DNA of 63,517 nucleotides, the filler included, from Bdellovibrionota bacterium (lineage in GTDB: Bacteria; Bdellovibrionota; Bdellovibrionia; Bdellovibrionales; JAEYZS01): assembly GCA_963169515.1 (NCBI GenBank). It is 7 parts of 7 records of this genome, joined end to end, with 100 filler letters (N's around TTAATTAATTAA, not from the genome) between each part and the next. Parts side by side here need not be neighbours in the genome. Positions count along the whole stretch, not along the records: positions 1 to 29,765 come from CAUJEF010000001.1; 6 more parts are not named here. One strand, given 5' to 3'. The notes beneath the pieces were generated by a model. The model did not search any database, had not been told where the DNA came from, and saw nothing but the letters and a program-made list of their open reading frames with translations. The translations under genes and the position numbers were made by a program. Position 1 is the stretch's first letter; each line of letters begins with the position of its first letter. Below are positions 1 to 63,517 of this stretch, one piece after another.

Positions 1-418
1 ATTGTTTTTTTAGGTCGGAATTCTTAAGCAGCGATTTGGGGTAATTGGTGACAAGAATTTGCCAGTTGTTTTAAGTGAACAGCTCACCACGAATAGCTTC
101 AAAAGAATTGCCCGTCAAATTTCGGCAGACTTCGGAGCCCAGAAGAACAAGCATCCTGAAACTGTAGTTTGCAATCGCTTTAAAAGAAGTTGGCTCGCCT
201 TCTGCTACATAGACTCGGGCTGGATCCAAACCCATGGCCACAATCATTTTGGAAAGGAGCTCTTTTTCGTGCGGATCGCTTAAGACCGAGGCCCCTAAAA
301 ACATCACGGGTCCCTCGCCCTCTACCTGGACGTTTTGGCCCTTTTCAGCGGCAGGGGTAACTATCGATTCGATACCCAAGACGTCATTTAAGTAACGGTA
401 AAAAGAGGATGTTTCCAT
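1..418 (-). pseudogene. Degenerate family-4 uracil-DNA glycosylase-like gene with an in-frame TAA at 71-73; runs off the window start
   Basis: ELLSKMIVAMGL..VYV and LVLLG..IRG resemble UDG-4. The same frame continues after the stop as NNWQILVTNYPKSLLKNSDLKKQ, matching the UDG-4 C-terminal pattern PTxHPxxLLRN. Confidence 0.6.
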
Positions 419-502
419 AGTGCCCGGAATTTAACCAAGTGCAGCTCGTGTGTAAAGAAAGGTCTTCGGGGCAGAGTGTAAATTGGACCAGTTTTCATAG
501 GA

Positions 503-535
503 ATGTCTCAAGTTGAGACATCCCTACACCGAATA
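503..535 (+). promoter_or_regulatory. Sigma28-like promoter (TCAA-N16-ACCGAATA) overlapped by the palindrome ATGTCTCAA-G-TTGAGACAT
   Basis: Perfect 9-bp-arm palindrome at 503-521; -35 at 508-511; -10 at 528-535. Confidence 0.5.
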
Positions 536-569
536 GCCTCGTGATGGACAGGATGTCCTGGGAGGAATT

Positions 570-767
570 ATGGATCTACAAAAAGGCTTACCAGTAACGC
601 ACATATCTCACGATGAAGTAGTAAAGGCGATGTGCACCTGTTCTCTGTGTGGGACGCCTCTAAAGTTTCATCACGTCACCGATTTTAAAGCAAAACAAGT
701 TCAAGAGGCCGCCCAATGCCCTGCCTGCGGCATTAAAACAAAAGTAAACGTATTTGACCTCCAATAA
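570..767 (+). CDS. Small zinc-ribbon-like protein (65 aa)
   Basis: CSLC and CPAC pairs; GGAGG ribosome-binding site upstream. Confidence 0.75.
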   Translation: MDLQKGLPVTHISHDEVVKAMCTCSLCGTPLKFHHVTDFKAKQVQEAAQCPACGIKTKVNVFDLQ

Positions 768-802
768 CATCCGCCCACCGGACAATGGGTGTCTGGCACC
801 CT

Positions 803-832
803 AAAAAAAAGAGCCACCTTTTCAGGTGGCTC
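803..832 (-). terminator. Rho-independent terminator downstream of the AAA+/M41 gene
   Basis: Minus strand reads GAGCCACCT-GAAA-AGGTGGCTC followed by T8. Confidence 0.85.
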
Positions 833-871
833 AGAAACTAGACCCCTCGGCTCTCAAATCAATCAAGAGGT

Positions 872-3800
872 TTAATTCCCTCCGAAGAGATTCAAACAAC
901 TGCCCCCTACAGGCAATTGTTTTTTCATGCTCGTCTTCCCACGAATCGGAGCTGAATTCGGTATTGGAACTTGTGATACAATTTTTTCTTTTTGCGCTTT
1001 TACAAAGTCTCCTGTCCCAGAGACAGTTTGTGGCCTTGGTAAATGCGGCAACAATTTTGAGTCTCGCGTTGTTGGTTTATATCTTGATGCAAATCGCGCC
1101 TTCAAAGACGCGGCAGAGGACGTCGTTAACTCTCTAACTGCTCCATACTTGTATGGATTTTTCACTGTTCTTTCAGAATAGAATTTATCAAGTTCTGGTT
1201 TTAATACGATCCCCTTTTCAGCCAATACCAACATCATTGGAACCAGATGAGAATCATAGTTCAATAATAAGGTCTTTCGCGCTAATGCTTGTGCCTGCTT
1301 TAAAGATTGATTAAGCAATTTTTCATACAGCTTCCGGCGGTCACCGGTTAAATCACTTGGGCTATTGGCTTTGTAATTACCCCACTCCGGGAACACGCCC
1401 GCCTTAAGAATTGCATACGTCAACACCGCATTGGCACGTTCGATATCATTGCTCTTTCCAGAATCGTCACGTGCGCCTATCGTCACAAGCTTTTGCGCTT
1501 CAGCACCACCCAGCAGGCGCGCCGCTTGTTCAATAAACGCTTGCTTTGTCATGATCATGATTTCCTTTTCATCTGTCGATGCTAAGCCTAGGTATCGAAT
1601 CCACTGGTCTTCAATATTTGCAACGCCCGGAATAATCGTGATCATATCATTCATATCCTTATCACCCATTAAAACTTGACCGACGATATTATGGCCCGCC
1701 TCATGCGCTGCTGTGATGATTTGATCTTCTGGATTAATAGTCGGAAAATACTGTCGCTCATTGCGCTCTAATCTCCATTCCAACGTACGGCCATCTGAAA
1801 CAAGAACGTCATAAATCACATCGTTGTCCGACGCTTCTGCATAGATGCTTGAAATCGTACCGCGAAATTCACGCTCGTATTTTTCTTGGCGCGCTTTTAG
1901 GACCACTTGGCTACCAGACGCTACGTTGTTTTTAACCAACAAATAACGGAGAGTGCCTTCGCTCATTGATCCGTTAATGTAGTTTCGAATACCACGACCT
2001 TGAGTTTCTGCTGTAAAGGCCGCTTCTTCAACCAGATCGACCATTCGAAGATAATCTTTTTCACTGTCGAACATCACGTCCCAGCCGCGGTCGCCCTCTA
2101 AAACTTTCATTTTCTCAACATTGCGACCGACCAATTTCATTGTCACCCGCCGAGCAGTATCAAAATTTTGCGGCCCAAACCAAATAATATTATTTTCCGG
2201 AATACGATTCACCAACGCGACCGGCATTTCTTTTTCCAGTGCGCGCCGTTGAGCGCCTCGATCCCTTAGAAACTGTCGGAACATCTCAACATAGGCAGTC
2301 ATTTTCTCTGTTTCTGGAATGTTTTTGGGAATAGCCTGATACATTTGAGCCCCAACATTTCCATTTAATACAAAAACAACATTTGTCATCGGACGTGGCT
2401 TGTTATCAGAAAATAACTTTACAACGGATTCATCAAACAGTGGGTATAATGGTACTAAAATTCTAGGATTTGTCAGAGCTGCATTTACAACTTCTTCCAA
2501 TAAAACATAGACCGTCCCGTTCCCACGATCATATTGATTCATAAAATCCGACTTTATATACGATTCTCCATTTTTTTCTCCGTAGAATTTCTTGGTCACC
2601 TCGGCTTCTGTGGTAAGCGTATTAAAGTCAACGACGAAAAGGTCGTCTGCACCGCCTGGAAGCTGATCCGCTGCGACCTCTTTTGCAACCTCAGTTTTCC
2701 CAACGCCAGAAATTCCAAGCAAAGCAATTTTTTGGGCCGGGCTGTGGTCGCTAAACTCTTTGCGTGCACGATTTTGCGAAGCTTGAATATTGGTAAAAAT
2801 CATTTCCAATTTTTCAAGCACCTGGTCTACCCCATAGACATTATCCTTCAATCGTTTTGCCATGCCAATGGCCTTAATTTTTTCATTTTGAACAGGCATC
2901 TTTGGAATATCAGCACGAGTTACACGAACTTCTTGGCGAAACAGTTCTCTTCCCGAAGTAAAATCATTGAACACTAAAAATGCGACTTTATTTTGCTGAA
3001 CTTCGATATCAAGCTTAAACTGATGCCCTTTCCCGTTATTATTCCCTTTGATCAGGCCCTGTTTTATAGCATCAAAAATTGTGTCCCGGACGACGGTATT
3101 TACCTTATCTTCAATTGGGCGAGCATTCGCTTCTGGATTATAATGATATTCTTGAATAAAATTAACCAATGCCTCACTCGGTTCGAAGGAAATGCTGCCG
3201 TAGTATCCCGTTGCCGCGTCCATAACTTCCCCAAGCTTTGCAAGCTTATCACGAGCAATCAGACGCAAGTTTTCAGGTGACGTATTTTCCATAAGGATAA
3301 GCTCCGAATCTGAAATACGATTGAGCGTTTCTTCAGAAATCCCACGACGATATTCAGAGTTTACATTGGGGCCATCGAAGGCATTTGTTTTTAAAATTTC
3401 ATCCCTTAAAATATCGGGACGATCAGCATAAAGCTCATAAGCCGCCTGGGTTTCCTCGTATGTTTTGGGACGATTTCCCACAACCCGTCCATCGGCTTCA
3501 CGCGGGGACATCAATCCAATCCCCTCGTTTGAAGCGATATCTATGTTCACAGGCACATAGAGCTCGGCTACTCCTTTACCTGGATTATTTAAAGATACAT
3601 AACCTTTTTCAATGAATTGCTTCAAAAATTCATCTTTTGCATTTCTTGACCAATTATGGAATTCATTTGCAAACAGCACCCCGAGTTCTGGGGGAAAGTA
3701 TCCATCTAAAACCATTCCCGGTTTCCAGTTGGGATTTTCTATAATATAAGGATCACCTTCCTTCATTCCCATACCCATTGGTCCATTTGTGTCTTGTTTT

Positions 3801-4879
3801 ATTTCATATCTTCCTGCTGAAAATTTCACAAGCCAGCGAATGAACGGTGTGATCCCCTCTGAGCCTTTGTACCCTGTATTAGACCCGATAACCTTCCAAA
3901 GATCTGCATCTCTTCTCATTACAGGGAGTCGGAAAAACATTGGAATTCCACCATCTAACTTCTGATAAGCTCCGATTTGATCAAACAGACCATCCACGAG
4001 CGCCTCTGTGCTCGTATCCTTTCCGTTTCCTGGTGAACCCATTTTGTAAGCTGTGACGTATGGTCGCGTGCGATGTCCAATTCCCATTGTTTTAATTTCT
4101 AAAGCTACGTTGAGGTAACGATCCTTTACTCGTTGCTGGCCGCGTATACGTTCTAAGTGCGTTTTGAATTTTTCGATTCGGGACTCATCAAAGTCAAAAT
4201 TTCTTTTCACCCCAGGTAGCCCGAGCGTCCCTTCCCGTCGAGCTACTGTTGAATCAGATTCTGTCGGCGCTTCTTTTTTCGACCTATTATCAAGGAGCGG
4301 TACTTGCGCTTTATTTTTAGCCTCCCGCTCCTTCATTCGGCGAGCAATGACGAGGTTTAAGGAACCCAGCACTGACGCAGGTTTACCCTCTACCCTTTGT
4401 TTTGCAGCAATAAGTTCATTTCGGAGCTGCTCCATATACGGACGGTTGAAAAGGTGCTTTTCTACTAACTCGACAAAACTTTCCAAGGTGTCTTTTGCAT
4501 ATATCTGTTCTAAGACGCCATTTTCAGGATTGTAGTAATGAACTTCTTTTTGTCCAATTGCGCCTAGCAACTTAATGGTTCTGAATATCATTTTTTTAAC
4601 AAGAACATTGTTCGGATCGTCCAGATTTATATCTCTATAAAACCAGTGTTCGAGTCTGACTAATGCAACAGTAAATATCTCACCAGTAGGGAATTGGGCC
4701 ATATTGGTAAACATATTGTCAGGCGGAAGATAGTCTGGATTTTCTGCCCACGCTCGAAGGACCGATTGGATCTCTCGTGGCGGTGCATTCACTGTATATG
4801 TATAATCATCGATAGATGCAGAATTTGCGGCTACAGAAAATAATACTGTGATCGACAGGATTAAGGATTTCAGTCTCAC
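872..4879 (-). CDS. Signal-peptide protein with two Clp-type AAA+ ATPase modules and a C-terminal M41 (FtsH-like) zinc protease
   Basis: Likely GTG start at 4879 with AAAGGGG RBS. Signal peptide MRLKSLILSITVLFSVAANSA; Walker A motifs GSPGNGKD and GISGVGKT; protease motifs HEAGH, LLGG and GKSND. Confidence 0.85.
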   Translation of the reverse strand: MRLKSLILSITVLFSVAANSASIDDYTYTVNAPPREIQSVLRAWAENPDYLPPDNMFTNMAQFPTGEIFTVALVRLEHWFYRDINLDDPNNVLVKKMIFRTIKLLGAIGQKEVHYYNPENGVLEQIYAKDTLESFVELVEKHLFNRPYMEQLRNELIAAKQRVEGKPASVLGSLNLVIARRMKEREAKNKAQVPLLDNRSKKEAPTESDSTVARREGTLGLPGVKRNFDFDESRIEKFKTHLERIRGQQRVKDRYLNVALEIKTMGIGHRTRPYVTAYKMGSPGNGKDTSTEALVDGLFDQIGAYQKLDGGIPMFFRLPVMRRDADLWKVIGSNTGYKGSEGITPFIRWLVKFSAGRYEIKQDTNGPMGMGMKEGDPYIIENPNWKPGMVLDGYFPPELGVLFANEFHNWSRNAKDEFLKQFIEKGYVSLNNPGKGVAELYVPVNIDIASNEGIGLMSPREADGRVVGNRPKTYEETQAAYELYADRPDILRDEILKTNAFDGPNVNSEYRRGISEETLNRISDSELILMENTSPENLRLIARDKLAKLGEVMDAATGYYGSISFEPSEALVNFIQEYHYNPEANARPIEDKVNTVVRDTIFDAIKQGLIKGNNNGKGHQFKLDIEVQQNKVAFLVFNDFTSGRELFRQEVRVTRADIPKMPVQNEKIKAIGMAKRLKDNVYGVDQVLEKLEMIFTNIQASQNRARKEFSDHSPAQKIALLGISGVGKTEVAKEVAADQLPGGADDLFVVDFNTLTTEAEVTKKFYGEKNGESYIKSDFMNQYDRGNGTVYVLLEEVVNAALTNPRILVPLYPLFDESVVKLFSDNKPRPMTNVVFVLNGNVGAQMYQAIPKNIPETEKMTAYVEMFRQFLRDRGAQRRALEKEMPVALVNRIPENNIIWFGPQNFDTARRVTMKLVGRNVEKMKVLEGDRGWDVMFDSEKDYLRMVDLVEEAAFTAETQGRGIRNYINGSMSEGTLRYLLVKNNVASGSQVVLKARQEKYEREFRGTISSIYAEASDNDVIYDVLVSDGRTLEWRLERNERQYFPTINPEDQIITAAHEAGHNIVGQVLMGDKDMNDMITIIPGVANIEDQWIRYLGLASTDEKEIMIMTKQAFIEQAARLLGGAEAQKLVTIGARDDSGKSNDIERANAVLTYAILKAGVFPEWGNYKANSPSDLTGDRRKLYEKLLNQSLKQAQALARKTLLLNYDSHLVPMMLVLAEKGIVLKPELDKFYSERTVKNPYKYGAVRELTTSSAASLKARFASRYKPTTRDSKLLPHLPRPQTVSGTGDFVKAQKEKIVSQVPIPNSAPIRGKTSMKKQLPVGGSCLNLFGGN

Positions 4880-5218
4880 GGTCGTCGCCCCTTTACAAGC
4901 CTTCACCGGTCGTGGGATACCTTAGAAAGCTTTCCCTTAAATCCTCCCCCCTCTATGCCATTTTGAAACTCTATTGCCCCTCTTGTTTCAAAATCATTTA
5001 AGATTACTCTTAACTACCCTAACAGTTCCGGCTTTAGGCCCCCGCTCTTGCGCGTTTCGTGTCAGGTGATCGTGTTTTACTGTCAAAGTGTTGAAGATTT
5101 CAAGACGGTTTCGTTATACATGAACATTTTCTATCGAGTTATAATAGTTTCCGGCAGTCAGTCTATAACAAATATTTATAGTAACAGTAAAACTATTACT
5201 TTCCGACAATTTGCTCTT

Positions 5219-5283
5219 TAAAAACGAGTTCCGCAATGTGCGATGCTCACAGTAGTAAGCAGTGCTGCCTGAGGACTGTCTGA
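5219..5283. repeat. 65-bp direct repeat, copy 1
   Basis: 61/65 identical to 6198-6262. Confidence 0.95.
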
Positions 5284-5328
5284 GATTTTTCAAAAAAAAT
5301 AATAAGTTAGATAGGGCCAAGGACGGCA

Positions 5329-5362
5329 TTTCAACACGCAAGTAGGCCAGCTTTTAGCTGCC
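5329..5362 (+). repeat. Left inverted repeat with a REP-like GTAG hairpin
   Basis: TTTCAACACGCAAGTAGGCCAGCTTTTAGC; imperfect reverse complement at 6129-6157. Confidence 0.75.
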
Positions 5363-5372
5363 ACCACCACAG

Positions 5373-5954
5373 CTAGCCCGATTGCAATAGTTCACGCTGA
5401 CGCTGAATAAGAACCTTCGCTACGTCTCGCCTAAATCCCTGCCCCTCAAGGCTATTTATTTTTATATAATCTTTTAATGATAAGCGCGCCTTCCAGCCAA
5501 TTACTACTCTGGTAAATGGGCGCAAGTCCCAGAATTTCGTAATTCCGACTTGGGCTTTTGTTTTCCATCGGCTCACGCCCGTTATTTTCATTGCAATAGC
5601 TGCTGTAATAGCGCGAATAAAGGGCTTATAGGTATGGCGGTTTGTAAGCTGAATTTCCAAATGAATGTGGTTTCCAACATTAGCCCCATGAAGAAGTTTC
5701 ACCTCATATTTTGTCGAGAATTTCCTCAGAATAATTTTTATGTTTTTTTTATTGTGAGGCGCCAAAAAGGACCACCCTCCCTTTGCTTGCGAAGATCTCA
5801 GAACCAGATGCATCGTTTGTCTGGTCACAATTGGGCGCCCTGAAAGGCGACCTTTTCGCTTTTTTAAAAGTTCGCCGCCGTAAGATTTTTCTGCTCTGCT
5901 AAAAAGTTCCTTTTGCATGTGAACGAAGGTATTTGAAAGCTGTCTAAATGGCAA
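5373..5954 (-). mobile_element. HUH/Y1 tyrosine transposase (IS200/RAYT-like TnpA); alternative start at 5918
   Basis: HLVLR, NHIHL (HUH motif), FWD.RPFTR and DYIKIN (catalytic Tyr). Confidence 0.8.
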
Positions 5955-6128
5955 TAGTCATTGCGCTGCAAGAACAATAAAACCTCAAATTTTATCACCA
6001 TAAAGGTCAACATTCATTCGAACGGTATGGGTCTTGGGGCCTCAGTTTCTGTCTTGGGCTTAGATCAACTCAGCACTTAATAACATTCAAAAACAGACTC
6101 AATTTTTGGCAAGTCCAAATGATACGAT

Positions 6129-6157
6129 GCTAAAGCTGGCCCACTTGATTGTTGAAA
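6129..6157 (-). repeat. Right inverted repeat with a GTGG tetranucleotide
   Basis: Minus strand reads TTTCAACAATCAAGTGGGCCAGCTTTAGC. Confidence 0.75.
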
Positions 6158-6197
6158 AAGAAAAATCCGGAACCCGCTAGCGTATTGTTACACCTTG

Positions 6198-6262
6198 TAA
6201 AAACGAGTTCCGCAATGTGCGATGCTCACAGTAGTGAGCGGCGCTGCCTGAGGATTGTCTGA
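6198..6262. repeat. 65-bp direct repeat, copy 2, 5 bp from the uvrC stop
   Basis: Contains the hairpin GCTCAC-AGTA-GTGAGC. Confidence 0.95.
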
Positions 6263-6267
6263 AGTTT

Positions 6268-8172
6268 CTACTTTTCGCCACCATCATTATTGGCTGCGGC
6301 TTCTTCATCTGCTGTATGGGACTCTTCGTGGAGTTTTTCCAATACCTTGGTTGCAAGCTCTTTGCTCATCCCTTTCACCTTTACCAGATCATCGACTGTG
6401 GCTTCACGGATAGAATCAATCGACGGAAACTTCTGCAGCAGTTCCATTTTCTTTTTAGGTCCCAGACCATCAATGTGATCCAGCACACTTTCAAAAACTG
6501 ACGATTCACGAAGCTTCCGGTGATAGGTAATCGCAAATCGATGAGCCTCATCGCGAAGGTTTACTAAAATCTTATAGGCTTCTGATGTGGGCTTAAAAAT
6601 AACGGGATTTGCACGTCCTGGTAAGAAAAACCGTTCCTCACTTCGCCTAATTTCTTCGGACTGAAAATCTTGTTCAGTTCTTGCTTTGGCAATCGAGGCC
6701 ACTGCCAATTCCGTGCGGCCCAATTCCTTTAGAACTTCGACAACAACATTTAACTGCCCTTTGCCACCATCAATCAATATCAAATCTGGGTCATCATATT
6801 CCATGTGCGAAAGTCTTCGTGTCAAAACCTCTTTCATTGATTTATAATCGTCGATTCCCTCAACCGTTTTTAACTTGTATCGGCGATATTGATCCGTATT
6901 GGGAACACCTTCTTCAAACACCACTTGGGACGCAACGGTCTCTTTACCCTGCAAATGCGAAATATCAAAACATTCAATCCGCCGAGGAATTCCGCCCAGA
7001 TGTAGTTTTTCTTTGATCTCTTCCAGTGCCCCTGTTTTGCTTTCGGATTTGCTCACATGGTCTTTGAATTTTTGTTTGACATTCCTATCGGCCATCTCGA
7101 CAAGTTTTGCCCCCTCGGTATCCATCGGATACCGTATCGAAACATTGTGCCCCGAACGCTCTTTCAATACTGCTTGTAAAAGAGGGATAATTTCACGTCC
7201 CAAATCAATCGGAATAAGAATTTCATCCGGGACAATATTGTCTTCGTAGTACTGGTTGATAAAAGAGACAAACCAATCCCGTGGATCTTCTTCTGGGGTA
7301 GTCATCACAACTTGAGCCAAAAAGTGCGACCGTGAACCAATCACCCGGCCCTGTCGAACGTGAATAACCTCAACACTCGTTCCCCTTTCATCGCCAAAAA
7401 AACTTATTGCGTCTTGATCAAGATCCACATCGTCGTTCACCACTATCTGCTTTTCCATAATCTTCGCAATGGCTGTAACCGCATCACGAACCTTGGCCGC
7501 TTTTTCAAAGTCTTCCTCTTTGGCGGCAGTTTTCATTTCACTTTCCAATTCCCTTAATACTATTTTATTTTTTCCTCGCAAAAACTGTATTGCTCGTTTG
7601 ATATTTTTCCCGTAATCGTCAGCGCTGATGTAATTCACACACGGCGCCGTACATCTACCGATTTGGTAGGTCAAGCATGGTCGTGTTCGATTCTTCATAA
7701 AATGATCGCTACAATCGCGGATTTGAAAGGTTTGGTTTAAGAATTTAATGATTTGGTGAACGTACCAACCACCCGTATAAGGGCCAAAATAAAGATCCCC
7801 ATCTTTTTTTACCTTTCGAACCAAATAAAGCCTTGGAAATTCATCGGTCATACTGAATTTAACATACGGGTAAGCCTTATCGTCCTTAAGCCGAATATTA
7901 TAACGCGGTTTATGTTTTTTGATCAGAGAGGCTTCCAGTAAGTACGCTTCAACTTCTGTTTTTGTAATAAGATACGCGATATCTTTGATCTGGCTTACAA
8001 GGAATTTTGTCTTGGGAGATATATCCCCATTCCCGAAATAACTTAAAACCCGTGCTCGAATCCGCTTTGCCTTTCCGACGTAAATAATTCGATCCGCATC
8101 GTTTTTCATAAGATAAACGCCCGGCTCTTGCGGAAATTTTGATATCAATTCTTTTATCTGGTCTTTAGTCAT
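6268..8172 (-). CDS. uvrC: Excinuclease ABC subunit C
   Basis: PGVY..IYVGKAK (GIY-YIG), [23 protein letters not shown] and HhH tail. Confidence 0.98.
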
Positions 8173-10184
8173 TCCAAGGACTCTCTTGATTCCAGCTCCT
8201 TGTACTCTAGACGTTTGATTTCGTCACGAATCTCAGCTGCGCGTTCAAAATCCAATTGATCAGAAGCCTCTTTCATTTCCCTGCGTAACGTCTCGATTTC
8301 TTTGCGAATCGCAGGGGCATCTTTTACGGACCTTTTCTCGCCACTGATAGGGATAACGTAATCACTCATCTCATAAATCTCCATCAACCCCTTTGAAATA
8401 TTCTTTTTAATTGTGGCAGGGGTAATCCCGTGCTTTTCGTTATATTCTTTTTGAATCTGACGACGACGATCTGTTTCCCTTACCGCCTTTTCAATTGCTG
8501 CTGTTTTTCGATCCGCATACAGAATAACCACGCCCTCAGAATTTCGCGCAGCCCGGCCTATGGTTTGAATCAAGGATCGTTCCGATCGCAAAAAACCTTC
8601 CTTGTCAGCTTCTAAAATCGCAACAAGACTCACCTCTGGTATATCCAAGCCTTCTCGCAGCAAATTAATTCCAATTAAGACGTCAAAAATACCAATCCGC
8701 AAATCACGAATGATTTCCGTGCGCTCGACAGTTTTGATCTCGCTATGAAGGTACTTTACTTTCACTTTCAGCTGGGAAAAATATTCTGTCAAATCCTCGG
8801 CACTTTGTTTCGTAAGAGTTGTCACCAGCACTCGTTCTTTTTTCGATACTCTTTTTCGAATTTCAGCCAACAAATCGTCCACCTGATTTTTTGCAGAACG
8901 AATTTCAACCACGGGATCTAACAATCCGGTCGGCCGAATAATCTGCTCTATGATTAACCCGTTACTTTTATTAAATTCGTATTCGGCCGGAGTTGCAGAT
9001 ACGTAAACAACTTTATCGACAATTTTTTCAAATTCTTCAAAGTTAAGTGGTCGGTTATCTAGCGCTGACGGCAAGCGGAATCCATGCTCTACAAGAGTGA
9101 GCTTTCTTGCCCGATCTCCGCGATACATTCCACCCACCTGCGGTATTGTCACATGGCTCTCATCGACAAAGCATAAGAAGTTCTCTGGAAAATAATCTAT
9201 CAGTGTCGGAGGAGCCTCTCCCGGTCCACGCCCCGTGATGTGCCGAGAATAATTTTCGATACCTGAACAAAACCCCATCTCTTCGATCATTTCAATGTCG
9301 TAATAGGTTCGTTGTTCAAGCCTTTGAGCCTCAAGAAGTTTCATATTACTCTTCAATTCAACCAAACGACCCCGAAGCTCTTCTTGAATTGTCTTAATTG
9401 CACGCTTCATAATCTGGTCAGTGCTGACATAGTGGCTTGTGGGATAAATGGATACATCTTTCATTTCGCCTAAAATCTCACCACGTAACGGATCCGTCCA
9501 AAGTATTTTTTCAATGAAGTCGCCAAAAAATTCGATTCGGAGCGCACGCTCTTCTTCCGACGGGGGAAAAATTTCAACAACATCCCCACGCACCCGAAAG
9601 GTTCCCCTATGGAAATCAACATCATTTCTTTGATATTGGATTTTCACAAGTTCTCGCAAGAAATTATCGCGCTTGATATTTTGATTCACCTTTACCTGCA
9701 AAACCATTTCTTTGTAGATATCAGGACTACCGATACCGTAAATGCATGACACAGAACTTACAATCAAGACGTCATTGCGCTCTAATAATGCCCGCGTGGC
9801 AGAGTGCCGCATACGATCAATTTGCTCGTTGATGGCAGAATCTTTTTCGATAAACGTATTGGTTGCCGGAATGTATGCCTCAGGTTGATAATAATCATAA
9901 TATGAAACAAAGTATTCAACAGCATTCTCTGGAAAAATTTCTTTAAATTCTGTGTACAATTGCGCAGCCAATGTCTTGTTGGGGGCCAAAACAAGCGTCG
10001 GCAAGTTCACCTGCTCTACCATGTTCGCCATTGTAAATGTTTTTCCTGACCCCGTAACCCCCAATAAAACCTGATGGGACGGTTGCTCCATTATAATATT
10101 TGATACTAGTTGCTTGATAGCCTTAGGTTGATCCCCCGAAGGCTTATATTCGGAATGTATTTTAAATTTTTTCTTTTTAGCCAT
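8169..10184 (-). CDS. uvrB: Excinuclease ABC subunit B
   Basis: [22 protein letters not shown] and QTIGRAARN. Confidence 0.99.
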
Positions 10185-10193
10185 TTTAAAACT

Positions 10194-11666
10194 TTACTCG
10201 GTAGCCTTCGCCACTTCCCAAAATGTTCCCTGAGGAGTATCTTGAATTTGAATTCCCATTGCCAGTAGCTGATCGCGTAAGACGTCGCTCTTTTTAAAAT
10301 CTTTATTTTTACGAGCTATGACACGTTCATCTACAATGATTTGAACATCTGGTCGTTTTAGATTTTTTCTTTCCAACAGCAAATCGTCTGTTTGAGAAAG
10401 GTAAGTCTTCGGATCCTCTTGAAATAGGGACATCAACTTGCCATACTTTTTTATCCATTCTAAAAATGCTTTTGCCAAACCTACCGTCGCCCCATTCGGC
10501 TTCTGACCCCGCTTATGCTGCCCGTTGAAGTACCGGACAACCTCATAAATTTGAGCCATTACTTTTGGCGTATTGAAATCGTCATTAAGGGCGTTTGCAA
10601 CCTCTTGGTCAGCTTTAGCTGTTATATCGACAAATGCTTTGGGGGTAGATTCGCTTGCCACTCCACTTTCTAATACATCCTGCGCCACCGCCAACGCCGA
10701 ATAAATGCGCCCTAACCCTTGAATCGCGTCTTGAATTTGTCCATCGCTGAAATCGACCAGAGTTCTATAATGTGCTCGCAAAATTAAAAATTTCAAAACT
10801 TCGGCTCCAAAATGATCTAAAAATGAGTGTGCCGTTTTGACATTGCCCAAAGATTTGGACATCTTTTGCGCACCAAAATTGATAAAATTATTGTGCATCC
10901 AGTATCGCACAAATTTTTTCCCACACGCGGCCTCGCTTTGTGCAATTTCATTTTCATGATGTGGAAAAATCAAATCAATTCCACCACCATGAATGTCAAT
11001 TTGCTCTCCCAAGATACTGGATGCCATTGCAGAACACTCTATGTGCCAACCTGGCCTGCCCTCACTCCAGGGGCTTGGCCATTTGGGCTCACCAGGTTTT
11101 GCGGGCTTCCACAATGTAAAATCCAGCGGATTCTCTTTTTTATCAGAAACTTCAATTCGAATTCCCGCCATCAGTTCGTCCAAATTCTTATGTGACAGTC
11201 GACCGTATTCTTTAAATTTTCGGGTGGAAAATATCACCTCACCGTCTCTTACATAGGCAAGCCCATTATCAATAATTTTTTGGATAATAGCGACGATCTC
11301 TTTAATATACTCGGTCACTCGAGGATTTTTGTCATGCTTGCGCAGACCCAGGCGGCTAAAATCACTTTCAAATGCTTTTATATAGAATTCCGAAATGTCT
11401 GTTGAGGGTTTATTGTCTTTGATTGCCTTGTCGATAATTCGATCATCAACGTCCGTATAGTTATAGACGTAGGTCACTTTGTACCCATGCCCCTCTTCAA
11501 GCCAATTTCGCACGAGATTAAAAAATATTGGCCCGCGAAAATTTCCAACGTGAAGATAATCGTAAACCGTAGGGCCACAGACGTACATCTTCACTTGTCC
11601 AGGACTCAAGGGCTCGAACTTTTCTTTTTTAAGAGTCTCACTGTTGTAAATAACAAGATCTGCCAT
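10194..11666 (-). CDS. cysS: Cysteinyl-tRNA synthetase
   Basis: CGPTVY, HVGN, GRPGWHIECS and KMSKS; ATG overlaps the gltX TGA. Confidence 0.98.
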   Translation of the reverse strand: MADLVIYNSETLKKEKFEPLSPGQVKMYVCGPTVYDYLHVGNFRGPIFFNLVRNWLEEGHGYKVTYVYNYTDVDDRIIDKAIKDNKPSTDISEFYIKAFESDFSRLGLRKHDKNPRVTEYIKEIVAIIQKIIDNGLAYVRDGEVIFSTRKFKEYGRLSHKNLDELMAGIRIEVSDKKENPLDFTLWKPAKPGEPKWPSPWSEGRPGWHIECSAMASSILGEQIDIHGGGIDLIFPHHENEIAQSEAACGKKFVRYWMHNNFINFGAQKMSKSLGNVKTAHSFLDHFGAEVLKFLILRAHYRTLVDFSDGQIQDAIQGLGRIYSALAVAQDVLESGVASESTPKAFVDITAKADQEVANALNDDFNTPKVMAQIYEVVRYFNGQHKRGQKPNGATVGLAKAFLEWIKKYGKLMSLFQEDPKTYLSQTDDLLLERKNLKRPDVQIIVDERVIARKNKDFKKSDVLRDQLLAMGIQIQDTPQGTFWEVAKATE

Positions 11667-13165
11667 CAATGCTTCTCTGCTTCAGCGACAGGCGACGGTT
11701 TGAATTGTTTTTCTTTTGCTGCGCGAATTGTCTTGCTCGCTCTTTTAACTAGAGAGTCTACTTTTAATAACGGAACCAATAATTTAAGCTCTGTGCCGTG
11801 AGGTTTACCGATAACAGAAACCCGAATTGGCATAAAAAGCTCTTTCCCCTTTACCTGACACTTTTCCTTCACTTGATTCTGTATCGCTTCAAACTCAAGC
11901 GCCGAAAGATATTCCTTACCTGATGCCTTAACTAAATCACTCCAGGCCAAAATCACCGATTCAGATTTTGTCCAATTCAAAGCCTCTCGAGATTCCTCGT
12001 AGACCGCAAAGCTTTCATCATCGAGCAAACTGAATAATGTTACTCCATCCAGCAAAGTTCTCATTGCAGGTTTAAAAGCGTCCAGGGATTTACTTTGCCA
12101 ATCAGAATCACCGGAATAATTCACATTGTGTTTATCTAAAAACGGTTTTACACGCATCCAAAGATCTGCGTTTGGCAACGCACGCAAGTGGGTCTCATTT
12201 ACCCATAGCAATTTGGTTTCATCGAATACAGCAGGGCTTGAGGTCATGCGATCCAGATCAAATTGCTCGATTAATTCTTTCATTGACATAATTTCTTGGC
12301 CCTTTGGAGAACTCCAACCCAAGAGCGCGATAAAATTATTTAAAGCTTCGGGTAAAAAACCTTTTTCCATGTACTCGTGGCAACTGGTTGCCCCATGGCG
12401 TTTTGAAAGTTTTTGCTTATCAGGCCCCAAGATAATTGAAAGATGTGCAAACTGTGGAGTTTCCCAACCCAAGGCCTCATAAATCATCATTTGCCTTAAA
12501 GTATTACTTAAATGTTCCTCTGCACGCAAAACATGGGTGATTTTCATTAAATGGTCGTCAATCACACAGCAAAAATTGTAAACTGGCATACCGTCTGATC
12601 GAAGCAATACAAAGTCCCCGACCATATCGCTAGGAAACTTAACGTCACCGCGAACCAGGTCAGTAAAACCGTATTCTGTTGCCTCTTTAGGAACCTTAAA
12701 CCGTACAACAGCTCTTTTTCCCGATTTTATTTCAGTCAAAGCCTTTTCCGTAGACCAATCCCTGTATGGGCTTTGAACTTGCGGTGGGCGTCCTGCTTTC
12801 ATCGCATCTTCCCGTTGCTTATCAATTTCTTCGTCCGTTAAAAAACAATAATAAGCTTTACCTTTAGTTAAAATTTCATCAGCGTATTTTTTGTAAATTG
12901 ATAGTCGTTCGCTTTGTTTGTAGGGGCCAAAATCGCCACCAACCTGAGGTCCCTCGTCCCATGTTAGGCCCAACCATTTCAAATCCTGCAGCTGCATTTG
13001 TAAAGCCTCTTCAGTGGAACGCTCTTGGTCCGTGTCTTCGACCCTTAGGATGAATTTTCCACCTTTGCGTTTAGCATATAGATAGTTGTGTAAGGCGGTG
13101 CGAGCACCGCCTACATGAAGATAACCAGTAGGGCTAGGGGCAAAACGTACTTTTACATTAGACAT
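11666..13165 (-). CDS. gltX: Glutamyl-tRNA synthetase
   Basis: RFAPSPTGYLHVG and KLSKR. Confidence 0.98.
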   Translation of the reverse strand: MSNVKVRFAPSPTGYLHVGGARTALHNYLYAKRKGGKFILRVEDTDQERSTEEALQMQLQDLKWLGLTWDEGPQVGGDFGPYKQSERLSIYKKYADEILTKGKAYYCFLTDEEIDKQREDAMKAGRPPQVQSPYRDWSTEKALTEIKSGKRAVVRFKVPKEATEYGFTDLVRGDVKFPSDMVGDFVLLRSDGMPVYNFCCVIDDHLMKITHVLRAEEHLSNTLRQMMIYEALGWETPQFAHLSIILGPDKQKLSKRHGATSCHEYMEKGFLPEALNNFIALLGWSSPKGQEIMSMKELIEQFDLDRMTSSPAVFDETKLLWVNETHLRALPNADLWMRVKPFLDKHNVNYSGDSDWQSKSLDAFKPAMRTLLDGVTLFSLLDDESFAVYEESREALNWTKSESVILAWSDLVKASGKEYLSALEFEAIQNQVKEKCQVKGKELFMPIRVSVIGKPHGTELKLLVPLLKVDSLVKRASKTIRAAKEKQFKPSPVAEAEKH

Positions 13166-13215
13166 AGATGTCTATAATAGCCAGTTCTATGGCATAGGAC
13201 AAATGGACTTTAAAC

Positions 13216-13707
13216 TTAGTGCAATCCGAAGATTTGTTTTACTTCGCTTTCGATATTTTCTTCGGCGCTATTGGTTGCAAGTGCGAGCTCTTTAATGAGT
13301 AAGCTGCGGGCTGTATCGAGCATTTTTCGTTCCCCAAAGCTCAATTCTTTATCTACTTTTAACAAGAACAGGTCCCGCAAAACCTCTGCGATCTCGAAAA
13401 CAGAGCCTGTCTTAATTTTTTCCATATATTCACGGTAACGACGGTTCCAAGTTTGATTATCGATTTTTACATCGGTCTTTTTTAAGACCTGAATCACGTC
13501 TTCTGCCTCTGTTTTAGTTATAATAGGACGCAAGCCCACCGTTTGAGCTTTTTTCTTAGGAACCATGATTTTCATACCTGAATCCAATAACCGAATAGAA
13601 TAAAATGTATGTTGGGTCCCCATGATTTCTTTAGTTTCAATAGAGCTTATTTCCCCGACCCCGTAACCTGGATAAACAGCATTATCACCAACTTTGAATG
13701 TCGACAT
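13216..13707 (-). CDS. carD: CarD/CdnL family RNA polymerase-binding factor
   Basis: FKVGD.AVYP..GVG and WNRRYR. Confidence 0.93.
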   Translation of the reverse strand: MSTFKVGDNAVYPGYGVGEISSIETKEIMGTQHTFYSIRLLDSGMKIMVPKKKAQTVGLRPIITKTEAEDVIQVLKKTDVKIDNQTWNRRYREYMEKIKTGSVFEIAEVLRDLFLLKVDKELSFGERKMLDTARSLLIKELALATNSAEENIESEVKQIFGLH

Positions 13708-13836
13708 CCGTACTCCTCTGATAACCTAAGAACCCCACTAAAAAGTACAGGGCTCGCCCCAGCCATTTTATGTACCATTTTTGACACGACTTATCAAGAA
13801 TGTACTAACTGCGGCAGCCTATTAAGGATTTTTTAC

Positions 13837-15951
13837 CTAGTTCGCGCCTTTAGCTAATGACGCGATAAGTGCATACGGTTGTTTCCCATTTTGCCCCTGC
13901 GGCACATTTATACCTTTTACATGGATCTGATATGTGCCCCGAACGGCGCTATTTAAAAGCACCATTTCCATATTATTTACACGATCGCTGATGCTGTGAA
14001 TATCGCCATTGGGGGCAATAATTTCTACATCCAAATCGTTAACCAGTGTTTTCTGTACGGCAGCACTTGCGGGATAGTCTGTATACGCCAAATTCACGCG
14101 AATTATCGCCCCTGTTGATGCTTCCAACGAATAGGTCTTAACCTCGCCGGCACCGATGCCCACCTTGTTATCATCCAAAATGATCGGGTCCAAATATGTG
14201 ACTGAGTCCATGTCAACACGTCCATATCCTTCTTGGTTGTTAGGCGCAGGCTTTGGGATCTCTTGGGTCGGACCCACCCCATACTGCCCAGGAAATAAAT
14301 CTACCGCTGTATGGACAAGGGCGGCTTTGACAAGCGCTGCCGACGGGTTTGTTTGTTGCAATTTTTCAACTAACACTTGGCGAGTCACGGCCGCAGCACC
14401 GGCAGTCAGCGGCGTTGCCATTGATGTTCCGCCGGCATAGACATAATGTTCGTTGTATTCCCCCCATAACAATGTCGTTGCGCGGGGGTCCCGAGATCGA
14501 AGACTTACGATGTTTGTTCCCGGCGCAACAATGTCCGGTTTGATACGGCCATCTTTCGTAGGGCCGCGGGAACTAAATACGGCAATTCCGCCTTCATTAT
14601 TCGATAATTTATCGCTCCGAATTGGTTCCGCGCCCCATTTCTTTTCGCCATCCTTTAATTCAACGTGGGATTTTTGGCGGCCGCCTTCTAAAAGAAGATT
14701 TTCAGACGCTCCCACTGTTAGAGTATTCTTTGCCGTTCCAGGAGAGCCGATTGAATTTTCATCAACAACGCCGTCTTTGTTTGAATCCTGGCCACTATTT
14801 CCAGCGGCAAAAACAACCAGCATATCTGGATGATCCCACATGAATTGATCCACCTGGGCGGCAAAGTTATCATATCCACCAAGGTTTGCAGCACTTCCCC
14901 ACGAATTTGTATGAATACGTGCACCAGTGTCATATGGCTTTTGAAACACCGTTTGAAATTGCGGTGGAATGGAAATATTCCCAAAAAGATCGCTCCAAAT
15001 ACTTACTGCAACAAAGTTTGCAGCATAAGCACCGCCACGGATTTGCCCTTGGCTCATTCGACCAGTCCCCACAACAGAACCGGCAACGTGCGTCCCATGC
15101 CCTTGCGGGTCTGCCCACGAGTTTGAAAATAGACCCATAGGAATTCCTGCCTTTACGGTTTGAAGGTCCTGATGGAGATCGCTTAAATTTCCTGTATCAA
15201 GCCCTGTGTCTGCCATTGCCACCGTTTGATTTTGCCCCCTAAAACCTTGTGCCCATGCACTGTCGAATTTCATCACTTTTGTTCCAGACTCATAACCTGT
15301 TAGTGATGGCGGAGCCTCAGCAACTGAGTCTTCTTTGAAGTCCAAAAAATCAAAGGTTTCTAATTTAGGTTGAAGCTGAATCCACTCCGCTCCTTCGATC
15401 GCAGACAAATCAAAAGCGGCCGCACGCGGAGCTTTTACGACAAGCTCGTACGCTGTAAATGATATGATTTCCAAGCTTGGAATTTGGCCTAGTGCTATTT
15501 TAATTTTGTCCAGGTCGGTCCCTGGCAATAAGCGCACGTTAATTACTTCATTTTGCGACTGATCAAAGACGCTTAATCGGCCGAACTCTGGACTCAGCTT
15601 CCAGGTTGGAAGAAACGGTGTCACGTCGTAGAGCGATTTTGATGTGGCCGTTAGGATCAAAATATCTGATGTTTTAGCTTTCACAAGATAGGCGTCGTCG
15701 GGAATGTATCGAACAATTTCAATCCCCTTACTTTTTAAAATTTCTTGATCGCTTGGCTGAATCGTATTTTTGAATTGAATTATAAAGAACTCATTAAACG
15801 CATATTCACCTTGAGCTTGCCTGTGATCTAAATTTTTGAAGGAACCTTTTGTCTTTTGAATATCAACTGCACCGTTGGTAAGTAAAAGCTCTTTCGAATG
15901 TGCTGGTATTGCGAGTAAAACAAATAATAAAAATGATATTGATTTTTGCAT
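13837..15951 (-). CDS. Secreted subtilisin-like S8 serine protease (KP-43-like)
   Basis: Signal peptide; catalytic motifs DTG, HGTHVAG and GTSMATP. Confidence 0.95.
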   Translation of the reverse strand: MQKSISFLLFVLLAIPAHSKELLLTNGAVDIQKTKGSFKNLDHRQAQGEYAFNEFFIIQFKNTIQPSDQEILKSKGIEIVRYIPDDAYLVKAKTSDILILTATSKSLYDVTPFLPTWKLSPEFGRLSVFDQSQNEVINVRLLPGTDLDKIKIALGQIPSLEIISFTAYELVVKAPRAAAFDLSAIEGAEWIQLQPKLETFDFLDFKEDSVAEAPPSLTGYESGTKVMKFDSAWAQGFRGQNQTVAMADTGLDTGNLSDLHQDLQTVKAGIPMGLFSNSWADPQGHGTHVAGSVVGTGRMSQGQIRGGAYAANFVAVSIWSDLFGNISIPPQFQTVFQKPYDTGARIHTNSWGSAANLGGYDNFAAQVDQFMWDHPDMLVVFAAGNSGQDSNKDGVVDENSIGSPGTAKNTLTVGASENLLLEGGRQKSHVELKDGEKKWGAEPIRSDKLSNNEGGIAVFSSRGPTKDGRIKPDIVAPGTNIVSLRSRDPRATTLLWGEYNEHYVYAGGTSMATPLTAGAAAVTRQVLVEKLQQTNPSAALVKAALVHTAVDLFPGQYGVGPTQEIPKPAPNNQEGYGRVDMDSVTYLDPIILDDNKVGIGAGEVKTYSLEASTGAIIRVNLAYTDYPASAAVQKTLVNDLDVEIIAPNGDIHSISDRVNNMEMVLLNSAVRGTYQIHVKGINVPQGQNGKQPYALIASLAKGAN

Positions 15952-16134
15952 GCCTTCCCCCCGACTCAAAATTTGATCAAGGAATTGTAAACTTTACGAG
16001 TAGAAAATTAGCAAATCTTATGTCAACAGATGGCGTCATTAGAATATATTATCATTGGGTGATCATTCGATACGTTTTGCTTATGGTTACAGTTAAGCAT
16101 CGTCAAATTTCTTAAATTTTCTGTCAAATAGATA

Positions 16135-18213
16135 CTAGCCAACGGTGGCAAGCTGGGTTGCGCTCTGATAACGAGTGAGCTCTTCTTTGATATGTTGATT
16201 TTCAGGCCTCATAAGGTCGGGGTCTTTTTTAATTAAATCAAATGCGGCTTCTCGTGCATTTTGCAAAATATCTGTATCACGAATCAGGTGGGCCATTTTG
16301 AATCCCGGTAAACCGGATTGTTTGGAACCTAAAAATTCACCCGGTCCTCGGAATTCTAAGTCGGCTTCAGCAATTTTAAATCCGTCCGATGTTTCCGCCA
16401 TTATTTGTGTGCGCTCTCGAGCCTCCTGGCTGACAGCCTTTCCAAGCATCAGAACACAAACGCTTTTATGAGCTCCCCTGCCGACACGTCCACGCAACTG
16501 ATGCAACTGGGACAGGCCGAATCGTTCTGCGTGTTCAATAACCATCATCGTTGCGTTGGGGACATCAACACCCACCTCGATCACCGTGGTCGACACAAGG
16601 ATTTGGATTTCATTTTTCCGAAAACGCCCCATGATTTCATCTTTTTCGTCGGACTTCATTCGACCATGAAGCAGGCCAATGCTTGCGCCTGGAAGATCCG
16701 TCTTCCATTGTTCAAAGCTCGTCACTGCATCTTTTAAGTCGATTTTTTCGCTTTCCTCCACCAATGGATAGACAATGTATGCCTGTCGACCTTTTTTAAT
16801 TTGTTCGCTAATATACCCAACAACCAGACCGCGTTTATTCTCCCATACAACTCGTGTTGCAATTGGGGTACGTCCCTTGGGCAATTCATTAATAATGGAA
16901 ACATTCAAATCACCATATACTGTCATCGCAAGCGTGCGCGGTATCGGAGTCGCCGTCATCACCAGGAAATGCGGTGACTTGCCTTTTGATTTTAACGATT
17001 TTCGCTGTAGGACCCCGAAACGATGTTGCTCGTCTATAATTACGAGCGCCAATTTTTTAAATTCAACATCGTCTTGAATAAGGGCGTGGGTTCCAATGCA
17101 CAAATCAATTTCTTGATTTTTTAATTTATCAGAGATCTCTCTTTTTTCTTTGGTTGTCATTTTGCCCGTAAGCAATTCGACTTTGAACCCAAATTTTTCA
17201 GACATCTTGCTGGCATTTAAAAAATGCTGTTCCGCTAGTATTTCTGTAGGAACCATTAGGGCCACTTGATATCCATTTTTGATCACGTAATTTGCAGCCA
17301 GCAAGCTGACGATGGTTTTTCCACTCCCCACATCTCCCTGTACCAACCGGTGCATGGGATGATCCTGATGAAGATCTGAAAGCACTTCATCCAACGCCTT
17401 TTTTTGGGCATTTGTCAGCTCGAAAGGCAGGTCCTTTTTTATATTTTCCAAATAGCGTTCGATCGGTTTCATTGATAATGCTGGCTCACGAATGATGCCC
17501 TGCTGTCTCATCGCTAGAACCAGCTCAAGCCAAAAGAACTCTTCAAAAATAATTCGTTTATGAAATTCAGATCGAAGCGCCGAAAATTCTTGGGGCACAT
17601 CCTTTAACGGATCATGGATATGCTTCAAAGCATCCATCCGTTTTGGTAAATTATATTTTTTCAATATCCAATCTGGAAATTTTTCTGGGATTTTCACACC
17701 GCTTAGCGCTTGCAACATAACTTTGCGCAGCTTACCCGGCGTCACACCTTCTGTTTCAGTGTAGATGGGTACCAGTGTATCCGTATCCTCCTCACCCCCC
17801 ACCTCTCTGATATCTGGATGCAAAAATTGCTTTTGCCCACGATACGCGACCACTTTCCCGACAACCCGAACAATTTGTCCGGCAGAGAGACGATCAAAAT
17901 ATCCTCTGAAAGGCGTGCGAAAATACTTGCAATGAATGGTACCGGTGGAGTCCTTAATTAAAACGTCATATATCTTGCGGTAGCTTTTGCCCATTTGAAT
18001 GGCTTTGATGCTAACGATTTCAGCTTTCAAACTGACGATTTCGTTCAATTGCAGACTGTAAATGTTGCGTGCGGCTCGGCGATCTTCATAGGCGCGCGGA
18101 AACCACTCGATTAACTCTTGTACTGTGTGGATTCCCCGTTTACCTAACACCTTAGCGTAATGAGGACCCACGCCTTTCACGTATTGTATTGGCGTGTCAA
18201 GATTCAAGTCCAT
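16135..18213 (-). CDS. recG: ATP-dependent DNA helicase RecG
   Basis: QGDVGSGKT, DEQHRFG, MTATPIPRT and QLRGRVGR. Confidence 0.98.
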   Translation of the reverse strand: MDLNLDTPIQYVKGVGPHYAKVLGKRGIHTVQELIEWFPRAYEDRRAARNIYSLQLNEIVSLKAEIVSIKAIQMGKSYRKIYDVLIKDSTGTIHCKYFRTPFRGYFDRLSAGQIVRVVGKVVAYRGQKQFLHPDIREVGGEEDTDTLVPIYTETEGVTPGKLRKVMLQALSGVKIPEKFPDWILKKYNLPKRMDALKHIHDPLKDVPQEFSALRSEFHKRIIFEEFFWLELVLAMRQQGIIREPALSMKPIERYLENIKKDLPFELTNAQKKALDEVLSDLHQDHPMHRLVQGDVGSGKTIVSLLAANYVIKNGYQVALMVPTEILAEQHFLNASKMSEKFGFKVELLTGKMTTKEKREISDKLKNQEIDLCIGTHALIQDDVEFKKLALVIIDEQHRFGVLQRKSLKSKGKSPHFLVMTATPIPRTLAMTVYGDLNVSIINELPKGRTPIATRVVWENKRGLVVGYISEQIKKGRQAYIVYPLVEESEKIDLKDAVTSFEQWKTDLPGASIGLLHGRMKSDEKDEIMGRFRKNEIQILVSTTVIEVGVDVPNATMMVIEHAERFGLSQLHQLRGRVGRGAHKSVCVLMLGKAVSQEARERTQIMAETSDGFKIAEADLEFRGPGEFLGSKQSGLPGFKMAHLIRDTDILQNAREAAFDLIKKDPDLMRPENQHIKEELTRYQSATQLATVG

Positions 18214-18300
18214 AGGACTTGGATAGAATTGTTTTCATAGACAGTCAATCCCGGATGCTCTTAGACTTTAATTGGACCCTCAAACGGCTGCGGAGATTGT

Positions 18301-19233
18301 TTGGAAACCTACTTTAAGATTAGAATCAATAGCCTACATCCAGACCGTCCCCTTACATTTGACCTTTACCTACTGCTTAACAATCGTTTTGTCTTGTACC
18401 TTCGTGAGGGCTCAGCCCTTGAGCTCGAAAAAATCAATACATTTGAAAAGCGCGCCCCGGATTCATTTTATGTTAAGGAAACCGATCGAAAAAAATATAA
18501 GAGCTATATTTCCACTCAGCTAAATGACGAGAAGTTAGGAATTCGTGAAAAGGCAACTATCCTAAAAGAAAGTACATTTTCGCTTATCGAAGAAATGTTC
18601 GAAAATCCAGACCTGAAAACCGCATTGAACAATGCCAAACAAGCTGTTGATGACATTATTGGATTTATGAATTCTGAAGACGCTGCGATGTCCGAACTTT
18701 TGGGTTTATCGAGCCACGATTTTTACACCTATAACCATTCCCTGGATGTGTGTATATACTCTATCGGTCTGGGCCAAGTCGCCGGAATTTCTGATCCCGA
18801 ACTGCTGAAACAGTTGGGGCGTGGGGGATTTTTCCATGATATCGGGAAGCGTTACGTTCCTACCGATGTTATAACCAAAAAAGGAAGCCTGTCGGATGAG
18901 GAATGGGAGATTATGAAGCTTCATCCGGGTTATGGGCTAAAAATTTTAGAAAACTTTCCTGAAGCTACCGATGAAATTCGTGCCTGTGTTTATGAACATC
19001 ACGAGAATTTCCTTGGGAATGGTTATCCCCAAGGGCTAAAGGGCGAAGACATTCATCCCTTAGCTCGAATCGTAGCCATTTGTGATACTTACGATGCTCT
19101 TACTACAAAACGCTCCTACAACGAACCGATGTCACCAACGCAAGCTCTTGATTTAATGACCCACAAAATTTCTGCCCGCTTTGAACCCGCCTTGCTGCGG
19201 GCATTCCACGAAACTCTATTTAAGATCAAATAG
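18301..19233 (+). CDS. HD-GYP domain cyclic-dinucleotide phosphodiesterase
   Basis: HDIGK, HHE...GYP.GL.G and DALTT.R.Y. Confidence 0.92.
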   Translation: METYFKIRINSLHPDRPLTFDLYLLLNNRFVLYLREGSALELEKINTFEKRAPDSFYVKETDRKKYKSYISTQLNDEKLGIREKATILKESTFSLIEEMFENPDLKTALNNAKQAVDDIIGFMNSEDAAMSELLGLSSHDFYTYNHSLDVCIYSIGLGQVAGISDPELLKQLGRGGFFHDIGKRYVPTDVITKKGSLSDEEWEIMKLHPGYGLKILENFPEATDEIRACVYEHHENFLGNGYPQGLKGEDIHPLARIVAICDTYDALTTKRSYNEPMSPTQALDLMTHKISARFEPALLRAFHETLFKIK

Positions 19234-20200
19234 GTGCCAGGCACCGTCTGTCCGCTGGGCGGACAGGCGGTGCCTGGCACAGACTCATACGGAATTCTGA
19301 TGGGTTTTGAACCGCTTTTATTTTTTCAAAAAGCTCGCGTCCCGCCTCGTTTTTTTTAGATATCATACTGAGCCATTGCTTTGTTCGGGCTTGTGCAAAA
19401 AAATCGCTTTTCAGTTTTGCGCTGGAATCAAAAAATATCGGTAACAGCGGTCCTATATTTTCCCATGTAACAGAAAAGTCAGGATTTCTAATTTGTTGAA
19501 ATATAAATGGGTTTGCGATAGCCCCCCTTCCAATCATAAATTCATCACACCCGGTAATTTCATAACAGCGTTTTAAATCGTCAGACGACCAAATATCCCC
19601 ATTAGCTATGATGTTTAATTGGGTTCTTTCTTTTATTTTTGGAATCCACTCCCAAAATGCCGGCGGTTTGTACATATCGGTCTTTGTCCGACAATGAACC
19701 GTAAGTGTTGTAATTCCCGCAGCCGCAACAGCTTCGGCGTTTCGAATGCAAGCTTCCGGGGTGTCAAAGCCCAGGCGAATTTTTGCTGTGACAGGTATGT
19801 TCCGGGGGACCACATGACGGATGCTTTTTAAAATCTTGGTCATCCGGTCGGGAAATTTAAGCAATGTTGCCCCGCCATCGTTACGATTCACGGTCTTTGC
19901 GGGGCAACCAAAATTCACGTCAATCCCGCAAGCACCAAGATTCGCCGCACGAAGCGCACTTTCAGCCATCAATTCTGGATGACCACCCAAGAGTTGTACA
20001 AAAACGGGAACGCCGTATTTGGTTTTGGACTGATTCAAAAGCTCAGGACATTCTCGAAGGAATACTTTGTCTGGAATGATTTGGTAATCCGTCACTCGGA
20101 AAAATTCAGTAACACATTGATCGATTCCCCCGATAGAGGTAAGAATCTCCCTAAAGATCGAATCGATCACACCCTCCATTGGGGCTAAATGCAATTTCAT
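19226..20200 (-). CDS. dusC: tRNA-dihydrouridine synthase (DusC-like)
   Basis: LAPMEG, NFGCP, H.RT, NGDI and MIGRG; likely start at 20200. Confidence 0.85.
   Translation of the reverse strand: MKLHLAPMEGVIDSIFREILTSIGGIDQCVTEFFRVTDYQIIPDKVFLRECPELLNQSKTKYGVPVFVQLLGGHPELMAESALRAANLGACGIDVNFGCPAKTVNRNDGGATLLKFPDRMTKILKSIRHVVPRNIPVTAKIRLGFDTPEACIRNAEAVAAAGITTLTVHCRTKTDMYKPPAFWEWIPKIKERTQLNIIANGDIWSSDDLKRCYEITGCDEFMIGRGAIANPFIFQQIRNPDFSVTWENIGPLLPIFFDSSAKLKSDFFAQARTKQWLSMISKKNEAGRELFEKIKAVQNPSEFRMSLCQAPPVRPADRRCLAPI
19233..19280. repeat. REP-like palindrome of the GGTGCCWGGCACC family
   Basis: 22-bp arms with one T-G mismatch and a 3-nt loop. Confidence 0.9.
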
Positions 20201-20204
20201 GTTT

Positions 20205-20597
20205 TTATTTTTTAACGTCAATTTTTAATTCGGAAGCTTGATTGTTGCCATTTTTTTTCAAAACTTCGATTTCAGCCGACACTTTAAACTTGTGATCTTC
20301 GACAAACCGCGAAGCTTCCTTTACAAAATCGATCTTTGAAATGATTTTTATAATTTCATTTGAGACACGATTTGTGATTTCTTCTTTAGACTTGGCAGCG
20401 CCTTGAATAAGGGCTGCAATTATTTCTTTTGGAAGTTTAATTTCTTTAAGTGAGTTGCGAATGCTTTCTTCTGTTAAAAAGGCAGCGCCAATTCCAACAG
20501 CTAAAACTTTTTTTACAATTTCACCCACTCCGCCCTTTTGCCCGGCAGCGAGTTGATCCGAACCCTCTTCGTCGATTCCCCAATTCTCATCGCCCAT
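20205..20597 (-). CDS. Hypothetical protein (phasin-like N-terminal pattern)
   Basis: KKVLAVGIGAAFLTEE; operon-like overlaps with neighbours. Confidence 0.75.
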   Translation of the reverse strand: MGDENWGIDEEGSDQLAAGQKGGVGEIVKKVLAVGIGAAFLTEESIRNSLKEIKLPKEIIAALIQGAAKSKEEITNRVSNEIIKIISKIDFVKEASRFVEDHKFKVSAEIEVLKKNGNNQASELKIDVKK

Positions 20598-21018
20598 ACA
20601 GTTGCTTTACCCTTTTGTGGTATGAAGACATCATGTTCGGAAGGTTAACCTCAATAATACCTTTTGCAATTGGGCCCGGCACAAACCCCTTAAATGTTGC
20701 TTCAACGGTATACGTAGCCCGTGTTTTCCCAGCTTCTTCTTTTAAAACCCACGAACCGCTCGAAGTTTTAAACATATCGCCGCCGGCAAAATCCCATGTC
20801 ACGGACGTTGGTTCATTTTCCGTCATCCACAATGTGTACTTGAAAGTCTTAATAACGCTTACAGCGTATTCGACAAGTTTTTTGTTGCCACTGGTTTCAA
20901 GGACTTTGCATGAACTTACTTCAGAGAGATACTCTGGATAGCGCTCATAATCAGAAATAATCTTAAAAAATTCCAGAACCGAGCAGTTAAAGACTTCTGT
21001 TGCATTTGCACTAGCCAT
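20587..21018 (-). CDS. SRPBCC/START-like (cyclase/RatA-type) protein
   Basis: DYERYPEYL motif; GGAGG RBS before the ATG at 21018. Confidence 0.85.
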   Translation of the reverse strand: MASANATEVFNCSVLEFFKIISDYERYPEYLSEVSSCKVLETSGNKKLVEYAVSVIKTFKYTLWMTENEPTSVTWDFAGGDMFKTSSGSWVLKEEAGKTRATYTVEATFKGFVPGPIAKGIIEVNLPNMMSSYHKRVKQLYGR

Positions 21019-21227
21019 TTGGCCTCCGGCGATTCCCCTGTTAATGCTGCTAATCAACACTATTAGGACAGATTCTGCAAATAGTGGCAAGAACTTTCAA
21101 GTATTATGTAACGCGAATACGCCTATTCAAAATGTCAGTTTCTGACTACAGGGTCCTTTTTTCTTTCTCCAAAGCCGTCAATTGGTATTCTAAATATCGG
21201 TAACTGAAATCAAAAGAGGGGGGAAGT

Positions 21228-22031
21228 TTGGGGAAGTGGATCTGCTTAGCAATATTTGCCTTTACGCCGGCATATGCGGAAACAATCACGGAAAGATTAA
21301 ATTCCAAACCTGTGATCACAGGCGCACATCAGGGCGGAACTTTCACCCCCGATTCCAACACCCTTGCGCAATTTAAGCGCGTCATCGCCGCAGGAATTGA
21401 CATTATTGAAACTGACTTGCGACCAACACTGGATGGCGTACCTGTGGTACTTCATGATAGCACTCTCGACAAAAAAACAAACTGCACAGGGCCTGTTAAC
21501 CAAAAAACCTATGCCGAAATTCAACGCTGCAAAGTTGAGTTCTCACAGGAACATATTCCATCTTTCGAACAGGTCTTAAAATGGGTAAACGGCCGCGCCA
21601 TCATCAATGCAGAATTTAAAACCGACGACGTTATTGTCGCTGCAATTGATCTGGTAAAAAAGTATAACGCCTATGAATGGGTGTTTTTTCAAACCAGAGC
21701 AAATCAAAACACATACTATCAAGCGCGCAGCTATGACAACTACGTAGCTCTGTTATATAAAACTGTAGACTTAGAAAATTTGCAATGGGCCATCGCCCTG
21801 AATGATCCTCGTTTGATCGTAATTGAAATGGAAAAAAAAATGATTATCCAGAAGCATATCCAAATTGCACACGGCGCAGGTAAATTTATTCTAACAGACA
21901 CATGGCGCTACGTTTGGCACAAAGAAATTGCCGGCGCCGCTTGTACCAACGCATGGAAACGTGGTGCTGATATCGGCATTTCTAATGCGCCCAACCAATG
22001 CATTGCTCAAGCAAAGAAATGGAAGCCCTAA
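21228..22031 (+). CDS. Secreted glycerophosphodiester phosphodiesterase family protein
   Basis: Signal peptide; AHQGG, IETD and DGVPVVLHD. Confidence 0.85.
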   Translation: MGKWICLAIFAFTPAYAETITERLNSKPVITGAHQGGTFTPDSNTLAQFKRVIAAGIDIIETDLRPTLDGVPVVLHDSTLDKKTNCTGPVNQKTYAEIQRCKVEFSQEHIPSFEQVLKWVNGRAIINAEFKTDDVIVAAIDLVKKYNAYEWVFFQTRANQNTYYQARSYDNYVALLYKTVDLENLQWAIALNDPRLIVIEMEKKMIIQKHIQIAHGAGKFILTDTWRYVWHKEIAGAACTNAWKRGADIGISNAPNQCIAQAKKWKP

Positions 22032-22091
22032 TTAAAAGGATGGGCAGAGCAGCCTTGCCTGCCCTGCCCAATGTAAGGGGGCAAAGAATTT

Positions 22092-22265
22092 TTATGAGCT
22101 TGTACGCGTTGTCGTTACAAACGACGTTCGATGCTTTCCATTCTTATGCTTTTTCATAATTTTTGAAGCTTCCGTCTTTGTAGGGGTTTCTTTCCCTATA
22201 GTTTCCCCGGCAACGGCGCTTCCAGCAATGAGTGCTGTGACGGCAGCTACTGTTAATGGATTCAT
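22092..22265 (-). CDS. Small (57 aa) putative secreted peptide not in the ORF track
   Basis: MNPLTVAAVTALIAGSAVA-GETIGKE...; AGGTGAGG RBS; TCCGATAA upstream. Confidence 0.5.
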   Translation of the reverse strand: MNPLTVAAVTALIAGSAVAGETIGKETPTKTEASKIMKKHKNGKHRTSFVTTTRTSS

Positions 22266-22399
22266 AAAGACCTCACCTTCTGTCGCAAAAACTTGGCGAC
22301 TGTTGTAAGTTTATTATCGGACGGTGACCTTAAAGTGATATTAATTAAAAATTAATTCTTTTTAATTGAACTGTTTAATTGAACTGTAACTGTACGAAA

Positions 22400-22690
22400 C
22401 TACTTCTTCTTAAACAGCGCTTCTGCGGCTGAAAGTATTGCGTCTTTTTTATTTTCGCTCTTTGCCTCGCTGCTGGGAGAAAAATAGTCGCAAAAATTTG
22501 CGCGGTCTTTTTCTTTAACATAATCGGCGGAAGATTCTTTGCATTCGTTATAAGCACCCGGATCATAGTGAACACAGTTTAAACAGACATGAATATCGCT
22601 ACGACATTTTGCACATTCATCACGACGGCCGAAGCGGTCGCTTGTGGTGCTGATGGTTTGACATTTAAAACATGATACGGTTTGCGGCAT
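22400..22690 (-). CDS. Small Cys-rich zinc-binding protein
   Basis: CxxC, CxxC, HxCxxC and ANFCDYF. Confidence 0.8.
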   Translation of the reverse strand: MPQTVSCFKCQTISTTSDRFGRRDECAKCRSDIHVCLNCVHYDPGAYNECKESSADYVKEKDRANFCDYFSPSSEAKSENKKDAILSAAEALFKKK

Positions 22691-22701
22691 ATAATTATTG
22701 A

Positions 22702-23661
22702 TTAGAGTGGTTTTTTATCCAAAAAATGGTACGCGCTTACCTCACGAATTGTTCCCGTTTTTGAGCGCATCACAATCGAATGTGTTTTTACACGATTTCC
22801 TGATAAAAATCGGACGCCATCAAGCAGCGGCCCATGGGTCACACCACTTGCTATAAACATCACATCACCGTTAGCGAGCTCGTCCCGGGTGTAAATCTTA
22901 TCCAGATGGGTCACTCCCATTTTTTTTGCACGCGCCTTTTCTTCTTCATTTCGAAACGCCAACTGCCCTTGAAAATCGCCATTTAAACATTTCATTGCAG
23001 CCGCTGAAATCACGCCCTCAGGAGCGCCACCAATGCCCAATAGCATATCTATGCCAGCATCGCCCCACGCAGTTGCAATCGCAGCAGATACGTCGCCATC
23101 TTGAATCAGGTGAATGCGACAACCCGTTTCACGTACCCGACGAATTAATTCTTCGTGACGTGGGCGATCCAAAATAATCACTGTAAAATCAGAAACAGAC
23201 TTTCCATAGGCTTCGGCTGCCTTGCGAATATTTTCTTCCGGAGTTTTTTTTAGGTCAATTTTTCCATACGCCTTGGGGCCAACAGCAATTTTATTCATAT
23301 ACGTGTCTGGCGCATGAAGAAATTTTCCCCTTTCTGCAACTGCAATCACGCTGATCGCACCCACCCCGCCACGTGCCGTTATGCTGGTACCTTCCAAAGG
23401 GTCTAGCGCAATATCAACTTCGGCTGCATCATTACCTGCGCGCCCAACCTTTTCACCAATATAAAGCATCGGCGCTTCGTCGCGCTCGCCTTCGCCAATT
23501 ACGACTGTTCCCTTGATATTTACAGTATCAAAGGCCTTTCTCATGGCATCGACCGCCGCCTGATCAGCAGAATCGCTATTTCCGCGTCCCATCCAGCGTG
23601 CAGAGGCCATCGCAGCGGCCTCTGTAATTCGAACAAATTCTAGGGCCAGGTTTCTGTCCAT
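22702..23661 (-). CDS. glpX: Class II fructose-1,6-bisphosphatase
   Basis: IGEGERDEAPML, DPLEGT and GGAPEGV. Confidence 0.97.
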   Translation of the reverse strand: MDRNLALEFVRITEAAAMASARWMGRGNSDSADQAAVDAMRKAFDTVNIKGTVVIGEGERDEAPMLYIGEKVGRAGNDAAEVDIALDPLEGTSITARGGVGAISVIAVAERGKFLHAPDTYMNKIAVGPKAYGKIDLKKTPEENIRKAAEAYGKSVSDFTVIILDRPRHEELIRRVRETGCRIHLIQDGDVSAAIATAWGDAGIDMLLGIGGAPEGVISAAAMKCLNGDFQGQLAFRNEEEKARAKKMGVTHLDKIYTRDELANGDVMFIASGVTHGPLLDGVRFLSGNRVKTHSIVMRSKTGTIREVSAYHFLDKKPL

Positions 23662-24050
23662 GTCTCACCTTCCAGTAGTTTTAGCAAATCCTCTGTTGGT
23701 TTACACACTTTTAGTTCTTTATTCAAGAGCACATGTTCTGAGTGCCCCGTCGCAATCAAACTATCCCGCACGAACATTGCGTATTGAAATATAACCCGAA
23801 TCCCCTGTTGTCTGATTTGCAATTTTACTCGGAATTCATCATTAAAATTCGCGATTCCTTTATGTTGGACAGAGGTTGCGAGCACCGCAAGCGTATAATT
23901 GCCCCAGAATGGCAAGTCTGACGCACCTTTTTGATTGAACCACGCAACACGTGTTTCTTCAAAAATTCGTAAATAGTTTGCGTGATGGACAATCCCCATC
24001 TGATCGGTTTCGTAAAAATGAATCCGTCGTGAATAATAAAAATCAGTCAT
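23640..24050 (-). CDS. Acyl-CoA thioesterase (YbgC/4HBT family)
   Basis: ETDQMGIVHHANY. Confidence 0.9.
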   Translation of the reverse strand: MTDFYYSRRIHFYETDQMGIVHHANYLRIFEETRVAWFNQKGASDLPFWGNYTLAVLATSVQHKGIANFNDEFRVKLQIRQQGIRVIFQYAMFVRDSLIATGHSEHVLLNKELKVCKPTEDLLKLLEGETWTETWP

Positions 24051-24771
24051 AGTTTCTTAAAATATTTAACAACCGGTCAATGGGGTCGCGGTTTTCTTGG
24101 ATTTGGGTCAAAACCGAAACCACCTTTTCAAAAAAAACAGTTTGCCCACTAAGCAATTCTTTACTAAGCAATTCTTTTTCGTCAATATTACGAATGTAGT
24201 ACGCATAATCGTCGGTCGGATCTTGCGTCCATGGAGATGCCTTTGTCGTGTGAAATTCGCCATCGCCGTAAAATAAAACCTGATGGTTCAGTTCTATTGT
24301 AGCCTTCAGAATCTTTTCATGACCTTCCCATATAAACACATTGGTATCATTTGGGCCGTGGTACCAATGTGAAAAGTCTTGGGTTCTTGAATAAAATCGT
24401 GGTTCAATATAATGGGTATTTAGCCCTATAATTTTATCTTTTAAGAAATTTTCAATTTCCAAATGTGCTTGAACAGACAGATCCGGGAAGTGAACACCCA
24501 GGATATGATCCAATTTACGCACCAAAAACACATTGATATTGACAGAATGATTTCCAAACAGGAATTCCAAAGGCAATTGCTCGTTTTGTGAAAATGGAAT
24601 ATCAAGGCCCGCAGGCCTGTTAAGTGCCGCACCGATGTAGGAAATATCCAACACCCCGCCCACATCGCCGTTAGGCCACCGCACCTGGATGCCCAACATT
24701 TCTTTGAAATCCCCCAAGGATTTATCCAAAAAAACACGCGGATACCTGCGTTGATTTTCAGCCTTCGTCAT
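24043..24771 (-). CDS. PilZ-domain protein
   Basis: QRRYPR and DISYIG. Confidence 0.8.
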   Translation of the reverse strand: MTKAENQRRYPRVFLDKSLGDFKEMLGIQVRWPNGDVGGVLDISYIGAALNRPAGLDIPFSQNEQLPLEFLFGNHSVNINVFLVRKLDHILGVHFPDLSVQAHLEIENFLKDKIIGLNTHYIEPRFYSRTQDFSHWYHGPNDTNVFIWEGHEKILKATIELNHQVLFYGDGEFHTTKASPWTQDPTDDYAYYIRNIDEKELLSKELLSGQTVFFEKVVSVLTQIQENRDPIDRLLNILRNYD

Positions 24772-25384
24772 TGAAGTAGTATCCCCTTATTTTTGCCTGT
24801 GCGTGTATATAAGATCGCATTTTTTCTGCAACCTGTCGTGCTATTATCTCTATGCCGAAGTTAACTATCGCTTTGGGAAGGGGCAATTTTTCAGAAAAAT
24901 AATCGGATGCAAAAGACAGTTCAGTTCTATGACGCCCTATTTCTTGAATATTAATTAGTCCCTTCATGCCTTTGAAACTGCCTTCGATGCACTCCCAGTC
25001 CCACTTTGTCGTGTTGTTTGTTTTTTGTTCATCCATTTTAAGATACATTCTTGCGTGGTAGCCCAGTACCGCCAAATGCAGAAATAATTGCTTTTGGTCT
25101 TTCATGATTCTCACTTCTTGAAAACGCGGGTCAACTTTTTTCAAATCCTCAAAATTACGGACCACAGAATCCGTAAATGTGTAATTGGACTTTACCACAC
25201 CGCCGGCCACAACATTAAAGTGATACTTTAGCTTTTCTCTCTTTTCGCTTGTTTGGGCTGAAACAACAAGCAGGTCGTCTTTTAGCATTCTTTTTTGGAC
25301 TTCGGGCTTTGAGCGCCAAAAGGGCCTGTACAGATCTGCATGAATCTGTTGAGATAGGAACAGGAAAAATATTAGGGTATGCAC
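24758..25384 (-). CDS. Exported START-like hypothetical protein
   Basis: Hydrophobic N-terminus; W.CIEGSFKGMKG pattern. Confidence 0.65.
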   Translation of the reverse strand: MHTLIFFLFLSQQIHADLYRPFWRSKPEVQKRMLKDDLLVVSAQTSEKREKLKYHFNVVAGGVVKSNYTFTDSVVRNFEDLKKVDPRFQEVRIMKDQKQLFLHLAVLGYHARMYLKMDEQKTNNTTKWDWECIEGSFKGMKGLINIQEIGRHRTELSFASDYFSEKLPLPKAIVNFGIEIIARQVAEKMRSYIHAQAKIRGYYFNDEG

Positions 25385-25936
25385 AAAAATCTTCCTTTAT
25401 TGCTGACAGTATCACGGATTGCAGTGGTGCCACTAATTATCCTCGCTATGATCTGGGACAGTCAATGGGGCGGAATCATAGCGGCTGTGTTGTTTGTGGT
25501 AGCCTCTATCACCGATTACTATGACGGCCACTTTGCCAGAAAATATCAAGTTGAAAGTATAATGGGAAAATTGCTTGACCCCATCGCTGATAAAATTTTG
25601 GTTTCCGCTACACTCATTATGTTAATCCCGACGGGACGCTTGGGACCGATTATGGTGATTATCCTGATCGCCAGGGATGCATTCATCAATGGACTGCGAT
25701 CTGTGGCGGCGGCCCAAAACATTGTGATTGGCGCAGATCCCTTGGGTAAATGGAAAACGGGTTTTCAGATGGTCGCCATCCCTTGCGTGTTGGTGCATAC
25801 CATCCCCTTGCCATACTTGGATAAAATTCCCATATATCAAATAGGTTACTGGATTATGTGGCTAAGTGTTATTTTAAGTCTTGTTTCCGGATACTCTTAC
25901 ATTCAAAAGTACTTAAAAAATCAGCCTCTTAGTTGA
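25379..25936 (+). CDS. pgsA: CDP-diacylglycerol--glycerol-3-phosphate 3-phosphatidyltransferase
   Basis: DYYDGHFAR...GKLLDPIADK; followed by tRNA-Gly. Confidence 0.95.
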   Translation: MHKNLPLLLTVSRIAVVPLIILAMIWDSQWGGIIAAVLFVVASITDYYDGHFARKYQVESIMGKLLDPIADKILVSATLIMLIPTGRLGPIMVIILIARDAFINGLRSVAAAQNIVIGADPLGKWKTGFQMVAIPCVLVHTIPLPYLDKIPIYQIGYWIMWLSVILSLVSGYSYIQKYLKNQPLS

Positions 25937-25961
25937 CAGGGTTAAACGTACCCGTTAACTT
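25933..25961 (+). promoter_or_regulatory. Sigma70-like promoter for tRNA-Gly
   Basis: TTGACA-N17-TAACTT. Confidence 0.6.
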
Positions 25962-25978
25962 AAATTTTCTTATCCTTT

Positions 25979-26054
25979 GCGGAAGTAGCTCAGCTGATAG
26001 AGCGTCGCCTTGCCAAGGCGAAGGTCGCGGGTTTGATCCCCGTCTTCCGCTCCA
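25979..26054 (+). tRNA. tRNA-Gly(GCC)
   Basis: 76-nt cloverleaf; anticodon GCC at 26012-26014; encoded CCA. Confidence 0.97.
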
Positions 26055-26072
26055 ATTTTTTCTGGGGAATCG

Positions 26073-26453
26073 ATGGCTGCAACACTCACAGAGTTTGAAA
26101 AGGCTTTAAATGCGCTGGGCGAAGCTCTCAATTACCATCAAGAAGTTAAGGGTGACTCTCCAAAAAAAATTGCTCGTGATGCCTGCATACAACGCTTTGA
26201 ATTTTGCATTGAAATCGCCTGGAAGACAGCCGCAAAAATAATCGGAACAAATTCGACAGCACCAAATCTTGTAATTCGTGAATTGGCGCGAAATGATATC
26301 CTCGAAAACCCCGAAGCCTGGCTACATTATATCAAAGCTCGTAACATGACTTCGCACACCTATGACGAAAAAATAGCAAAAATTGTTTTTGAAACAGTTT
26401 TGTCTTTTTATCCAGAGGCCCAAAAACTTTTGGCCATCCTAAAAACAAAATGA
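26073..26453 (+). CDS. HEPN toxin (HI0074-like nucleotidyltransferase substrate-binding protein)
   Basis: IQRFEF..E..WK; RNMTSH (Rx4H); TYDE. Confidence 0.9.
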   Translation: MAATLTEFEKALNALGEALNYHQEVKGDSPKKIARDACIQRFEFCIEIAWKTAAKIIGTNSTAPNLVIRELARNDILENPEAWLHYIKARNMTSHTYDEKIAKIVFETVLSFYPEAQKLLAILKTK

Positions 26454-26752
26454 ACTTTGGGCTTGCAGACCACCATTGGGAATTCATCAACGCCACCCTA
26501 ATTCAACCATTAAAAGATTACGGCGTGCGTGTATGGATATTTGGCTCGCGGGCTAAGGGAACACAAAAAAAATTTTCAGACTTGGATGTCCTGTACGAAT
26601 TAGGACCTCACGTTTTGCCTAAAAATATGTTGAGCGACATTGTGGAAAAATTGGAAGAATCCACTTTACCAATCAAAATTGACATCGTCGAAATTACCAA
26701 CTTGGCCGAAAGTTACCGAAGTGATGTTATGAAAACGCGGGTGAGCGTTTAG
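26450..26752 (+). CDS. Minimal nucleotidyltransferase (MNT) antitoxin
   Basis: FGSRA.G...SDLD; ATGA overlap with the HEPN gene. Confidence 0.9.
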   Translation: MNFGLADHHWEFINATLIQPLKDYGVRVWIFGSRAKGTQKKFSDLDVLYELGPHVLPKNMLSDIVEKLEESTLPIKIDIVEITNLAESYRSDVMKTRVSV

Positions 26753-26800
26753 AAAATGTAAAATGCGGCGTCTCAGATGTTAACTCCTCAAACATTTGTC

Positions 26801-26829
26801 TTGACTAAATATGTCCAATTGGATATATT
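26801..26829 (+). promoter_or_regulatory. Toxin-antitoxin promoter/operator
   Basis: TTGACT-N17-TATATT overlapped by the 22-bp near-perfect palindrome AATATGTCCAATTGGATATATT. Confidence 0.75.
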
Positions 26830-26841
26830 CGTTTATAGAGT

Positions 26842-27177
26842 ATGTAGATCAACTTTTATCACACCTCGAGCGGACGTTCACCAGTTGAAGACTTCATCGA
26901 ATCACTCTCAAAAGCGGATAGAGCTAGATTCGCGGAGGTACTTGTTGGTCTTGGGCAATTTGGCTTGTCGTACGTACGGGTCACTTTTAAGCCGCTTCGC
27001 GGGAAACTTTGGGAAATCAAATTTTCTGCACCTGGTGGTGGTTATCGAATGGCTTACGTGCTTGTAGATCAAGATGAAATAGTGATCTTGCATGCTTTTA
27101 AGAAAACGACTCCAAATACCCCTTTAAGGGATTTGGACCTTGCCGAAAAACGTATGAAGGAGGTTTTAGGCATATGA
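26842..27177 (+). pseudogene. RelE/HigB (Gp49-like) toxin with TAG at codon 2
   Basis: ATG TAG, then in frame INFYHTSSGRSPVEDFIESL...KLWEIK...ILHAFKK. Confidence 0.85.
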
Positions 27178-27497
27178 AAACACAGAAAAGAAAAGCGTAT
27201 CATTCTGCTGATAAATTTATTCAAAAACTTCTAAAAGATAACGAAGTCCGCGTTATGTTTGAGGCCGAGCGCGCAAAAACGCTCATCGCTGACGCTGTTA
27301 GGACTGCCCGCCTCAAAGCTGGTATTACTCAGGTGGAGCTGGCAAAATTAGCAGGTACCACCCAAACCGTAATCAGTCGCATTGAATCCGGCACTGACTC
27401 GCGAACGCCATCACTTGATTTACTTTCCCGCATTGCAGGAGCTTGTAAAGCAACGCTGACGTTCACGTTTGAATTTCCCAAGCGCAAGGTCGCCTAA
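27174..27497 (+). CDS. HigA-like XRE HTH antitoxin
   Basis: ITQVELAKLAGTTQTVISRIESG. Confidence 0.9.
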   Translation: MKTQKRKAYHSADKFIQKLLKDNEVRVMFEAERAKTLIADAVRTARLKAGITQVELAKLAGTTQTVISRIESGTDSRTPSLDLLSRIAGACKATLTFTFEFPKRKVA

Positions 27498-27829
27498 ACA
27501 TTTGATTCAAACTTGCGCCCGGTAAATCGCTTTTCTTTCAATTTCATAAGGCATCTCGCCGGACCATGCTTAACCATATCCGGATTAGCTCGGATTATCC
27601 CAAGCTGTTTAATTAAAAATGTGCGACTCACCCCGAATTTATAAACCAGGGCGTCCACTTGCATTTTGTCGACCCATCGCAGTTTTGCCAGCTCCGACAG
27701 ATCAATTTCTTGTCTTTTCCACGAGATCGCATATATTCGAGATACGCGAGCCTCAGTTGGTTTGAACGGCTTAGGTAGGTTCGCTCCAATTTTTGATGGC
27801 GAAATCTGCCACCGTGACCTGCCTCCCAA
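27494..27829 (-). CDS. Hypothetical protein, possible HTH; start uncertain
   Basis: ORF track; LVYKFGVSRT is helix-turn-helix-like. Confidence 0.4.
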   Translation of the reverse strand: MGGRSRWQISPSKIGANLPKPFKPTEARVSRIYAISWKRQEIDLSELAKLRWVDKMQVDALVYKFGVSRTFLIKQLGIIRANPDMVKHGPARCLMKLKEKRFTGRKFESNV

Positions 27830-27875
27830 GCAGTTTTTTTTTGCCTAAAATTCGAAAATCCGAAATTCTAGAGGA

Positions 27876-29331
27876 ATGAAGCGGCGATTAGATGTTCTGT
27901 ATTTTTCGATTTTTTCTTTCGTCGTGTTTATTTCATATTATTGGTTCGCCACTCTCGGAACGTGGAAGCCCATTCCCCACAAGACATGCCACTACTACGA
28001 AAATTACTATTCCTATGTGCTTCAATCTGAGGCTTTTTTAAAAGGGCAACTCAACTTTCCCATCGAAATCCCAGAGTTTTTGAAAAATAATCCTAATCCT
28101 TATGACCCTCAGTATAACGGACAGATACGATACGAAAATTTAAGCTACAATTCTTTACCATATTGCTTACATGATACATCGTACTACAAGGGAAAAATAT
28201 TTATGTATTTCGGGCCCCTTCCCGCGGTCCTCATCTACATACCGTTTAAGTTCCTTTTGGGACAATACCCTTCACCTGAATTTGTGGTGAGCCTCTTTTT
28301 GACCTTTACATTTTTATTTTCACTTCTGACACTTCATCTGTTGATATCCCGCTGGAGGTTTCGACAACCATTCCAGTGGACGACCTTGCTAGGAATCGGA
28401 CTCGCCTGGGGAACTGGAACCCCTTATGTTGTCGGACGTATTGCAGGTTATGAGGTTGCGATTGCTACAGGTACACTTTTACTTTCTATCTTGGCTTGGA
28501 CGTTTACTAAAATTTATTTTAAAAATTCAGGAAAACTGCATTGGTTACTCGGCGCAGGACTTGGGATGCTCGCCTTGACTCGGCCCCATCTCCTGATTTC
28601 TATTCCATTTTTTCTGATCCCACTGAAAAACAAACTCAACAAAAAACATTTTAATGAGATATTTTTTTCACTTGGTTTTTTTTGCATCTATCACGGCCCT
28701 TTATAATTTTTTAAGATTCGATTCGCCTTTTGAGTTCGGTTTAAAATACCAAATGACGGTCTGTAATTCTGCCGATCTGATATGTGCAAGCAAGGGATTT
28801 GTTGCATTTTTAAAATGCATTACCTTTTCAATCCTCGGTTATTTGTTCCGTAAACCAGAGTTCTCGTCACAGTTTCCATTTGTAACCGATAGCCCTGAAA
28901 GGCCGCCATTCTTGAAAATGGACTTTCGCTACAACTATGAGGATCTGTTCGGTCTGATTTACATTCAACCCCTGTTATTGGGCGGAGTCTTGGCGTTTAT
29001 TTGGGCGCGCAAAGAACCTTATGTTAACTGGATCGCCCTGATTCCGTGCTCAATTTTTATCGCTCTTGGAGTCATTGCGGGTGCACATGCACGATATATA
29101 TTGGATTTTAATTCACTTATTTATATAGCCTGTTCACTGAGTTTACTTGTTGCCCTTAAAAACAAAGCTGGAATAGCAAAGATACTAATTGGGTTTTCCA
29201 TAGTCTGGTCCCTACCTGTAGGATTTCTCCTTGGTATTCAAGGTTCCCTCAACGCTTTTTCCCGATTAAACCCCGAAATGTTCTCCAAAATCCACAGTAT
29301 TTTTAAGCCCTTTGAACGTATTTTTAATTAA
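27876..29331 (+). pseudogene. Multi-pass membrane protein (GT-C glycosyltransferase-like) split by a frameshift near 28662-28683
   Basis: Overlapping ORFs 27876-28706 and 28654-29331; D.SYY.GK..MYFGP and YN..RF.SPFEFG..YQ motifs; T7 and T8 tracts at the junction. Confidence 0.7.
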
Positions 29332-29391
29332 TTTAATATGCCGCGATTTTGTATTTGTCTTGGGGGGGTAAAATGCTAGCTGCTGTCTTAA

Positions 29392-29765
29392 TCACGGGCA
29401 CGTCCAATTAAGTAGAACTGTGGTCATTGATAAAACCTGAGAACCTACAGCGTCACTATCCACATGGCCAACAATAATGCCATCGGATGGGGCTGTGACA
29501 ACAAACCCTGCAGATTGATAAACATTACCGTCTGGCCAGTTAACAGTCCATGTGCGTGAATTCGCAAGCAAGCCGCCGGTGGAAGTTTGAACGCTGATCA
29601 TGCCCAAAGTTGCACCACCCTGTCCTTTATTGCCAGTGATACCCCCCACAAAAACAAAGTATTTCTGCCCTGCTGTTAATCCCGTAACCGTATTTGAACT
29701 AACAGACGCGCCTGTAACAGGAAATGCCGACATTCCTAAAACAGTTCCCATCAAACCAGATGTGC
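29392..29765 (-). CDS. C-terminal fragment of a Gly/Ser/Thr/Val-rich beta-rich protein (adhesin or fibre tip-like), truncated by the contig end
   Basis: Frame is open up to the linker. Confidence 0.5.
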
Positions 29766-29865
29766 NNNNNNNNNNNNNNNNNNNNNNNNNNNNNNNNNNN
29801 NNNNNNNNNTTAATTAATTAANNNNNNNNNNNNNNNNNNNNNNNNNNNNNNNNNNNNNNNNNNNN
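29766..29865. other. Artificial contig linker
   Basis: N44-TTAATTAATTAA-N44; stops in all six frames. Confidence 0.99.
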
Positions 29866-30303
29866 ACCTCACCAATCACAGATTACGATATTAAGAAGCT
29901 AAATACGGGCGATTATTTAATTGGGCAGGGCGACGTTAAAAATACGTCAGCCATTTTTGAATCAATCGATTTCGTAAAGCTACAAAACCTTATCGGAATC
30001 TGGGAAAATAAAACCGATGGAATCCTTGTTAACATTATAAGCTCGACGCAACTATCAATATCGTCAACAAAGACAAACAGGAAGTTTTCAGCTAATTTTG
30101 TTTATGTCATCGCACCAAACGAGAAATCAAAATGGACCCTATTTATTTTTCCCGTACCGTCATCACCCGATAGCAAGATTATCCCAGCCATTGTAACCTA
30201 CAACAATCCCACCTCTGCCAAGTTTTTAAGGCTTGTCCTATACGATCCAGATACCCACTATATCCAAATTCAGTCGACATTATTTTTAAGAAATAAGAAT
30301 TAA
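29866..30303 (+). CDS. 5'-truncated hypothetical protein, not in the ORF track
   Basis: Stop-free frame TSPITDYDIKKLNTGDYLIGQG...LFLRNKN, ending at TAA 30301-30303. Confidence 0.7.
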   Translation, partial: TSPITDYDIKKLNTGDYLIGQGDVKNTSAIFESIDFVKLQNLIGIWENKTDGILVNIISSTQLSISSTKTNRKFSANFVYVIAPNEKSKWTLFIFPVPSSPDSKIIPAIVTYNNPTSAKFLRLVLYDPDTHYIQIQSTLFLRNKN

Positions 30304-30361
30304 CAATTTGCTGGCGCCGGATTAGATTCATCCTGTTTAACTCTTCATCGCCGGAGATGAC

Positions 30362-31459
30362 TTGGAAACTAAGAATCTCATATCCGAAGTATTCAACCAG
30401 CCGACTGCCCCGTTTAAAGAACTTCACGTTCTAAAAAAGCTCGAAGAAATTTTAAGAAAACAAAAAATTCCTTACTTCATCGACCCCAGTGGAAATATTG
30501 TGGCCGGCGTTTCATCCAAAAAGACATTGTGGAAAAAACCGTACTTTGTTTTTATCGCACACACGGATCATCCTGGATTTCATATTGTAAAATCTGAAAA
30601 GAAAAACATATACAAAGCGCTCTGGTATGGTGGTGCTCCCTTTAAGCAAATGAAGGGAAAACGTGTCCGCGTTTACAATGCTAAAAATACCAAGTCTCGC
30701 ACAGGTACAATACTTAATATTGATGCGTCTATTTACAAACGCACTGGCATGGATATGGCAATAAAAATTCCTGGCGCGCCTGTTGAAATTGGATCCTTTG
30801 GTTCATTTTTTTCTCCCGCCTGCCAGTTTAGCGGCAACAAGGTTATCACCCGATGTGCCGATGACCTTGCTGGCTGTGTTATGGCGTTGGGCGCGCTGAT
30901 CGACATAAAAAAGCAAAAGCTCCCTGTTATTGCTATATTTACTCGCGCCGAAGAAGTGGGTTTTGTGGGCTGCATCGGGCTACTAAAAAGCAAAGTTCTG
31001 AATTCCAAATATGCTCGAGTAATTTCGCTTGAAGCTTCAAAAGCCTTGCCTGGTGCTGAGATCCATAAAGGTCCTGTCGTTCGCTTGGGTGATGCGTCCA
31101 CCATTTTTAATGCACGCATGAATCGATTTGTAACCTTGTCGGCGCAAAATCTGACAAAAAAAGATAATTCCTTTAAATACCAACGTCGCATTATGGACGG
31201 TGGATCCTGCGAGGCTACGGCCTTTGATTTATATGGTTTTAAAACTATGGGAATCTCTGTGCCGCTCGTGAATTATCACAATCAGGGTAAAAAAGGTCCT
31301 GCCCCCGAAATTATCTCTGTATTGGATGTCGAAAATGGCCGAAAACTCTTAGTGGAAATTGCAAAAACACATAAAACATTCGAAAATGCGACTCGGGCCG
31401 CGTACGATCGCTTAGAAGCCCAATTCAATGCCTTAAAAGGAAACCTGAGGGCTTTGTGA
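30362..31459 (+). CDS. M42/M20/M28-clan metallopeptidase
   Basis: AHTDH, ADD, AEEVG and NYH ligand motifs. Confidence 0.85.
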   Translation: METKNLISEVFNQPTAPFKELHVLKKLEEILRKQKIPYFIDPSGNIVAGVSSKKTLWKKPYFVFIAHTDHPGFHIVKSEKKNIYKALWYGGAPFKQMKGKRVRVYNAKNTKSRTGTILNIDASIYKRTGMDMAIKIPGAPVEIGSFGSFFSPACQFSGNKVITRCADDLAGCVMALGALIDIKKQKLPVIAIFTRAEEVGFVGCIGLLKSKVLNSKYARVISLEASKALPGAEIHKGPVVRLGDASTIFNARMNRFVTLSAQNLTKKDNSFKYQRRIMDGGSCEATAFDLYGFKTMGISVPLVNYHNQGKKGPAPEIISVLDVENGRKLLVEIAKTHKTFENATRAAYDRLEAQFNALKGNLRAL

Positions 31460-32376
31460 AACTAAATCCTATTTCAAAAGATTTCTTCTTTACCAAACAT
31501 GACCCCGCAGATCCACGTATTGGTGATATGGCCAAAGTTGGAAACCTAGAAACCTTACAAGCAAACGATTTTGCAGTTCTGGGATACCCCGACGATGAGG
31601 GGATAAAGCTTAACGGCGGTCGTGTTGGGGCAGCCGAAGCACCCGACGCCATTCGGAAATGTTTCTATAAAATGACGCCAGGATTGCTGTCAAACGTAAC
31701 CGTATCCATAAAAGACCTGGGGAACATTTCTGCTGAAACAATTTCCGATCGCCACACATTTGCCCAAGAAACTGTAAGCAAAATTTTAGCCAAAAATGTG
31801 AATTTGATCACACTGGGAGGGGGACATGATTATGGGTATCCCGACGGGGCTGCATTTTTGAAAAATTCAGTTAACCCGCTTATTATCAATTTTGACGCAC
31901 ATTTAGATGTAAGACCTTATACAAACGTTCCCCACAGCGGGACTCCATTTAGCAGGCTGCTCACCGATTTCAAATTTGACTTTGCAGAAGTGGGTATACA
32001 GTCTCACTGTAATTCGAAAGAACACTTGAATTGGGCCAAACGGCATGGGGCAAAGGTTCTAACCTGGGATGAAATCATGTTCAGCGATGACGATATGGCC
32101 GTTTCGATTTTAAGATTTTTAGAGCCAATGACCTCAATACGAAGAGATGTATTTATCAGCGTGGACATCGACGGTTTTTCATCTAATTACGCAATGGGCT
32201 GTAGCGCCCCCAACCCATTGGGTTTTGATCCCACAAATTTCTTCAAAATTTTCAAAGTCTTATGCAAACAACTGAACGTGAAGCTTGTAGGTATTTACGA
32301 GACCTCTCCCCCCCTGGATTTTAGTTTCCTGACATCAAAGTTAGCCGCCCAAATCATCCACCGAAGGATGTTCTAA
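31456..32376 (+). CDS. hutG: Formimidoylglutamase (arginase family)
   Basis: NGGRVGA, GGGHD, DAHLD, HSGTPF and DID. Confidence 0.88.
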   Translation: MKLNPISKDFFFTKHDPADPRIGDMAKVGNLETLQANDFAVLGYPDDEGIKLNGGRVGAAEAPDAIRKCFYKMTPGLLSNVTVSIKDLGNISAETISDRHTFAQETVSKILAKNVNLITLGGGHDYGYPDGAAFLKNSVNPLIINFDAHLDVRPYTNVPHSGTPFSRLLTDFKFDFAEVGIQSHCNSKEHLNWAKRHGAKVLTWDEIMFSDDDMAVSILRFLEPMTSIRRDVFISVDIDGFSSNYAMGCSAPNPLGFDPTNFFKIFKVLCKQLNVKLVGIYETSPPLDFSFLTSKLAAQIIHRRMF

Positions 32377-32495
32377 CAAAATGTGTCCGGCCCACGGACT
32401 TGGTTTAGGCCTATAAAATGAGCATACTTTTTAGCTTGAAATGAGATCTTTTAAACGGTTATATCATTAGTTCGTATAACCATTATACCTTGAGT

Positions 32496-32572
32496 GGAGC
32501 GGTAGTTAAGTTGGTTATAACGCTCGCCTGTCACGCGAGAGGCCGCGGGTTCGAGTCCCGTCCGCTCCGCCA
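32496..32572 (+). tRNA. tRNA-Asp(GTC)
   Basis: 77-nt cloverleaf; CTGTCAC anticodon loop; GGTTCGAGT; CCA end. Confidence 0.98.
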
Positions 32573-32903
32573 ATTTTCTAAATCAGTGATTCCAACGAAC
32601 AGGTTTTTCACCAAATGTGGTTCTTCACCAAATGTAGGGGCAGCAGCCTCTGTTAGCCACAATATGCTTTCACTCTGATCCTGTAGTTTTCAAAGTTATG
32701 CATACCGTAAGCTCTGTTTTGTATCTCATCCATTCTTCGATGAAAACCTTCAGTTATTGAATTGGTTTTGCTAAATCTCCACATTCGAACGATGGGGTCG
32801 TGCTTTCAGACTGCTACAATGATGCCACACCCTGATGATCCTTGTGCTAACTAAAATACCTATATTTGATTTTTTCAGCCTCAAGATTTTGAGGCTGAAT
32901 TAG

Positions 32904-32951
32904 GGTTCTACGGTTCTACGGTTCTACGGTTCTACGGTTCTACGGTTCTAC
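32904..32951. repeat. Tandem repeat (GGTTCTAC)x6
   Basis: Six perfect 8-bp units. Confidence 0.97.
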
Positions 32952-33104
32952 TCGGTCGATGGTGGAAGTGCATCCAAAATCCCAAACATCTTAAATATTT
33001 AGCAAACGAAGTCTATAGTTAGTAAAACTTCGAACTCCAAAAGATGAGTATTGCTCACCCTTTGCAAGCCGGTTGTATCCTTCAGTTTTTGCATTCGTCA
33101 ATCC

Positions 33105-33204
33105 NNNNNNNNNNNNNNNNNNNNNNNNNNNNNNNNNNNNNNNNNNNNTTAATTAATTAANNNNNNNNNNNNNNNNNNNNNNNNNNNNNNNNNNNNNNNN
33201 NNNN
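33105..33204. other. Artificial contig linker
   Basis: Same N44-TTAATTAATTAA-N44 pattern. Confidence 0.99.
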
Positions 33205-33296
33205 ATTCGTTCGATTTGTTGGTTCGTCATCTTCATTGTGGACCCCTTAAGTTCAAAGAACTTTTGATGTTTTGACTAAATTAGGCAAACTTAATA

Positions 33297-35597
33297 TTGT
33301 CAAGTGAGATGAACTCGTTAGGCCCGATATCCAAAAAGCGTCAGATAATATACTTGGTTCTGACGCTTATCATTATACCAACGGCACTCTTTGCACAGTG
33401 GCTTTATCGACTGAATGATTCCATCGATCAACAGCTGTTGAAAAAACAATTCACTCCTTCGATAGAACTCTTATCCGCGCCCGAAAAGTTTTTTAAGGAC
33501 CAAACCCTCACAGAACAACGCTTGTGGAACGCATTTAATATTCGCCGTTACCGTGAACGTAAGCCGGGCGAAACTGTTTTAACAAAAGATTTTGCAAAGT
33601 TAAACAAGGACCAATGCGAACAGAAAATTTCAAATCATTTTACCAATGAAATAGAGTCATGCGCTGAGTTTCGAAATACGGCTGGCGAATGGTTCCTGAT
33701 CGCGCTAACAAGCTCTTTCAAAATTTTCGATGTGTTCGGCGGCTCACCGCCGGAATCTGTGACACTCACGGAGCTCGAGCCAATGATATTCGCTCAGTAC
33801 TATGGGAGCGACCCGATCTTGAGAACCATTGTTGAATTGGGCGACACCCCACCGTTGTGCTTGAATGCTTTGCTTGCAATCGAAGACTCTACATTTCTAG
33901 AACACGGTGGTGTTAACATTAAATCCATCGGTCGCGCTTTTTTAAAAAATATTACAGCCGGGCGAGTCGTCCAGGGTGGCAGTACGATCACTCAACAGTT
34001 GGTAAAAAACTATTTTCTTTCTCATGAACGCACATTTGTAAGAAAGTTCAAAGAACTTTTTATGGCAATCCTTTTGGAAACGAAAAAAACAAAGGATTCC
34101 ATTCTTGAAGCATATATTAATGAAATTTACATGGGACAAAATGGGCCGTTTCAAATTCATGGCTTCAGTTCCGCTGCCGAGTTTTACTTTGGAAAAAAGT
34201 TAACTGATCTTAATTTGCCTGAATGTGCCTTAACAGCCGCAATTGTAAATGGGCCCGGAGTCTTTTCTCCATTTTTGAACCCGCAGAAAGCAACGGATCG
34301 CCGCAAGCTAGTTTTAGAAAAAATGGTTGAACAGAACATTATTTCCCAACAGGATATGGCGGTGGCACTGCTGGAACCTCTTCCAACTGCGCCACAAAAA
34401 CTTCTTTCTGAACCGGCTCCATTTTTTGTCGATGCCGTTATGAAAAAAGTGGTCGAAATGGGGTTTGATTTAAAGCAGGGCTTGAAAATTGAAACCACAT
34501 TGGATTTACAAGCGCAAGAGGCCGCGCAAAAAAGCGTTCGCGAAGGCATCGACAGCTTAGAAAAGTCGTACAAGTCACTTCAACAACTTAAAGAGCAGGG
34601 AAAAAATCTTGAAGCCTTGTTAGTATCTGCAAATCCAACCAATGGATACATTCAGGCAATCGTCGGCGGAAGGAATTTTAAAAAATCACAGTTTAACAGG
34701 GCAATCCAAAGCAGGCGTCAGGTTGGTTCAGTTATGAAACCGTTTGTTTACCTTACAGCCATAGAGGCAAAAGATGCGAATGGAAATCCATATACGCCAC
34801 TATCACTAGTGGATGATTCAAAGTTTACAACCGAATACGACAAGCAGTCCTGGTCGCCGGATAATTTTGAAAATAAGTACTTTGGCGTAGTGCCGCTTTA
34901 TTTTGCGTTGGCAAAATCGTTAAATTGCGCTACGGCACGTCTTGGCATTGAAATTGGATTAAAAAATATTGTGACCACGGCAATGGATTTTGGAATCACA
35001 TCTGATATTAAACCATTCCCCGCGATGACCTTGGGTGCATTCGAACTGTCACCCCTTGAGGTGCTTGAAAGCTACAATGCGTTTGCACGATTGGGTGAAC
35101 ACATCCCGCTTACGATGATTCGAAATATTAAATCTATAAATGATGATCTGCTGTATGAACACACTATTGAGCGGGAACAAGTATTCGATAGCGCAGATGT
35201 TGCTGTGCTTGTCGGTATGTTAAAAAATAATATGATCAATGGGAGCGGAAGCGGCGCCACGCTGATGGGATTTACTCATCCCTCTGGCGGGAAAACGGGA
35301 ACGACAAACGATAAAAAAGACGCTTGGTTTGCTGGTTTTACCCCACTCCATACCGCAGTTGTTTGGGTTGGATACGATGACAATACATCACATGGTTTGA
35401 CCGGAGCCCAGGGAGCAGTCCCCATTTGGACGAATTACATGAAACAAACAGCCGCAACATATCCACCGTTAGATTTTCGTTGGCCAGAAAATGTAACTGT
35501 TCGGACTGTAGATGTCGAAACGCAAAAATCTTTGAATGTACCGGAAAAACCGGATCGGCCCCTTTCTGACATACAATTAGTGTTTAAAAATGATTAA
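33297..35597 (+). CDS. mrcB: Class A penicillin-binding protein (PBP1b-like)
   Basis: N-terminal TM; ED..F..H.G and GGSTITQQL (transglycosylase); SVMK, SLN and KTG (transpeptidase). Confidence 0.9.
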   Translation: MSSEMNSLGPISKKRQIIYLVLTLIIIPTALFAQWLYRLNDSIDQQLLKKQFTPSIELLSAPEKFFKDQTLTEQRLWNAFNIRRYRERKPGETVLTKDFAKLNKDQCEQKISNHFTNEIESCAEFRNTAGEWFLIALTSSFKIFDVFGGSPPESVTLTELEPMIFAQYYGSDPILRTIVELGDTPPLCLNALLAIEDSTFLEHGGVNIKSIGRAFLKNITAGRVVQGGSTITQQLVKNYFLSHERTFVRKFKELFMAILLETKKTKDSILEAYINEIYMGQNGPFQIHGFSSAAEFYFGKKLTDLNLPECALTAAIVNGPGVFSPFLNPQKATDRRKLVLEKMVEQNIISQQDMAVALLEPLPTAPQKLLSEPAPFFVDAVMKKVVEMGFDLKQGLKIETTLDLQAQEAAQKSVREGIDSLEKSYKSLQQLKEQGKNLEALLVSANPTNGYIQAIVGGRNFKKSQFNRAIQSRRQVGSVMKPFVYLTAIEAKDANGNPYTPLSLVDDSKFTTEYDKQSWSPDNFENKYFGVVPLYFALAKSLNCATARLGIEIGLKNIVTTAMDFGITSDIKPFPAMTLGAFELSPLEVLESYNAFARLGEHIPLTMIRNIKSINDDLLYEHTIEREQVFDSADVAVLVGMLKNNMINGSGSGATLMGFTHPSGGKTGTTNDKKDAWFAGFTPLHTAVVWVGYDDNTSHGLTGAQGAVPIWTNYMKQTAATYPPLDFRWPENVTVRTVDVETQKSLNVPEKPDRPLSDIQLVFKND

Positions 35598-36580
35598 AAT
35601 AGTTTGACTAAAGCTGCACGTATTTTTAATCCGGTAAGCGCTTCAATGAAAAACCAATTTCCTGGTCTGTTCATTTCAAGAAAGTAAAACTTCCCGTTTT
35701 TCCCTTTGATTAAATCAAAACTGGCAAAGGCAAACCCCTGGGCCTTCATAAATCGCTTCAATCGTGCTTGAATTTTTTCAGACAGATTGAATTTTACAAA
35801 TGGTGTCCGGCCTTCGTGTCCCCGCCAATCAAGGCCATCATTTATCAAAATTTTAGCAGCAAATATGGCATCCCCAAGGACTACCGCACGCACTTCAAAT
35901 TCCTTTTCAATATATTCTTGGAATACACAAGGAGCATTTTCAACCAAGCCCAAGTCGCGATCATGTGGACCAACCATTGAAATTTCAAGATGTCTAAAGT
36001 TATTTTTTCTATCAAGGAAGACTCGACGTCCAAATTCACGCAATATAACTTGGCCGTATCGGTTCATAAAACGGCGAACATCTTCGGCTGAGGATGTAAT
36101 AATCGTCGCAGGAACATCAAAGCCGAGCGTTTTTGCCAACTTCAGGTCGGCCATTTTTTTCTGCGATAAGCACATCAATTTGGACGGCGTTGCGGGGAAC
36201 CACTTTGCCTGGGTTAAAATTCCTTCAAGATTCAGCAAAGGCTCTGCCCATCTATTGATGAATAGCTTTTCCGAGAAACTAAAGTAGCTTGACGTGTCCA
36301 ATTGAGACTCTACAACGTCGGGTGGATAAAAAAATATGGATTTGGCCATCGACAAATCAACCGATGTCTTGCCGTATTTTAAAAAATACAGATTTTTCTT
36401 AAGATCAAAGCGCAAGCTCCCCTTTAAAATGAAATGATCCCAGCAAATAAAAACAAACGGCTTTTTTTGCTCACGAAGTGTTTTAAGCAGGGCTCCTGTT
36501 TGAACATCCTTATGGGAAATGACAAGCGTATAACCATGACGAATCTTTTTGGGAAAAAAAACTTCGAATTCTTTTTTTAT
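35594..36580 (-). CDS. MvdC/RimK-type ATP-grasp ligase, 5'-truncated
   Basis: VPATIIT, PCVFQEYIEK.FEVR, DWR and FLEMN; frame open to the contig end. Confidence 0.8.
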   Translation of the reverse strand: MKKEFEVFFPKKIRHGYTLVISHKDVQTGALLKTLREQKKPFVFICWDHFILKGSLRFDLKKNLYFLKYGKTSVDLSMAKSIFFYPPDVVESQLDTSSYFSFSEKLFINRWAEPLLNLEGILTQAKWFPATPSKLMCLSQKKMADLKLAKTLGFDVPATIITSSAEDVRRFMNRYGQVILREFGRRVFLDRKNNFRHLEISMVGPHDRDLGLVENAPCVFQEYIEKEFEVRAVVLGDAIFAAKILINDGLDWRGHEGRTPFVKFNLSEKIQARLKRFMKAQGFAFASFDLIKGKNGKFYFLEMNRPGNWFFIEALTGLKIRAALVKLF

Positions 36581-36680
36581 NNNNNNNNNNNNNNNNNNNN
36601 NNNNNNNNNNNNNNNNNNNNNNNNTTAATTAATTAANNNNNNNNNNNNNNNNNNNNNNNNNNNNNNNNNNNNNNNNNNNN
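36581..36680. other. Artificial contig linker
   Basis: Same pattern. Confidence 0.99.
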
Positions 36681-36912
36681 ATTGACTTGCGGTTGTAAGT
36701 ATCAACCCAACCTCTCCTCCCCAATTAAATGTGGGCCAATCTGAAAAGATATTTCCGGTTCCGGATGAGTTTTCGTAAGCGTCATTTCCAGCATTTGTAA
36801 GCCCATAGCTTCCTTTAAAATAAGTTCCAAATGTGTACTGCCCGAAATCGAAAACTCGAGCATGGGCTGGGTGTGTTAAAAAAAACAGTAGTAGAATTTT
36901 CCACATCGTCAT
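36681..36912 (-). CDS. Exported, probably beta-barrel protein, 3'-truncated
   Basis: Signal peptide ending AHA; alternating aromatic/Gly residues. Confidence 0.6.
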
Positions 36913-36942
36913 ATTAAATCAAAAAATCGACGTCAGAGCTAC

Positions 36943-38928
36943 CTACCTTTTGTTGGAAGGCGCCCTGCGTTTTTCTAGCTTCATTATAATATTAGTAACT
37001 GCATCTGGAACTGGCTGAATGACCTCTTCTGTGTAGGAGTTTCCGTCGGCACCGTAAACCTGTATTGTCACTGGGGCTCCGGCTTGGACGGGATATTTTT
37101 TTAATAAGTCTGGCACTTCAACTTTAACTTTATTGACATAAACAGTGCCTTTGCCAACAACTTGAATATTCAGATAACCAAGTTTAAGAGGGGACATAGC
37201 CACTCGGTATTCGCCTCCGGGCTGGCTTACGCTATGGTCTTTCACGCTGGGTGCATAGCCGTCTTTGCGGAGCTGAATTTGAAAGCTTCGATTTGCCGGA
37301 ACTCGAATTTGCCCTGGGGTGTAGAGCTCCTGAAACTTTCCATCAATATAGATCGCGGCTCCCGTAGGAGTGCTCGTGACAAGAAGCGAGTAGTATGGAA
37401 TGTTTTCGCGGTCTTTGTTTCCCTTGCTGCCCAGCAGTTTTTCACCTGTATCTGTATCAGATGCAAATTTGCCAATTAAGGCATAATATTTTGTTTTCGC
37501 CTGTGGCCAGTACTCAGAGTGATAGAATTTGTACCCTAAAAAGACAAAAGCACCCAATACGAGAAGTGTAAGCATACGAGAAGGTGGATCAGGTTTAAAA
37601 TGAATGTCTGTACTGTAGCTCTTGCTGTTTGTGGATGTCTGGTGCATAGGGGGATAGTTATCGTACGTGGTCATACTGGCTTGTGAAGACGCGCGCGTCT
37701 GTGCCTTTACCCGTTGTTTGGTTGACTTGATAACAAGATCCTCGCGGTCAAAATCAAGATTTAATTTTTCAGGTGGTTTTGTCTTTGTTAGTTTCGCGCT
37801 GAACGATCCTGTTTTCGAGCCCGTTTGCGCTGACGGCGCCGATGAAATTGATGGATCTGAATTTGGAACTTTTTGCGGTGCGCTCGGTTCCGTTTGGGTA
37901 TTTGTGATGTCGGCGACGAAGTCGGTTTTGTCCTCTTTTCCTATAGAGGTCATTTTAATTTTCGAGTATTCGACAAATTTTTTACGATTATCTTCTCGTT
38001 CTTTTTGGAATACCTTTTTTAAAAGCTTGCTTAAGTCTTGCCCTGAAAATTCCGGATATTGTTTATTTAAGAAAATGCTTAAGTCCTTATACATATCTTC
38101 GCCGGATTGATAGCGAAGTGTGCGATCGCGAGTGAGAGCCTTGTTTGTGATTCGTTCCAATTCTGCTGAAACATTCGGATCAATTTTTCGTAGCGATGGA
38201 ATTTGGCAATCACGAATTTTTCTTAAGGTATTCATTTCATTATTTGCAACAAATAGGCGGTCGTTTGCTAGAAGTTCCCAGAGGACGATGCCAAGGGAAA
38301 AAATATCAGTTCTGAAATCAACCTCTTGGCCCTCGGCTTGTTCAGGGCTCATGTATCCGAATTTTCCTTTCAGAGTTCCTGCGCGCGTTGTTTCGATTTT
38401 GCTTTCGGCCTTGGCAATACCGAAATCAACGATTTTAACCTCGCCCTCAAAGCTTAACATAACATTTTGAGGACTGATGTCGCGATGGACGATGTTGAGC
38501 GGCGCCCCTGTGTTTCCATCGACGCAACGATGAGCGTGATCAAGCCCGCGGGCGGCTTCTTTGATGATGTAAACTATCATCGGAATTGAAAGTTGCGCTT
38601 CACGTTTTTTAAAGTAATTTAAAATTTGGCGGAGGTTTCGGCCTTCGACATATTCCATTGCGAGGAAAAATTGACGGGCCTCTTCGCCAAACTCAAATAT
38701 AGGAACAATATTCGCGTGAGAAAGTTGGATCGCAATCTTTGCTTCTTCTTTGAACATTTCCACGAATTCATAGTTTTGTGAAAATTGAGGTAAAATCTTT
38801 TTAATAGCTAAGAACTTTGAAACATTTTCCGCACCAATAGATTTGGCTAGATAAATTTCGGCCATACCGCCGGAGGCGATTTTTTCTAAAAGAATGTATT
38901 TACCAAACACTTCTGGTTTGTCAGACAC
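36943..38928 (-). CDS. Membrane Ser/Thr protein kinase with a periplasmic PEGA-like domain
   Basis: GGMAE, HRDISPQN, DFG, YMSPE; TM helix; TSTPTGAAIYIDG. Confidence 0.95.
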   Translation of the reverse strand: MSDKPEVFGKYILLEKIASGGMAEIYLAKSIGAENVSKFLAIKKILPQFSQNYEFVEMFKEEAKIAIQLSHANIVPIFEFGEEARQFFLAMEYVEGRNLRQILNYFKKREAQLSIPMIVYIIKEAARGLDHAHRCVDGNTGAPLNIVHRDISPQNVMLSFEGEVKIVDFGIAKAESKIETTRAGTLKGKFGYMSPEQAEGQEVDFRTDIFSLGIVLWELLANDRLFVANNEMNTLRKIRDCQIPSLRKIDPNVSAELERITNKALTRDRTLRYQSGEDMYKDLSIFLNKQYPEFSGQDLSKLLKKVFQKEREDNRKKFVEYSKIKMTSIGKEDKTDFVADITNTQTEPSAPQKVPNSDPSISSAPSAQTGSKTGSFSAKLTKTKPPEKLNLDFDREDLVIKSTKQRVKAQTRASSQASMTTYDNYPPMHQTSTNSKSYSTDIHFKPDPPSRMLTLLVLGAFVFLGYKFYHSEYWPQAKTKYYALIGKFASDTDTGEKLLGSKGNKDRENIPYYSLLVTSTPTGAAIYIDGKFQELYTPGQIRVPANRSFQIQLRKDGYAPSVKDHSVSQPGGEYRVAMSPLKLGYLNIQVVGKGTVYVNKVKVEVPDLLKKYPVQAGAPVTIQVYGADGNSYTEEVIQPVPDAVTNIIMKLEKRRAPSNKR

Positions 38929-39034
38929 TTAGAGTCTCCTGTATTCTAAATCGGTAAAAAACAGGTAAGTTTTTAAAAACAATTGTGTTTTTTTACATTT
39001 TTATAAGAACTTTAGGCTCTAAATTGAGGCACAT

Positions 39035-39628
39035 ATGATGTGGATTGGGTTAACCGGTGGAATAGCTACAGGAAAGAGTACGGTCGCTAGACTTTTGAAG
39101 GGTCTAGGTCACCCAGTTATTGATGCCGACATTATTGCCCACACGGCCTTGGTCCAGGGATCGCCTGTCCATGACAAGATTGTACATGTTTTTGGAAGTG
39201 AGATTTTGAATGGAACAACGATCGATAGGACAAAATTAGGTCGCATTGTTTTTCGGGACAAGAAGAAGTTGAATCAATTAGAAGAAATTGTTCACCCTTA
39301 CGTGCAAGAACAAGTCAGGCATCAGCGCCAAAGATTATCAGGAAAAAAATATGTTTGGGCGTTTTATGATGTCCCATTGCTTTTTGAAAAAAACTTAGAA
39401 GATCAATTTGATGCTATCATCGTTGTCGCAGCGTCTAAAGAGATGCAAATAGAGCGTCTTCAAAGGCGTAGCCATCTTGGCGATCAAGAAATTCAAGACC
39501 GACTAAAAAGTCAGATCCCAATAGAGGAAAAAGTCAAAAAGACAAAATTTGTCCTTTGGAATAACGATAGCGAAAAAACATTGGAGTCCGATCTAAAAGC
39601 ATTACTAACTCAATTACCAAGGCCATGA
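39035..39628 (+). CDS. coaE: Dephospho-CoA kinase
   Basis: GLTGGIATGKST, DAD and DVPLLFE. Confidence 0.96.
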   Translation: MMWIGLTGGIATGKSTVARLLKGLGHPVIDADIIAHTALVQGSPVHDKIVHVFGSEILNGTTIDRTKLGRIVFRDKKKLNQLEEIVHPYVQEQVRHQRQRLSGKKYVWAFYDVPLLFEKNLEDQFDAIIVVAASKEMQIERLQRRSHLGDQEIQDRLKSQIPIEEKVKKTKFVLWNNDSEKTLESDLKALLTQLPRP

Positions 39629-40261
39629 ATAACCGAGTGTGCACAGCCCGGTGACTTCGTCGGCGCCTATTTGTAGCTCGATATCAAAGCGAATGCTTGC
39701 AGGATCAATAGTAAGGAGTTCCCAACCCGCCGTGCCGCGGAGGGAATAGCTCTTGTAGTCAACCAGGGATTCTAATTCGTCAGCTCGATCCCAGCGTTGT
39801 GCAATTCCAACTTTAAAAAAGGGTCGAAATTTTTCTGTTTGGGTGGAAACCCACTTCAAACTTGCGTGTAAAAATGCTCTGGATTCCGAAGCAATATCCA
39901 CCCCAATCTCCCAGTGACGGTGGGTCATGCTGGTCATCATATATTGAATGCCGAAAAGATAAAAAAGCGCCTCGTCATTATCTGGTGGATCAGACGGCAC
40001 TGTTGCAAAGTATCCAACGCCCAGTCGCGCTGACAAGGATTGAGTATATGGAAAATAAACTTTTGAACCGCGTGTTTCGGTATTTTCTTGTTTTGGCGTC
40101 ACGGAAAGTGTGGATAGGTCTTTTTCTGCTTTTCGTTTTCCAGATTCGTCGGGAGTGCTTGTTGCACTGTTGTTTGTTTCAGGCGAGGGTTCATGAGGTG
40201 CTGAAAATACAGTCGACATGACAAAGGTCGAGAGCAAGATAATCAATGCATGCCGTACCAC
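39614..40261 (-). CDS. Small outer-membrane beta-barrel-like protein
   Basis: AAGGAGG RBS; signal peptide; amphipathic strands; aromatic C-terminus YSWPW. Confidence 0.7.
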   Translation of the reverse strand: MVRHALIILLSTFVMSTVFSAPHEPSPETNNSATSTPDESGKRKAEKDLSTLSVTPKQENTETRGSKVYFPYTQSLSARLGVGYFATVPSDPPDNDEALFYLFGIQYMMTSMTHRHWEIGVDIASESRAFLHASLKWVSTQTEKFRPFFKVGIAQRWDRADELESLVDYKSYSLRGTAGWELLTIDPASIRFDIELQIGADEVTGLCTLGYSWPW

Positions 40262-40351
40262 GTTGCCTCCTTAAATAAAATAATCATACAACATGGCCCA
40301 TCTCTTAAGGTAGAATTTCTTTTATCGAACAAGAAAAATTTTGGAGGAAAA

Positions 40352-41497
40352 ATGCACCGCTTGATTATCGGTATGACGCTGTTGTTTTCGCTTCACGCGT
40401 ATGCGGCGGATACTTTGAATTTTAATATTCATCAACAGTACATCACCCCACGTTCGCTCGGAATGGGTGGAACATTTATGGGCATAGATGATTACAATGC
40501 GCTTCTATACAATCCGGCAATGCTCGCAAGACTTGAGGAAGGGGATCTGAATTTTGGCATTCAGGGCGCGACTTCATTCAAAACATTGGATTTTGTAAGC
40601 GATATTAGTGATGCATCGGATTCTGGGTCGGACTCACAACAAATCGATGCAATCAATGCCGTCTTGGTTGCGAATTATGGTACGCCGCTCGGGTTTCGAT
40701 TTCCACACCTGCAAGCGATTTGGGCGCGACCAGGATGGGGAGTTGCAATTCTGCCGTTAGATTTATCAGTGACTTTGATTCCAAACGACGGTGGTTTGCC
40801 AGCATTGGATGTGACTGTGTACCAAGACACAACGATTGCTTTCGGCCAGGGGAAAAATATTGGGAAATATTTTTCGTGGGGTTACACAGGAAAGCTTATT
40901 TATCGCGGCAACGTAAACCGAGCCATTCTTTCCTCTGAGTTGATCAATGGTGGGGAGATTGTTCAAGAATCAGATTTTAAAGAAGGTCTGACATTGGATG
41001 CGGACCTGGGTGTTTTGTACACTCCGCCGATTGCCGAAGAGGGAATGTGGAGATGGTTCAAATTTGCAAAGCCAACCTTTGGATTGGTTATAAGAAACAT
41101 CGCAGACTATGGCTATTTCGAATCTTTTAAGCTCATCAGTGAACAGTCTGGATCTCCGGAAAAATTGGGTCGTCGTGTAGATATTGGTTCGAAATGGGAG
41201 CTTCCGGAGTTTTGGGTTTTTAAACCGCGGATTTTGATCGAAGAACGCGATATGTTCCATGAATATTTTTCGATAATTAAGGGCCTTCATTTGGGTGCTG
41301 AGCTGGCTTGGAAAGTATCTGGCTGGCTTCAGGGGTCGTATCAAGTAGGGCTCAGCCAAGGCTATTTGACTGCAGGCATCGGCGCGCAGCTAGCATGGTT
41401 TCGCCTTGATCTTGCAACATATTCGGAAGAAATTGGAACTGCAGACGCAACAAAAGAAAATCGACAATACATTGTAAAGTTAAATCTTAATTTCTAG
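40352..41497 (+). CDS. Outer-membrane beta-barrel (FadL/PorV/TraF-like), copy A
   Basis: GGAGG RBS before ATG 40352; RSLGMGG...YNPA motif; terminal Phe. Confidence 0.8.
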   Translation: MHRLIIGMTLLFSLHAYAADTLNFNIHQQYITPRSLGMGGTFMGIDDYNALLYNPAMLARLEEGDLNFGIQGATSFKTLDFVSDISDASDSGSDSQQIDAINAVLVANYGTPLGFRFPHLQAIWARPGWGVAILPLDLSVTLIPNDGGLPALDVTVYQDTTIAFGQGKNIGKYFSWGYTGKLIYRGNVNRAILSSELINGGEIVQESDFKEGLTLDADLGVLYTPPIAEEGMWRWFKFAKPTFGLVIRNIADYGYFESFKLISEQSGSPEKLGRRVDIGSKWELPEFWVFKPRILIEERDMFHEYFSIIKGLHLGAELAWKVSGWLQGSYQVGLSQGYLTAGIGAQLAWFRLDLATYSEEIGTADATKENRQYIVKLNLNF

Positions 41498-41506
41498 GGA
41501 GTTGGT

Positions 41507-42175
41507 ATGGAAGCTAAAAAGATGAAAACATTTTTCAAAATTTTCGGTCTATTGGTATTTACAGTGATACTTACGGGTTGCGAACAAGATGCAGACAATC
41601 AGGCTTCCGTTGCGCAAAAATGTTTAAACGAAATAGGACCAAATGGTGGTCCATCCGACGCACAGAACTGTCTTAATATTGTCGGTAACTCAACTGATCC
41701 ACGCGTACTTAGAGTAAAATGTGCATTAAAATTTATCTATTACGGAATTTCAAAAAATACTCTGATCACTGCCTTTAAATCGCTTGTAAGCAATCCGGCA
41801 ACTGGAAGTCCAATGATAAACCTTGCAAATCAAATTGCTGCCCCTAGTATCGGCGCAGCTGATGACATGGTGGCAACATGTGAAAGCTCGGGTTCTATTG
41901 CCTTAACCATGATTGCAAATGCATCGAAGCTGGGGTATCTGGCGCAAACAGCGGCAGGGTCCAGTGCCATTGGAGCGGTTGTTGCGGCATTGCCAGGTAT
42001 GAATGCTGCGGAGGTTGGAGAAATTGCTGCGAGTATCGCTTCAACCTATTGTGCTGGCGGAAAGCAAGATGAAGTTTGCAACACAATCAGTAGTTCGGGC
42101 TGTGATCTTTCCGATGCAGTTTGCTTAGGCACCTATTGGAAAAATACCTGCCTAGCTCAAACCACCTGCCATTAA
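41507..42175 (+). CDS. Cys-rich lipoprotein
   Basis: Lipobox LTGC; many Cys residues. Confidence 0.85.
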   Translation: MEAKKMKTFFKIFGLLVFTVILTGCEQDADNQASVAQKCLNEIGPNGGPSDAQNCLNIVGNSTDPRVLRVKCALKFIYYGISKNTLITAFKSLVSNPATGSPMINLANQIAAPSIGAADDMVATCESSGSIALTMIANASKLGYLAQTAAGSSAIGAVVAALPGMNAAEVGEIAASIASTYCAGGKQDEVCNTISSSGCDLSDAVCLGTYWKNTCLAQTTCH

Positions 42176-42251
42176 GGTGCCAGGCACCAACTGTCCGTCA
42201 TTCGTCCAGAAATCTGGACGAATGACGGACGGTTGGTGCCTGGCACCTTAA
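42172..42251. repeat. 80-bp palindrome of the GGTGCCWGGCACC family, bounded by TTAA
   Basis: 39-bp arms with one T-G mismatch and a 2-nt loop. Confidence 0.95.
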
Positions 42252-42275
42252 AAAAAATTCATTATTGTCCGATAA
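42249..42275 (+). promoter_or_regulatory. Sigma28-like promoter
   Basis: TAAA-N15-TCCGATAA. Confidence 0.7.
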
Positions 42276-42314
42276 AAATCTTAGAGAAATAAGAGTTTTA
42301 TCAAGGATGATAAG

Positions 42315-43376
42315 GTGCTTTTTTTATTTTACATTTTGTCTTTCGCAAATACTTTCGCAGGTGAACGCTACGAATTTTACAATGGTGCTCGGCAAATGGC
42401 AATGGGCGGAGCCTCGATAGCTGTCGTTAACGATGAAACAGCGTTGATTTCAAATCCCGCCGGGATGGGAAAGCTTAGACAAAGTTACGTTACCATTGTT
42501 GATCCCGAAATTCATCTGAATCAAAACATCACACGGTTTGCAACGGCTAGTAATATTACAGGAACGCTTGCGGTACAGGATTTGTTGGATACCCTTAAAC
42601 ATCACCCTGGGTGGGCCTATCATTTGCAGGCGAATTTATTTCCATCTTTGATTGTCCCAAATTTTGGTTTTGGGCTGCTAGCAAATTGGACATACAACGC
42701 TGAGGTTGATCCAACAGTTACTAGCTTTAGTTTACATTATCGAAACGATTATGCAGCTATCGTCGGATATAATTTCCGACTTTTTGATGGTATTTTGAAA
42801 ATTGGATTCAATGCTAAATACATTAATCGTGCAGAGGTAGACGCGGTTCTTCCCGCGTCCTCAACAAATTTGACCTTGAATTCGCTAGCGGCGGAGGGAA
42901 ACGGAATAGCTTCGGATGCGGGCATTATTTTTACACTGCCGTTTACCTATCTTCCGACACTGGCGGCTGTAGTACATGACATTGGCCATACAAAATTCGA
43001 TGCTGGGGGCGGAATATTTTATGATACGCCTTCTCGCCCACAATTGGTGAAACAAACTTACGACGCTGCATTTTCCATTTCGCCAATCCTAGCGAATAGG
43101 ACACGGATGCAGATTACCGGTGAATATAGCGATATCGGCAACGTGCTTGAAGAAAAAGACATAATTCGACGCATTCATGCGGGTCTCGAATTTAACTTTT
43201 CGGACATGATCTTTTTACGGGGTGGTTACAACCAATCTTATTGGACGGCAGGTTTTGAATTTGCCATGGATAGCTTCCAGTTTCAGGCGACAAGTTATGG
43301 GGAAGAGATTGGGACTGATAACGTGAATAAGCGCGAGGACCGTAGATACGTTATGAAATTCTCAGTGAGGTTCTAA
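42315..43376 (+). CDS. Outer-membrane beta-barrel (FadL/PorV/TraF-like), copy B
   Basis: RQMAMGG...NPAG; TSYGEEIG...RRY; terminal Phe. Confidence 0.8.
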   Translation: MLFLFYILSFANTFAGERYEFYNGARQMAMGGASIAVVNDETALISNPAGMGKLRQSYVTIVDPEIHLNQNITRFATASNITGTLAVQDLLDTLKHHPGWAYHLQANLFPSLIVPNFGFGLLANWTYNAEVDPTVTSFSLHYRNDYAAIVGYNFRLFDGILKIGFNAKYINRAEVDAVLPASSTNLTLNSLAAEGNGIASDAGIIFTLPFTYLPTLAAVVHDIGHTKFDAGGGIFYDTPSRPQLVKQTYDAAFSISPILANRTRMQITGEYSDIGNVLEEKDIIRRIHAGLEFNFSDMIFLRGGYNQSYWTAGFEFAMDSFQFQATSYGEEIGTDNVNKREDRRYVMKFSVRF

Positions 43377-44009
43377 TGAATAAATTATTTAAGAAGTGGA
43401 TTATGTATTTAATACTTTTTATAATGCCATCATCGTGTGGAAACATTCTTGAAGATACGGCCAACAAAAATTCAGACGCAGCAATACTATACCAAGCGCG
43501 GATGTACCTATCTCACGGAGATTGGAGCAATGCCATTACAGAGTTTAATTCCCTAACGGCGGCAACCCTAGCTCAAACTGATGTGAAAATAGATTTGGCG
43601 TCAGCATACTCTGGACGATGCGGTTTGGATTTTATTACAATTTCTTTAAATTTACAGAATTTTAATCCAGTATCCAGTCAGTTTTTTGCAATGGTATTGC
43701 CCTCGGTGGTTACAACAACAAATACTTCTGTCGATTGTGTAACTTCGGAAACAATTTTAAAAACAATTGCAACGAATGGTGTGGTGAATGATCCTGTTGG
43801 ACAGTTCTTGATGGCGTTTAATTCATTAGCAAAAATTTCAGCCATTTTAAATTATTATGCAGACGTGGACGACAATGGAACTGTTGATGCCGCGTGGGAC
43901 GCATGCGGGGCGGGTGGTCTGGCAGATTTACCAAATGCAGATCTAAATGAAATTGTAACTGGGTTTTTCTTATTTATTCATAATATCGCAGGACTTGCGG
44001 TCGGTGTAG
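43376..44009 (+). CDS. Helical (TPR-like) lipoprotein, 3'-truncated
   Basis: Lipobox-like PSSC; TAATG translational coupling to the barrel gene. Confidence 0.75.
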
Positions 44010-44109
44010 NNNNNNNNNNNNNNNNNNNNNNNNNNNNNNNNNNNNNNNNNNNNTTAATTAATTAANNNNNNNNNNNNNNNNNNNNNNNNNNNNNNNNNNN
44101 NNNNNNNNN
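44010..44109. other. Artificial contig linker
   Basis: Same pattern. Confidence 0.99.
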
Positions 44110-44299
44110 AGATCATGTTTCGAAAAAACGTCGTGAGGGTTAAACATCCTGAAGTTTACCGGCAAGCTTATTTCCCGGTCCTCTACTCGATTATTATTTA
44201 TTAATGCAAAGTGCATAACTTTTAATGCTCGGTGATATTGTGCATGTTAGTAAATTTAAAATAATCATCTACTGAATAGACATTTATCTTATCAAGATT

Positions 44300-44701
44300 T
44301 TAAAAATTTATAGTATATGATGCTGACATACCTGTTTTAGTCGTTTTTAAAGCAAACGGTTCTTGGTTTTTTGAAACATATATTTCAATGGTTGGTTCTC
44401 CGTTTCCAACCTGAACTTCACACTTAAATCCTTTTTTTGCAGGACCGTATGTTTGTTCCCAATGTCTAGTTTGATAATTATTTTTGGTGTAATTTCCTTC
44501 TGGTGTAGTAACCGACCAATTGCTGAAAATTCTGGGATAGCTACAAGATATAACATATTTTACATAGTAATTGTCGTTTATAACTGCTTCATCCTTATCC
44601 ATTTCCTCTTTGTTACAAGAAGAAATGATAAAAATAGTTAATGCACTAATCATCATTAATGTGCTTACTAAAATACCTTGTTTTAGAAAATGTGATTTCA
44701 T
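44300..44701 (-). CDS. Bacteroidota-style lipoprotein
   Basis: IISSC followed by the acidic stretch NKEEMDKDE. Confidence 0.75.
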   Translation of the reverse strand: MKSHFLKQGILVSTLMMISALTIFIISSCNKEEMDKDEAVINDNYYVKYVISCSYPRIFSNWSVTTPEGNYTKNNYQTRHWEQTYGPAKKGFKCEVQVGNGEPTIEIYVSKNQEPFALKTTKTGMSASYTINF

Positions 44702-44752
44702 CTTGTTTTTATTTTGTGCCCTTTCGGAAGATTATTATTTTTTCTCAATGCT

Positions 44753-44824
44753 TGCCACTAACGGTTCCGCTATTCGACGTGCTGGCGTTTAGCCACCATG
44801 AACGCCCTAGCCTTTGTTCTGCGA
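44753..44824 (-). mobile_element. attC-like cassette recombination site
   Basis: Minus strand reads TCGCAGAAC...GGCGTT/AACGCC hairpin...GTTAGTGGCA, between two co-oriented genes. Confidence 0.55.
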
Positions 44825-44828
44825 TAGT

Positions 44829-45515
44829 TCAACTTGCCTCTGGTACTTCGGAAAGTTCCCAATGGTAGTTGTTCTTATTAAATCTCCATTTTGCTTTATA
44901 GAAAAATTTTTTATCGCTTGATAACATTTGATATTCGACATAACATGTTCTATAAGCTTCAAACCCATTTTTTATATAGTTTAAAAGTTTCGCTCTTTCT
45001 TTTGCTCCTATAAATGAGGTGTATTGAGTTTTCTCTGAAGGATAAAGAACTCCATTTTGAGGATTGAATCTAACAATTTCTATTTCTTCTTTGCCATTAA
45101 TGACTTCATAAGTCATTTCAGACGAAATTATTTTTGCTGGAGAATTTATGACTATAAACACTACAGTCCCAATTTCATTCACTGATAGGTTATCTTCATT
45201 CAAGTAGGCAAAATTTTCAACCCATAGATACGGTCGATGTGTCAAGGTTAACTCTTCTTTGTAAATATCGTTGGCTTCATTTGCCAACTCATTTGCCTGT
45301 ATGGAAAGTTTATTAGATTCCTTTGCCAATTGATTTGCAAATAGCGATACTATTATTGCTATGGCGGAAATGATAAGTGCTAAAGACTCTATTGAAAATA
45401 ATTTTTGATTGCGAAAAAGTTCATCTGCTCTCCTCTCCATAGTATTAGCCTGAACTTTTTCAGATAATTTATCCGGCTTGGTTTCTTGGCTTCTATTTGT
45501 CTTTTTATCCTCCAT
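44829..45515 (-). CDS. Single-TM coiled-coil hypothetical protein (cassette-like gene)
   Basis: ALIISAIAIIVSLF plus ANELANEAN; AT-rich. Confidence 0.75.
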   Translation of the reverse strand: MEDKKTNRSQETKPDKLSEKVQANTMERRADELFRNQKLFSIESLALIISAIAIIVSLFANQLAKESNKLSIQANELANEANDIYKEELTLTHRPYLWVENFAYLNEDNLSVNEIGTVVFIVINSPAKIISSEMTYEVINGKEEIEIVRFNPQNGVLYPSEKTQYTSFIGAKERAKLLNYIKNGFEAYRTCYVEYQMLSSDKKFFYKAKWRFNKNNYHWELSEVPEAS

Positions 45516-45909
45516 ATGATCGAATGCTCATGTTTTTAATTTCGCAGAACAACTGTCTTATCGCCATTCCCTGACGCAAATATTCCCATTTTAGCTGCAT
45601 TCCCGCCACTCCCTTGAATATACATCCCCATTGCCCTGCCACCGACTGCATTCGCCGTAGCAGATCCGCCAAAAACTCCCCCAATAATCTCAGAAAACCC
45701 CTCTCCCCCGCCGAAGACCCCAGCGGACGATAACAAGATGCAAATGGCACGTAGCAGCGCAACATCCATTGTGGTTTAGCTTATGAAAAAACCGGCAGCA
45801 GTTGGCTCTTCGGTTTTGCTTCCCTAAGGTAAGGTAAAAGGGCTAAAAGTCAAAGGAGTTGGGGACAGAAAAGGCAGCGGCAAGCAAAAAAGGAAGTCAA
45901 GGTCCGGTT

Positions 45910-46206
45910 TTACCACACCGTCTTGTGTCCGATAGCGGCGAGGACCGCGCTTACCTTGACCAGATCTTGGGCAACCGGCGCTACGTCGCCCTGGGCAAGT
46001 TTTTTAAGCTCCTGCAGGTCGTCTGTCAATTGTCCCAGGGTGAAGTGCTCCGGAATGGCGTATGGGTTGTAGAGCTCGTCTTTGTCGATCGACCAATAGT
46101 AATCCGCCGGGTCCATATCGATGAGGTCGCCTTTTTGGCTGCGGAGTTCCTCCAGCACTTTCATAAGTGCGGTCTCGATTTCGTTGATATCCACGCGCAG
46201 CTTCAT
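45910..46206 (-). CDS. Small acidic putative immunity protein
   Basis: DYYW.I...Y....LGQL.DD pattern; starts 1 bp after the toxin-like ORF. Confidence 0.6.
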   Translation of the reverse strand: MKLRVDINEIETALMKVLEELRSQKGDLIDMDPADYYWSIDKDELYNPYAIPEHFTLGQLTDDLQELKKLAQGDVAPVAQDLVKVSAVLAAIGHKTVW

Positions 46207-46207
46207 G

Positions 46208-46507
46208 TCAGTTGATTATTTTGATGATGTTGGCGTAAAAAGTCTGAATCTCCTTTTCCAAGTGCGCCACCCTGGACGCAATGATTCGTTCCCTGATTTC
46301 ATTGCTGGGGGCGTTTTTTAGCAAGCCCAAATTATCCTATTTTAAGGGATTTTGCTTGTATTTTTCAAGCTTTTCCACATGTTCGGCCAATCGCTTGTAG
46401 TTAGAGATCGCCGCCTTGTAGTCTTTTCTGGAGATTCGGCTTTTCGCCTGTTCGATTTCTTCCCTGATGCCCGGTTTGTTCTTTCCACCACCACCCTCGA
46501 AAGCCAT
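46208..46507 (-). pseudogene. Stand-alone RHS C-terminal toxin-like ORF with an in-frame TAG at 46337-46339
   Basis: MAFEGGGG...EHVEKLEKYKQNPLK*DNLGLLKNAPSNEIRERIIASRVAHLEKEIQTF. Confidence 0.55.
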
Positions 46508-46656
46508 TCAATCATTTTACCTTCCCCTTATTAGAATAGCAGGGCATACGGGGGTATGGTACCCTTTGGAGGTGAGCGTCGAAGGGGGGCATATAAGAAT
46601 GTGCGACGTTTAGGAAGCACTTTTCGTGTATTTTTTGTTCGCTGTGTATTTTATGG

Positions 46657-46965
46657 TCAATCTTTTAAGTTCCCTCTCGGTCGCTGACCATGTTTTTCTT
46701 TATAGGCTTGAATATGCTCACTTTCAATGCGTTTTGCCTCTTTCCGCCCGGGAATATCGTGGATAAGGATGCGGGCGAAAAATCTGGTCCAATTATCAAT
46801 CAGGTTGGCAAGTCGCAACTGAACACGCATCCTTTTTGACTTCCCATCTTTTTTGCTGATGGGATCGCTACTAATGCCATACTTGAACACGTCATAGTCA
46901 AGTTTGTCAACTATTTCGTACAAATGGTGCAATTCTTCGCTATCGTCAGAATTCTTATGGGGCAT
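46657..46965 (-). CDS. URI-fold (Tox-URI2/GIY-YIG-like) nuclease toxin, stand-alone
   Basis: HKNS, HLYEI, KYGIS, R, E and PRGN. Confidence 0.65.
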   Translation of the reverse strand: MPHKNSDDSEELHHLYEIVDKLDYDVFKYGISSDPISKKDGKSKRMRVQLRLANLIDNWTRFFARILIHDIPGRKEAKRIESEHIQAYKEKHGQRPRGNLKD

Positions 46966-46968
46966 GAT

Positions 46969-47544
46969 TTACTGCGTTAATTGCCAGCCAGGCTTATTGC
47001 TTTGGGTCTCATAGTTATAGGTTGGCACATAATTAAAGGGAACATTCATCTTCATCTCAAACGCATCGTCTGCTAGATAAAGCAATGGCTCAAAAACAAT
47101 ATCTTCCGGCATTTGAGCAGGATCATTTAGCACCTTTTCATAGTAGTCTTTTCCTTCTGCAATCACGGCGCAACGGGCGTATAAAAAGTCATCAGCAGAA
47201 ATAAAGTTATCGGGCTCGTTGGCTGCGTAGGCATTGGCATGTGCTCGTGTGTCCAATTGAAATAATTTTTCCGATAACTTGTCAGCAAAAAGGCAAATAT
47301 TGACTACCGGCATTTGGGCAAGCGCTTTGACTGCCGGTGCAATCTTGTTTTCGCCACCTTTTTTTGACCAGTCCATTTTATCAATGATACGCCAAAAGTC
47401 GTCCTCGGAGAACAAGTCATCCGCAGGAGATTTATCTTGAAGCCGGATTTCAACCTCTGTTGTCGTCTTACCAAATTTTTGCTTCAAGTCGTTGATAAAC
47501 TGACTGCTTAGGTCGTTTAAATTGACACTCAATACCGTTGTCAT
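46969..47544 (-). CDS. DUF4240-like protein with a short N-terminal extra domain
   Basis: FWRIID and SADDFLYARCAVIAEGK.YYE.VL.DP. Confidence 0.75.
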   Translation of the reverse strand: MTTVLSVNLNDLSSQFINDLKQKFGKTTTEVEIRLQDKSPADDLFSEDDFWRIIDKMDWSKKGGENKIAPAVKALAQMPVVNICLFADKLSEKLFQLDTRAHANAYAANEPDNFISADDFLYARCAVIAEGKDYYEKVLNDPAQMPEDIVFEPLLYLADDAFEMKMNVPFNYVPTYNYETQSNKPGWQLTQ

Positions 47545-47611
47545 ATCAAAACTGTTTTATTTATACAAATATGAGGATATATTATGAAAACGACCTCGAA
47601 AATTTCATCAG

Positions 47612-47711
47612 NNNNNNNNNNNNNNNNNNNNNNNNNNNNNNNNNNNNNNNNNNNNTTAATTAATTAANNNNNNNNNNNNNNNNNNNNNNNNNNNNNNNNN
47701 NNNNNNNNNNN
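47612..47711. other. Artificial contig linker
   Basis: Same pattern. Confidence 0.99.
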
Positions 47712-47712
47712 C

Positions 47713-48162
47713 GTAAGCCTTCCGTTGTTTGCTCAAGACGAACCCATTCTTTCGTTTAAAGAATGGCAGGAAGCAAGAATTAAAGAAGCTCAGACAATTC
47801 TGATCAAGACACAAATTGATCGCGCCGAGTCCATCGCCAAGGACAACAATAAGGTCACGGTAAACGACGTTCAGCAGGCAAAAATAAATGTTGAGATTGC
47901 AAAAGAGCTTGGCGCTCCGGACTATTTTGTTTTGTATATTATTCCTAAATCCAAAGACAACAAAAACGCTATTTTGATGGCGGCCCAAACCATGTCAAAA
48001 ATGGAAATCGCCGATATATTAACAGCTTATCAGGCAGCCATTGAAGAGAAAAAGCGCGCAGTAAACGGCCCTGAAAAGGCTCCTGCGGGTGAGTTTTCTC
48101 AAAGAAACCAGGGCGACTTTTTCACCAATTTATTTGGTAACTCAAGCCAAACGAGAAACTAA
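47713..48162 (+). CDS. Exported helical hypothetical protein, 5'-truncated
   Basis: VSLPLFA-Q looks like the end of a signal peptide; open frame. Confidence 0.7.
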   Translation, partial: VSLPLFAQDEPILSFKEWQEARIKEAQTILIKTQIDRAESIAKDNNKVTVNDVQQAKINVEIAKELGAPDYFVLYIIPKSKDNKNAILMAAQTMSKMEIADILTAYQAAIEEKKRAVNGPEKAPAGEFSQRNQGDFFTNLFGNSSQTRN

Positions 48163-48333
48163 AAAAACATGTTGTTTTTCCATGGGTTAGCCATGTGTTT
48201 GGGATCGAATACTGAGAGGACGAAAAAAATTAACCCCCCGCACTTGACATATTCAACCGCGCAACAATATTGTGCATTGTTTAAAACACTCAGCGAGCTA
48301 TTTTATTTATCAATTATTTTAAGGAGGTAGTGG

Positions 48334-50315
<1,982 letters not shown>

Positions 50316-50355
50316 TTTCAAACCTCATTTGCGGTAGCAAATTGGGTTTTGAACG

Positions 50356-50386
50356 AAAAGGGATCGCAGAAAGCGGTCCCTTTTTT
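50356..50386 (+). terminator. groEL terminator
   Basis: AAAAGGGATCGC-AGAAA-GCGGTCCC followed by T6. Confidence 0.88.
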
Positions 50387-50464
50387 ATTTGTGCTGCACA
50401 AAACATTTGCATCCAGTGCGCTCGCACGATCTAATGAGCAAGTTTCTTAACTAAGGGGGATACG

Positions 50465-50977
50465 ATGAATAAAATCATTATTGCAACCGCAATGCTATTC
50501 GGTAACTTTGCGTTCGCACAGATTCCAAATTTTGAAATGCGTATGCGAAATGTTGAACAAAAGACTTATCAACTTGAACAACAAAACATGCAACTTCAAC
50601 GGCGAGTATGGGATTTGGAACAATATATTTATCACAATCCACCGCCGCCGACAGATACAATGTATGTATGCGCATTTGAACACACCTCAAGCTTTCGCGT
50701 GTATATGGGAAAATCGCGCAGCAAAATAGAGGCCGAAGCGATTGCAAAAAACGCGTGTGTTTCATCAACGGTAAGCCCCCAGTATTGCGCGCTTTATGAG
50801 TGTTCGGCTGAAGATGTTGCCGGCCACACATGCAGAATCACCCATACTGTAAATAAACAAGATTATTTAGGCCGCGGGAAAAGCCTAACGGAAGCAAAGT
50901 CTTCCGCTCGAAACACGTGTGCCGCCTCTACAGCGAGACCACAGTTTTGTGATGTAGAAACATTGTTCTGCGATTAA
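50465..50977 (+). CDS. Secreted Cys-rich protein with a coiled coil and two internal repeats
   Basis: Signal peptide ending AFA; two C..H...G...EA...A...C....PQ.C repeats. Confidence 0.8.
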   Translation: MNKIIIATAMLFGNFAFAQIPNFEMRMRNVEQKTYQLEQQNMQLQRRVWDLEQYIYHNPPPPTDTMYVCAFEHTSSFRVYMGKSRSKIEAEAIAKNACVSSTVSPQYCALYECSAEDVAGHTCRITHTVNKQDYLGRGKSLTEAKSSARNTCAASTARPQFCDVETLFCD

Positions 50978-50984
50978 TTGAAAG

Positions 50985-51221
50985 TTATTTGAGCGACTTT
51001 GGGAAAAGTCCTCGACGAATATATTCAATTATTAACGATTGATATTTTTTACCATCAAATTGGGCCTGTGCTTTTACCGCACGTAAAATATTTTCTGGAA
51101 TGCGCAGGCTAATCGCTTTAGTGGGTTCGTCAATTCGCCCGGCAAGGTTGCGCATATCTTCAAGGAAGCGCACGATCTGCTCAGGCGAAATGGGGGCCGT
51201 CTTTGATTTACGTTTTGCCAT
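50985..51221 (-). CDS. BrnA/CopG-like antitoxin with no intact toxin partner
   Basis: TKAISLRIP..L...K..A...G.KYQSLI. Confidence 0.8.
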   Translation of the reverse strand: MAKRKSKTAPISPEQIVRFLEDMRNLAGRIDEPTKAISLRIPENILRAVKAQAQFDGKKYQSLIIEYIRRGLFPKSLK

Positions 51222-51315
51222 TTAATTTTATCCGAATATCTGCTCGTCGCATTGGGTTTTTGTAATCAACAAATGGCCAGGCGAAAAGATTCCGGTTTTC
51301 AATGTATTCCTCGCA

Positions 51316-51346
51316 CAATTGTATATACATGTATATACAATTGCAA
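51316..51346 (-). promoter_or_regulatory. Sigma70 promoter with a perfect 28-bp palindromic operator
   Basis: Minus strand TTGCAA-N17-TACAAT; palindrome CAATTGTATATACATGTATATACAATTG at 51316-51343. Confidence 0.8.
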
Positions 51347-51356
51347 CAGATCTTTT

Positions 51357-52943
51357 CTAAAAAAGGTATTCCAGGCCGCCATTAAGGATGGACGCAGTTT
51401 GGCTTGAGGTTGAGGCATCAATGGGTCGGCTTCCGTCCCCGCTGAATGCGGTTGAAAAGAACGAGAACTCAACGCCGCCTTTGATTCGGGTTCGCGTGCT
51501 CATTTGGTAAATACCATAGAGTGAAAAACGGTTGATGGTATTATCATACGCAGAGCCTGAAGACAGTGGCGTTTCGCGCAAGCTTGTGCCCAAGAACACA
51601 TCAAGAGTTGCCCCCAAATTCCAAACACGATCGTCGGTGAGAGGAACAAATCCGCGAAGGCCGGCAAAAAATCCAGAATATTTTGTTGTTGTGAGAGCAA
51701 TCGGACTTGTGTCGTCTACAAAAGTTGAAAAATTTGTGAAGCCCAAAACTATGCGGATGCTCGGGCCAAAAAAGTCATTATTTTTAAACAAAAAATTATA
51801 TCCGCCGCTAAAAGAGTACGTGGAAGCGCTCAGAGAGAGCTCGCTTGGCGAGGACCCGGCGAGGGGATTGTCTGCGCTCAATACACCTTGCTGTAATTCA
51901 AAATCCATAATCCATTTTTGAGTGAGCCATAATTCTCCATAAACCCTTATGCTTGGAAATAAGCTAGAAGAGGCTTCAAGAGAGGTGCCGTTATTAAGTT
52001 GTGTTTTATAAGAGAATGTTCCGAGGCCCAAACCCACGCCGACTTTACCAAATGTTGCGGGTTTTGATGGCTTCCATTCCTCTGGTCGATCGCCAAAAAT
52101 AGCCTTTTTATTTTGCTCGTCGGAAGCCTGAATGTTTTCCTTTGTTTCGCCTTCATATTTTACAAAATCAACGCCAGAAATTTTAGTGCCTTTTTTAATA
52201 GCCCCGATGCTTTTTTCCGTAATGATTTGTCCGAAAGAAAGGGTGTCATCTGCCTTTGTGATTTTAATTTTCCCCAGAACCTCTTTTTCAGAGCTAATGA
52301 TAAAATTGAATTTAGGATGACGATTTAAGTTTAAAAGAAGAATTGCGGTTATAACCTGATCCTGCTTGATGCCATTTTTTTTGCCCAGATTGACCGTAAC
52401 TCTGTTATCAGTGCGGCTCATAACGATACCGTCGTACGGAATTTGCTTTGTTAACCGTTCTAGCATTTGAGCTGTTTTTTCTTGTATCTGGGTCGTCTCG
52501 TATTGTGGTTGATCCCTTAGTATCTGTTGTGCGATGAGTGTTCCGTCTTTTTTAAGGAACATATCCATGTGAAGAGTTACACCCGTTTGGGATTTATTTG
52601 CGCGCATACAAATAATCGCGTCTGCATCTAGGCCTTCAGAAATACTTTTCACTTGGGCAGGATTGTCTTCAAGGTCTTGTGGAGTAACGAGAGCACCAGA
52701 AAATTTTGAATCGATATAGATATATTGGTGGTTTTTTTCTATGTTTTCTTTCAGGCGCGCCTCTATTGGTCTAGAATAGACGCCGTTTACGTTGTCTGTA
52801 ACGGGCAACACGGCAATTTTTCTAATCGTTAAATTTGCATCGATATCGCTGAGATAGGTAGACGAGTTTTGGACCGTTTGACCCAAAGCCGAAAAGCTAA
52901 AAAATATCGTAAAAACAAGGGTTAAGTGCGTCTTGGTACTCAC
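51357..52943 (-). CDS. Outer-membrane protein with a CsgG/FlgT-like N-terminal region and a C-terminal beta-barrel
   Basis: GTG start at 52943 with signal peptide; KIAVLP; VTVNLG...GIK; ends GLEYLF. Confidence 0.7.
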   Translation of the reverse strand: MSTKTHLTLVFTIFFSFSALGQTVQNSSTYLSDIDANLTIRKIAVLPVTDNVNGVYSRPIEARLKENIEKNHQYIYIDSKFSGALVTPQDLEDNPAQVKSISEGLDADAIICMRANKSQTGVTLHMDMFLKKDGTLIAQQILRDQPQYETTQIQEKTAQMLERLTKQIPYDGIVMSRTDNRVTVNLGKKNGIKQDQVITAILLLNLNRHPKFNFIISSEKEVLGKIKITKADDTLSFGQIITEKSIGAIKKGTKISGVDFVKYEGETKENIQASDEQNKKAIFGDRPEEWKPSKPATFGKVGVGLGLGTFSYKTQLNNGTSLEASSSLFPSIRVYGELWLTQKWIMDFELQQGVLSADNPLAGSSPSELSLSASTYSFSGGYNFLFKNNDFFGPSIRIVLGFTNFSTFVDDTSPIALTTTKYSGFFAGLRGFVPLTDDRVWNLGATLDVFLGTSLRETPLSSGSAYDNTINRFSLYGIYQMSTRTRIKGGVEFSFFSTAFSGDGSRPIDASTSSQTASILNGGLEYLF

Positions 52944-53021
52944 CTTAATAGTAAAGCATTTATCCAATCGACTGGTCAAATCTGGTTCAAGACACAGACT
53001 CTTTTTTCCGATGCAGAAGAC

Positions 53022-54035
53022 GTGAGAAAAGTGTTTTTTCTTTTTATTTTATCGACCTTAGTCTGTGTTGATGCCTCTGCACAACTGGATCCGCTCCTGA
53101 TTGCTCCCTCTGCGGGCACGCCAACAAATCCAGAAGAAGTTGATTCTCGTTATACGATTCGAAATCGACCAGCAAACACGGTAACAAATCCTTTGCCACA
53201 AGTGACACCCACTCCGCCCGCAAGCAAAAAAAATCCACCCAAAAGCGTGAAGGAAGTTGAAGTCGTCGTTCCCTCGCCGACAGCAGTCGTGAATGAACAA
53301 GGTGGTTACGAAGATATTCCTTACGACATAAAGAAAAACTTAGTTGAGGTCCAAACAGAGGCTTTTATCGTCTATAATGACTCAAACAGTTTTTACAAGT
53401 TCCGTGATTACAACACCTTTGCACAAGGGTTAGGAGTCGGGGTAGATGTCTGGGTGACGCCTGATATTGGTATAGAGACTTCGTATAAAACAACAGTTAA
53501 TGCAACAATGAATGGCTTAGACCACTCTACACAATTGAAGTATTCAGAAACGTGGATCGATTTTGCAATTGAAATAAGAAGTGAGTTTGAAGCCGCAAGG
53601 TCGCCATATTTTATCACAAAATTAGGATATTCAGACCATCAGAAAAAAACGCCAATAGACAATGTTGATCGAGCAACACTTAGAACGACGGGCCCAATCA
53701 TAGAGTTTGAAACTTTTCTTCCAACCTCGAATACTCAGGTATGGAATCTGAGTTTAGAAGTTAATCCCTTTCAAACACATAAAGAAAAGGCGGTTGGCGC
53801 AAATTTGGGATCTGGGGATCGAGCAAAAACTTGGCTATGGGGAGTGGGGGTCGGAAGTCGGACGGTTTTTAACCGAAAGTATCAATTTAATTGGAGCCTA
53901 GATTATTCATGTGAAAAAATTGTATTTGATGGAGCTTCAAGGCAGGCCAACCCGTGGCCCGGAACGACTTTGACAGATGTTTCAATCATGAACTCACTAT
54001 TATTTTTTAATATTGGTTTTGTCTGGGGGGGTTAG
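53022..54035 (+). CDS. Outer-membrane beta-barrel with a Pro-rich N-terminal linker
   Basis: GTG start at 53022 gives the signal peptide MRKVFFLFILSTLVCVDASA; ends IGFVWGG. Confidence 0.7.
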   Translation: MRKVFFLFILSTLVCVDASAQLDPLLIAPSAGTPTNPEEVDSRYTIRNRPANTVTNPLPQVTPTPPASKKNPPKSVKEVEVVVPSPTAVVNEQGGYEDIPYDIKKNLVEVQTEAFIVYNDSNSFYKFRDYNTFAQGLGVGVDVWVTPDIGIETSYKTTVNATMNGLDHSTQLKYSETWIDFAIEIRSEFEAARSPYFITKLGYSDHQKKTPIDNVDRATLRTTGPIIEFETFLPTSNTQVWNLSLEVNPFQTHKEKAVGANLGSGDRAKTWLWGVGVGSRTVFNRKYQFNWSLDYSCEKIVFDGASRQANPWPGTTLTDVSIMNSLLFFNIGFVWGG

Positions 54036-54665
54036 TTTTCTCTGCATCCGTGGTTTTACAAGCTTGAAATAAACAACAATACTAATGCCAATTAAAATGA
54101 GTGAGCTGATAACAACATTGATATCTTTTGCAAGCTCAATAGCGTCGTCTATATTTTCGCCAAACCAATAACCCAAATATACCCAGACAGGAACGCTGAG
54201 CAAAGCAGCAAGTCCGTCTTGAATGATAAAAGTTCGAAAAGGCACTTTCAAAATACCTGAGGTGAGATAGATGGGCGCTCGAAGCCCAGGCATAAAGCGA
54301 GCAGAAAAACATATTTTTTTTGCATGAGTTTGAATAGCAATTTCGGATCTCTGAATACGTTCAGGAGTAAAAACCGAGCTAAAGCCTGGCCACTTGAAAA
54401 CCTTTCGTCCAAACTTTGCACCGATAAAAAATAAAAGGGTGTCCCCAACAAGTACCCCCAAAAAACCACTGATCATTGCCCCGACAAGCGTGATCTGACT
54501 CATCGAAGCCAAGATTCCCGCAGAAATTAAAGTTATGTCTTCCGGTATAGGGATTCCAACACCACAAACAAATAATACGCCCAAAATCAAAGCATAGGCT
54601 TCGAAACCAGAGAGTTCCGTAAAAAACTCAATAATTTTGTACGCTATTGAAGGCGAGTTCTCCAT
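54000..54665 (-). CDS. DedA family membrane protein
   Basis: GIPIPED, GD.LLF.IG and ARFMPGLR; likely start at 54665. Confidence 0.92.
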   Translation of the reverse strand: MENSPSIAYKIIEFFTELSGFEAYALILGVLFVCGVGIPIPEDITLISAGILASMSQITLVGAMISGFLGVLVGDTLLFFIGAKFGRKVFKWPGFSSVFTPERIQRSEIAIQTHAKKICFSARFMPGLRAPIYLTSGILKVPFRTFIIQDGLAALLSVPVWVYLGYWFGENIDDAIELAKDINVVISSLILIGISIVVYFKLVKPRMQRKLTPPDKTNIKK

Positions 54666-54720
54666 CGAGGGTTCATTATCCGTTTGGGATTTGGTGTTAA
54701 GCAAGGCTATAATAAGCTCT

Positions 54721-55089
54721 ATGAGCATGAAAGTTCTCATTGTAGATGACGCCGCGTTTATCAGAGAGGTACTGGCGCAGTTGCTATCAAAACATGGATT
54801 TGAGGTGGCCGGTGAGGCCGTAAACGGTGCGGAAGCCATCGAAATGGCTCGATCCATCCAGCCAGATATTATTGTTATGGATATTGTAATGCCTGAAAAA
54901 AGTGGAATCCAGGCGACACAAGAAATTTTAGCCGAATTTCCGCAGATCAAAATTGTCGCATGTTCAACAGAGGGCAGCGAGGCCATGGTGACAAAGGCGC
55001 TTGAGGCAGGCTGTTGTGATTTTATTGTGAAGCCGTTTAAAATTGAAAATGTCGTGAGTACTCTAAAATCTGCAGGGGGAGAAACATGA
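54721..55089 (+). CDS. CheY-like single-domain response regulator
   Basis: LIVDD, MDIVMP and KPF. Confidence 0.92.
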   Translation: MSMKVLIVDDAAFIREVLAQLLSKHGFEVAGEAVNGAEAIEMARSIQPDIIVMDIVMPEKSGIQATQEILAEFPQIKIVACSTEGSEAMVTKALEAGCCDFIVKPFKIENVVSTLKSAGGET

Positions 55090-55415
55090 GTGAGTTTTTT
55101 TATGTTGTGAAAATTGCCGTAGCAACAGTTGTTTTTATTATTATAATGCAGACGCAATGGGGCAATAAGCCGTTGGAAGGCCATCTTGTTACATGGATTC
55201 GCACATCTTCAATGATCGAGCCTGTCCGCGATTTTTCCGAGCGGGGGGCGGTTATAGTGAGAAAGACTTATAGAAATGTTACAGCATTTATTGACTCAAA
55301 ATTGAAATCAAATGCAAGGTCTTCAAACCGTAAATCGATATTTAATCTTAAGCGCGACGCAAGTGTGGAAGATGCAAAAGACTTGGAAACAGACGAATCT
55401 CAGGCGGGACTCTAA
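55086..55415 (+). CDS. Small single-TM hypothetical protein
   Basis: ATGA overlap with the upstream gene; hydrophobic N-terminus. Confidence 0.75.
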   Translation: MSEFFYVVKIAVATVVFIIIMQTQWGNKPLEGHLVTWIRTSSMIEPVRDFSERGAVIVRKTYRNVTAFIDSKLKSNARSSNRKSIFNLKRDASVEDAKDLETDESQAGL

Positions 55416-55418
55416 AAA

Positions 55419-55625
55419 CTACTGCTTGCCTTTTGAGTTCGATTTATTGTCGTGGCCTTCGCCTTTAGAAGGAGCATATGGACGGGGTTCCTTGTCCGTT
55501 AGCGTTCCGTTATAAGTTTGTGCGTTCTTGGGACAGTCTTCGGTCGGATTGCTTTTGAAGTCAGCCGCGCCAAAAGATGTCGAACTCAACAAGGTTACCA
55601 ACGTCATTATGTATAGAGCTTTCAT
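55419..55625 (-). CDS. Small secreted low-complexity protein (hit/Bd0108-like candidate 2)
   Basis: AAAGGA RBS; signal peptide; polar tail ending KGKQ. Confidence 0.7.
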   Translation of the reverse strand: MKALYIMTLVTLLSSTSFGAADFKSNPTEDCPKNAQTYNGTLTDKEPRPYAPSKGEGHDNKSNSKGKQ

Positions 55626-55656
55626 ACAAATTCCTTTGTTACTTATTGTCCTATAG

Positions 55657-55759
55657 TGCGAGGGCTATGCCAATATATCAATTTAAAATCCATCTGTATG
55701 TCCAATCATATCAATAGCTTATGCCCACTGTCTCAAAATGAGACGTCTAAAAAATAGAC
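55657..55759 (-). promoter_or_regulatory. Sigma54 promoter with an IHF site and tandem upstream palindromes
   Basis: TGGCATAGCCCTCGCA (GG-N10-GC) at 55672-55657; TATCAATAGCTTA at 55709-55721; palindromes at 55730-55744 and 55745-55759. Confidence 0.65.
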
Positions 55760-55780
55760 GTCTGCAGAACAAAAAAGGTC

Positions 55781-56059
55781 TTATTTTTGGCCCGATCTCG
55801 CGGCGCCTGGAGAGTGTCTTTTTTCTTCGCTAGGAGCTTTTGTTTCTTTCCCCTCAAGAGTAAGTACGGGTTTCCCATAGGCATTGAAGTCTTCTAACTG
55901 ACTTGCGCCCTTATTATTTGTGAAGCCTTCGGTTAAAGTTTCGCTAGAAACCTCATCAGTTTCAGTGGATTCATTTTCAGAGATTTCCGTCTCCTCGTGC
56001 TTTGAGTGTCCGGCTACGGGGAGAGCTACAAATAAAAAAATGAAAATAAAAAACTTCAA
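55781..56059 (-). CDS. Small secreted acidic, probably disordered protein (hit/Bd0108-like candidate 1)
   Basis: Signal peptide; E/S/T-rich; starts 1 bp after the RHS gene. Confidence 0.7.
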   Translation of the reverse strand: MKFFIFIFLFVALPVAGHSKHEETEISENESTETDEVSSETLTEGFTNNKGASQLEDFNAYGKPVLTLEGKETKAPSEEKRHSPGAARSGQK

Positions 56060-56060
56060 G

Positions 56061-57686
56061 TTATATTCCTAAATTAATTCCAGCCGGAGCTACGATTTCA
56101 AGCAGGTTATTAAATGCGCTGGCCACCTGGACGGCAACGGTTGTATCGCCATCCTTGCTTTTTACGTCGTCAATTTCGCCATTTGTTTTATAGGTTACAA
56201 GAATGGTTCCAACCCCAGGGCGCTCCACTAATTTTGGTTTATTATATCGCTCATCGTATTCAATTTTAATAAGCCTCCGGGCTTGATCGTTTATGCTGGT
56301 GATGCGACCTTTTCCATCATAGGCGAGTCGCACAATTTGACCTGATGTGCTGGTTGCTTTTACCAAGTTTCCAGACTTATCGTATTCGAATTTTGTTTTA
56401 CTCTTGCCCTCTGTAATTTCAGAAACTTTGTTAAAGCGCCAGTCATAATCATAAAAAATAATCTTGTCGCCTGTTTTTTGTGATTTTAAAAAGCTATTTG
56501 AGTGGTATGTGTATGTTGTGGTTTTTCCATCGCGAGTAACGGAAGTCGGCCGGGCAAAAATTTCGTGATAATTAATGTCTGTTTTTACGCCGTTAACTTC
56601 GGAATACAGGCGCGCAAGATATTTGGGGCCACCGCCGGCTCTTTTTTTGAACCAAAATTCAAACTTACTTTGGGTTACAATTTTGTTTGCACATTTTTTT
56701 GTAACAATCGAAGAGTAATTGTTTTGTGGATCGTTCTTTGAAAGAACATAGTCGTATCGCTCTTCACAGCCCTCGCGATCCACAAGCGCCACAACCCAGT
56801 CTTTATCAGTGTTGTAGCGCAGCGTTTTTGAGGTTTTGTCAGGATAAGAAATTTTTGTAAGGTTGTGCAATGAATCGTAAGCGTACTGAAATATTTCGTT
56901 CGGAGCCGTTTTTGCGTAAACAAGGTCTGAGATTTTCTCATACCGATAGCTCATGTCGATCCCACGAGGACCCTTGATGCCTGAAACTTTGCCGTGAGCA
57001 TCATAGCTAAATGATAATTTTTGACCATCATTTGTCGTGATTGTGCTGATTTTGTTGTCGCGGTATTCGACGGTGATAAAGTTTCCCTTTGAATCTGAAA
57101 TGCCGACAAGGCGCCCCTGCAAGTCGTACTTTTGCGTGTTTCCATCAGATAAAATACGTTCGTAATAATCTCTTCGTAGAGTAATTTTATCTGAGCTTTC
57201 ATCCTCTGCATAAAGGATGGTACCTTTTTTTAAATCTGACTTTATATTATATATCTTTGCCTCGGCCTCTCGACGATCCGGATCTTTTCGAAGCTCTTCT
57301 CGTAAACGACGAAGCTCGCCGTCGCTGCTTGTAGGATTACCTTTTTTCACGGCTAAAAGTATTTTCTCAACGGCCGAATCCACGTCGGTCAAATTGTATG
57401 TCTTTGTAGAATAATTAACTTCCAGCCCCGCTCCGCACTCGGTTCTTTTGACGCGGTTGTCGGGAAGAATGGTTAAAGCTGTTTCAAAATTTGAACACCA
57501 ACCAAAGCCGAACATTCCATTATAAAGCGTGCGACTATTATAAGTTCTGACGATTTTTAAATTAAATCCGCCGCTTTGAAGATCAACGTCAGTCCACGTG
57601 TCTGTGAAATTGGCGTTTTGCATATCGACCATGGCATAAGTTTGTAGGCACAAAAATAGGGTCAAGAAAAAGGAAACAAATTTCAT
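56061..57686 (-). CDS. Secreted YD/RHS-repeat protein without a toxin tip (Bd0109-like)
   Basis: Signal peptide; RTYNS...GMFGFGW (DUF6531-like); many YD..G repeats. Confidence 0.88.
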   Translation of the reverse strand: MKFVSFFLTLFLCLQTYAMVDMQNANFTDTWTDVDLQSGGFNLKIVRTYNSRTLYNGMFGFGWCSNFETALTILPDNRVKRTECGAGLEVNYSTKTYNLTDVDSAVEKILLAVKKGNPTSSDGELRRLREELRKDPDRREAEAKIYNIKSDLKKGTILYAEDESSDKITLRRDYYERILSDGNTQKYDLQGRLVGISDSKGNFITVEYRDNKISTITTNDGQKLSFSYDAHGKVSGIKGPRGIDMSYRYEKISDLVYAKTAPNEIFQYAYDSLHNLTKISYPDKTSKTLRYNTDKDWVVALVDREGCEERYDYVLSKNDPQNNYSSIVTKKCANKIVTQSKFEFWFKKRAGGGPKYLARLYSEVNGVKTDINYHEIFARPTSVTRDGKTTTYTYHSNSFLKSQKTGDKIIFYDYDWRFNKVSEITEGKSKTKFEYDKSGNLVKATSTSGQIVRLAYDGKGRITSINDQARRLIKIEYDERYNKPKLVERPGVGTILVTYKTNGEIDDVKSKDGDTTVAVQVASAFNNLLEIVAPAGINLGI

Positions 57687-57715
57687 GTCGAAGCACTCCT
57701 TTGCATTCGCTAGAA

Positions 57716-58591
57716 TTATACTTTTATTCTAACAATCTTTCGTATCATTAATCCACCCATCAGTTGTAAAAATAGCATTACGATGAGCATGATGATTCCC
57801 CAGACTGTCGTGAACAAGGGTTTCACAAAACCTGGATCAATGACCAGGAAAACAAGCAACAACAAGAACGGAACGCACGTTATAATTACCCCCTGGGTTA
57901 CCCCTTGGGCCGTGAGGGCCTCTATTTTTTTCTGAATTTTTTGTCGTTCACGTAAGGTTTCGACCATGGTCGAGAAAGTCTCGGCCATGTTACCGCCTGT
58001 TTCTTTCAAAATGTTAATGGCAGTAACAAACATAGCGACGTCTTGAATGGGAATTCTATTTCCAAGGCCAATAAGGGCCTCTTCGACACTCAAGCCAAGC
58101 TTGATTTGTGACAATACAAGTGCAAATTCCTGTTTGATCGGTGATGGCATATTGTCTGTAATGCGCTCCATGGATTGGGGCACGCTCAACCCACTACGGA
58201 TACCGTTTGCCATAATTGTTAAACCTTCAACCATCTGGGCACCAAATTGACTGCACCGTTTTTCAAATAAAGCATCAACCACAAATTTTGGAACTTGCCA
58301 CCCGCCATAGGTCACGATTGCGGCAACAAAAAAGCCAAGAAGTACATTGGGAAGCAGTAATAAGAAGAATAAAATTCCAAGACCGAAGCTCATCAAAAGC
58401 ATCGTAATTGTCACTTTTTTTCGGTCTACTTCTACGAACATACTTTCGAGTTTTTCAATGACGTATTGGCGGCTGCCGAGGCTTTTGTCGTAAAGCCAAT
58501 TAATAATTCGATCGGCCCAAACCATGGATAAAGCAAAAACTATAACGCCAAAAAGAACCATGAACACAATGTCATTTGCAAATATGCTCAT
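57716..58591 (-). CDS. tadB: Tad pilus platform protein (T2SSF family)
   Basis: RSGLS and ETGGNMAE; TM helices; follows tadA. Confidence 0.88.
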   Translation of the reverse strand: MSIFANDIVFMVLFGVIVFALSMVWADRIINWLYDKSLGSRQYVIEKLESMFVEVDRKKVTITMLLMSFGLGILFFLLLLPNVLLGFFVAAIVTYGGWQVPKFVVDALFEKRCSQFGAQMVEGLTIMANGIRSGLSVPQSMERITDNMPSPIKQEFALVLSQIKLGLSVEEALIGLGNRIPIQDVAMFVTAINILKETGGNMAETFSTMVETLRERQKIQKKIEALTAQGVTQGVIITCVPFLLLLVFLVIDPGFVKPLFTTVWGIIMLIVMLFLQLMGGLMIRKIVRIKV

Positions 58592-60256
58592 GCGCCTTCC
58601 TTTTTAATCTGCGGTTGTTTCAGGCCTTCGTTTGAAAAAAGTGAGCGTGGAATTTTGATTCCCTTTCTTTCAAAACGCTCAATAAAGGTTGGGATCAATC
58701 CTGTTGAGACAAAATTCCCAATAATTTTTCTGTTTTTATCAAAGCCCTCTTCTTTAAACTTAAAAACTTCTTGTAACGTGATGGTTTCGCCCTGAATATC
58801 AACAACCTCTGTTATACTCGTGACTCGCCTGCTGCCATCAGACAAACGAGAAATTTGAATTATCAAATCCATTGCGCCAGCGATTTGCTCTCGGATTGCT
58901 TTTACAGGCAAATCCATCCCTGCCATTAAGCAGAGGGTTTCAATTCGACTGATTGCTTCGCGTGGGCTGTTTGAATGCACAGTCGTCATCGATCCATCAT
59001 GACCTGTATTCATTGCAGAAAGCATATCGAGAGCTTCCCCGCCACGACATTCCCCGACGATGATACGGTCAGGGCGCATACGAAGAGAGTTCCGGACAAG
59101 ATCGCGAATGGTAATGGCCCCCGTACCTTCCATATTTGCAGGGCGTGTTTCCATCCGAACGACGTGTTCCTGTTTCAGTTGGAGCTCGGCAGCGTCTTCA
59201 ACAGTCACGATACGTTCTGTTGAAGGGATAAAACTTGAAAGCACATTTAGGAGCGTTGTCTTACCTGATCCCGTACCGCCCGATACGACAACATTGAGCC
59301 CGTTTTCGACACAAATTCTTAAAAAATCGATCATCGAATCTGTAAGGGTTCCCCACTCAACATAGTTTTTTGTTGTAATGGGCTTTTTTGCAAACTTTCT
59401 AATCGTAAGGGATGGGCCGTCTATGGCAACGGGTTCTATAACGGCATTGACCCGACTTCCATCCTTCAGTCGCGCGTCCACATAAGGATTTTTTTCATCG
59501 ATTCGTCGACCGAGTGGGGTCACAATTCGTTCGATCACGTTTCTCAGGTGTAGGTTTGATGTAAAGGTGATTGGACTCAGCGTAAGCTTACCACCGCGCT
59601 CAATGAAAACTTTGTCAGAACCATTAACCATAATTTCAGAAACGGCATCCTCAGCCAAAAGCGCTTCTAATGGTCCAAGACCAAGAGCCTCATCGAGCAC
59701 CTCTTTAATGATTTGTGCACGTTCATCGCGAGGCAATCCAGCTTGAACGCGATCAATGATTTGTGAAATTGCCTGTTGGGTCTTGATATGAAGGGCCTTT
59801 TCCTTTTCCGGATCGCCATTTGTTTCTGTAATACCCTTTTTTAAGTTCATCGTGTTTATCAGTTCTCGATGAATTTGTTCTTTTAAAATATTTCGTGGAT
59901 TAGTTCGGCGTGGTGGGCCGCCCTTTGCCATTGTGGACGCCGCTTGAGTCGTTGCGATTGTCATTTCCGCGGGACCCGTGACCCCCTTCATTCCAATTGG
60001 GCGGGCAATGGATTTTAATTTGTCCAAATTTCCGCCATTTGTGAGTGTGCGAATAATCTCATGATAATTTTGGGTAATCATGCTTTGCGGACTAGAGTGG
60101 GCAAATGGAGTTCCGGACTGCAAAGCCATGGCATTTAAATTGTCATCTTGGACGATCGCTCCGAGCACAGGCTTTTTCAAAGTTTGCGAAATGGCTTGTG
60201 GAGAAATTCCAAGTTGGCTTACCTTATTTATAACAACATGGATTAGATCGGTGGGT
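58588..60256 (-). CDS. tadA: TadA/CpaF pilus ATPase with an N-terminal CpaE/TadZ-like extension, 5'-truncated
   Basis: GGTGSGKTT, RMRPDRIIVGECRG and MNTGH; frame open to the contig end via VVINK. Confidence 0.93.
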
Positions 60257-60356
60257 NNNNNNNNNNNNNNNNNNNNNNNNNNNNNNNNNNNNNNNNNNNN
60301 TTAATTAATTAANNNNNNNNNNNNNNNNNNNNNNNNNNNNNNNNNNNNNNNNNNNN
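60257..60356. other. Artificial contig linker
   Basis: Same pattern. Confidence 0.99.
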
Positions 60357-60583
60357 TAAAAGACCATATCGAGCTCTATGTTTACTATCACAATCATGTG
60401 CTTTTAGAAAAGACAGCATAAAGGGTCCCTGTTCTTAGGAATCCAGAAAACGCTTGCCATTTATGGCGAGCGCCATAGGTTTGGCCACGGATGGCCAAAT
60501 TTTCGGGATTCAAAGACAGGATGTCTTAGTTCTTTTGGTTCAAATTGACCTTTTTCCAACAATCATGTGAGCCAGTTTTAAAA

Positions 60584-61300
60584 CTAAGCCACGGCCTTGA
60601 CATCTGAAGTGTCGACTGCATTTGAGAACTGGCGAACATAGTCAATAATGGTTGCGCGTGATTCTGCATGCAAATTTTCAAATTGTAATCCGGTGTATCC
60701 GCCTTTACCTGTATAGACAACAGTTGCCTTGGACTGAATCGGGTTTACGAGTAGTGGGCTTTTAAGGGTAACATAAACGACGTCGCCTTTGATCAAATGT
60801 GGAACATTTTTAAGTCCCATTCCACCCTCTCCAATTTCAGCGGCATGACAAACAAAATCTTCAGCCCCTCGTTTCACAAATGCTTCGCCTTGGATTGGCG
60901 CTCGTGGATGTTCGCGTCGGGTGATATCGAGTTGCTTAGCAACTTCGGGCATCTCATAAACAGTAGCCCATTTTTTCATTCCCATTGTCCACATTCGCAC
61001 CTGGGCAATGTTTCGAGTCACCATTATAAATTCCTTTAGCTCAATCCATGACAGAGGGCCTTTTTGTACTCCCAAAAACTCTACATACCATGTTGAACGC
61101 TGAACTTTGCTTTTAAAGCCTTCTTGAATTTGAGGAAGATTTTCTTTCCATTCTTTAATGGTGATCCATTCGCGTTGCCCCTTCCACCAAATAAGGCTAT
61201 CCGTACTCCAGCGTCCCTTGGTAAGACCGAGCTCAATGTTTTCAGCCGTGTAAGGGCCGCTTACTATTTCGTTTGAAAATACAAACCATACAGATTTCAT
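60584..61300 (-). CDS. Two GYF_2 (DUF4339)-like domains plus a PilZ domain
   Basis: GPY..W..G..EW occurs twice; RREHPR and EIGEGG. Confidence 0.85.
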   Translation of the reverse strand: MKSVWFVFSNEIVSGPYTAENIELGLTKGRWSTDSLIWWKGQREWITIKEWKENLPQIQEGFKSKVQRSTWYVEFLGVQKGPLSWIELKEFIMVTRNIAQVRMWTMGMKKWATVYEMPEVAKQLDITRREHPRAPIQGEAFVKRGAEDFVCHAAEIGEGGMGLKNVPHLIKGDVVYVTLKSPLLVNPIQSKATVVYTGKGGYTGLQFENLHAESRATIIDYVRQFSNAVDTSDVKAVA

Positions 61301-61452
61301 GCTATATTTAACTATCGGAAATGACTTGAGAAAACTTTATTTAATTTATTATTGCTGCGTTTGATCGGCTGATTCAAAATGAGACGGAAAAAAGGCAATA
61401 ATATTGTGGGACTAGATAAAATTACGGGCGAAAAGAGTCGATAGGACATCAG

Positions 61453-62541
61453 ATGCAGCAGCTAAAGGTACAGTTTCAGCAATATAAACTGAAATACGAG
61501 CGATATTTTCCGGCCACTTTTTTTGTGGCAGGATTTGTATTCGATATTGTCACGCTTGGACGAATTGACAATCTATTCGGAATCGTTCAACAGGCAGTTT
61601 ATTTGTTCCTAATTGGGATAATCTTGAGTTACCGAAGTCTGGAATACGCAGGCCTTTTTCATCCGACTGGAAAAATGTCACAGTTATGGAGGTATAATAA
61701 TGAAATACTCCATTTTGTTTTTGGAAGTTTGCTCAGCACATACACACTCTTTTATTTTGTTAGTAGCTCGTTTTTTGTTTCCTTTGGTTTTATGCTTTTT
61801 CTTTTTGTGATTCTTTTGGCTAATGAATTACCTCACTTTCAAAAGCAGGGGCCATGGTTAAAATATTTACTTTTTGGTCTATGTTTGATTTCATATTTTT
61901 CCTATATCGTACCGATTGCTATGGGTTTCATTGGCGTCGTTCCATTGGTTTTGGCAGTAATTTTAAGCGGCATCGTCGTATATTTAGTTTTTAAAGTGCT
62001 AGTTAAAAAGGGTGTGCCAGCTCAAAATCTAATGAAGAGTGTATTGGGTGCGCCTGCAGCGATTGGTATAATTTTTCTTTTGCTTTATTTTTTTAAGTTT
62101 CTGCCGCCAGTGCCTTTGTCAGTTCAATATATGGGAATTTACCACGAAGTTGCTCGCGACAATGGCCAATATGTTCTTAGATATGATCGTCCTTGGTGGC
62201 TTTTTTGGCAAAAAGGCGATCAAAATTTTTATGCGCAACCAGGGGACAAGATCAATTGCTTTGTTCGGATTTTTTCACCGACGGGTTTCAAAGATAAAGT
62301 ATTCTTTCATTGGTTAAAGAAGAACGATTTTGGTGACTGGGAATCTCAAGATCGAATCGCTAATGCAATTGTCGGCGGCCGTGAAGAAGGCTTTCGAGGT
62401 TTTGCTACAAAATCGAATTATTCGTCTGGAAAATGGCGAGTTCAGGTCGAGACCGAAGACGGACGAGAGATTGGTCGCGTCTATTTTAAGGTATTTCCCC
62501 AAGAACCGAATGATCGGCAGTTCCGAGAGGACAGATTTTAG
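61453..62541 (+). CDS. Multi-TM membrane protein with a C-terminal DUF2914-like domain
   Basis: GF.FD..TL.RID and GGREEGFRG...GKWRVQVET.DGR.IGR. Confidence 0.8.
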   Translation: MQQLKVQFQQYKLKYERYFPATFFVAGFVFDIVTLGRIDNLFGIVQQAVYLFLIGIILSYRSLEYAGLFHPTGKMSQLWRYNNEILHFVFGSLLSTYTLFYFVSSSFFVSFGFMLFLFVILLANELPHFQKQGPWLKYLLFGLCLISYFSYIVPIAMGFIGVVPLVLAVILSGIVVYLVFKVLVKKGVPAQNLMKSVLGAPAAIGIIFLLLYFFKFLPPVPLSVQYMGIYHEVARDNGQYVLRYDRPWWLFWQKGDQNFYAQPGDKINCFVRIFSPTGFKDKVFFHWLKKNDFGDWESQDRIANAIVGGREEGFRGFATKSNYSSGKWRVQVETEDGREIGRVYFKVFPQEPNDRQFREDRF

Positions 62542-62573
62542 TGCCATTGGGTCCACGTTCGATGTAGAATAGA

Positions 62574-62661
62574 TCAAGGTTCCAGGTTCCTTTTTTTGGA
62601 TAATTGGGTAAATTGCGAGCTTGAACCGAAAGTCTTTCAAAAAAGGAACCTGGAACCTTGA
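62574..62661. repeat. Perfect 23-bp inverted repeat with a 42-bp spacer
   Basis: TCAAGGTTCCAGGTTCCTTTTTT at 62574-62596; reverse complement at 62639-62661. Confidence 0.9.
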
Positions 62662-63517
62662 GAACCTTGAAACGCCGTCGAATGTATAAAGTTCTGATAC
62701 CCGTAGTGCTTGTGGGGTTGTCGATTGAAATCCTGGTCTTCTCGCCGAAAATAATTGGAATTCAGAAGGAAAGTGCGGAAAAAAGCGAACTGATCAAACC
62801 TGCAGAGATTAATGCCGAAACAGAACAAGCGATGGAGGGAGTGCACCTTGTCGAACTGAAACAGGGCAACAAAGAATGGGAACTCTGGGCGGACAAAGCT
62901 TACACCTTGAAGGAATCTGGAAAATTGATTCTCGAAAAGGTCAAAGTGAGGATTTTTGGAAATTCTGACGTAACCTATGTTGTTACCGGATCAAAAGGTG
63001 AAGTCGAAGTCGATAAAAAAGACATATTAATTTCTGGTGACGTTGTGACCGAAACATCCAGCGGCTATACTATCAACACAGATCATATTGTTTACAAATC
63101 AAGTGATCGCACACTTTCTTGTGATACAGATATAAAGATGTTCGGAGCGAGCCAAAAGGGCGAGGGACCAATTGTTTTGACGGGCGTCGGTATGCTTACG
63201 CTTCTTGCAAAAAACGAAATTAAGGTCCTTAAAGATGTTCGCGCAGAAAAGAAATTAGAGGATGGCAACACTTTTGTTTTACAGAGTGATAATGCGAGAT
63301 TTAAAGGGATAGATTATTCTGCATTTTTTGACGAAAATGTTGTAATGGTAATGAAGGATTCGCGGGTAACAGGCGACAGTGCGGTTCTTGACGTGAATCC
63401 AAAAACGAAGCTGGCCTATTCTGCAACGGTTAGGGGACACGTGAAATTGACAGATACTCAGAGGTGGGCTGTCGCACAAGAAGCACAGGTGATTTTTCCA
63501 GAGAGGAAGTTTATTTT
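62658..63517 (+). CDS. lptC: LptC-like LPS export protein, extended beta-jellyroll, 3'-truncated; not in the ORF track; start at 62658, 62667 or 62682
   Basis: Basic N-terminus plus TM; KEWELWADKA; G.V.......ISGDV; frame open to the window end. Confidence 0.75.
   Translation, partial: MRTLKRRRMYKVLIPVVLVGLSIEILVFSPKIIGIQKESAEKSELIKPAEINAETEQAMEGVHLVELKQGNKEWELWADKAYTLKESGKLILEKVKVRIFGNSDVTYVVTGSKGEVEVDKKDILISGDVVTETSSGYTINTDHIVYKSSDRTLSCDTDIKMFGASQKGEGPIVLTGVGMLTLLAKNEIKVLKDVRAEKKLEDGNTFVLQSDNARFKGIDYSAFFDENVVMVMKDSRVTGDSAVLDVNPKTKLAYSATVRGHVKLTDTQRWAVAQEAQVIFPERKFI

Follow-up and report, generated by a model that had tools for sequence, protein, structure and literature searches.

We propose, with confidence just short of even, that the open reading frame at positions 872..4879 (minus strand; 1335 aa) encodes an exported single-chain ATP-dependent zinc protease, which would form stacked rings and act on proteins belonging to another cell, in the presence of ample ATP. 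The gene lies in the CAUJEF010000001.1 part of the genome of Bdellovibrionota bacterium (GCA_963169515.1; 96% complete). The window, by which we mean the whole analysed stretch of 63,517 nucleotides, is a patchwork of contigs, of which only positions 1-29765 belong to the gene's own contig. The assigned start codon is the GTG at 4879, and a second in-frame GTG is located upstream at 4906 (Table 1). The same genome encodes a separate unexported ClpB (with neither fused peptidase nor signal) and a membrane FtsH, and thus the present protein is no housekeeping replacement. Five short contigs from two metatranscriptomes map inside the ORF with at least 99% identity; these runs were picked by the gene itself and are not counted as evidence of expression.

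Table 1. Features of the gene and its predicted product (nucleotide positions refer to the whole window)
Feature	Residues	Positions	Strand	Basis
Shine-Dalgarno-like AAAGGGG		4888..4894	-	sequence; 8 nt before GTG at 4879
Predicted Sec/SPase I-type signal peptide	~1-20	4820..4879	-	heuristic
Hypervariable N-terminal region	21-231	4187..4819	-	BLAST clusters, identity, models
AAA+ module 1, ClpB-D2 type	232-612	3044..4186	-	family alignment, profiles, AF2
Module 1 Walker A (GKD), GSPGNGKD	281-288	4016..4039
Module 1 pore-1 loop, GYKG	336-339
Module 1 family-specific insert	~352-398
Module 1 Walker B (NE), LFANE	402-406
Module 1 sensor 1	N451
Module 1 Arg finger	R521
Module 1 sensor 2 (R587), ARPI	586-589
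Inter-module linker, beta-rich	613-664	2888..3043	-	AF2 secondary structure
AAA+ module 2, ClpB-D2 type (no GYVG pore-1 loop)	665-985	1925..2887	-	Pfam AAA_2, profiles, alignment
Module 2 Walker A (GKT), GISGVGKT	722-729	2693..2716
Module 2 Walker B (EE; family DE), VLLEE	792-796
Module 2 sensor 1	N841
Module 2 Arg finger (R892), LVNRI	889-893
Module 2 sensor-2 position (R962), GRGI	961-964
Linker to peptidase	986-1045	1745..1924	-	AF2
M41 zinc metallopeptidase (also LLGG, GKSND)	1046-1240	1160..1744	-	Pfam above cut-off, alignment to FtsH 2ce7
M41 ligands/catalytic residues H1059-E1060-H1063, HEAGH	1059-1063	1691..1705
M41 third zinc ligand	D1145
Terminal Cys tag, S-C-x-x-L-F	1327-1332	884..901	-	Cys position across family
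Intrinsic terminator, strong, 9-bp stem + T run		811..832	-	sequence; 3' of ORF

The initial annotation had described two ClpB-D2/ClpX-type modules followed by an M41 peptidase. All its motifs were found where it had placed them, save that GSPGNGKD spans 4016-4039 instead of ~4019-4039, and the domain assignment is borne out by Pfam, by profile matches to ClpB D2, by the predicted fold and by an intact HExxH. Peptidase_M41 (E-value 4.5e-9) and AAA_2 (E-value 8.2e-8) both score above the curated Pfam cut-off and ClpB_D2-small (E-value 0.0035) below it; module 1 alone obtains no AAA_2 score. The best match of both modules' profiles in this genome is the D2 domain of ClpB (the module 1 profile aligns to ClpB aa 567-844, i.e. 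to D2 and not to D1), and the hhalign probability of the match between the two modules is 98.8%. In the module tree, module 1 sits on a long branch beside D1 (support: 0.906), a placement that we regard as unsettled. The AF2 model of aa 214-1240 (pLDDT: 88.7) overlays the D1-D2 tandem of ClpC, ClpA and ClpB, with more than 500 residues aligned (Z: 26; rmsd: 7). A complex prediction for a module 1 dimer with ATP scored 0.00 and is counted neither for nor against. In the peptidase domain, the HExxH, LLGG and G-x-x-N-D motifs can be aligned with FtsH position by position, and both hallmarks of the FtsH peptidase are present, namely HExxH (91/91 full-length family members) and an Asp as the third zinc ligand (D1145; 90/91); judging by these residues, the M41 zinc peptidase is intact.

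Export was assessed in the 91 full-length family members with a heuristic of our own, based on hydropathy and charge. By this measure the query N-terminus combines an n-region of charge +2, an h-region of 14 aa, a following charge of -2 and a small-x-small cleavage site, and a lipobox, a Tat motif or a later hydrophobic helix were not found in the protein, in line with the Sec-type signal peptide without a transmembrane helix read by the initial annotation. The signal appears to be a family trait: a signal-like h-region occurs in 74/91 members versus 97/2172 internal windows, and some of the 17 members that fail the test look by eye like mis-called starts. Sec export with cleavage of the signal peptide is well supported by these sequence features, and the protein is very probably exported. 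If the hydrophobic stretch were instead an uncleaved anchor and the bulk of the protein cytoplasmic, the protein would be an FtsH-like membrane protease, the second in this genome, powered by a Clp motor; this would solve the ATP problem directly, and FtsH does carry such an N-terminal anchor; however, the h-regions are short (median 13, only 2/74 reaching 19), the n-side is more positive than the c-side in 62/74 and an AxA-type site follows in 57, a pattern of the N-in, C-out kind, and the Cys tag described below is common to other signal-bearing proteins, so that we consider an anchor highly unlikely.

Residue conservation was counted over the same 91 members (~90 clusters at 50% identity). 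In module 2, where the hallmarks of AAA+ proteases (Walker A and B, sensor 1, Arg finger) are intact, K728, E796, N841 and R892 are each conserved in 91/91, and with the highest confidence of any claim made here we predict an ATP-dependent protease. The first acidic residue of Walker B is D in 76/91 and E in 12/91, i.e. the EE of this protein is a minority variant of the normal DE. The sensor-2 position (R962) is Arg in 17/91 and Ala in 68/91, and module 2 has no aromatic pore-1 loop, whereas module 1 carries a pore-loop aromatic residue (Y/F/W) in 74/91. The site of module 1 behaves as a block: all seven of its residues are kept in 64 of the 91 members versus 22 expected if they were independent, 16 members, drawn from 11 lineages, have jointly lost five to seven, and none has lost exactly four. 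From this distribution, the GKD/NE site is evidently selected as one unit. The earlier suggestion that the non-canonical NE and EE mark an ATP-independent scaffold, which would then support an M41 protease in the periplasm, could draw on these two motifs and on the decay of the module 1 site in 16/91 members, but it does not hold against the invariance of the module 2 lysine, glutamate, sensor-1 Asn and Arg finger, which extends to all 16 module 1-decayed members, or against the status of EE and the all-or-none behaviour of module 1; we judge it extremely improbable. In the family alignment R521 is lost along with K287, D288 and N405, and R892 is never lost; loss of an Arg finger thus tracks its own site, which implies that each ring would complete its own sites and points to stacked rings. 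A single alternating ring of three chains, prompted by two proteins with a signal peptide and three D2 modules (P0135, P0139), was also considered and rejected, as the loss of Arg fingers follows the module in which they lie.

Two further features were absent from the initial annotation, the hypervariable N-domain and the terminal Cys tag. The N-regions of 89 members fall into 53 BLAST clusters, with a mean identity to the query of 8% versus 29-35% for the core, and the single-sequence AF2 model of the domain reaches a pLDDT of only 48. No Atlas match was found, and the five highest Pfam matches listed for each of 36 members contain no N-domain family. We regard this domain as a candidate selector of substrates or targets. 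C1328 is the sole cysteine of the protein, and a Cys within the last 25 aa is found in 87/91 members versus 1.8% expected; P0084, without a C-terminal Cys, has one directly behind the signal peptide instead. The tag is common to other exported proteins of the genome. Among 20 candidate tag-bearing ones only two have a Pfam match above the cut-off, a protein kinase (with no match in 20 related genomes) and an amidoligase, both of which use ATP. The C-terminal enrichment of the tag is modest (6/234 vs 3/622, p 0.015), and the pattern was tuned after the matches had been seen.

The range of the architecture was examined in 401 sampled genomes. It defines an unnamed family present in 32 of them (69 with its sister family) and found here only in Bdellovibrionota, where it spans several classes in a patchy manner and usually in single copy. 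Neither family was found in the 26 sampled genomes of Bdellovibrio, the genus of the model predator. In sister-family members with three modules, the first of these clusters with ClpB D1 (support: 0.999), and a Torsin profile matches the sister family. Viral contigs searched with one pattern yielded no family relative, and a viral origin was not found. Across 32 related loci and the window there is no conserved operon or immunity partner, and synteny is seen only locally, for example with uvrC, which precedes the gene in close relatives.

The bacterial AAA+ proteases of the textbooks (ClpXP, ClpAP/CP, HslUV, Lon and FtsH) consume their ATP at the cytoplasmic face. The claim that the present architecture fits no standard ATP-dependent protease is supported as far as FtsH and ClpA/B go, neither of which it matches in full. 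Like FtsH (TIGR01241; PDB 2ce7, 3kds), it joins an AAA+ motor and an M41 domain in one chain; however, FtsH has a membrane anchor and one classic-clade AAA domain, whereas here we find one short cleavable-type signal with no later helix (by the hydropathy heuristic) and two ClpB-D2-type modules, and TIGR01241 scores 37.5 bits (cut-off: 600), covering aa 1047-1173 only. ClpB, ClpA and ClpC (Hsp100, class 1) share the two tandem modules and provide the best fold match, but they are D1-D2 proteins with neither peptidase nor export signal, as opposed to D2-D2 with a fused M41, a signal, a GKD/NE site in module 1 and no pore loop in module 2 (44 bits; cut-off: 1232). ClpB-derived AAA+ proteins outside the cytosol include Plasmodium HSP101 of PTEX, human CLPB/Skd3 and torsins; PTEX chains and Skd3 are among the fold matches of our model, but all these work in ATP-holding eukaryotic compartments and lack M41. 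The type II AAA+ proteins NSF, p97 and Pex1/Pex6 pair a nucleotide-binding ring with a hydrolysing one, one of them slow, which by analogy resembles the division of labour proposed below, although they belong to the classic clade and have no peptidase, and here it is the presumed slow ring that carries the pore loop. Outside this family, fusions of M41 to Clp-type or double AAA domains occur in unnamed Atlas clusters from phages (ClpB_D2-small + M41, 581-722 aa) and Campylobacterota (AAA + AAA_2 + M41, 787-874 aa), all shorter and annotated as hypothetical or putative. A literature search, covering mostly the main text of papers outside subscription, found no paper describing this architecture.

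The mechanism that we propose would begin with Sec export and cleavage of the signal peptide, after which the lone terminal Cys tag may route or tether the protein beyond the periplasm, probably via a secretin machine or a contact junction. In millimolar ATP an oligomer would form, by analogy a hexamer, with the rings stacked in the order module 1, module 2, M41. Module 1 may bind nucleotide in its swapped site (Thr-to-Asp in Walker A, Asp-to-Asn in Walker B) with slow or no hydrolysis, its GYxG loop gripping the substrate, and hydrolysis would fall to module 2; both sites are seen to be under selection, and the rates and the hexamer are conjectural. The substrate, chosen by the variable N-domain, would be fed into the M41 chamber, a coupling modelled on FtsH and ClpAP. 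ATP dependence could then be a safeguard that keeps the enzyme inactive in the ATP-poor envelope of the producer and lets it work inside the victim.

We lean towards a site of action in or on a prey or host cell. The hypervariable N-domain, the patchy range and the lack of a conserved operon are effector-like traits, and the initial idea of a prey effector is plausible. Delivery, site of action and a predatory habit are all inferences here, the last because no Bd3459-type prey-rounding enzymes were found in the genome. Against prey delivery, no route is recognised for a Sec substrate of ~148 kDa into the cytoplasm of another cell: the genome has four secretins, but T6SS VipB, T4SS VirB4 and the sheath family were not found in it at 96% completeness. 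The absence of an aromatic pore-1 loop from module 2 and of the sensor-2 Arg from most members also makes classical threading by the active ring doubtful, and the negative result in the 26 Bdellovibrio genomes likewise counts against a prey effector.

The protease could instead work in the periplasm or on the surface of its producer, where it might serve quality control of the envelope, remodel surface machines or digest prey proteins after their import, with low periplasmic ATP or prey leakage as fuel and the Cys tag as a tether by disulfide or lipid. The export and ATP-site data fit equally here, DsbA-family genes are present and no extra translocation step is needed; retention of a mostly single copy across classes is as compatible with a general role in the envelope as with an effector. 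The initial statement that the periplasm lacks ATP was too absolute, as the periplasm of E. coli is reported to contain ATP at micromolar levels (~24 uM per 10^10 cells; PMC7432876). However, micromolar ATP, quickly hydrolysed by periplasmic nucleotidases, would hardly sustain a processive AAA+ ring, and the occurrence of either family in only 69/401 genomes and the hypervariability of the N-domain also speak against this explanation, which we consider rather unlikely. Still less probable is a feeding enzyme, released into the medium or biofilm to digest the contents of lysed cells with the ATP they spill. The export signal, the secretins available for a second step and the occurrence of the gene's DNA in wastewater, biofilm and sludge metagenomes (in a habitat list that leaves out runs with a small word share) are compatible with such a role, but spilt ATP is short-lived and ATP-independent proteases would suffice, a subtilase being already encoded on the same contig.

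Returning to action on another cell, we speculate, more tentatively than for the protease itself, that uncultured Bdellovibrionota deliver an ATP-fuelled proteolytic machine into a living victim as one cargo, alongside kinases and ligases, of an undescribed Sec-plus-Cys-tag pathway, with GKD/NE as a functional charge-swapped P-loop that would sense ATP and unlock the protease only on arrival. The digestion of prey by surface-attached predators is still largely uncharacterised (PMC12428579). The natural Thr-to-Asp and Asp-to-Asn swap would test current models of P-loop catalysis (PMC9599734), and the protein is predicted to be soluble and should be assayable in E. coli. The Cys tag may be a starting point for tracing how the protein is delivered. 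Joint retention of a Sec signal with an invariant ATP site would mean either ATP-driven proteolysis outside the cytoplasm of the producer or folded enzymes placed in other cells by an undescribed route.

The subject ORF occurs in one copy in the genome, on a contig that accounts for window bases 1-29765 only. There are two candidate GTG starts, at 4879 and 4906, and the former is preferred because an SD-like AAAGGGG is located 8 nt 5' of it. All sequence motifs listed in the initial annotation are present at their positions, and its prediction of an M41 peptidase was borne out by the Pfam search and by an alignment with FtsH structures that spans the HExxH, LLGG and G-x-x-N-D elements. The NCBIfam models gave only 44 bits for ClpB (cut-off: 1232) and 38 bits for FtsH (cut-off: 600); separate ClpB and FtsH proteins are encoded in the genome. 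At ~5219-5305 loose sequence ends in other runs suggest a repeat or a variable boundary.

Features of the subject locus and of other loci discussed in the text (window nucleotides or subject-protein residues; G000, this genome; C, its contigs)
Feature	Location	Strand	Remarks
Subject ORF	4879-872	-	1335 aa
Terminator	832-811	-	3' of the subject ORF
ClpB_D2-small	aa 536-612		Pfam, below cut-off
AAA_2	aa 715-895		Pfam, above cut-off
Peptidase_M41	aa 1048-1176		Pfam, above cut-off
Y1_Tnp gene	5373-5954	-	IS200-like / REP-associated type; adjoins the subject gene upstream
Subtilase (Peptidase_S8)	13837-15969	-	710 aa; beside carD and recG
Joined contigs	29766-60356		the window as a whole joins seven contigs, with N spacers
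Repeat	60357-60582		90-96% copies on several other contigs
DacB/S13 gene	G000:C31:29347-30618		the only one in this genome
L054, Ser/Thr-type kinase	G000:C31:8519-9460		signal peptide, C-terminal Cys tag
L040, Amidoligase_2 protein	G000:C84:14581-15681		signal peptide, C-terminal Cys tag

A full HMMER scan with residues 214-1240 as a query reported 116 representatives at E <= 1e-30. The query, five word-index homologues and the representatives P0007-P0109 gave a set of 109 proteins, of which 91 were analysed after removal of 18 shorter than 1150 aa. The phylum was sampled with 401 genomes, of which 38 give a match at 1e-40: 32 contain family A, to which the subject belongs (better than 1e-200), and the other six are cross-matches to the sister family B, found in 40 of the same genomes; three genomes possess both families and 69 at least one. 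The subject's family is present in six of the seven genomes of the organism's own family, the seventh genome being 71% complete. The named loci are labelled as Bdellovibrionota lineages (24/25) or as 'bacterium' (1/25). Genus g11 is identified as Bdellovibrio because it encodes a protein identical to Bd3459, the prey-rounding-type enzyme, and neither family was found in its 26 genomes; one family-carrying MAG is labelled 'Bdellovibrio sp.' by its submitter. Source annotations call the members 'AAA family ATPase', ClpA or nothing at all, and the Atlas contains a 68-member 'hypothetical' cluster of matching size. Further unnamed AAA-M41 fusions, shorter than the subject, appear in ESM Atlas rows 1-3 and 11-12 (phage ClpB_D2-small + M41 clusters of 581-722 aa, and AAA + AAA_2 + M41 in Campylobacterota). 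A literature search, mainly of open-access main texts, found no published description of the architecture studied here.

Export was judged by a heuristic, namely an uncharged hydrophobic stretch within the first 50 residues. Such a stretch (median length 13) was found in 74 of the 91 members vs 97 of 2172 internal windows, and in 855 of the 2061 ORFs of this genome. Its N-terminal flank is the more positive one in 62 of the 74 members and its C-terminal flank in 3, while 57 have an AxA-type site. The heuristic tests of the N-termini revealed no lipobox in any member and a Tat-like motif in one; a later helix is found in a single protein with a long N-extension, and some of the 17 members that fail the stretch test look mis-started. 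The proposed export signal is thus upheld at the level of this heuristic, and the N-terminal pattern is that of a predicted cleaved Sec signal.

The profiles of modules 1 (aa 232-612) and 2 (aa 665-985) both find the D2 of this genome's ClpB as the best match, and match each other at 98.8% hhalign probability. The AF2 model (54 rows, pLDDT 88.7, pTM 0.66) aligns with the ClpC/ClpA/ClpB tandem over >500 residues (Z 26, rmsd 7), with a module-to-module placement that may reflect the training structures. Module 2, which has lost the GYVG pore loop, appears to be a normal ATPase: K728, E796, N841 and R892 are invariant (91/91), T/S729 is found in 90 members and D/E795 in 88. Its sensor-2 position, in one alignment register, is Ala in 68 and Arg in 17 members, including the subject. 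Module 1 keeps a pore-loop Y/F/W in 74/91 and combines a Thr to Asp change in Walker A with an Asp to Asn change in Walker B (the pair in 69/91). The latter change slows hydrolysis and spares binding, according to an excerpt of PMC9599734, which does not mention the Walker A swap alongside Walker B changes. The seven-residue site of module 1 is complete in 64 members (22 expected under independence), lacks one to three residues in 11 and five to seven in 16, which represent 11 separate lineages in a midpoint-rooted FastTree phylogeny. This block-wise retention or loss argues that the odd site is selected yet dispensable; all 16 decayed members retain HExxH and module 2, so the latter is apparently not dispensable. 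Each Arg finger is predicted to serve its own ring, hence the rings would be stacked.

The initial annotation overlooked the C-terminal tail, in which a Cys is found within the last 25 residues in 87/91 members (1.8% expected). The consensus is S-C-x-x-L-L/F. Of the four members that lack the Cys there, one has the motif directly behind its signal peptide. Similar endings were seen in 18/18 family B proteins inspected. In this genome the tag is found at either mature end in 14/234 Sec-like, Cys-poor proteins, and at the C-terminus in 6/234 vs 3/622 cytoplasmic ones (p 0.015, with a pattern tuned after the matches were known). A Pfam scan of 20 tag candidates gave no match for 15, weak matches for three and matches above the cut-off for two, the kinase L054, without a match in 20 related genomes, and the amidoligase L040. 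Four other tagged, exported proteins without a Pfam match (L039, L041, L042 and L052, on C55, C142, C76 and C93) contain moderately hydrophobic internal stretches and, judged by eye, could be membrane-inserting partners of tagged cargo.

Family B (P0143, P0145-P0147, P0151, L012, L059-L070) mostly starts with a signal peptide and has an optional ClpB-D1, two D2 modules whose Walker A is normal, M41 and the Cys tag. A third, N-terminal Walker A is present in 9/18 proteins, and the first D2 has NE with the normal Thr/Ser in 12/18. In the module tree the extra N-terminal module clusters with ClpB D1 (0.999) and the last one with module 2 of family A (0.97), whose module 1 was not placed. The N-regions of family A, at the place of D1, fall into 53 clusters among 89. 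The simplest path would lead from a ClpB-like D1-D2 through duplication of D2 and acquisition of M41, signal peptide and tag to a later loss of D1. P0135, P0139 and P0155 have two or three tandem ClpB-D2 modules and no peptidase; P0135 begins with a signal peptide, and two of the three are auto-named ClpA.

Analysis of the genomic neighborhood revealed no conserved neighbor of the subject gene beyond local synteny. The genome encodes four secretins and DsbA-family proteins, and no match was found in it to VipB, VirB4 or a sheath. Three Bdellovibrio genomes searched each have extra, divergent DacB copies. Bd3459-like enzymes were not found in the seven genomes of the organism's family and occur in 1/25 and 2/25 genomes from two further families in which family A is common. 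Given this scarcity and the single DacB, a classical periplasm-invading habit is unlikely for the organism; our guess is that it lives attached. Nine runs contain at least half of the gene's words. They all come from sludge, biofilm or wastewater; four of the nine are possibly those from which this DNA was obtained.

The sequences of family A show, besides the conserved export-type signal and the terminal tag, an ATP site under selection, intact protease residues and homotypic Arg fingers. We tentatively favor, at slightly less than even chances, an ATP-gated protease acting on proteins of another cell: the signal peptide would be cleaved, the protein would assemble into a hexamer with a slow module 1, and it would be delivered to act in the victim. 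The main weak points of this reading are the route into the victim and an active ring without a pore loop; a further one is the micromolar ATP reported for the periplasm (excerpt of PMC7432876). Work in the producer's own envelope, for which the predicted Sec signal would equally serve, is a less likely though serious alternative. Release onto lysates, again starting from export, is improbable, and slightly more so is a cytoplasm-facing anchor, to be set against the AxA-type sites. The ATP-free scaffold suggested in the initial annotation from the odd Walker B motifs is the least credible, as it conflicts with the invariant residues of module 2 and the apparent selection on the module 1 site.

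The protein of the favored reading would work similarly to FtsH and to ClpAP, yet it fails membership in either group. Delivery into a victim, if shown, would make it a categorically new AAA+ protease.
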